Assembly (NCBI GenBank): GCA_964200185.2
Contig: CAXNAD020000022.1
Location: 1-45,669 of the forward strand
Direction: 5' to 3'
Source: Choristocarpus tenellus KU-1152
Taxonomy: Eukaryota > Protista > Phaeophyceae
DNA: 45,669 nucleotides
Both the position numbers and the translations under genes were made by a program. Shown piece by piece: positions 1 through 45,669 of the stretch; position 1 is the first letter of the stretch, and every line of letters begins with the position of its first letter. Under the pieces are notes generated by a model. It was not told the DNA's origin, did not search any database, and was given only the letters and a program-made list of their open reading frames with translations.

Positions 1-312
1 TTTGCCCCTATCCCCCGGAAAAATATCAACCCGGTAGGCCTTAGGGCATGGTGGGGGAGATGTGTAGGGGAAGGGGGGGGGGGAGGAAGGGGTGGGGATG
101 TATTGTACCATGTACCAAGATGACTTCAAGAGTTTTAGGAGAGAGATTAATGTTATGGGAAAAGGGATGCTTTTTCATATCTTGGGTGGACATTCTTGCC
201 CGGTAGGGTTGTTGTTCTGAGGGGCACTGTGTGATAGTACAGTAAATGTATACATTTACACCTTCTTCATTCTATGGGTCCACATCACAGGTCCGCGTTC
301 AGTTACCTCGAC

Positions 313-545
313 CAGTGACTCCTGACCCAGACATGGGTCCAGGACAGTTGACTGATAATCAGACTTGGACCAGGCCCTGCAGAGCTTTACGCAAACTTTG
401 CAACCTGTTGAATCCTACCGAGTCCAGGTTCCTAATTCTGTAACAGTGACTCCTGACCTAGACGTGGGTCAAGGGCAGCTGATTGAGGGTTTAACCAAGA
501 CTGAACGCACAGATTAGCTTGTGATCTGTTCAACCTGCTACGCAT
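313..545. repeat. Diverged tandem duplication, about 131 bp period
   Basis: CAGTGACTCCTGACC(C/T)AGAC(A/G)TGGGTC at 313 and 444. Confidence 0.85.
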
Positions 546-1343
546 GTGGCCCTTGGCTGTATATTGATCACCCCCCACACATTGTACATGGCCTTCCTTA
601 ACATATGATGGTGAAGGGGTGGAACTCTTCATGCCACAATATGCCATTGCCACATATGCAAATGACCTGTTGGACGGCCCAGACACGTCTTCTGATCCGT
701 GCCAACAGTATACCTCACAACTCTTAAGCCTAACGCAGACCTCGTGCAGGTACCTGCCAATATTTTGAGGTGCACCCACTGTACCACCGAGGCAGTAGTC
801 TTGAGCAAAGAATTGCCACCTAGGTAGTACAGCACTATGCCAATATATGAACAAAGCCAAAGTGTAGGGTCCGGTACAACTTCATCTGTAGGCCTTTTGC
901 ACAGAACAAACCAAATACAACCTCTGGTCCTAAGACCTCTTCCTGATAGTATATATTTTTTCCGATATTCTCTTGTATTTGTACAGAGGTCCATATCCAT
1001 CAATATTAATATCAAGTGCCAAAAGCCAAAAGTATCATGACCAACCTGATAACAATCATTAAGCAACCATCAAAAATAAGGACGGATATTGTATTTGATG
1101 GAGCTCCTCGCTGGAATTTCTACATTTTGTCATGTCATTAGGAACAACTCCAACCCTAGACAAAAATCAGTACGAACCATTTTACTGAGAATGGAGGACC
1201 TGCCCTGGCAAGAAATCAGTATCAGAACCGAGAATAGGTCTCAACATACAGAGTTCTACTAATGTGCTCCTAAAAATAGTAATAGGAATATTCTCAGTGC
1301 AATCCCAAACCCAGCTCAACCCTACAAATCAAAAAGAGCTTAC

Positions 1344-1583
1344 CCTCCTGAGTGCGGTTTCATGTGGCCTCATAACACGCCCTTGCACCCCCCCCTCCCC
1401 TGGAACAGTCATCAGTCTCTTCGTCTGCTGTCCAGGTATCGGTTCCTCTGGTTGGTACCCACCAACGGTAGGGAAGCCCTGGTCCAGTCCCATAACCCTC
1501 AGCAGAAGGACTTGGAGCTCTCGAAGAAGACAAGCACGCCTCATTACCAATCCGTCATCACATGCACCTCCCCCCTCTCCCTC
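1344..1583 (-). CDS. ORC3: ORC3 exon 17 (EGEGGG...LRELQVLLLRVMG...PHETALRR)
   Basis: TTGCAG acceptor, AGG|GTAAG donor, 240 nt, phase 0-0; loosely resembles the ORC3 segment before the winged helix. Confidence 0.72.
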
Positions 1584-4500
1584 CTGCAACTCAAAACAAG
1601 AATGGGCATGGAATTGCATTGAGAAGAAGAGGTGTGTTTGTAGGGAAAAAAGCAAAAAAGAAAGGGAGTTGCATCAAGATGGGGAGGCGTAACTTTTGAA
1701 AAACAGCACCAAAGGAAAAGAGTTGTGTCAAGATGAAGAGGACTTCTTATGGAAGAAACAACCCAAAAGAAAAGGAGCTGTATCAAGAGGGAGAGAGGTA
1801 TGACTGTAGAAGAAGAAATAGCATCGAAGGAGAAGGACACCAATCAAAGTCTCTACACTGGTTACATTGGAGTGATTGCAAAAACAAATGTTCTCATCAG
1901 ACAGAAAAACACCACAAAATGGGTGTGATATAGGGAAGTATACAATATGGAGTTGGTGGGATCACAGTATAATGGATCAACTTTATACCATCAGCAATAT
2001 ACCGCGCATCATCATACCGACCCACTGAACTCCCAACAAGTAGTCAATTACGATCTCCATCTTGTCAAGAAAATTGGGTTAGGGTTAGGGCTTCAAACAA
2101 ATTAGCACCATCTACCTCCCTGATATAATGTGGGTGTTGCGTTTCTGTAGGCATTACAATACTATCGGCATTCTCATCACTACGTAGTAGGATAAATAGT
2201 AGAAATTAAACCAAGATCATGACAAAATATGTCCCTATCTCATAAAATTTTCTTACTTTTTCCAAGAGTTGCCTAACCCTGACCCTAACCCTAAGTTTCA
2301 ATTGGGATCACTATTATCACTATCATTCCTTTCAAGTGTTATTATTATTATTATCACCCCTGCAGCAGCTATAACTGTATCACACATTTCTTGCTTCTAG
2401 ATGTATCACATTGGTTGTGTAGGAAGGTGTATCTTCCTTGCTTTCAAATGGTACTCCATTGTTGCCGTTGTAACCACTACTGGGATATCTTGTATGTTAT
2501 CTATTTCTTTCTCCTGGCAGCAAACCTACCTGCACTGCACACAATTGCCTTTACCATACTTGTTAGAATGAGCAGCAAGGTACTTTGTCGGTACAATAAA
2601 AACCTCATTGAAAAAGATATCGTCATCAAAAACGTTCAAGTGGTCAACTATATTCCTGCCCAGCATAGAGTAAAAGAAAGCAAGGGAGATGTGTGTTTTG
2701 CCCAATCTAGACTATTAAGGGTTCCTTTCTACTTCTTCATTGAAAAAAATATAAACATTCAGAAAAAGGGCATCGACGAGGTTCATTTATTTCTACTACA
2801 AAATTGAACATACTCACTAAACAGTCAAAATGCACTCCACACCTGTGGAATGTGTACTCCCAAAAACTGTTCCACCAGAAAGTCAAAAAGGGGACATTAA
2901 CACTCCCGAGGTTACATTATACCATAACAGAATAGGACTAGGGTTACAAGATATACAGACTATGCAAAGGAGTATGTTAGCAGTAAATCTGAATTCTCAG
3001 GTCAACACTGTTTGGGATGAGCAATATAGTGATCATCAAGTGAGTATTTAATTCACTGAATGATGGACTGTAAGCATTCCACAGTAATATTGTGGGATTT
3101 GCTCTGCTCTATATGAAGGTCAAAGAAGGGTTCATAGCCAAGAAAATGAAGGCAATAGATATCCTCTCTCTCACCTACTTCAACCCATACATATGCAATA
3201 ATATACCAACACAATAAATGAGAAAAAAATATTTGATAGAAACAGAACAATAAATATGTAAATATTTATGCATGTCAAATTTTTTTTGATAGTAACAGAA
3301 TAATAAATAAGAACTTATTTATGTTTAAACTGCATGCTCTACCGCATATCTTCCCCCAGAGCATTTCAGGTACATGCAGCTCCTCGCCCACACGCAATTT
3401 CTGTGCCATTCCATATATTTTTCAATTTCCGTTCTTGTGCACCCAACTAAATAAGTTGGTCTTTTACAGGATTTATTACATCACCCGCAAAGAAATGTTA
3501 GGGTCAGGATTAGGGATACGGCATACTTCAAAAGTAGTAACAAGTATTTACTTCAATCTAGAGTGTTGGACAGCTCTAAGCAGCTCTAAGAAGACAAGAG
3601 CTCCAGTGTATGTATCTTTCCGCTTGGAGACCCAAAGTATCTTGTAGGGTAGGACCGCGTCCATTTGGGGCCAAAATCCAATTTTGTGATTTGATGTAAT
3701 TTTGGCTATCGTGTTTGTTAGGAAGTTTCAGTATCCTTGTCCCCAACACACCTTTTCATAACATATAAATTTTACCTACTCAGAAACACTTTGGAGTAGG
3801 AAAATGTCATAAAAAAACCCATGGGAAGCCAAGCCCCAAATGGACAAACAGGGTGAAACTCGTATCCTCTCTTAGTAAGAGACTTTCACTCTGGAGTACC
3901 TTGCTCAGTTTATTTTGGTACAAACTGTAAAACGTTTCTCTCACAGCAAAAATACCATGTTCGTTGTGTAACAAGTCTTTTTATCTTTCCAAGAGCAAAA
4001 TGTTTCCTTTTATCTTTCGTAGGGTTCTTAGATTGATCCTTGACAAATGATAATCCTATTCTCGTACTCTTCTGAAGGAGAAACAAATGAATTGAGTGTG
4101 AATTCTTGATATACTATTGTTGTTAAGTTACTTTCAAGTAGTTGTGGGCAGACAACCTCCTCTTACCACCTATTTCCTGTTTGTCAGTCTCCAATTAGAA
4201 ACCTGACCCCCCACACATCATTTTTTTTTTAATGCTTTTTCTTTGGACCTTCACAAAAGTCTTCTCAACTCTTAACGTTTAAAAAAATTTAATACTACAC
4301 ATACACAAATGAAATCAGTAGTATCACATCAGATAAGCTGTCTACAAATATTATTTCTATTGCTATTTTTGTGCACTCACATCTATTGACGCAGATGTTC
4401 CACCATCCTCCTTAGTAGCACTAATGTTAACAACCTCTGAACTCTTGCTTTCGGCGGCTCTGACGACAGCTGGGCTCACCCATGAACCAACCATCACACG

Positions 4501-7500
4501 CCTGGGAGGCACAATGCGTCCCTCTGAAGAACCAGGGTTAGGACTATTTGTGTTTGGGGTCTTGTTCAAGAGGTTCTTCATATTGCCCTCTTTGTCCATC
4601 TCCTCCCCTGCTTCTGCTACAGAGCTAGCTACACAGTCAGGCAGAGGGTCAGATTCAGAGATAGTCACAGAGCTAACCCTAGAGTCAGGAACAGAACTGG
4701 CTCTAATCCCTCCTTTTCCATGCTCCTCCCCAGGTAGTTGTTTGGTGACAGCGTCAACTGCTGCGCCAGAAACAGAGTTAGTTGCAGTCTCAACCTGTGG
4801 CAGAGCCGAGTCTTGCATCCTCACCACCTCATTGACCAATCTGCTCCCTTGCGTGACCTTGTGCCTCTGGGCACTACCACCTCCACTCCCCATCCCCCCT
4901 GCTTCTGCATACCCAGCTCCCCCAAGGCTGTTGATGAGAGGAGCATTGTCACACTGTGGCAGGCGTTGCCGCTCACCTTCCTAGAAAAACAAAAATATAG
5001 GGAGGGGCGAGTTTGGGGGGGAGAGGGGAGGGTGTTGTGGTTCTATTCTAACTAGTGCAAGAGATGAGGCACGTATCAACAGCTCCATTCACAATTTACT
5101 ATTTCCTTGTCTTTGTTCAGAAAAATATATTAAATAAGGTACAAAATTGAAGCACCTCTGATCGAACTCCAGGGAGGGTATACTCTTTGATAGCATATGA
5201 TTTCATTCTGCATACGTCCTAATCCTAACCCTAACCCATGATGCTAAATACCAGAATTCACAACCTTGGTGGTGACTAGTGGAGATCTAGATCTCTGTTG
5301 TGATACTTCTTGTCAGTGGCGTGGTTGGGGTTAGTGTTAGGGTCAGGGCTATAGTTGCACTTAAGATACCTAACCCTGACCTGTGTATCTTTTCTTTTCA
5401 CTCTTTTAACACAGATAAGAAAATATACTGGTTCGATATTCGAAATGGCTATATTTTCAACCACGGGACTGATACCCCTCAGGCTATTGTGAAAAAGAAC
5501 ATAAATAATGTGATGACCATCCTTAGGCCTTACACCAACTGAACCTTCAGAGCATGGAATAACAGTTGAATCGATTCTGATCCTAACCCTAACACTAACC
5601 CTTCAATAAAAAGAAAACAACAGTTGAACCGATTCTGTTCACCATCCAGCAATGAAAGCAATGTCCCGTAATGACTCTCAATCTCTTCATTGGAAAGGAT
5701 ATCATTTTGTACGGTTCATTACCTAAGAAGCCCTCTATACACTGTATCCAAACCGAACTTTAGCATTTAAAAAATATACCTAACTTGTACCTTCATTCAC
5801 AAGGATTTGTGGCATATCTAGAAACGCCTCATTACCATCCATCGCAGTAGTATACCTTCAAAACCCTATCCCTATCCCTATCCCTAATCCTAACTCTACT
5901 TCTAGCTCTCACCTGAGGTTCTGCCCAACCTTCCTCCAATGCTCTAGTCCACAGCCGTTTCAAACACAGTGCGCTCTGCCTCAAAGGCATCGCCTCTGAA
6001 ACTGCAAACCCTGAAACAGCTGGCGGTATGTCACTCCCAGTTTTCCCCACCATACCCCGAGCCTTTACTTCCAGGGTATTATCCGGCACAATGCCTACCT
6101 CCTTGGTCTCGGTTGAGCTCGTATTCTCCTGCTCACCACCTTCAGATGCACGTTGACATGCGTACGTAGCCATTTGATTTGACAATGACCTTATCTCGCC
6201 CTGCCCCTGGCCTTGACCCTGGCCCCGATCCTGAACACTGCTTCCACCCCCTTCATCTGTATCCCCCTGGTCAACACGTCTTTTTGCATATGTGTCTGAA
6301 GTGATTTGATTGCACAATGGCGTTGATTCTCTCTGGCCCTGGTCCTGCCCCTGGGCACTATCCTCTCTGCCGTCATCCTTCTGGCTGGTTCGATCTTCTG
6401 CCTGCCCACACCTTCCATCTGCATATGTACCTAAGTTTGGAGTGATCAGATTGACCGACGAGCTTCTTGTTGAGGGTAGAGCGTCGATCAAGGACTGCAA
6501 CAACGCAATCACTTCCTTTGCAGGAACATCTGCAAGTCCCACTGCAGCCTTTAAGGGATATAATAAGAGCAGCAAGGTGGTAGCGAGGGTAGAAAGCCAG
6601 GAGTTAGGGAGGGTGAAAACACCTCGAATTTTGTACAGCTCTAGGCAGGGGGGTTTCATATATCCAAGTATGATTACTTTAAAGCAGACTTGTGAATATT
6701 GCTGATAGGTCACCACAAATTCCTGCTTCTCATTGGTCAGAAGTTTATTCCCTCTCGACTATACCATGAACAACTCTTTGCCACCCCACCCTCCCTATCC
6801 TGGAGACCCTCACAATGGAGGCCACTGTCGGTATGACATTAGCAATTACCGATTAGGATAGCCAATCGCGCTACTCGGAATTCAGTGTTTAGGCGTCAAT
6901 CTTTGAGTAAAAAAAATACAACATAAGAGAACTTATAAAATGAAACTACTTTCAGATGTGTTCCAAAAGTCATGTTGTCTTTGTTGACTATTTCCTGGGA
7001 AAAGTCATGCTACGCCATAGTGGTGTGTTGGGATGTGCTGCGAATAGGGAGGTACGATTGTTTTTTTTATCCCCAGATATATATATATATATTTTGTAAG
7101 CATGTAACCAAACAATTTGAAGTATTAATATAATACCAATCTTATCCCAAGAAATATATAATGCTAGCATCTGGTTTTTAAACCATTAATAAATCATAAA
7201 ACCCTTAAGAGTATTTCTATTGTTGTCATCAACTTAGCAAACCCTTAGGCAGTATGTATCGAAGTTTGGAGATGAATTTTACACCCCCATAAAAAGTGAC
7301 GGCCATTGTATTGTATTATACCATACTATATTTATTGCATTGTGTTATTTGTATTATATTCTGCTCTACTGTATTGTGGTCTTTCTATTCTCTTCTCCCC
7401 AAGACATCTCCAACATGTCAGTGTACATAAAAATAACATATTGTATTGCATAAAGTTGTGCTGTATAGTAATCTATTGCCACTCTAAGCCTACTAACATC

Positions 7501-10500
7501 TTCAAGATGTTGTCATGAGACATGAGAGAGAAAAGGCAAGGAATACAGCAACCTTGACAACAACAGAGTCTGTACTGGTACTCTTGTACTACTATTATTG
7601 TACTGCTACTTTTGTACTACTATTATTGTAATGGTACTCTTGTACTTCTATTACTGTACTGCTACTTTTGTACTACCATTATTGTACCGCTACTCTTGTA
7701 CTACTATTATTTTACTGCTACTCTTGTACCACTATTATTGTACTGCTACTATTGTTGGTTACAGTGAAGGCCTTCTGATACACCAAAAAAGAGTTCCAGG
7801 AATAAAAACATGATTGAAATGTAGAAATAAAGAAAACCCACTAAGACACATACAGCTGAAAGTGCTGATAAATTGGCATACTGAAGGCTGTCCAGAAACA
7901 AGGGAAGAGTCAGACTGTCAAGACCTGCCTTGCCTACTGGCCAGTTGTCTCTAGCTCAGCATGCCAAATACCCATTTTATTAACCTTAACCCTAATCCTA
8001 ACCCAACCTTGAATTAGTGACAGTGCATACCCATTTTTTTTACTGTGTTATAAAGTGCCGTACATTGCACCTAACCCTAACCCTAACCCTAACCCTATAT
8101 TATCATATATCTTCACGTAAGTATGACGGATCTCACACCTTTAGTCAGAAGCAAAGCTATTAGAACCAAAACAACAGGAAAAAGGACAAAAGAATTACAA
8201 ATATTAAAACAAAAGTATACATATGAAAAACAAAAGGAAACAACAGATAGATACAGTCATTACCCATCCAGAAGGTAGATATAAACACCATTGACAGCAC
8301 CACCATCAAGGGTCAAGGCTCAAAAGGGTATCATCCATCCATCTGTCAAGACACCACTCACCACATATCATTAGAGCGAAAACCCTAACCATGAGGTTAA
8401 TTAACCCTATTCCTAGCCCTAATTGTTCATATGACTCAGATGGTACTATAATATAAAAGAAAGTAGTGGGTGTGCTAGACAATCTCCTCCACCTTCCCAT
8501 CCAAGCGTCTCTCACCCTTCTGACTGCCAGGAGGTATCCGGCTGATTGTTGTCCCTTGGACATGACCCCCAGCAGCTTCAGGCAGCCACCCTGCTGCCCA
8601 CGTGTCTGTTCTCCCTTCCCTATCTGTTGGTTCTTACTGCAGTCCTTACTCTGGTCCTTTCTGTGGTCCTTGCTGTGCTTCCTAAGGGTGGCATCTTGTA
8701 CCTGAGAGAGGAATTAATCGCGAGTGTGTTAGTTTTGTCTATTATCTCTGCATATTATACACCAATTAATGAAATATATTGATGTATGTATATGCTAAAA
8801 GCATAGACCTATGCATGTCTGTTTAGTTATAGTTGTGTTTGTGTGTGATCTACCAAAAAGTAAGTGTATGCTAAAAAGAGGAAGCTGATTTGCAAGCAAA
8901 ACAAGTTAGGAAATGAACACCTATTTGTACAAAAAAAACTGTAGCAACACATTTAGCTACAGTACCAAGTACACCATATGAATATGGTCCTCTATCCCAT
9001 AGGTCATTATTGTTATGGTTTTTTGTGATTAGTTTTTTCAAATGTGAGATTCAGAAAAAAAATAACATCATTCAATAATAATAACGTCAACAACTTCGGC
9101 TTACACACAGGTACTTTCAAAATATATTTTCATGTCAAAATCGGTGAGAAACCGCCCCCTTCACACAAACGCTTTTCACAGAAATGGCAGAGTTAGCAAA
9201 AACCGAAAAAACCGCTCCAAAATACGGCCATTTCCGGAAAATTTCACGGAAATGGCTGGAAATGAAGGTTAATCAGTCACAATGTCTCACTAGATGAGGT
9301 TGGTTGCATTGAATTCCTTGGCGTTTTTTGGATCAAATTAATTACTCGTCACTCTCATTCTCTCCCTCAATCCACCAAGCCGTGGCCGTGTTGTACACAT
9401 CTCAAAAACGAAATAATTATCAGAAACCCTAACAATACGAAATAATTGGATAGAGGAATATATATATATATAGCAATGGAATATATGAATGGGTTGGTTG
9501 GTTAGATGGTCGGATGTGTGGATGGATAAATGTACGACTAGGTAGATGATTGATAGATGGTTGAATAGATGAATGGTTGAATAGACAGGTGGGTAGATAG
9601 ACTGATCGCTGTATCGACGGATGGATAGATGACTGGGATGACTGAAATGATTTATCGAGTGGTTTGGTGGTCAAATTGATTAATAGATGTATGAATAATT
9701 GGTTGGGTGTTTCGATGAATGGACGGATGGATGGACAAATGGATGGGTGGTCAGGTTAATGATTTGATAGATAGGTAATGGCACTTGACTCAACTCCAGT
9801 TCAGCTTTTCTCTATTTGGTCATGTACAATAAAGTATGTATACAAGGGACACATAGCAACCAAAACTAGAAAAATAGTACATGCATCATTTTGAGGGTTA
9901 GGGTTAGGGTTTAACCTTCAAGTCAACCCCATAGAAATTAACTGTTGTCATAGGGATCCAAAAAGGATGGGATAATGTGCACAACAAAAGAGAGACATTA
10001 CAAATCAAGGTTAACTAACACCTTGCCGATATCCTATTTGCTACCTGGTATCAGCAAAACATACTCCAGTACCTGTACTGTAATTACCTTTGAGAACCTC
10101 CATAAAATCACTATAGCATCTTCAATGAAATTACATTTCAGAACCACCATAAGCCAGGAGGTACCAACCAAAGGACCCCAGTAACTTTACAGCACCTAAC
10201 TTTGAAAACCTCCACAAAACCAGAAAATGTTTAACCCTAACCCTAAGCAAACATTAATCGATACCAACAAACACGATTGAGCACAAGCACCTTCATAGTC
10301 TGAGCTTATTTCTTGAGAATCACAAAAACCGGCTGGTATGAAAAAAACATTTCAGCATCTGTATTGAAAAGAACAATCACAACAATGCCAGGTGGTATCA
10401 AGCAAATGACTCAACAAACTTTACTTAACATACCTTCGAGAACCACCACAAGGCCAGCATGAACGACGCCCTCCGATGAAGGGCTCCTTCTATCATGCCT

Positions 10501-13500
10501 TTAGCCTACACAGGAAGAAAGAACAGAACGAAACTGTTGATCCAGCTGTAACTGTCATAAAACTACAAAAATTGGCCATAAGAAATCTACCTGTTGTCGT
10601 GAGTAGATCAAATGAGCATAATAACAAGGCAAAGTGCCATCAATAACAAAACAAATTGTTCGAAATGTTGTAGCTACCACCATGAGCAAATCAACAAATC
10701 CTATCACACCATAATACAATGTTACTTCCATAATTTAACAACTCAAATTGCCATGAACAAATCAAATGACCATATCAAATTCACCTGTCAAAGATAAAAA
10801 ATCAAATCACCATTCTAGGCGTGACTGTCTACATGAACAGATACAGTTGCCAAAATCAACTCCCAAGTGGTGGTACATACAGAAAACACAGATACAGTAC
10901 CTGCTCCAAACAACGTTCTTAAGGGGTAGGTGAGAAAATGTCACAATTTGATCATACAATTCAAGCAAGAACATTAGGGTGATATACTCGTAATGGACAC
11001 TATTTGTCTCCCTCTCGGAATTTTGTAGAAATTGAAAGTCATACAAATAGTTCTCTGGAGGACATAGTCCACATATTTCAATTTCAAGTTTCCTTGTCAG
11101 TCAACCCTAACCCTAACCCTATTTGACATCGGAAAGCAAACAAAATTAAGGCAAAGTACTTTGCAGGCAATATGGACGCATTCAATTTCAGGGACTACCC
11201 TTGACCCAGCAGGAGGGTCATCAATGCACTGGCAGGTGCCACCAGCTTGAGTCATGATAGCAAGACAGGGCAAAAACCTCTCTCCTTGGAAATGGGGACA
11301 GTTTTAGGATTAGCTTAGGTTGATGCATCAATGAGAACAACAGAAGGGGCATCAGGAGACAATGTTGGCGGCTATATGGATTGGACTGAAACATACCTTA
11401 CCACTTAACAAATATCGAATGTGGGCAGTAGCAATACTACGGAAACGATCTGATAGGATGTTTGCAAAGGACTTGTAGCACCCCAATGTCAATCCTAGCC
11501 CAACTCAATCATTGAGGTTTGTTTCCTGTTGGGTAAGCAACAAACCTGTTCTAATGACATGGGAGAGACCTTACTTGCCCCAACCCCTGCTGCCTTAGTA
11601 GCCTCCATAGCCATATTAACTGACCCAGAGCCAACAGCAGAGCTGTCTCCTAAAGGTAAGGCTACAGAGCTGTCTGATGCAGCAGAGGTGGTTACAGGGA
11701 CTACTTCAAGTTCAGAATAGGTTTTGCCCCATAGGAGTTCCAGGAATGCATGAGGCATTCTGTGAGAGTCACCAGAGAGCTTTGCTCCGCAGTACTCTAA
11801 GACAGCCTTGGGTCTACCATCGTAGCCATACCTTCACATTTAGGGTTAGGTTTAGGGTTAGGGTTGGGGGTTAGTCCTATGGGCTATTAGTAGGCCTTAC
11901 TGCATATGGGTAGAGTTAGGGCTGGCAATATGGTAAAATATGTTTAGGTTGAGGTATGGGCTTGGGTTAGAGATAAGGTAGGGTTAGGGTTAGGGTTAGG
12001 GTTAGCGTTAAGGTTCGGGGTCACGGATAAGTGCTTAGGAGGAGAAAGCTAGACATTTTATGTAGGCCCATGCATTCATTAATAAACTCTCTAAGAATGT
12101 AACATATGTGATCCCCATGGGAAAAGAAGCATACTTGAATCAGTGTTGTGAACCATACCAATTGTATACATCCAATCTCTAAGAATCAGTCAATCAAAGA
12201 AGAGTCTTGTGTCTACTTCAAACTCTCACTGTGAGCTATTTCTATTTTCTTTCCCAAAGGCAGTGATTCGTGACACTCAAGTGCCATTTTCTGCAACTTA
12301 GGGTCAGGGCTAGCCAGGTTTGGTGCACTGCACACAATCCTTGACTCTTGTTTGTGAATTGAGGATTATTCAGCAAATTAAATTATTGGGTAGTAAGGAT
12401 GTGTGACTTCAATTCTTCCCAAATCTATCAAATCACTTATTTTCCTTCATTATGGTCATCACTCAAGGCAGAGACCTTGCCGGCAAATTCAGTTCAAGAG
12501 GCCAAAAATGGTCTAAGATTCCTCAAAGAAACTTAAATCCAACATACACGTTAAATTATTCTATCCACCATAGCCTAAAGACTAGCCCAACCCATGGTCA
12601 GAGGCACTACACACTATAGCATCCACAGGTATACAGGTTAGGGTTAGGGCTAGGGGCTTTTTGCTGTTGAGTGGCAGTGTTTAGGAGTGTGGCCCTAACC
12701 CAAACTTCTTCTAATATCTTCTGAACCACATCAAAGTTGAACGAATACCAAGGTTCTTGGTCAAACGACCTATCAGACCTTTTAATAGAATGTGATACTA
12801 ATGATACTGGAAACATGGACCAAACAGTGCTGTTCAGAAATCCCAGTGACCAATCAAAAAAAGTAGTGCTAGAACAAAATAAAATGAAACAAAACATGTT
12901 GTGATGATCTCACACCTCTTCAGCCTGTGGAATGGTTGAAGCTGACTGACCAATCAGCACTGTTAAAGAGTTCCCTTTTTTCTCCTAATAACTGACCAAT
13001 CAGAAAGGGCATCACTGCACTGGAATGAAAACACACACCTCTTGAGCCATGATGGGCAGTGATGCATGCATAGGTAGCTAGATGGCCTGGAGAAGTGCTC
13101 AAATACCATGCGGTCCACCTATTTTTTGTTAAAGAGACAAAAAAAACATGCACAAAAGAGGTATACCCCAGCTGAGATATACACTAAACTGTTCACAAGA
13201 AACTCCCAAGTACACACCTTACTTCTAAAGAAGGAAGAGAGGAAAGAAAATGGAACAAGAAAGGGCATAAAATGCATACAGCATCTGAGATGTGTATCAT
13301 ACTGTGCATAGGTAATTTCTAATGAATGTAGTTTGATTTTGATGAATAAATGGATTTTTTCAACATGTGAAAATATTTCCTGCTCCATATCCCCCCAGAG
13401 CTGGCTCCGTAGCTCCTTCCTACCTATCCTTGTTCTCACATGTCTAACCAGTGTTTGGAGGGAATGGTGCGAGTTCGAAAAGGCTCTGGTCAGCCAATCC

Positions 13501-16500
13501 AACGTTCCTGGGCCAGGCATTAGAGGCAACTTTCCCTGTATTGGATAGAATTAGGGTAAGATTCAGGGATTTTGATCAGGGACTAGGATCATGAATTGGG
13601 GTTAGGAATTAGAGATTTGGTTAGGGTTAGGGTTAGGGATATATCCATTCCTATAGTAAAATTTTGTCATCTTTCAGACCATGAAGGACCAAAATGGGCT
13701 TGACGGACACCAACTGGAAAGATATAAACGCTTATTCCAATGTAAGGAATACTAAATAAAAATAAATCCATTACTTGGTGTTCATGGTTTGACATTCTCA
13801 TTATGCTAATTTGATTTCTTGCATTGACAACTTGATATTGCTGTGATAACGATTCAATATTATAGTGACAAGGATTTCATTTTTCATGGTTAAAACAGTT
13901 TCGTAAGGATCGCAGTAGGATAGAGTACCACCCCAACTCCAACTCAGACATGAGTACAAATACTCCATCTCATTATCTTGATCATTAACTTGTGCCAGTT
14001 GTTCTTCCTAACATAACCCCTACCCATACCTAACATAATCAATATCACAGTAGTGTTGGGCTTAGAATTAGTCCCAGATTTGTTTAGGTGTAAGTTCTTC
14101 ACAATCTGAGCCCAAACACAATTTTACAGCACTGGACAGCTCACGATTAGGTTTGCCCCATTTTATTGGCAATACGTTCTGTGCAATTGAACCCTAACTC
14201 TCATTTTTAGCACAACTGTAAAGTAGTAGACAGGATAGGGATAGTCCTAGCTCTAAGTTCTGAATCATTCAGTTGACTTGATATTAACCCAGGTTCTAAC
14301 ACATATTTTTACAGCAGTGGACAGGGACACATATTGTGAGAAACTCTGTGTTTTTCTAGAGGTGGTAATCATTCTTTATTCTTAATCAAATGTTGTACCT
14401 CAACTACATTCTGACAACAATCAGCAAGAGCAACTGATGAATCTCTTCCGCCTTCTCTCTCTAACAAGCCCTAACCCTTCCCCCTCCCCCTAACTCTAAT
14501 AGAATAATCCTGAGGTGTAGTACTTGCCTGGAGAAAGAGTGCTTCAAACAGACCGTCAGCGCAGATTCTGGCAGAGGGAAGTTCAAACGCCTTGCCCACC
14601 AACTGACTCACCGTAGAAGGAGAAAGTCTGTCACGTGGGAAACCCACTCCAACCTGGAAATTCATTTTATTGAATGATTAGGAGAACATATATGGATGAC
14701 TTGGAGAACACAAGTGTGTAGTATCAAGTAATTACAGGGGGGAAAATGTCAAATGAAAAATAGTCATTTGTTCGATCTTTTTGATTCTTTGACCATATAA
14801 CAACAAAAGCAAAGTAAAGACAGTTGGCCCACATCCAACACAAAAATGGTACATCATATCCAAAGGGGTTGGTACAGATTGGCAACCCACAGAGGTCGTA
14901 CCATACCAGTGCTGATAATGTTACAGGGATACAGTATGCAGTGCCATAATATCACCCACATGTGACCATGGTTCAGGCATGGTATATCACTCAGTAGTGT
15001 ACCATTACAAACTTCAACCTACAGCTTGGGGATGGTACAAGGTTTAGGGTTAGATATTACTAGTAGTACCGTACCAATCAAACTCAGGGTTAGGATTAGG
15101 GTTACCCTAACCCTAAGTAATACCTGCCCTAAGTAATACCTGTAAGTTTGGTATGGGGGAGATACCTTGAGGTAAATCACAACAGTACACTATTCCAGAT
15201 CTATACTTGTTGTTCTAGAATATTGCTGGGAGGAATGCCACAAAAGTACGGCATTAACATTATTAGCCTTCATTAACATCTGCCAACGGTATGGACAATT
15301 CATCGATGAGGAGTATCATGGCATTCGTGTACAATTTGTCAACATCTGCCTACAGTTTGCTGGTGTTACTGAGATGAATACCATAGCCATTAGATAGGGT
15401 TAGGGTTAGGATTTAGGGTTAGGGTTAGGAACATCACAGTAGTACAATTGTTTAGAAACACAATTCAGGGATGGCACCTGGACAAAGACCACACCGGTGC
15501 CATACCAGCACTAACCTTGAAACCTACCTATGTATCATATGGGCAAGGTACTTGGATGATATCACAGACTGAGTGTGATACAATTTATAACCTCCACCTA
15601 CAGAACAGGGATGGTACCAGCAACCTGACCAGAGCATTACAACATAATCAATGCGTTACCTTTGTACTCAAAAGCGATGATATATTATACACTTGATCCA
15701 ATTATTTTCATTGTTTAATTGCTGCAAAAACATCTACATGGTAGCAGACTGTAAGATTCAGTACACTAGTTTTGTAGGCTAAAAGTTAGGGTTAGGGTCA
15801 TGGATAGTAAGCCATAGCAGAATAGCATCATCCACAGGATGCTACAATGTTTGGAAACCCTAACCCAAAATTGAGGCCTTTTCTGCACTGGAGGAACTCT
15901 CACTAGAAAAGTCCTTGATAAAATGAAGATAGGGAAAAATAAAAACATGTTGCTACCTACACAACACAAGTCTGCAAAGTACCTCAAAAATGAGTTAGAA
16001 AAACTGAAGAAGTTCAAATCTTTTGTCTTCTATGGCTACTTCAACGTATCCATCAATCACAAACCCTATCCCTAACCCTAACCCCAACCCTACTATTGAA
16101 AAAAGAACATGACTTACTGAAACCAATGCCACCAAGGCAAGTGGAAACCCCTGTTCGCATTTTGGAGAAGTCGTGATGGTGCCATGGGCATATGGAGGCT
16201 GCACTAAGATGGATAAGACCCTTGTTAGGACCTGGACCAAGAAGAGGGGTAGGGTTAGGAGTAATGCCAAGGATTTACACAGTGCAACAGAGTGCTACAT
16301 GTAGCTACAGAGCACCATGTCTCTCATGTTCATACTTCTACAGATCTTCACAACATCTAATGTTAATAATAAAACAGCTGGATACAGAGCAATAGAGTGA
16401 ATGTTTACTACTTTTGATACCCTTAATAAATTGTATCTTTTGTTCTATTTTTTTTTACTTAATCAGTAAAAAAATATCACAAGCTTAATAACGTCCTCGA

Positions 16501-17326
16501 AGTGGCCTTGTGCAATCTTCCACCTCCTACTTTTCTAATTTAACTTGGCAGCAAACATCACCTGGTGGAAAAATAGCACCTTCACTGCAAAATCACAACC
16601 AATAATCTCTCCAATGTTCTGATATTTGAATTTTCTCTACATAATGCAATAGAGCACTACAGGTACCTACATAGTTTGAACCAAAGATCCCCTCGCCTGC
16701 CCCCTTCCATTCCTTCCATATTTCCTGGAAGATGTCACAGAGCACTGCAGGTGACCACAGAGCACTAGAGGTCCCCTCACCTGCTTAGGCACGCCTTCCA
16801 CATTCTCTATGAGCACCACCACCGGAGGGCGGACAACACCTCCTTCTCCCCCCTTGCCCCCTTCTGTGAGAGGATAGAGGGAGTTATACCACTCTCGTAT
16901 GGCGTGCATGACCAGAGGATGGCGAGGGCGTACACCTCCAAAATCTAGGCACTGCGTCCAAAGAAAACAGAAACCAAAACAAGTACCTTTAATAAGCTTT
17001 TTAAACCCCTCTTAATACCCTATTAATAGAAGGGATGAAGAAATACAATACAAATGTGGGAAAAAAATGAAAAAATAAATAAGCATAATTAGACCGGTGA
17101 AGGGGGCGGAGTCCAAGCAATTTTTAGGTTCTCTCTATGGATCTGTGGAGGAAAAATAAGAGAGAAACGGGAGGGGGAGGGGGGGAATGGAGACTTCTCA
17201 CTAGTCCAATTTCTATTATTTTGAATCGTGAGGAATACTACAAAGCAAAAATAATAGCAAAGATAATAGAAGAAAAATAGTAATAGCAGTAGTAATAGTA
17301 GTAGTAGTAGTAGTAGTAATAGTAGC

Positions 17327-17361
<35 letters not shown>

Positions 17362-20300
17362 CAGTAGTAATAGTAGCAGTAGTAGTAGTAGTAGTAGTAA
17401 TAGTAGTAGTGGTAGTAGTAATAGTAGTAGTAGTAGTAGTAGTAGTAGTAACAGCTATAATAAAAAAAAAATTACTGCAATTAATCTAAATCAACAGATA
17501 ATCATATTGAAAATCAAGAGGTCAGTACATATAGAGATCGGTATGTGTTTTTCGTACATGTGCCAACTGCTCACACACACCTTAAAAGTTGTTCATGTGG
17601 GTATTTATCTAGCTAGAGTTGTAGTCATCAGTAGGCCTGTTCCTCGTTACACCAACACCTTGGGTTAGGGTTAGGAATAGGGTCTCAAGTGCAAAACTGC
17701 GTAAGCATAGAGTGATAATTGAAACATTGAAATGCAATAGCTTCTTTTCCTTCAGGGAGGCATGGGAGGGGGCAAGAGAATACACACCTGAGATAACAGG
17801 CTGGATAACGCCATTTCCAGAGTGGAACATGCCTCAGGGCGCAATACAAGAACAACCTTATCATCAGCGCTGGGGCATGGAATGGGGTGAGGGAGAAGGG
17901 AAGGCAACAGGTTAAGCATGTCATGTGCAATCCTCAAAATGCTTGTGTGATGCATAGCAGTGCTATGTGCAATGGAATTGTACCAATGTCTTGAGGTAAA
18001 AGAAAAAGATCATACCGTTCACACCAGTGCTAGATGTACTAACCTTAACCTTAACCCTAGCACTTGTACTGAGATCCAGGATGACTGAAATTGGCACAAC
18101 ATAGTTAATCTTTGTAGTCAAGAGAATTAAGGAAATGAATTTTATCTATACCAAGATCTAGGACAAATGGAGCATAAGGAACAGGATGAAGTAATGTGTA
18201 ATGATAATATTGTTGTGATTATTGTTATCATCACCATTATTAATATTACTATTTTCATCATTAATAATGTTCAAGAGCATGTAAAGATGGGGCACTACAA
18301 AGATTACTAATAATAGTCCTAACCCTAACCCTTCATGAACGAAGGAGTTTTTTGCTCATGTCACAGTTATTCAAAGTAATGTCTTGTCTATGGATAACAA
18401 AAAAATGCTATAAATTGTACTTGGAGCCTCAGAGATAGAGCTAGGTTTAGGTTTGGGATTGGGATTAAGGATTAGGGTTAGAGACCTCTATGAAATAGAA
18501 CTAGATGTCACAGGGGGGGGACTAGTTTGAAAAGGGGTTGCTTCATCCAATAATAAATCGAACTGGACGTAGGATATTTTCAAAACTACTTCATGATCAT
18601 GATGTCATATTCATCACTGCTTCTCTTTTGGGGGGAAGAATAGAGTTAATATTAGGGTTAGGATACTCATCAATATCATTAACAGGTTCTTTTTTCTTGG
18701 AAACTTTCAATCAATCCAAGTTGTTTTGTCTTTTTGGAAACTTTCAATCAATTCAGTTGTCGTTCTGTCTTTTTGGAAACTTTCAATCAATTCAAGTTGT
18801 TTTATCATTTTGGAAAGTTTCAATCAAAATTCAGTTATCTTTCTGTCTTTTTGGAAACTTTCAATCAATTCAAGTTGTCGTTTTGTTGCAAATCTACACA
18901 GTTCTCCGCAGCAACATGTAAGGTGTGCTGACGAAACAGACCATACAAACTGAAACTGTCTTCTGATCACTTCTCCAGCCAAATCGTTCCAAGATCCTCA
19001 CAGAAGACATCACCTACAAGATGCGTACTTGATTTGATAAATGGAAGGAAATATCTTGTGAATTGTTTTCTTGAAATTTTCACTGGTAAAATGGTCGTAG
19101 GATCTACACACAAGATGTCACCAGGAATGTATGGAGCACGTTTATGAAGTGGTTGATGGCATCCGAAACCGTTTTTTAAGTGTTTGAACAGTGCCATCAA
19201 AGATGGGGGCGTCACTGAGTTTTAAGGGCCCCTTTGGCTGCCTTGGGAGTGTGTGTCTTGAGCACTGTGGTAGAGGGCTCTTATGGCCAACAAAGTATTC
19301 AATACTAATCTTTTTCTACATTTTCACTCTCCCTCAGAGGGGTGAACTGCATTACAGGCATAGGGATGGTGTATATTGTACCTCAAAGTACAAGGTTTCC
19401 AAGCACCTTTAAACTCAAAAGGGTCAACAAGTTTTAACCCTTCTCAGGTGGTTTCGCTCTTTCAATTTAAAAAAAATGCAGTATTATAGAGGTGATATAT
19501 TCAAAGGTTGGCAGGAATTGAACATATTTTGACAGTTACTACCATTTCTACGAGACACACATGCTGAGAGTTCACAAAAGAGCTTGTAGGGTCTGAAACC
19601 GTTTTCTGAAACTTTCACCAGTTCAACACATAGTCGTAGGACAAATACGACTGGCGTCAGCAGCAGCATATGCAGTGCGTCGCACAAAACGGCTGATAGA
19701 ATCTGAAAACACTTTGCTACCATTGTGTCACAATTTTTTTAAGATCATACAACACACAAAGAAAAGGGTTTCACCAATGGATGAGTCATCGGCTGGCTGG
19801 ACTGAAACTGTTTTCTGGCAGTTGATTACATCAGCCTCATAGTTGTACATGGGATATGCACAGAAGGTGTGGGGCACATAAATTATGTGGTGTCTAGACA
19901 AAACAGGTAGTAAAAACAGAGCAGGGTCTGGTCTCTATCTGCTTCCTGTATTGTTCAGTTGTGATTGGTTAAAAATTGATAAATACTTGAGATTTTAAAC
20001 TTAGAAGCAGTTGAAAAGGTTCAACATGTTAGCTAAGGAAAATATTCAGGTGTTTTAAGTTTGAACCACACGCACAAGGCCATGCTCATCACAAACACTA
20101 ACCCTAAGCCCCACTACATGTTTCCATGACTATGGATCTGCCTGAAGCCTCTGGAGACTTTGAGAATCCATCTGACCAATATGCTCTACCACATGCAGGG
20201 TATGGCAATGAGAAAGACCAACCGGAAGATGTCTGGACTATGATCAAACTGTTTCAAGGCATTCCAGAAGGAGGGCATAACACAAGCTGGCAAGTGCGGA

Positions 20301-23300
20301 GTGGGAAGTGAGTGGCACCTTGGAGGTAGAGCAATCAAGATAGGACATGCTAGACACAGTTGGCATGTTACAGCACAGAGCGCACACTGCTTGTGCCACC
20401 CTGTGTTGAGCAATCACAACCCTGAGCAAAAGTATCTTAGAGGGTAGAGTTGCGTCCATTTGGGGGTCAAAATTCAATGTTGCGATGTTGACGTAATTTT
20501 GGCTATCGTGTTTGTTAGGAAGTGTCAATATATACGTTTCGGAAACACCTTCTCATAACATACACATTTTACCTACTCCGAAACATTTTGGAGTAGGAAA
20601 ATGCCAAAAAAAACGCCATGGGAAGCCAAGCCCTATATGGACAAACAGGGCAAAACTCGTAACCTCTAAAAAACCTCTAAGATACTTTAACTCTCAACTC
20701 ACCCTTGAATCGCACACAAAGCGCAAAGCAATAAAGGGCCTTGAGGGCAAAGCAAGCATACACACCAGAAAATGACATAACCAAATTGAAGTATTCAATC
20801 ATCACTTTGGATCAACGTTGAAATACGGCTCAGGGTTTGTCAGAAGTCGGTATGACTAACAGAAAGCTGTCTGTGGACGGTATATGTGGAACCACTTATA
20901 CCATTCAGGATAAACCCTAGAGCATTATGCCGCTTCAACGACTGTCGATTTCCAAGTTGGTGGTAAACAGGAATTTTCTAAATTAGTTAGGAGATAAACA
21001 GGAATTTTCTAGATTCTTGTTGACAGTACACAGAAAATTTCCTGTGTAGTTGGAGGTAAACAGAATGTACCAAATTAGTTGGTGGTAAACAGGAAGTTAT
21101 CGGATTAGTCTGCTGCCCACTGGGCCATATATACTTGTATTTGAAAACATCGATTTGGATCAATTGCCAATAGGTACAAATCACAACACTTGGTAATAGC
21201 CGGAATCCACCTCAAATTTGACAGGAGATGAGAGCTTCTGACAGCAGTAGAAAAGTACACACAAAAGAGTTCGAGTTGAATTGCTCACACCTTCAGTGAG
21301 GCCCCTCACTATTTGGGGGACCATGACCTCACAAAAGGGATCACTACACACTCTAATTGGATCAGGCAAAGCAAATTGTTTCAAGCCGATCAATTAAAGA
21401 TTCATAAAATCGTTCTATTCAAAAATAGTATGTGTTCGGAATACGTTTCCAACTTGAGGGGTTGTCGAAAATTGTATCTGCACGCAAGGTTTCAGCAGCA
21501 GCATGTTTTCTGACCATTTCACGAGCCAAAGGGTCATAAGAGTCCATACAAAGCATCGTAAATTCTGTAGGGTTAGGGTTAGTAGGGTGTTCATGAAATG
21601 GCTTTGAGGATGTATGCGGGAAAAACCAAATCTGACCATTTCTCCAGAAAATACAGTTTTGTTGAAAGTTGGAAGCGCTTACCATCCATGAGCATAGGTT
21701 ATTAAATCAGCTAGGAAACTTATGAAGTACTTGAAATAATCAAAATGTGAAAACAGCACACCAATGGAAGCACACAAATTGCCAAGCTCCACGGGTAATA
21801 AGTGCAGCACACATTCACACCAAAAATCGCCAAACAAAACCACCTTCTCATTTCTCAGTTTCAATTTGAATCACAATTTTAGTCACATTATAACAATTAT
21901 AACTATTCAATTAAATAAAATATTTACAAAACTAAGAAAAGTGCTCATCTTCTCTTCGTCTGCTGTTCATGTTCTGGGGTGGTCCAGAATGGCATCTACC
22001 TTGTGGTTGACCTCATTTCTGGGTGATTGAACACATCACACTTATTAGTTTACTCGAAATCACAGGCGTTTCCATTTGCCTGCAAGATAAATTGTTCCTT
22101 TTCATGCTATGTCCCCTGTCGCTCAATCTTGGATCAGGTCTAGGGTTAGGGTTGAAAAAAATATGGCCACATTATGGTGTCTAATTTTTTATTTCCTAAT
22201 ATCAAAGTATATAGTGTATATAGATTCAAAGCATATGTACATATTAATATAACATGTACAAACTCATTGTAGTATAAGCATGTTGAATCAAAGCATTGAA
22301 TCAAAACAGGTTCATATAATCAAGGCATGCATGTGAAATCAAAGAGTGTGTACTACTATTAAAGCATCAAAGCACACATATACGTGTGTATGTACTTCAA
22401 GGTACACGTATGCACAATCAAAGCATACGTATAAATTATCAATGTTGAAAGTATTTCATGGTCATGTAGACTTTGAGCTGTATCAATCTATGCAATCAAA
22501 TCACACAAATAATCGATTCATCTAGAGAACAAAAAGTCAGGGTGTTCCATACATATACTTCAACGTACCTGCTTATATAATAAAAAAAGTCAATAAATCA
22601 AAGTGGGGTCAGAGATAGTGTTGGGGTCATGGCATGCAAACAAAAATGTGGTTACAAAATTGTGTACTCAATCTATTTTTCTTATGCACACCAACATAGC
22701 CCTAACCCTTTCCAAAAATAAAAATAGTTTATAAAAAAAATGCTTCTCACCGGGCACAGTGAGTCCCAAACCTAGCAGGTCTGCCCAAATTGGTCAACCC
22801 TTTCCTCACTAGCCTGGCAGCCTTGCGGCGATCATCCAAGTGGAGTCCTGTTGTGTTGTGTTGTGTTATATTGTGTTTTATGTGTCTTCAGCTACATTAC
22901 ATTATGTTATGTTGTGTTGTATTGTGTCTGTGTGTCTTCAGCTACATTTTGATATGTTCCACTATGTTGTGTTGTGTTGTGCCAACATCTTTGTTGGATC
23001 TCTTGCAAAGGTCCCTTTTCTTCTCATGGTATATATATACGAAAGTGTTACAGTCAACCCTTTCCTCACTAGCCTGGCAGCCTAGCGGCAATCATCGAAG
23101 TGGAGTCCAGTTGTGTAGTGTAGTGTTGTGTTGTGTTGTGTGTCTTCAGCTACATTTTGTTATGTCACGTGATGTTGTGTTGCGTTGTGTGTCTTCAGCT
23201 ACATTTTGTTATGTTACGTGATGTTGTGTTGCGTTGTGTGTCTTCAGCTACATTTTGTTATGTTACGTGATGTTGTGTTGTGTTGTGTGTCTTCAGCTAC

Positions 23301-26300
23301 ATTTTGTTATGTTACGTTACGTTACGTTGTGTTATGTGTCTTCAGCTACATTTTGTTGTGTTACGTTATGTTGTATTGTGTTGTGTGTCTTCAGCTACAT
23401 TTTGTTATGTTACATTATGTTGTGTTGTGTTGTGTTGTGCCAACGTCTTTGTTGGAACTGTTGCAAAGATCCCTTGTCTTCTCATGGTTTATACAAAGGC
23501 ATTACATCTTTCTTGTCTGCTGTGTTCAAGTTGTGTTACGTGAATGTATTTACACTTTGGAAAACATACTGCTCGCGTAACACAAAGATGTGTCTTAGTG
23601 TGCAATAAAAGTCATTGTCCAAACAACAGGCTTGATATAGACATTAAAATTCAAAATGGTCACAGGCAATGTCCCGGACAACAAAATTTTACAGACCAAA
23701 TGGACCAGAGTACTCGCAGAGTCAAAAACCAAAACGCACTTGATCATTTGCTAGGCAAGAGTGGACGTTGCAAGCAGGCACAACAGATAAATATTATTCT
23801 CATTGGCTAAAATCTTTATTTTTCGCATCAAATTTCTTCCATTTATCACTTTTTCTGATCTTTAATAGGTCATCAGACTAGACTGTTGTGTGAAAGAGAA
23901 GAAATACACATGGACCAATGCGCATGCTGCTTCCTGGAACAATAACCGAGCTAGCGGAACCAATACCTTGTCGTGGACAACGGATACCATAGAGCAAATG
24001 ATCTCAAGCAATTGCTCAACGATACAACATTTTGGAGGAGAGGATACCAAACAATTGCCCTCACACTAGTCTTAATGTGCAAACTTTGAACTTTGAACTA
24101 GACAACAGACAATATAGAGCAAATGGCCTGCAAAAAATTATCCTGGTAGCAGGCATTTTGGGAACAAACGAGTCCAAAGGTTATCTTGGATAACAGACAG
24201 ACGTTATATGCCGAATATGGCCAAGTGTTTAAGGGCAACAGCAGGGTTGAGAGTTATTGCGCAAATGCGCTGTATTGTGTTATGTTGTGTCATACAAATG
24301 AGGTACACCTTTGTTGTGTTGCATTGTGTTGCATTGTGTTGCATTGTTTACACCATACAAACGTATTCCACCTTTGATGTACAATGTTATTTATGCCAAC
24401 ATTTCTCCTATCTTCAAGTGTCTTACACCGTATCATGTAAGACATATATTATCTGCAGTTGATTCATTCAATTCAATCCAAGAAGAATCGAGAGATCATA
24501 GTCCAAACCCTTTAACTACTATCTACAGTATTAGTCGATCAATCGCTCTGAAATATTGGAAAATGTGGCATGCATCAGATGAGGACTGCGTGACTTGCAC
24601 TGAACTTCTTTGCTTCCCTTCCTCGATGTTTTCCTCTTGGCACCTTGCACCCCTCACCCCGCACACTCAAACGCCATTTGAATTTTATCGAGAACATATT
24701 TTTATCAAGAACATCAAGCTTTTTTTCAGTCAATCCATGAGATAACAATGAAATGCTTTTGATCCACAACAATTGTACGTATTAGTAGGGTTAGGGTTAG
24801 GGTTAGGGTTAGAAATAGTACGTATATACTCTCGTGAACAGTTCTGTCCATCATTTCCCAACAGTAACAATAAAAATCGCAAACCCTGTCCCTAACCCTA
24901 ACCCTTTTTAATGAACCTCGACTACCGATAACGCTGTCACTTTCAACACTCACCAGTATCAACCAGCGCAATGGGGACCAGTTCTGTCATGCCCATTGTG
25001 CCCCCCCTGCCACCTCTGCTGTAGGGCCACCCTGGGTGAACAAAAGAGAACCACTTAGTCTTGAAAACATCAAAACATGCACTGGAACAACACCAACCGA
25101 TTTTTGGCTGTCTTCTAATACATACCTGTGGATAATTTGTTGTAGCTGTTGTAACTGACATACAATAATTCTAAAATACTCCTAACACTAACACTAACGC
25201 TATTACTATCACCATCACTATACCTAGACACAAAGCTGTAACTCTCCTCAGATGTAGACCTTACCTCCTCTGAGCAACGGTTTGAGAAGACCATGCAAAT
25301 GTGTGAAAAAAAAGTAACTAATGGCAATAAAGTAATCTTAACCCTACCCCTTTTGCTAACCATAGGTATGTAGGTGTGAGATTCGTTCTAACTGTTGTAA
25401 CAGTGATCAGACTCTAGCTTCAAATCCTCACGCAAGGGCTTGAGGAGACCAAATAAACATGCAAAAAAATAGTGAATATTCAGAATGAACTATCCCTACC
25501 CCTGCCCTATTGCTACTTCTAGGCACATAGGTATAGATAGTTGTTGTAACTGTCATCAGACACTAACCCAAACCCTTATCCTATCCCAGTCCTTATCCCT
25601 AACCCTATCCCTATCTGCATTACTAGATGTTTCTCTCCTCTTGTAGTTGTTCACTATAGTGTGGACATTTCAATGGAATGAACATACATATGGTACATGA
25701 CTGCTTAAAATATAATAGCGACTCCTGTACTTGACCAAGCAAATTTCAACCAAAATGCATGAAACAGACATACCCTCAATGAAGCCCTTGACCTTCTCAA
25801 GACAGTCCCGGCTGCATTCCCAGACAACCTCCTCTTCACATGCCTCTCGAATACACAGGCATTCCCACAGACCCTGCGTACGCGCCAACCGCTCCTTCTT
25901 GGCCTTCAGGATCAAGGTTATGTTTAAGGGTAAGGTTGAACTCAAGGTTAGGGGTACACTGAGGTTGGGTTAGGATTAGGGTTAAAGATAGGGCTGGGGT
26001 TAAGATTGATGTTGAGGTTAGGCTTAGGGGTAGACCTCGGGTTGGTGCAGAGGGTGGAGGTTAGGGTTAGGATTGGGGTGAGGTTAGCAAGAGGGCTAGG
26101 GGTAAGGTTACAGTAAGAGTAGGGGTTGGGGCTTGTGCTTGTACTGGACTTAGAATCAGGGTTGGGGTGAAGGTTAAGGCTAATAATGTCATTGGCGTTT
26201 GAATTTGCATTAGGGGTAAGATAGAGAGGTAAGACTTGGGCTAAGGGTCAGGTGTACTTACTATGGAAGCTATCTTGAAGTAGAAAATATTGCACTGCTT

Positions 26301-27834
26301 TGTGTCAACTGCACCATGTTTGTTGATTAAAAATTGTGATATACATGTACACATACCATGAAATCTTTCTCATTCTATTAAGCTAGGGATAGGGTTAGGG
26401 ATAGGGATAGGGTTTGATAGTCTCCTACCTCTCGCGGATAGCAAGGTGGAAGAGTTCTATCATCCAAGCTGATCCCTCCTCCTCCCCCTCCTCCCACATC
26501 CAGCCCAAATCCCCTGCCCCAGGATGTCGCCGCTGAACCCCTCCCACCCTTAAGACAAAGGATAAGGGTTAGGGTTAAGGTTAATAATCCTAATACAGAA
26601 AGTATAGCAAGCAGGCATAGCAAGCCTTCGCAGGTGGGGGGTCAAGGGTCACAACAACAGTCACTTCCCATTATCATTGCCAGCAAAGTGCGTTAAGGAC
26701 TTATGCATATATTCTAACCTCACAACTAATGCAGGGGAGAGGAGGCCAGGGAAGGGTGAGGGTGAGGAACTTGATCGGCAGAAAAAGTTGTTGCATTCAT
26801 GCCCTTCAAACTAGAGGCCGCTACACCCTCACAATCTTTCCCAAGCAAGTTAGCGCTAGGGTCACACAGCATCATTGCCAAGTGATCATATATGGCCCCC
26901 TTCACCTTTCAGGTGTCCAGAAACACCAAGTTTAAAATCTCAAGTATTTCTCCATTTTTAACCAATCACAACTAAACAATACCGGAAGCAGATAGAGACC
27001 AGACCCTGTTCTGTTTTTACTACCTGTTTCGTCTAGACACCACATATTTTACTGCCCACACCTTCTGCGCACATCCCATGTACGACTACGAGGCTGATGT
27101 AAGTAACACACAGAAAACAAGGTCTTTTGGAGCACTAACGTACCATTGTCGAGAGATTGATAAAAAAATGCAAACAAGGGCTGTTTTCATTAGTAAATAA
27201 AATGCCTTGATAATATGTATCAAATCATTGGTCATTGTTGTCTTTATGCGCCTATTATACTATATTACTTGAAAGCGTGTTGTCTCCATAGCTTTGGTCA
27301 CTCGATCCCCTCTGGGAGAGCAATTCTCTTCTGGGACTTGCATCTGGTAAGACTGGTGGGAGTGCATATTCCCTTGAGAGCGCAATGAGGAAAATACACA
27401 ATCTGGTGCAAATCCTTCTCCTGCGAAACATCACCCCGTGCTCATTGAGATTGTCAAGATTTGACTATTGAATTGTCTGATCCTGTCGTTCCGAATGTTG
27501 TGGGCTTGGTATGGAAGTCATGCGTGTCCTCACGTGACTAAGGAGCACAATATCGGAAGCACAGTCAGCCGTGAGATGGGGGCGATACACTTCGGGTAAA
27601 AAAACAGACGATTTTCTCTGCTTAGAACTCCCGGTGATTGACGTTGTTCAATATTATCAGGGGGGTGGATGGATGGAGATCCACCAACACAGCAGACGAT
27701 GTTTGGGGGTCACCAAACAAGAAGGTGAGCAGAGCAACGACAAGTTCGCCAAGGTTAGAAGATTGGCCATGGGTATAATGGTGTACCTTTGTGGAACGAC
27801 CAACATGAAGCCGGAACTTTGGTCGCCGAGCCAT
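1344..27834 (-). CDS. ORC3: Origin recognition complex subunit 3-like gene, multi-exon, 3'-partial (continues beyond position 1)
   Basis: Manually spliced exons with consistent phases: 27834-27787, 26548-26429, 25903-25774, 25031-24954, 22847-22751, 17869-17788, 16951-16781, 16231-16118, 14653-14528, 13535-13440, 13118-13039, 11831-11546, 10505-10434, 8701-8516, 6548-5913, 4980-4381, 1583-1344. Blocks occur in ORC3 order: ERLARTQGLWECL..LEKVKGFIE, ELVPIALVDTG, VLVLRPEACSTLEMALSSLLSQ, IREWY..PVVVLIENVE..VLTRVLSIL, FPLALVALVSVG..AFELPS..LFEALFL, MVFEHFSRPSSYLC (compare remembered human ORC3 LLEHFYSQPLSVLC). About 1050 aa so far; the C-terminal winged helix is not seen. Homology judged by eye from memory. 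Confidence 0.88.
3634..3886. mobile_element. MITE-like element (copy 2, more decayed)
   Basis: Collinear with 20429-20688 (shared GTAATTTTGGCTATCGTGTTTGTTAGGAAG and CCATGGGAAGCCAAGCCC); eroded terminal repeats. Confidence 0.85.
4381..4980 (-). CDS. ORC3: ORC3 exon 16 (Ser/Gly/Ala-rich disordered insert)
   Basis: Strong T-rich TAG acceptor, GAT|GTGAGT donor, 600 nt open, phase 0-0. Confidence 0.75.
5913..6548 (-). CDS. ORC3: ORC3 exon 15 (AAVGLADVPAKEVIALLQSL... low-complexity insert ...RALEEGWAEPQ)
   Basis: Within ORF 5832-6716; AAG acceptor, CAG|GTGAG donor, 636 nt, phase 0-0. Confidence 0.78.
7570..7753. repeat. Degenerate TAC/TAT/TGC simple-repeat tract
   Basis: TGTACTGCTACT and ACTATTATT units. 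Confidence 0.9.
8516..8701 (-). CDS. ORC3: ORC3 exon 14 (VQDATLRKHSKD...YLLAVRR)
   Basis: CTCTCTCAG acceptor, AGG|GTGAG donor, 186 nt, phase 0-0. Confidence 0.78.
9480..9775. repeat. Degenerate (GATR)n tetranucleotide tract
   Basis: GATG/GATA/GGTT 4-bp periodicity. Confidence 0.85.
10434..10505 (-). CDS. ORC3: ORC3 exon 13 (AKGMIEGALHRRASFMLALWWFSK)
   Basis: Pyrimidine tract plus TAG, AAG|GTATG donor, 72 nt, phase 0-0; too short for the ORF track. Confidence 0.8.
11546..11831 (-). CDS. ORC3: ORC3 exon 12 (YGYDGRPKAVLEYC...SPMSLEQ)
   Basis: AAG acceptor in phase 2, in frame with ORF 11495-11758; CAG|GTTTG donor in phase 0. Confidence 0.75.
11840..12020 (+). repeat. Interstitial (TTAGGG)n cluster
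   Basis: Perfect runs near 11840-11865 and 11979-12005; one of dozens in the window. Confidence 0.95.
13039..13118 (-). CDS. ORC3: ORC3 exon 11 (VDRMVFEHFSRPSSYLCMHHCPSWLK)
   Basis: TAG acceptor, AG|GTGTG donor, phase 0-2; EHF..P.S.LC ORC3 motif. Confidence 0.88.
13440..13535 (-). CDS. ORC3: ORC3 exon 10 (GKLPLMPGPGTLDWLTRAFSNSHHSLQTLVRH)
   Basis: CAG acceptor, CAT|GTGAG donor, 96 nt, phase 0-0. Confidence 0.85.
14528..14653 (-). CDS. ORC3: ORC3 exon 9 (VGVGFPRDRLSP...LFEALFLQ), ends at a GC donor
   Basis: CAG acceptor; CAG|GCAAGT is the nearby donor that gives the phase 0 required by the next exon. Confidence 0.85.
16118..16231 (-). CDS. ORC3: ORC3 exon 8 (VLTRVLSILVQ...FPLALVALVS)
   Basis: CAG acceptor, TCA|GTAAGT donor, 114 nt, phase 0-0. 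Confidence 0.88.
16781..16951 (-). CDS. ORC3: ORC3 exon 7 (CLDFGG...IREWY...PVVVLIENVEGVPKQ), degenerate Walker-B-like strand
   Basis: Strong pyrimidine tract plus CAG, CAG|GTGAG donor, 171 nt, phase 0-0. Confidence 0.9.
17278..17451. repeat. (TAG)n microsatellite with TAA/CAG variants
   Basis: Directly visible. Confidence 0.98.
17788..17869 (-). CDS. ORC3: ORC3 exon 6 (ADDKVVLVLRPEACSTLEMALSSLLSQ)
   Basis: CAG acceptor, CAG|GTGTG donor, phase 2-0. Confidence 0.85.
18695..18880. repeat. Minisatellite, about 37-42 bp unit, 5 copies
   Basis: TTGGAAACTTTCAATCAA core repeated. Confidence 0.95.
19826..20002 (+). repeat. Dispersed repeat of about 175 bp, copy A
   Basis: Closely matches the reverse complement of 26928-27102. 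Confidence 0.9.
20190..20400 (+). pseudogene. Possible LINE C-terminal relic
   Basis: Broken frames QPEDVW / CFKAFQKEG..GVGSEW..SWH loosely match the same LINE tail. Confidence 0.3.
20429..20688. mobile_element. MITE-like element with 15-bp terminal inverted repeats (copy 1)
   Basis: AAAGTATCTTAGAGG...CCTCTAAGATACTTT, internal hairpin CCTACTCC..GGAGTAGG; homologous copy at 3634-3886. Confidence 0.85.
20954..21110. repeat. Minisatellite, about 30-31 bp unit, about 5 copies
   Basis: AGTTGGTGGTAAACAGGAATTTTCT-like units. Confidence 0.9.
22751..22847 (-). CDS. ORC3: ORC3 exon 5 (GLHLDDRRKAARLVRKGL...)
   Basis: CAG acceptor, CG|GTGAG donor, phase 1-2, bridging exons 4 and 6 in frame. Confidence 0.8.
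22793..23495. repeat. Tandem duplication including part of ORC3 exon 5, with a 49-bp minisatellite
   Basis: 22793-23035 is repeated from 23053; the TGTCTTCAGCTACATT unit occurs at 22883, 22933, 23141, 23190, 23239, 23288, 23337, 23386. Confidence 0.95.
24954..25031 (-). CDS. ORC3: ORC3 exon 4 (GWPYSRGG...ELVPIALVDT)
   Basis: Polypyrimidine tract plus CAG acceptor, G|GTGAG donor, phase 1-1; IPTA-like motif. Confidence 0.85.
25774..25903 (-). CDS. ORC3: ORC3 exon 3 (AKKERLARTQGLWECL...KGFIE)
   Basis: AAG| acceptor, G|GTATG donor, phase 0-1; resembles ORC3 N-terminal helices. Confidence 0.85.
25915..26255 (+). repeat. Degenerate telomere-like hexamer tract (GGTTAG variants)
   Basis: About 340 bp of 6-bp periodic G-rich sequence. 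Confidence 0.85.
26429..26548 (-). CDS. ORC3: ORC3 exon 2 (GGRGSAATSW...LPPCYPRE)
   Basis: TAAG| acceptor, GAG|GTAGG donor, 120 nt, phase 0-0. Confidence 0.7.
26928..27102 (-). repeat. Dispersed repeat of about 175 bp, copy B (inverted relative to A)
   Basis: Reverse complement of 19826-20002; retains CpGs. Confidence 0.9.
27430..27730 (+). pseudogene. Possible heavily decayed LINE reverse transcriptase fragment
   Basis: TISEAQSAVRWGRYTS (compare I.E.Q.GFR.GRST) and VIDVVQYYQGG (compare MI.VIRQFHDG); stops and deletions. Confidence 0.3.
27787..27834 (-). CDS. ORC3: ORC3 putative first coding exon (MARRPKFRLHVGRSTK)
   Basis: ATG at 27834 and AAG|GTACAC donor in phase 0, matching the next exon. 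An upstream acceptor near 27879 and donor near 28001 may define a 5' intron, so the true start is uncertain. Confidence 0.55.
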
Positions 27835-28673
27835 GAGTGTCTTTGCCTGCCAAACTCCTCCCTCGCCCCGGTCCTTGCCTATGACAGCACACACGTAGTC
27901 ACTTGGTTGATCTTAAATTCTAAGGGAAACACAGGGGAAAAAGAGAAAATCGCTGCACAGGAACCTAGCAAGGTCTTTACTGGACCGTAGTCTGCAGTCA
28001 CCTCATCATCCCTTCCTGTTCACAACTTCCTGAACTATTAAGTGTGCAGGTCTATACTCGATTTCAAAAATACAGTTTGAACTAGGAATGGGAACGTGAA
28101 GAAAAAAGGAATTGACAGTATATTTCATTTTTTATTTTCGTTGGAGATGGTATAACCTATAAGCGATAGATTATATATTTAAATACATAATACTTTCAAC
28201 TACTTGTGTGATACTATTATGCCCTCTGACATTTTGGAGATGTATCCGGGGAAACAAATGAAAACTATATACATATGTTAGTACAAGACCTAAGGAAATA
28301 AAATATCATAAATGTGAAAACACTCTATAATACGGTCTCAACTACTTTATCGAAAAAGGAAAAAAGGGAGAACGCAAGAACAAACAAATATAAATTTCAT
28401 ACTTGTGAGATATTTTGTTTCTTACTTTTTATACTGATATGTAAATAGTTTTGATTGGTTTTCCTCCTCACACATCTCCAAAATGTCAAAGGCATAGTAA
28501 TTAAAATATATTTGATGACAAAAAGAAAAACAAGAAAAATGAAAAAGATATGTCAAGGCATAGTCAAATATAAATTGAAAGATCCAGATTTGAAGGGACA
28601 AGTCATCACCCATGACATTCCACAGGAATAATTTCAACTACTTTCTTACCTATTATACTATTTAGGATCAGAC

Positions 28674-28892
28674 CTTGATATTTTTTAAGGGTTGCCTAAC
28701 GAGTTAAACGACGATCAGCATATCGAATGAAAGCTCTTGATCGAGGATATCGATGTTTTGGAAAGGAATTATTTCGTAAAATTATTTTGGGAAGGATAAA
28801 TTCCTTTGCGTAAATCGATATTTACATCCCGAGCTTTCATTTGATATGCTGATCGTCGATTAAATGGTTTGCAACCTCTCCAAAAAATCAAG
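28674..28892. mobile_element. Palindromic foldback/MITE-like element, about 220 bp
   Basis: Arms 28709-28736 and 28831-28858 are reverse complements with one mismatch; looser symmetry extends out to CTTGAT..ATCAAG and inward. Confidence 0.8.
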
Positions 28893-28929
28893 ATTGGTCA
28901 CCACCTAAACGGTACGTGGGTAGACCTCG

Positions 28930-29190
28930 GCTTAATACTGTTTAAGAAACTCACAGGACACGATTCTGGTTTAGTGTCTTGGAGGACACTGCTTGATGCT
29001 TCCAAAGTACCACTATGAATTGAACCCGATAGAGATGGTCTGGGGGTGGCAAAGCACTATGTACGAGGCCACAGTGACTACACGTTGCTTGGAATGAGAA
29101 CCAACATTCCTGTTAGTCTTAAGAAGGAAGGCTGTCCAGAGTAATTGTGGAGTTCTTCAGGTTGAGTATTGCTTACCACTTGATATATTC
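28930..29190 (+). pseudogene. IS630/Tc1/mariner-superfamily (DDE_3-like) transposase C-terminal relic
   Basis: From 28981 it reads GGHCLMLPKYHYELNPIEMVWG, then after a 1-nt frameshift AKHYVRGHSDYTLLGMRTNIPVSL, the LPK(F/Y)HxELNPIExxW motif; stops upstream. Confidence 0.85.
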
Positions 29191-29454
29191 TAACGAGAAA
29201 GGCATGGAGTGCACCAAATTGGACAGGGTGTACAAGACATTTAAGTCTCACAGAAGGCCTGCACCTTAAAAATACCTCATTTGACTTGGCATGGATTGTC
29301 TAGTTTAGAGGCCTCGGTCCCCATGAGTGAGCCTTAGCCAGCAGGTGACAACATCACATAAACGGGAAATAATGGAAAGAGAATAGAGAGACAACAACGC
29401 CCGTGTTCTCCGGGTATTGATGACCTCCTCAGGGGTCAAAATCATCCTTCAATA

Positions 29455-29520
29455 ATGCCAGGTTCGCGCGCGCCGCGTGGCACCCCCACTCTAAACGCGC
29501 GTATGGACTACTTGATTCAA
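29455..29520. promoter_or_regulatory. Small CpG-dense patch, possible promoter or first exon
   Basis: TCGCGCGCGCCGCG...ACGCGCGT in a CpG-poor background, followed by ATG GAC TAC TTG ATT CAA|GTATGG. Confidence 0.3.
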
Positions 29521-31879
29521 GTATGGTCCTGTATTTCTCACGATTACAGCAAGTTGATCAACCGAGACTCATCGAATAAGGTTAAGCATACTGATGCGAT
29601 TACAGTAAACGAATTTTCATGAAAAAACTTGTTGATCAAAAGTTATTGTACGACAAAATCTATGGAGGAGGCGACCGCCAACACTGTATGAAGTAGTAAG
29701 TATCTTTATTTTTCCCAGTTCAGATATTTTCTGGGTGATTTAACATTGTTATGTGTTGGTCGTGGCATCTATAATTGAATTTGTCCTGCTCTAACCTTTG
29801 ATCGGAGTCGAGTGTTTCGTCGAAATAAAGCTTGATGTGACCCTTGAATCACTCCTAACATTATTAGGTTGGAGTTGGTTGTGGTGCGCACTTACCACGA
29901 AACTAGGATAGTACTCTGGAGAGGCTGACAACCTGACTTGATCACATCTTCCCAGTGGTGTTCCATCAACTTATTTTTATATTCGTTGATATCTTCTCAG
30001 TTGAGTCCAGTGGGCAAGATCGCTTGAAGGACTGCATCCCCACACGCTCTAGAAAGTTCTCCGCGACGAACAGGGAGTTCAGGTCCCTAACCTACCTGAT
30101 AGTTATATCTTGCATAGGTGTTGGGTGTCCAGATGGACTGTCAGTTGTGGATGTCACAGAGATTATGACTGAGTACAGCACGCCACTCTAATTTGTTCAC
30201 TGTCAATGCACCTAAAGCAAACTCTGAAGGATGAGGTCATCCTTAGGAAGTTGAAGATGAGCCCAAACTAGTGAAATATGCCACTCCATAAAGGAAGACA
30301 TGTACGTCGTTGTCATTCACCTCTTTTGTGATGCACGAGTTTACAGATTTGGAGAAGCTGTGTTACAGGCGAATAGTGCGAGTATTTCTTCCTGCGCTTT
30401 AACCAGCGCAAGCAGTAGAATACACATGTGGGGAACCCCAAATGGAGGAACTCCGATTTGCCAAAAAGTTGCAGAATAAATTTTAACTCGGGTAGTTGCA
30501 GAGGGTCACGGATGGATGGTCGGAAAGGGTTCTCAGACATATGCCAGTATTTGTAAACCCTAATAAACCCCAAACAGTAAATGATGATTAGAGTTCGTAA
30601 AAACGGCCCAAAGCGGCTCAGTTCTTCTGACCCAAAAGGATCCAACGTTGTCACTCTATTATCTGATACCAAACTTTACACATATTTCCTATACTGATTG
30701 ATTCATTTGAGAGTACCCCTGTTCTGCTGAGCTGCAGATCGATAATCGGGGAATTGGACTTGACTTGTACATCCTGTGGAGGTGAGCATTGAGGGCCGCC
30801 TGTAACAGCTGTTGCCAATAATATAAAGTTACACAAGTACACAAACCTACACATGCTCCCTTCTCTGAAGTACCCAGATTCCAAAGTCACCTTCTGAAGT
30901 AATCAACTTCTGGGTATCTACCCCCACAGGATTTTCCAGCGACATAACCTGTTTTCCCCTGTCCCTACCCTTCCAATTCTAATGGTCAAATGTTTCCTGT
31001 TGATGAAGCTATCGTTTAGTAGGTAGGTGTGTTGATGGAGCAGGCGTGCACAAGAGATGTGCATGAACACTGGAAGGAGGTGGTTGCCCTCTTGGAAGAG
31101 TGAGGAGGAGGAGGACGAGGAGGAGGAGGAAAGGACAGGAAGAACGGCAAAGAGTCGCTGGGAAAACAACTCCAGCTGATTGTGCATGACAAGATTGGTG
31201 ATCTCGCCTGCGCTCTTCTAGAGTCGATACCTTCAAAGATGTAGAGAGAAGTCTTTATATTATGTTGAAAGGGCTGTTGAACGTAGTAGCATGACTTCAT
31301 GGTGATTTCTTCCATATTTCACCTGAGCTGTACGCTTTGAAAAAAAATGTTCTACATTGAAAGTACAGTCCATTATGGAATAACATCTTGGCTTGATGTT
31401 GCCGTACCACTTGAATAAAGGTCATCTCCAGTGAAATACATTAGTTACAGCCTAGGGTTGCTGTCAGCACACACTTTACTGAACAAGAATGTATCATGTA
31501 CGATTTAATGAACAATAGATGCTCAGACTCCTTTGATGTGCGACAGAAGAAGGGAGGGAAGCGGGGGAGGGAGGTGATGGTTGAACTATATTTTGATTGT
31601 ATGTTGTGAGAGGAGGGGAAATTGCCTTTTGAAATGAAGGACCAGGGCGAAGTGCTAGACTTGGTGGACCGCTACTCTGGTTTCAACACTCTCGTCTCTG
31701 CTTGTTGGGGGTGTTGTTTATCCTATCCAAAACCCACACTTTGAACGCATTTTGTATTGGATCACACAGTGTCTTTCTTTCTGAACTATCATAGGAATAT
31801 TCCTGGAGGAGGAGTTTTGTCTTGCGCAAGTACTACGCTACTAATATATACATACACATATACACATAAAATATCATCA

Positions 31880-32200
31880 TAGTGTTACTACCCACATGTT
31901 GCTCTTCACGACCTAGCACAGCACAACAACAGAGGATATTTCCAACCCAATCCCAGGCAAATCTCCCTCCCATGTCTCAGACCATGAAAAACATCCCTCA
32001 GCAATGATTAACACACATCTTTGTCGCATACAATATCACCAAGGTGCTACTACACAGCAACTACTTGTGTCCCACATTGCTCTTCACCACCAAAAACAGC
32101 ACAAAAACAGAGAACACCTCCAACTTATTCCCAGGCACACCTCCTCTGATGTCTCAGAATATGGAAAAATATCCCTCTACAATGATCAGCACACATATTC
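31880..32200. repeat. Diverged tandem duplication, about 180 bp unit
   Basis: TTGCTCTTCAC..CAGCACAA..TCCCAGGCA..ATGTCTCAGA..ATCCCTC..CAATGAT..CACACAT occurs twice. Confidence 0.85.
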
Positions 32201-33957
32201 GCTCTCTTTTTCCTTCGGTCGAATAATAAATTCACTGGTAAGCATATTTGAATATTGCACTTATTTTGAACAGGAAAATAAATAACCATGAAAGGAATTA
32301 ATTGTGATGTTCTAGACTTTTCCCTGAACTTACAACAAGATTAGAGCTTCCCAAGTGAAATATGGATCGCGTGTCTTATTGATCTATCTCGGCACCCATG
32401 TCCCTTGACCGATTTCAATTGTGTTGATGATACATAAGAATTATACGACAGACGGTACATCACACTGAAAGACCAAAGCATGTCACTTGTATACATCTTT
32501 ATTAATCTGCCATGTTCTATGCTGCTGTGACGTAATTATTAACTGTCCTTGAAGATCTGTATCCCCAAATTGGACAAACAAGGTCTTACACATTCTCACG
32601 CTGCACATAAATTACCATAAGCAGCAAGAAAGTCAGATTTCAGAAACCATGTGTGTGATGCAGTATGTTTTCAAACGCCCCAAAGCCAGTCACCTTTCAA
32701 TAACATCTTGTCATCGCATTCCAAAAAGTCCGGAGTAACTTACCATTTATGAAGCACATGAATGTCACCATTCGAAAACATTTGTGGATCCCCTTTTGAA
32801 CAGTGGAAGAGCTTGAGATGCATTTGGAAATCGCTATCTTTTTATGTAAAGAACAGTTTAAATATCCCATTTTCGAAAAACCCTCTCATCAAATTGACGA
32901 CTTTTTGGAAAATTCCAAAAGATGGAAGGGGGCCTTGACACCTGTGTACAAGGAAAAAACTGATATATGTGTGCTCAGCATGGAGCGAACAACGTAAAAA
33001 TCCATTTCCCAACAACACCTTCCCTGCGGGAGGCTTTGAGGCCTATGAATCCTCTTTCGCTTTCCTCATTTCAAACCTTGGGAAGGCATTGTTGCTACTA
33101 TTCCCACAGAGCTTAACACAATACTATGTAAAATAAAAATGTGTGATATGAACCTATAGCGGTAACTCTACCAGCATCAAGATGAAGACGACAAAACCAT
33201 ACAATTCAGACGATGCGCCTGGTACTATTTCTTGCCCACACAGCAAAGCTACAATAAGTTAACCCCTAACAACATCTACCTCCCTCCTCTCTACACAACT
33301 GAGCCAGACACCAGACACAAGGTATGATACTTCTCATATTTCTTCTTTAGAGAGTGCATCAAAACCCAATCAACAAAATAAGCAAGAAAAACATGTGGCC
33401 CTAATCCTAGCCCTGAGCAGAAAACAAAATGAAAAAACCAACAAAATACCACAAGGGAATTTTTTTCTGTCCCAAGGAGGGTTTATCCACAAAAAAAAGA
33501 AACGTGTGTATGAAAGGGGAAGACAGTTCAATGTTCAACATGAAGATAACCTCCAGGTATGTGTCATATTTTATCTAATAAAAACTCATCACAAACAATA
33601 CCTCTAACAAAAAACAGCCCATAGTTGCGTCCAACAGCAATCAGCCGAAATGTGTTTGTGGTGTCTACCACAAGCCAGAAGAAAGCGTAAAGTTGACAAC
33701 AAGCCAGAAAATAAGTATTCAGCGTAAGTATTCAACACACCCTTCACACCACCGCAACTCTACTACCAAAACTGTAACCCCAACCCCACAAAAATCTACT
33801 GATTTAGCTAATATACAAAAGCCTAATATCTTCCATCCTCAACCCCCCCCAAAATATTAAGCAGAGAAGGTTTTGAAATTTCCCTTACCTCTCATACATC
33901 TTAGAAGACACATGTGACCACAAACACTCACTATGTGGCCATTTCTATGCATCCACC

Positions 33958-35714
33958 TTATTCCAAGTTGTATTCTTCATCACTGGAGCTAGAGCCAAAG
34001 CTGGTGCTGAAACTGTCCCACCTAAAACTCCTCATGTTACCACCACCATACATATTGGGCTGGGCAACACGTTTCTTCCTCCTTGACCCTTGGCATCTGT
34101 CACCAATGTCGCCAGCACGGCTATGTGCATAATCACCAGAGTTGACACCAGGACGAACACTACAAGCACGGCCACGAGCACGGCTACCAGAGACACCAGG
34201 AGGACGACTACGAGCACGCCCACCAGAGACATCATCAGGACGACCGGCTCTCTGATAGACCGAAACAGCCCCAACACTGACATCGAAACAGACATTACCA
34301 GGCGTAGACCATGAGAACACGTCTTCTCCTTTCTTCCCCGATTGTCCTACTCCAGTACTTTTGGAGCAACCATTACAGCTACCACGGCGGTCCACCCCCC
34401 TCCTCCCCAACCCTGCTTCATCCTTCAGAACATGTTGTGGGGATAGTCGGAGACGAAGCTCTGGTGCACCTGATAAGGCAGTAGCTTCAACACTGCCATC
34501 GCTATCGCTGGGGTCATTGACTGTGTAGCTTGTAATGTTTGGGTATTGGATAGTTGCAGGACACGATGAGACAACTTTCCCATTGTGTACTTGAGGGCAG
34601 AGGAGGGGAGAGAGCCGGGGGTGGCTCTGGAACTGGGTATAGCTTTTATCGTCATCGAAGCAATCACTACGACCACCTAACCCAGTGCTAAGCAAACAGG
34701 GAGCATCAATATCCTTGACTCCTTGAGAGATTGAGTTTGGACTAGAGGGTGGCTGCAACTCCAGCCCTTCCTGTTCCAATGGGGCAACATCATGGTCCAG
34801 TTCAGGCTTTCGTTTAAGGTTCAATCTCTCCTCACCATCTCTACTGGCCTCCTCACCCTCCTGCGGTGACGGCTCTGACCCTGCCCTGGATCCTCCTCCT
34901 GAAGCAGCCCCTTCCCCACAATTTACAACACCTTTGACCTTTACATCTCCTATTCCCGTCACAGAATTGCTCTCATCTTCCTCACTATTATGAGGCCCCT
35001 TCTTGCCACTTGCCCATCTTGCACCCAAAAACATTCCTTTCATCATCTGTACAATACCTCCACCACTACTGCCTCTATCATGGTCTCCAAAACCGCTGAA
35101 AACTGTTGAGGAGGCATTGCTATTCTTACCCCCTCCTTTCTTTTCCTCTCCATTGCTGCTGCTCATTCTTCCCAAACCGGAAGCATCAGCAACATGTACT
35201 GGTTCAACTGCACTGCCAGAACAAGAGCAAGAGGGATGCCTCTCACCAAATACAGTATCTGAGGACAAGGGGGATGTATCCTCTGGTCTCTTTTTCTCAT
35301 CACCAGATTGGCAGGAGCAATTGCTCTTGGTGTTCATCATTTGCATCCCCTTTATATCTACACCGCCAGTGATGGCCAACAATGGCTCTGCCTTGTCCTT
35401 TGAAGGATTTCTCTTCTCAAAACTGTTGCAGTCATCCAGGTTCTTGGTGCAAGGAGATGTTGCTGATGATGAAGATACGATTTTTTGTAGGAAAACCACG
35501 GCATGTTCCATACCAATTCCCGGGGGACCCTTGCTGCTAAATGCCCATTCCTTAATGCTGAGGGCTGGCACTGCATTCTTGTCAGCAAGAGCAACGTCCT
35601 TATCCTTGCTGTTGGTCAGTGCCAAGTCTTTGCCTTCTGTAGAGGTCAACTTCTCGCCCTGAATATTAGGTTCCTCTTTCTTCATAGTTGAACCCTTACT
35701 GCTCTGGCTGATGA
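33958..35714 (-). CDS. Bactofilin-domain gene exon D (about 585 aa low-complexity tail)
   Basis: Longest ORF in the window; a phase-1 acceptor TACAG|TC puts it in frame with exon C; ends at TAA 33960-33958. Confidence 0.75.
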
Positions 35715-38700
35715 CTGTACTAACATAGAAGAAGTGCACCAAGTATCCATGAAAAAAAGGAAATCAAAACACAAACACACACACACACACAGAGACAATA
35801 TTGAATCAAAAAGGTACGTCAAGAATTCAGAGGGAAAGAGCAGTAGAGAAAGCAAGGGAAGAAGATAAGTAGGTTAGCCATGCTTGAAAAGAAATTAAAT
35901 CCTGGGGGTATCTGGAGGTTAATCAAGGTGCAAAAATGCACCAATAGTTTTCGGGTGTGGTAGGAAACCTACATCTAACCTGATCTACATCAAATATTCA
36001 AAACAACTATTTTGGATGGAGTAGAAGAACAAACTAAGAAGAAGAGACAAAACACTGAAGAATTGTTTCACAACTCTGAACCCAAACCATCACCCTGTTC
36101 AATCTTTCTCCTTGGTCTACATCCTGTCCATAACCCTAACCCAATATACCTGAACACGTACCAACATTCTCTAAATTTTTTCTGGACCCCCCCAACATGC
36201 AATGACGGGAGGAATTCTGTTGGGATCCTTGACTATCTGCTCACAAGGTTTTACCTTTACTTGACTTATGCTCTCCTATCTACATCAAATTGCAAATATC
36301 AGAATGTATTGGTGAAACCAGCTTTGCTTGAACAACACACCACACTGATCAGAAAGAACATTTTCTAGTGCACAATATTGTTCTAAATAAGAAAAAAAAA
36401 TCCTTGGTGTAGCCTCATACATCCAGGCAGAAACACATCTATTTGCTTGCCAATGCTTGAAGAATCTCTTGAATCTGAAATTGGCAATCAATTTGCGCAG
36501 GTTCCAACAAACATGTGAGGGTATTCCTAGCGGATATTGAAGAAGATTCCCTCTGTAAGACTCGCGTTTGCCCAGCAAAAATACACCCATTGCCTGCCAC
36601 CTTTGCCAACGTTTTTGTGTCCTACCTATAACCCACATCTCATCCTATCCCATCCCTACACTAACATCCAACCCCTAGTATTCCCTACCAACAACTAATG
36701 CTCACCTGCCAGGGTATCCGTGGGCTTGCCATTGGCTGTTGGTGCTTTAGATACCTGGTCGTTCCTTCTGACTGAACCAGCACCAGCTGCATCATGACCA
36801 TTGCGATCAGGACCGACATCAGATCCCACATCCAAGCTGATTAAATGCCCCAGAATAAGGGCACCCTGTGAGAGGCATAATGTAACGGGAGAGTGCACAA
36901 GAAGTTGAATATCTTGAAATAGTTTCATGTTTTGATACATTTCCCAAAAACTAACCCTAACCCTAACCCAGAGAGGAGAAATGAAAAAAAAAATCATCTC
37001 AAAATTTAAAAAAAGGGCATTAGTACATATTGCCAGATGAGAAGAGGTCAAAATCTGCAACTACTACCATACCTCCCCCCTTCCCTTCTCTGTACACATT
37101 TGAGGAGATAAAAAACGAAACAAAGCAGTGTTCTCGTCAAAATTGTTCTGTTGCAGAAAGACAAACAAGTCACATACCTCTCCATCTCGCAATTGAAGGT
37201 GTGACAACAACTCTACTTACCTAGCTCAGAAAAATTATTTTGGGGCTTCCTATAGTTGCAAGTCGACAGAAGGTGCAAAATATAGGCAAACGTTGCTCAT
37301 AAAAGTGAACCTGTGGAAGACTAAAAAGGTTCCCCTCCCCTTCACATAATAGGGAATAACTGTTCTCATTGTAATGTCAACGTAAGGTGAACAATAGCTG
37401 GAAACGTGATCCCGGAAAGGGCTGTCGAAGTAGAAATAGAAGTCAGCTACCAACAGAATGACCTATGTACCTAAGTTCATCGCGGCCACTGATACAGCCC
37501 CAGAAGGCATAAACACATTAGCCCGAAATTGTGCCAGCTATCGATCTTGACAAGAAAATCAGGAGTGGCCGCCAACAGAATACAGGAGGTTGGACATTTC
37601 AGTGAAAATGTGCAATGCGTAATGCTGACCACATAAGATACACCTATTACATTGCCGTGGTTTCTCTCACATGAAAAACCACTTCACCCCCTTTGTATTA
37701 TATGCCACCAACATGGTGGTGATTTATTGTGAGTGACCATCAACTGTCGAATGGAAACCATTTACAACAACTCATCAAGTATCTCAATACATTGCAGCTG
37801 ATCGCAACCCCTCATTTGATGAAAAAGTATCTCAATAGAAATTCTCATTTGATGAAATTCGCCGAGAGGAAGTTGTGGGAAGGTGGTGATTGGATTCCCT
37901 GTTGAAAAAACGGGCCTGCTAGGAGCTTTCAAAGGCTGCAATCTGCCAAGTACACCTGCAGTGCAGAGTAGGACAAAATGAATGTGACTATTGTGTCCCT
38001 GCTCCTCCCTACTATGTCCCGGCCAACCAAAAGACTGCTCAATCTACAGAATTTTTTTGTAGTTCACTTACGCATACGTCTGGGGTTTACATTGGCATAG
38101 AGAGTGTAAATACCGTTAAAAACCATATCACAATGTCATGATTTACAAACGTACTTTGTTCTAGAACTGTTGTTGTCAGATACCAACCATAGGAGTATGT
38201 TGCATTTTATTAACATCGTTAGGAGTGCAAAAGAATGAAGAATGAACTGACCACTTCTGGATTATTTGCGCCTAGAATTTACACATCATTTTCTTGTTAG
38301 AATTTACACATCATTTTCTTGTTAGCCTGAAAAAATTGGAAGTGCACCTCCTTGTCCTATATATATATATATATATATAACCATCACTCAAACCATGATG
38401 TTAAATATCGAGGTCAATACAATTCTGAAGGTACCTCTTCCATTCTAGTCAGTCCGTGCACTGTTCCCGTTAGGGTTGAGGATAGGAAGGGAATTGAAAG
38501 CTAAAGTTTGTACTCACACAGCAACAATTACTAAAAGGAATTCCTGTGTCGGGGTTGGGAGTGCAGGGGCGGGAGAGGGATAAAAACCCTTAGTTTAATA
38601 GTAATGTACAAGATGTTGCAGTTGCACTTAAAAAAAGAAGAAAGAAATTTCGGTCAATGTATTACTGTGTATGTACATGGAGGTTGACTTTTTGCACCCA

Positions 38701-39788
38701 CCTTTTCTGTCTCCAGCACGCGGTAGGAGATATCACCCCGAATCTTGCCTCCAGATCCAATATGAGCCAGATGGTGCGCGACTAGATTTGCATTCATCTC
38801 TCCATGGACAACTGCGCTGCCACAATCCACAGCACCGATTACAGTGCCACCTGTTATTCTCCAGTGCAAGCCCACAAAACGCAGGAGTTGTAAGAGAATT
38901 GTGTATTTGTAGGGTTGGGGCTACGGGATCATCCTCCAAAATACAAAAGCGAAGATATTGAATTAATTCATTCATGTTACAGTGTGATTGGGTAGTAAAA
39001 CACACTTCGTTGTAGATATTATATTGTTACTGATGTGGTACAACTATCTGTAGGGAGGCGGTGTATTTGTCTTATTGTTTCTGCTGGACATCATCGATAG
39101 CTGCACTACACTAATACGATATTAGTGCGGAGGTTGTCAGGAGGCATAGCCCAGCTGATAGAGGATCACAGCACAAACCTTGTTCTACTACGATCCGCGC
39201 CACGGATAAGATCCCTTTCAATTCGCCCCCAACCACCACTGTTGCGTTCTGGTCTTCCACGTTAACTGACATCGAACATCCCTTGCCCACACTTAGCACC
39301 CGATTTGTTTCGAGTTCCTGTCGCCTCTTGAGCCAGGCGGCTGGACTCGTAGCAAACTTTTTGATGGGTACGGAGTCGTTGCCAGATGTGACGGATGCAG
39401 CCGTAGTTGTAGAAAAAAAAGCAGAGGTGGTGGCAATAGAGGAATTGGAGCTGGTGACCTCAGATCGGAACCGTGTTGAAGTGAAAGTGGCCGTTGGGAC
39501 TGGTGCAAGAGTTGCGGTACGGGGTGCGTGGGCAGATTCTCGAGAAAAAGAATTCGAGGAGGTTGATCTTAGATATCCTGACAAGATTGGAGAGCTGTCA
39601 GAAGAACTATTCGTCTCATGTGGCCCCTGCTGAAGACCAATTCGGGGTCTATCCCACAACTCCTCGTCCGACTCAGACTCTAGTGGTCCACCAGGCAAGC
39701 GGCGACTGGTGGAGGAAGGGCCTCCATAGCGCGACTCCCTAGCGTCGATGTCAAAGTCTATGCACCGCTCGTACTGCTGGGTGGGCAT
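33958..39788 (-). CDS. Bactofilin-domain (polymer-forming cytoskeletal, DUF583) protein, 4 exons, about 891 aa, with long disordered N- and C-terminal regions
   Basis: Exons 39788-39179, 38850-38702, 36865-36706 and 35714-33958 join with GT-AG sites in phases 1, 0, 1 (2676 nt including stop). The spliced domain RVLSVGKGCSMSVNVEDQNATVVVGGELKGILSVARIVVEQG-GTVIGAVDCGSAVVHGEMNANLVAHHLAHIGSGGKIRGDISYRVLETEK-GALILGHLISL has the bactofilin beta-helix pattern. The frame stays open upstream to a CAG acceptor near 39899, so the start may lie in an earlier exon. Confidence 0.85.
36706..36865 (-). CDS. Bactofilin-domain gene exon C (last rung GALILGHL plus linker)
   Basis: CACAG acceptor, G|GTGAG donor, phase 0-1. 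Confidence 0.85.
38702..38850 (-). CDS. Bactofilin-domain gene exon B (core beta-helix)
   Basis: CAG acceptor, AAG|GTGGGT donor, phase 1-0; GTVIGAV..AVVHGEMNANL..IGSGGKIRGDISY. Confidence 0.9.
39179..39788 (-). CDS. Bactofilin-domain gene exon A (Ser/Thr-rich region plus first beta-helix rungs)
   Basis: ORF 39111-39788; CAAG|GTTTG donor in phase 1; CpG-rich. Confidence 0.85.
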
Positions 39789-41059
39789 GTGGGGAGGGGA
39801 AACATCACTGTTGCCCCAGGATGGCCTCTGCCTGGATCTGAGTTGAGGAACGGGGTGGAGCGAAACGTCAAATCGGGAAGGGCGAAAATGCGTTACTTCT
39901 GTTTATATGTAAATCGCTAACGACGATAACACGGTTCACCTCGGTCAGCATTGCCACTAACCTACAGGAGGACTAGTTGACAAGGGGAGAGAGTAGTACT
40001 AATTGCTAAATCGATAGGATGTGCCACACATTGTAACACATGTACAGCACCAGGAGCAAATCTTCAAAACCAGTACATCATCAAATTCGATGGATAACAC
40101 TCTACCTGGACTTGTTGCCACCCAATCCAGACCCGAAGATGTCAACGGCAGGTTGCTTTGTCTTGAGAGAGCTCCCCCTTCGCTTTATCATTTTGACTGC
40201 TGTAACTTCTTGATCATGCTTTGAGGGCAAGAGGTGAGCGGTATTGGGTTCATTATAGAAATCAAGTTGCATGTTGGGTAAGTATGCTCTTGGTGTCTTT
40301 GTACGACATCATCCCAAACAGAACAACTTCGGTTATGGAATGTAGAATACCTACGAAGCTCAACGATTTATTGGATAGTGTTTTCAAGATGCGTAAGGAC
40401 ACTCTGGACCATCTGTCAATTTGTGCTCATTCTTCTTCATCGAACGGTTCTCATATTCTTATTGAAGTAGAAATTGGTTGATCCAAAATATCAAAATATA
40501 ACAATATCTTCTACTTCCAACAAAAGATTTATAGTGGATAGGAAGTAGTGTCTTAGTGACAAAGAATTTCCGATCTCCATTGTGTCACTGTTGGGGACTG
40601 TTCAAAATTGACAAATTGTTAGATGATAAGTTCAATATGTTATGATGTCTTCAAGATATGGTAAGCTAGAAGTACAATGATGGTTTTAGTACAGTATTAT
40701 CATTACATGTCGATGATGATCGTTTTCATTACTAACTCAACTATTATTTTGGGACAATCTTTAGATAAAAAGTAACTTCAGTTTTTCCCTCACACATCTA
40801 CCATATCTGAGAGAACATTATTACTATAATAGGTTATATATCGGCAGTATCTTACACAGCAGTTTTGCCGCAAGATAACATTGTTCCAGTTTCCGATTTT
40901 TGTACAACAATAAACAATAAGGTCCAAGGTTGGATGTCGGTCTATCCGATACTTTGCACAAACCCTAGTGTCTATGCCAAAAGATAAATAGTAAGTTTAG
41001 AAGTATTGAATGAGAAAAACACAATCAAGGTTGGATTCCTCTAGAACTGGTGATATTGG

Positions 41060-41260
41060 AAACTACAAACAAGAAACGGAGGGGGGAGATGAGATAACTG
41101 GAGAAAAACTCCTGGTGGTGCCTCCAACAGGACCTTGATGAACGTCATCCAAAGTGGAAAGTCCGGTCTCCTTCAACAGAATATCAAAGGATCTCATAAT
41201 GGTGTGTAGAGGATGGAGCCAACCTCTTCATAAAAATCTGGCATACTAGGAAGGCCAAAG
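41060..41260 (+). pseudogene. Non-LTR retrotransposon (RTE-like LINE) C-terminal relic
   Basis: KKRRGG..EKNSWWCLQQDL..WCVEDGANLFIKIWH, with a stop, resembles post-RT tails of RTE-type LINEs as I remember them. Confidence 0.5.
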
Positions 41261-43162
41261 CAGTTGCATCACACCCAAGTGGCCATAATCATCAAACACA
41301 CGTGACAACCTGCTGACCTCTGGGTTGGATAAGAGGTCTGGCATATAGCATTAAGGATATCCTCCTCATTATTATAGAGTGTGGTGATGCATCAATGTGT
41401 GTGTTGCTGGTCGATGTATGGGACTTGATTTGTTTTTACAGCTGCGAGTGAGTGTACACCCCTCCTTGGATTAGTTGTGGAGGTTGATGCTGGAGACTAA
41501 ATATGTCAGCTTCGTTTTTTAGGAGGGACTTGGCTCCTGGGCCTTATCTATTTTTGTATCTATTTTTGTTCATTCTCTTTTCGTTATGCATTCTCCTGCG
41601 TTTTTCGTTAAGTACGTGGACGTTTTGTCATATTGTTGTATCCCTGCTCTCTCGTTTGCTTTCTGATCTAGAGTCAAAGCAGGAATCTTGCTGCGCAGGA
41701 GGAAAAAGAGGAAATTTTTCACCAACTCGGAGCATGGTGCTTCCGCTGCACCAGGGTGCGAGAGCGGGGGGTCTGTGGCCGTCTGCAAAAAATTTGGTAA
41801 TCGATCTAAAAACATTTATGCTGGGTCTAGGGTAAGTTCGACCTTGAAGAGGTCAACAGGAAATTATACATTGTAGTAGAACCACCTTAGACCAGGTCCC
41901 TGCCTGACAGCATCAAAAGAAACATCTTAAGTGAAGTATCCCCTCAAAAATGCTTTGAAAAGAGGTTAGAGTAACAGTGAAAGGAAAGGGAGGGGATTCC
42001 TGACGATGCTTGCAAATATCCACTTCTCAGAACATAGAGATAGCTACTACAAGTAGTATCTCCATTATATCTTCTCACCCTAGTCTAGGGACGATCCTGA
42101 CCTGTGTTCGAAGGCGCCACACATTGCACTACTTCTCATACCAACTACTGTAACAAAATGTTGCACTACCACTAATTGCACTGCCTCCTTTCGGACCTCA
42201 CACATCTTCCTTGTTGGGTTCGGAGTCATTCCACAACACATCGGTCCGTCTCTTCCTTCAAATGTTATACAGGATACTCCACTCTGCTTGATGTTGTTCC
42301 GCAGAGAAATCTTGCCACCTTGTTCTTGGTCCAGCGTTTAATATGACATTCACCGACAAATTGCGGTAGTGCAGGACCTGATGCTACAAAGGGACTTTGG
42401 ATCATCGAAACCAGATTCCCATTAAAAAGAGGTTTGGTGTGGATGGGGTTCGAACCTGCGGAATACATGGAGGTAACATATTTTAGAGTATTTGAGGTGT
42501 AAGGATTGGATTTGAAATTTTATATGTGGAAGTGTCAAAGGTGCCAAGTTTTGAAATAGAGGGATGACCATTGCAAGATATTTTGGAAATTTCATGATCC
42601 TTAGAATGTTGAAGTTTTTGTTCGTTGTTCCCAGTACCGATTTTGTCATTTTCACAGCTTAATAATGTCAACAACATGATCGAACAGATGTTTCAAAAGA
42701 TTTGAAAAAAAATGTAGCATTGGATATTCGCAAATTCAATACCAAAGTAAGCGACTGTCACCAGATACTTCCCTAAAAAACACGATTTTATTATTATATA
42801 CATCTTCCTCCACTATTTACTAGAAGTAAATTCAAGTATGACTGGAAGGTGAAAAATGAGGACATTTCAGAACTTATTGAGTGATATCTGTTCCTTTTCA
42901 TATTTTATTTGAGCGAAATTTCACTTTCTCGTAATTTTTTTTCTAGCACAGTTTTCCTCTCGAACTTCTCCACTACCTCCACCTTACCTACCTTCTTTAC
43001 CCTTAATACTTGAGATTAATATCGAATAACCTAGTGTTATCCTTACGTTATCTGTGCTGATCAACTATATATATAACATGGGTTACATGTACGTTTCTAA
43101 TTAGTTAGGTACGATCCCTTTACGAACGTGCATAAAAATATAATAAGTCAACATTCATTCAC

Positions 43163-45210
43163 ATGTCAGTGATGATTGATGGATGGCTGGCGGGAAATTA
43201 ATCATTCAGTGTATGTGTGACGGACAGGTCTTTTAGGAACTGATCTCAGTACAAGTACATATCCGCGCGCATACACAAGTGCATTGCGCGCACATTTCTT
43301 TGTCATTGGTGAGGTTCCCACCAACATCAAACACAGAGAACTCTTGAGAATTCTCAGACTTACTACCAGTGACGATCACCAAGATGTTACGCCATCTGGT
43401 GGATCCGGGATTCTCTTAAAACTTCTCCTAAGATTTGATGGCTGAGAGAGCTTTGGGTTTGCTGGGTAGCACCCCACCATGACACAATTGGCAATTCTGA
43501 ACACTCCCCACGACTGATTGAACCCTGCCTCACACAGTGGTACTCACGCCAACAGTCAAAAAGGGATGGATACACCATATGAAGAAGTAACCAAGGACAA
43601 GAAGAAACATGATAAACCAGACAAGGGTAAAACCAAAACCACTGGCCCGCCTGAGACAGCACCTGGTCCAAGCAAGGTACCTGGGCCCAATACCGATATT
43701 CCATCAACCAATTCGACTGATGGCGTCCTAGAAGGCTCGCTTGAGCAAGACGGGATGGCGGGGGAGCAACCCAGGGAACGCCCCCCCTGCAGTACGGTCA
43801 GCCCATCTATTAATCGATTTGCAGTACTGGGAGAAAGCTGTGAGCCCGAAGACCAACCTCCACTGACAAATCTGTGCGATGATTATATGGAGAGGATCCT
43901 GCTGGACTTAAGGGCGCTTTGGTGGTTTCAGCGCTTCAATCAAGCATCAGCAACGCTGAAGGCGAATATAAACCAGATCAGTACAGGTGCAACGCAGTCA
44001 ACCAATCGACCGTACATCCTTAACACCCTATTGGCTAAGGATTTAACGTCGATCAAATTCTTTGGATCAGACAAAGATGGTAGACAGTGTGGTCGCAGAT
44101 TCTGACTTAATTTCGGTTTTTTCCGAATATCGATCCCGGATTTGTTCATTGGCAATGGTAATAAAAGAAGCGGCACCAGCTTGTGAACACGACATCTATG
44201 AACAATCCCTAGATGACTTGTGCTTACAGAATTTCGTACACATGCATCTGTCGGGGAATTCCCTGGCACAACGCCACGCCAGAAGTTTTTTGCCACCCCC
44301 CGTTTTGCATCCTGGAACCAGTTGATAGAAGAGTTTACCCGCCAATTTGCATCGCAGTTTCCCTTGGATGACTATTTTCACACTGCCATCCACCTGCACA
44401 TGCCAGAGTGGGAAGCGCACGAGCGTTTGGCCGCAGAGTGGTGCAGACTGTAGATAATTTTGTCAGACTCATTCCTGTCAATGAGGAAGGCCAACCAGAG
44501 TTATCCGATTGCCTAGTCATGTGTGTATTCAACCTCGGAGCCCAACCCTCAATTGTGTGGGCCATTCGATCGTTGCCGACCCCGCCAAAAAAGTTTGGTG
44601 AACTTGTAGATGCAGCTGCTTTAGCGAATGCTTCCAGGTCGGGTCTTGAGTTTAGTGGCCGCTCATATCGCAACGTCACAGTTTCAACTTTAGACGCAGA
44701 AAGTTTACTTTCTTTACCTGTCACCGAACTGCGTTTTTTGGACTTGGAGCCACTACAGAAGTTGGCTAAAGAACTACAAGCAGAGAACAAGATGTGGTGT
44801 GTGAAGAAGCGAAGTAACATTACTCCTGCTCGCAACCAAGCACCCCCACAAGGGAAACACGAGGAAAAGCGCGTGTGCACTGATTCAAAACACAGTTTTG
44901 TGAACTTCCGTGCTGTGGTGCTAGATCTAGAAGGGGTCACAATACAGAGCATTGTTTTTTCAACCCGAATGGCGAGAATTATAAACCTGATTATCGTCCT
45001 CGTGCGTTTGACAACCTCAACCCCAAGGCCCCCAACGAAATGATGCAACAATTTGTTGCAGCCCTTACTGCTTCGTTGTCAACTCAAGGTTCGATGGAAG
45101 AATCGACTTCCCAAGATCAGACTAGTCAGGGTACTTTTGAGGGAGATGGGAAAGTCAACAAGCGTGTATAGGGGTGCCCAGTGTTCGTAGATAGTGCTGC
45201 TGATACACTA
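43163..45210 (+). mobile_element. Decayed LTR retrotransposon (Ty3/gypsy-like): candidate 5' LTR end and PBS, frameshifted gag, protease remnant
   Basis: ..TGTCA(43305) followed by TGGTGAGGTTCCCACC (PBS-like). Overlapping broken ORFs 43518-45043 include gag-capsid-like FASWNQLIEEFTRQF and a degenerate knuckle (RVCTDSKHSFVN). CPVFVDSAAD near 45175-45205 resembles the retropepsin D(S/T)G site. The LTR start is uncertain and no RT or integrase is seen. Confidence 0.7.
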
Positions 45211-45669
45211 TAGACACCATCGGTGGAGTAGATTAGGAAAGATAAACACCACCAGTGGAGTAATGGAGGAATGGAGGAATGGAGGAAAGGTAGTGACAGA
45301 TAAATGTTTCGGTGTATCTTAGTTGAAGTCTGCACAAATCAAAGATGATGCAGTGATTGTATTATTTTCGGATTATAATATTCTTTTCGGATTATCCTTG
45401 TGGACGTTGCAAACACCTCATGGCAATCAACACTGGTCTTACCCACGTTCTCAGTCAGCGGAATCGAGACCATAAAGACCCTTGTAACATTGACTTTGTT
45501 CATCTACATCAAGCTGTTCTGTCCTTCTTTAAAGCACCATAAAAAGCCGCGGGTCCAGTGTGGGATAGTTCAACACCCAGCAGAAGTAGTTTCCTCTTCT
45601 TATGTTGGGTCAAAGTCAGAGTTTATTGATAGGGCTTCTCATTTGACCCAAAATATCTGGGAGGGGGGG

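Follow-up and report, generated by a model that had tools for sequence, protein, structure and literature searches.

Within the 45,669-nucleotide window analysed here, which spans positions 1 to 45,669 of contig CAXNAD020000022.1 from the brown alga Choristocarpus tenellus KU-1152 (assembly GCA_964200185.2), we identified what is very probably a nuclear gene of the bactofilin family, with five exons, a 963-aa product and a six-rung beta-helix that extends over exons 1-3 between two disordered arms. Bactofilins assemble by themselves into filaments independently of nucleotides and are the least understood among the widespread prokaryotic cytoskeletal polymers.

Gene structure and read coverage

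The gene lies on the minus strand, where the segments 39179-39837, 38702-38850 and 36706-36865 (exons 1-3) splice in phase through canonical GT-AG introns and, when joined, encode ~103 aa corresponding to the six predicted rungs. The preliminary description of this DNA had quoted peptides that proved to be the exact minus-strand translation, and its two junctions, 39179/38850 and 38702/36865, are canonical and in phase in the DNA. Its in-phase join of three exons stands, but the gene does not end where they do: a further exon is spliced on upstream, and a fourth intron most likely leads to a 584-aa tail.

Exon 1 (39179-39837) opens with the N-terminal arm, which is rich in Ser and Thr and of low complexity, and closes at 39179-39302 with two and a half putative rungs (RVLSVGKG...IVVEQ), the first of the bactofilin domain. 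Intron 1 (38851-39178; 328 nt, GT..AG) falls within a Gly codon in phase 1 and leads into exon 2 (38702-38850), whose 49 whole codons specify the central rungs. Intron 2 (36866-38701; 1836 nt, GT..AG, phase 0) contains a TTAGGG-like repeat, a (TA)n run and a 25-nt tandem duplication. Exon 3 (36706-36865) supplies the last rung, GALILGHL (36842-36865), and then the start of the C-terminal arm. Upstream of exon 1, the coding part of exon 0 (40106-40272) begins at the ATG at 40272, the exon itself extending to at least ~40327; the same frame carries a stop 13 codons further upstream, and from this ATG it remains open through to another at 39788. Intron 0 (39838-40105; 268 nt, GT..AG) is the sole intron found in joined form in a run.

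That joined form came from reads assembled over the locus, for which X1 and X2 gave DNA-like contigs and X3 gave RNA-like ones. An X3 contig joins 39840 to 40109, and with the 3 shared bases resolved as a GT..AG intron the junction is 40106/39837. X3 contigs also cover 39286-39840 in exon 1 and 33900-35699 in exon 4, the latter ending 15 nt before the acceptor, at a similar depth of 6-8 on both exons. In this one RNA-like run, exons 2 and 3 had zero depth and no contig, and no read crossed 39179/38850, 38702/36865 or 36706/35714. Expression-like coverage is present on exons 0, 1 and 4.

The proposed intron 3 (35715-36705; 991 nt, GT..AG, phase 1; donor CAG/GTGAGC, acceptor TACAG/) would join exon 3 to exon 4 (33958-35714), which lies in a 594-aa open frame and encodes the 584-aa tail up to a TAA stop at 33958-33960. 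The donor at 36706 is the only one of exon 3 that enters this long ORF in frame; an alternative at 36755/36754 (CAG/GTATCT) was rejected for being unable to do so. The resulting five-exon model yields the 963-aa product with all five exons open and every splice site canonical, and GC content is 47-54% in exons versus 40-45% in introns. We consider it unlikely that the locus instead holds two genes, a ~390-aa bactofilin whose frame continues past the exon 3 donor as far as a TAG at 36695-36697 and a separate Ser/Gly-rich gene starting from an ATG near 35685. Such an arrangement would agree with the want of any read joining exons 3 and 4, with the long ORF having its own ATG 20 codons in, and with a tail that lacks homologues and was not found beside a paralogue on contig C2682. 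However, the donor and acceptor of intron 3 are the one canonical combination that enters the 584-codon frame, the ORF opens just 30 nt upstream of that acceptor, and the two parts share both the strand and the X3 depth.

Identity and fold of the domain

Exon 2 alone (49 aa) matched the Pfam Bactofilin profile (PF04519, DUF583) at 32.4 bits and E 1.2e-7 over profile positions 41-88 of 98, the curated cut-off being 27.9 bits. When all six frames of the complete 164-Mb genome were searched, the match still reached E 1.6e-5, which makes it more than a chance resemblance. Aligned with bacterial bactofilins by hhalign, exon 2 gave a probability of 89% (E 2e-6) and mapped to P0002 53-96; the Bactofilin Pfam set of its first match was common to 29 of the 30 nearest Atlas clusters. 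The AF2 model of exon 2 had a pLDDT of 91.8 and overlaid the Thermus bactofilin 6ria in VIA-align with Z 6.1 and an rmsd of 1.1 A over 48 residues, bearing in mind that the AF2 input alignments included bacterial bactofilins and bias the models towards that fold. Other solenoids reached Z 3.6 or less against the same model, at rmsd values of 2.4-7.8 A. A right-handed triangular beta-helix was recognised for the central 49 aa only. Together, the Pfam match on exon 2, the profile alignments and the fold overlay uphold the bactofilin identity first proposed from the sequence.

It is extremely improbable that the domain reflects bacterial contamination or another beta-solenoid, whether a left-handed hexapeptide, pentapeptide-repeat or CARP fold. 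Foldseek with the 49-aa exon 2 model returned no significant match and listed 6ria beside other solenoids, which would be compatible with a different solenoid family, but Bactofilin was the sole Pfam match and the better fit to another beta-solenoid that the preliminary description had named as grounds for abandoning its proposal was not seen in the VIA-align scores. A contaminant origin is likewise at odds with a domain broken by stop-containing introns of 328 and 1836 nt and with a contig composition equal to that of the genome.

Neither the end of exon 1 nor the start of exon 3 matched a Pfam family when searched alone. The exon 1 end aligned to a first-rung alignment in the expected register (hhalign E 2.9e-4, probability 40%), and its HMM score of 10.5 bits was equalled by 3 of 3000 shuffles. 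Its AF2 model, subject to the same bias, had a pLDDT of 87.7, with BacA (2n3d) as the top structural match at a Z of only 2.6. Against whole bacterial bactofilins, hhalign placed the exon 1 piece one rung out of register, an alignment that we set aside, and against P0002 alone it found nothing. We regard the exon 1 end as a moderate fit to the first rungs. The exon 2 alignment leaves off at P0002 96-97, and residues 2-21 of exon 3 continue it immediately at 99-118, with a weak score when taken alone (hhalign E 0.067); the three exon pieces, scored separately, tile the bactofilin domain without gap or overlap. Within exon 3, the Ile encoded at 36854-36856 occupies the position of BacA F130 and TtBac F105; it is hydrophobic and non-aromatic, and Leu or Ile is also what the nearest bacterial relatives have at the BacA F130 position.

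Nuclear setting and paralogues

The gene is an intron-containing eukaryotic nuclear gene and not contaminant DNA, as had been argued at the outset from two introns inside the domain, and the genome adds to that argument. About 16 bactofilin loci were found, intron-bearing members of one family, and the paralogue on C2682 is interrupted at both corresponding codons in matching phases, the second interruption being recognised from a donor at the aligned codon. The phase-1 intron in the Gly codon recurs in at least six loci, namely this gene, C2682, C1994, both C2162 genes and C5336, with the flanking DNA read by eye in all of these paralogues except C2682. In-domain introns common to paralogues imply long residence and diversification in the nuclear genome. 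The neighbouring ORC3 gene that the preliminary description had also invoked could not be recovered: PF07034 (ORC3_N) had no match in the genome, PF18137 (ORC_WH_C) matched weakly on C4209 and C11003, and ten large ORFs of the window contained no Pfam family.

The C2682 protein shares 47% identity with this gene over 55 aa at the exon 1 end and 37% in exon 2, and its N-terminal arm is Ser/Thr/Pro-rich; no equivalent of exon 3 was found within the 2.3 kb available there, nor a tail like that of exon 4. A paralogue on C13710 keeps an MFSRK N-terminus, which this gene is without. Further genome matches on C24137 and C4873 were discarded as low-complexity tandem repeats and not bactofilins. Beyond this genome, exon 2 had a single match among 1.84 billion representatives, a 132-aa bacterial-type bactofilin at 35 bits, and a search with the exon 1 end recovered only the window's own gene call, both in databases whose length filters may hide long orthologues. 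This want of an orthologue, read with the same filters in mind, and the zero depth of exons 2 and 3 in the RNA-like run are what could be expected of an expressed pseudogene or a decaying family copy. We hold that explanation to be very unlikely given five open exons with canonical splice sites throughout and the 37-47% identity to C2682, which is free of stops and frameshifts and points to long purifying selection.

Comparison with known bactofilins and possible function

Bactofilins had been thought of in the preliminary description as having stramenopile homologues among the oomycetes; the homologues are real, but the oomycete-only scope is dated, since Deng et al. 2019 listed stramenopile bactofilins beyond that group, including D7G0L1 of Ectocarpus (10.1101/617639). 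In the same work PiBac of Phytophthora infestans (PITG_07992, D0N980) made filaments in vitro and is the only eukaryotic candidate with demonstrated polymerisation, while the Ectocarpus bactofilin could not be expressed (10.1101/617639), so that no brown-alga bactofilin has been demonstrated to make filaments. Like PiBac and D7G0L1, the present gene places a PF04519 domain, putatively of bacterial origin by gene transfer, in a stramenopile nuclear genome. Unlike them as described, it has introns inside the domain, ~963 aa, two long disordered arms and ~16 family members; neither intron structure nor family size is mentioned in 10.1101/617639 or in the other bactofilin literature searched.

Among bacterial proteins, TtBac of Thermus thermophilus (PDB 6RIA, 6RIB) resembles the gene in its overlay with the exon 2 model at 1.1 A, and the exon 2 sequence aligns weakly to TtBac 60-100 (E 0.62). 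TtBac differs in its length of 123 aa, in its short tails, in carrying a membrane-binding motif at the N-terminus and in coming from a bacterial gene without interruptions, and it has Phe105 at the interface position where this gene has Ile. BacA of Caulobacter crescentus (PDB 2N3D) has the six-rung architecture that is predicted here, and its last rung, GAFFQG, is matched in the alignment by GALILG from exon 3. BacA, however, has F130 in place of the Ile, and it associates with the membrane and recruits a cell-wall synthase, a context that this gene does not have.

The arms set the protein apart most plainly in size. Around the ~103-aa beta-helix, an N-terminal arm of ~234 aa and a C-terminal arm of ~626 aa are predicted to be disordered. 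The protein begins with MQLDFYNEPN (or MPTQQYERC), and the ~234 residues ahead of the helix are of low complexity and match no Pfam family; a bacterial-style membrane peptide directly before the helix is absent, and the protein has no signal peptide. The exon 4 tail is Ser/Gly/Asp/Lys-rich with the basic motifs LKRKPE and RRKKR and likewise contains no Pfam family. Among 5.8 billion proteins, under length filters that may hide long ones, its only homologue was the window's own gene call.

These features bear on whether the protein polymerises. It is conceivable, if rather doubtful, that the domain is a non-polymerising bactofilin-like module serving as a rigid spacer or adaptor in a mostly disordered protein that makes no filament. 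The change of the BacA and TtBac interface Phe to Ile, the missing membrane-targeting peptide and arms of 234 and 626 aa that could hamper lateral packing would all suit such a role, as would the fact that PiBac stands alone among eukaryotic candidates in being known to polymerise. On the other hand, the interface position is still hydrophobic and holds Leu or Ile in the nearest bacterial relatives, and the predicted domain comprises all six rungs, of which the central ones superimpose closely on TtBac. In a filament-forming bactofilin, the exon 3 Ile would supply the hydrophobic residue of one subunit interface, and both long arms would stick out from the filament and offer flexible surfaces for docking. 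Because it has neither a membrane peptide nor a signal peptide, the protein would work in the cytosol or in the nucleus, or would reach membranes only by co-assembly with MFSRK-bearing paralogues.

A broader proposal, which we put forward as speculative and on balance improbable, is that brown algae made a bacterial filament protein the basis of a multi-paralogue cytoskeleton, whose ~16 genes would all go back to a single ancestor with introns. Giant-armed subunits may there assemble together with paralogues anchored in the membrane and bring in further factors. Its site may be the nucleus, as the RRKKR and LKRKPE motifs allow, or flagellated reproductive cells, by analogy with the sporulation-linked expression of PiBac.

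The gene does not found a new category, since stramenopile bactofilins, one of them from a brown alga, were already published in 2019. Functional work on bactofilins was described in a 2024 paper as so far confined to bacteria (PMC11459167). The architecture reported here is far from that of the ~120-200 aa bacterial bactofilins compared, with a short polymer core set between ~234 and ~626 disordered residues, and the gene makes a good case in which to study how a eukaryote rebuilds a horizontally acquired filament former.

Exon structure and extent of the gene

Between 39837 and 36706, translation of the window's minus strand gave three open pieces, and the peptides quoted in the preliminary description proved to be exact translations of them. 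Both joins it proposed within the domain (39179/38850 and 38702/36865) likewise have canonical splice sites and stay in phase. The exon 1 donor at 39179 (...GAACAAG/GTTTGT) and the exon 2 acceptor at 38850 (exon starting after ...AACAG/) enclose predicted intron 1, of 328 nt and phase 1, within a Gly codon; the exon 2 donor at 38702 (...GAAAAG/GTGGGT) and the exon 3 acceptor at 36865 (starting after ...CACAG/) enclose predicted intron 2, of 1836 nt and phase 0. GC content is 47-54% in exons versus 40-45% in introns.

Three sequencing runs contain the stretch: X1, which may be the source DNA and in which a single contig spans it whole; X2, which looks like a DNA run; and X3, for which no run type is recorded. 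Coverage in X3 is limited to 33900-35699 and 39286-39840, and depth across the introns is zero. One X3 contig runs from 39840 into sequence placed at 40109 in the window, a join that resolves, with three shared bases, to a GT..AG intron at 40105-39838. The upstream exon contains an ATG at 40272, preceded by an in-frame stop, and its frame crosses the junction into the ATG at 39788. Downstream, the donor CAG/GTGAGC at 36706 with the acceptor at 35714 is the only pairing that enters a 594-codon open frame in phase. The gene thus extends beyond the three exons originally described, having an upstream exon joined in an X3 contig and a predicted downstream exon. The resulting five-exon model predicts a 2892-nt coding sequence for 963 aa, with a Ser/Thr-rich N-terminal arm (~234 residues), the beta-helix of the bactofilin domain (~residues 235-337) and a Ser/Gly/Asp/Lys-rich C-terminal arm (~626 residues) bearing LKRKPE and RRKKR motifs. 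Neither arm matches a Pfam family, and for the tail the protein database yields no homologue other than the window's own gene call.

Assignment of the domain to the bactofilins

Single exons were searched and folded separately. Exon 2 (49 aa) alone scored 32.4 bits against Pfam Bactofilin (PF04519; profile positions 41-88 of 98), above the curated cut-off of 27.9 bits and in agreement with the family first assigned, and gave an E of 1.6e-5 when all 164 Mb of the genome were searched in six frames. Profile alignment against A3, an alignment of five bacterial-type bactofilins, placed exon 2 on residues 53-96 of the bacterial reference P0002 (probability 89%, E 2e-6). Exon 3 residues 2-21 fall on P0002 99-118, adjoining exon 2 with neither gap nor overlap, in a short match that is weak alone (E 0.067). 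The end of exon 1 had no Pfam match; together with its paralogue it aligned to a first-rung alignment with the register as expected (probability 40%, E 2.9e-4), and it scored 10.5 bits against a first-rung HMM, which 3 of 3000 shuffles reached. Of the 30 Atlas clusters that a language model places nearest to exon 2, 29 carry the first match's Bactofilin Pfam set.

The predicted structures support the beta-helix proposed earlier, in exon 2 and more weakly at the end of exon 1. The AlphaFold model of exon 2 alone (pLDDT 91.8), built, like the other, from alignments in which bacterial bactofilins were present, ranked the Thermus bactofilin TtBac (6ria) first in VIA-align (Z 6.1, rmsd 1.1 A, 48 of 49 residues); the next best solenoid reached Z 3.6, and left-handed helices exceeded 7 A rmsd. 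Foldseek returned no significant match for this very short piece. The exon 1 piece (pLDDT 87.7) best matched Caulobacter BacA (2n3d), at Z 2.6 only. Taken together, the pieces of exons 1, 2 and 3 tile a six-rung domain of ~103 aa.

A family with shared introns, and its genomic setting

The genome assembly contains 20 exon-level PF04519 matches. Two of them, on C24137 and C4873, were rejected as low-complexity repeats, and the remainder amount to ~16 genes on 15 contigs, in which each open frame covers just part of the profile, as expected because the genes are split. C2682 carries the closest copy, with 47% identity across the final 55 aa of exon 1 and 37% across exon 2; the introns of this copy lie at identical codons and phases (donor VVEP-G/, acceptor before GRLLG, following donor after MEMQK/). 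As read from flanking DNA, C1994, the two C2162 genes and C5336 also have the phase-1 intron within the Gly codon that precedes the G-x-h-x-G turn; in C15639 an acceptor occupies this position, apparently in a different phase. Because these positions are common to highly diverged copies, the sequences argue that the bactofilin family expanded within the nuclear genome after intron gain. Contamination, already discounted on the strength of the introns alone, is more firmly excluded by their shared positions.

The bactofilin-domain loci (L001-L018) include contigs C1994, C10596, C13710, C6936, C4443, C3983, C3817, C21812, C2682, C24426, C2162, C1497, C5336 and C15639. All of these genes are intron-split, and they fall into at least two sequence types, starting GELxFxRLLRVDGxFxG or IVGKGxTVxG. 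Just before the first rung, a (S/T)P..W.(K/R)R motif occurs at 39276-39332 in the window and at 3281-3331 (minus strand) in L018 on C2682; it is the sole conserved part of the N-terminal arm between the two genes and could form a cap or a binding site.

The ORC3 gene reported as a neighbour was not recovered, as nothing in the window is identifiable as ORC3. The overlapping ORFs at 43518-45051 (195-238 aa, both strands) match no Pfam family. Two weak ORC_WH_C (PF18137) matches, 34.9 bits together, lie in one 410-aa open frame at C4209:6081-6980 (minus strand), and an ORC3-like gene, if the genome has one, may be there rather than in the window. Within the introns, TTAGGG-like telomere-type repeats occupy 36946-36975 (intron 2) and ~36120-36146 (intron 3); many run contigs break or pass into unrelated sequence at them and depth spikes, indicating a dispersed genomic repeat. 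Intron 2 also holds a (TA)n run (38348-38390) and a direct 25-nt tandem duplication (38290-38335), and intron 3 a (GT)n run (35775-35803); two of these tracts were passed over as repeats in the read analysis.

A Pfam search of the assembly placed sulfatase exons on C1843, C5187 and C508 and a PKS exon on C6310. In the Phaeoexplorer supplement, sulfatases of C. tenellus are assigned to contig1851, contig5214 and contig507, and its PKS1 to contig6344. The offsets (507 to 508, 1851 to 1843, 5214 to 5187, 6344 to 6310) are small and rise with index, which fits the published assembly minus a few contigs and helps tie contigs of the assembly searched to published annotation.

Proposed working and relation to known bactofilins

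Solved structures show bactofilin cores joined end to end as non-polar filaments that form without nucleotide. A Phytophthora bactofilin assembles into such filaments in vitro (10.1101/617639). All six rungs appear to be present in the predicted domain, and the Ile of GALILG in exon 3 aligns with the BacA interface residue F130 in GAFFQG; TtBac F105 maps to the same Ile via the exon 2 alignment to TtBac. The position is hydrophobic, which also holds for the nearest bacterial relatives, and because it sits in exon 3, that exon must be spliced in for the interface. The protein has neither an N-terminal membrane peptide nor a signal peptide, whereas the C13710 paralogue retains an MFSRK N-terminus. 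We therefore favor a role as subunit of a filament or co-filament, in which the arms would serve as long flexible docking surfaces. Whether this protein really polymerizes we regard as about evenly balanced.

Deng et al. described bactofilin clusters in stramenopiles and ascomycetes and named Ectocarpus D7G0L1, whose expression failed (10.1101/617639), so the eukaryotic kind is already known. According to a 2024 paper, functional bactofilin work remains confined to bacteria (PMC11459167). The word bactofilin is absent from the Phaeoexplorer paper and those of its supplements that were searched, and our literature search found no paper on brown-alga bactofilins. Additions to this known kind are the present gene, with its size and intron structure, and the expansion of the family.
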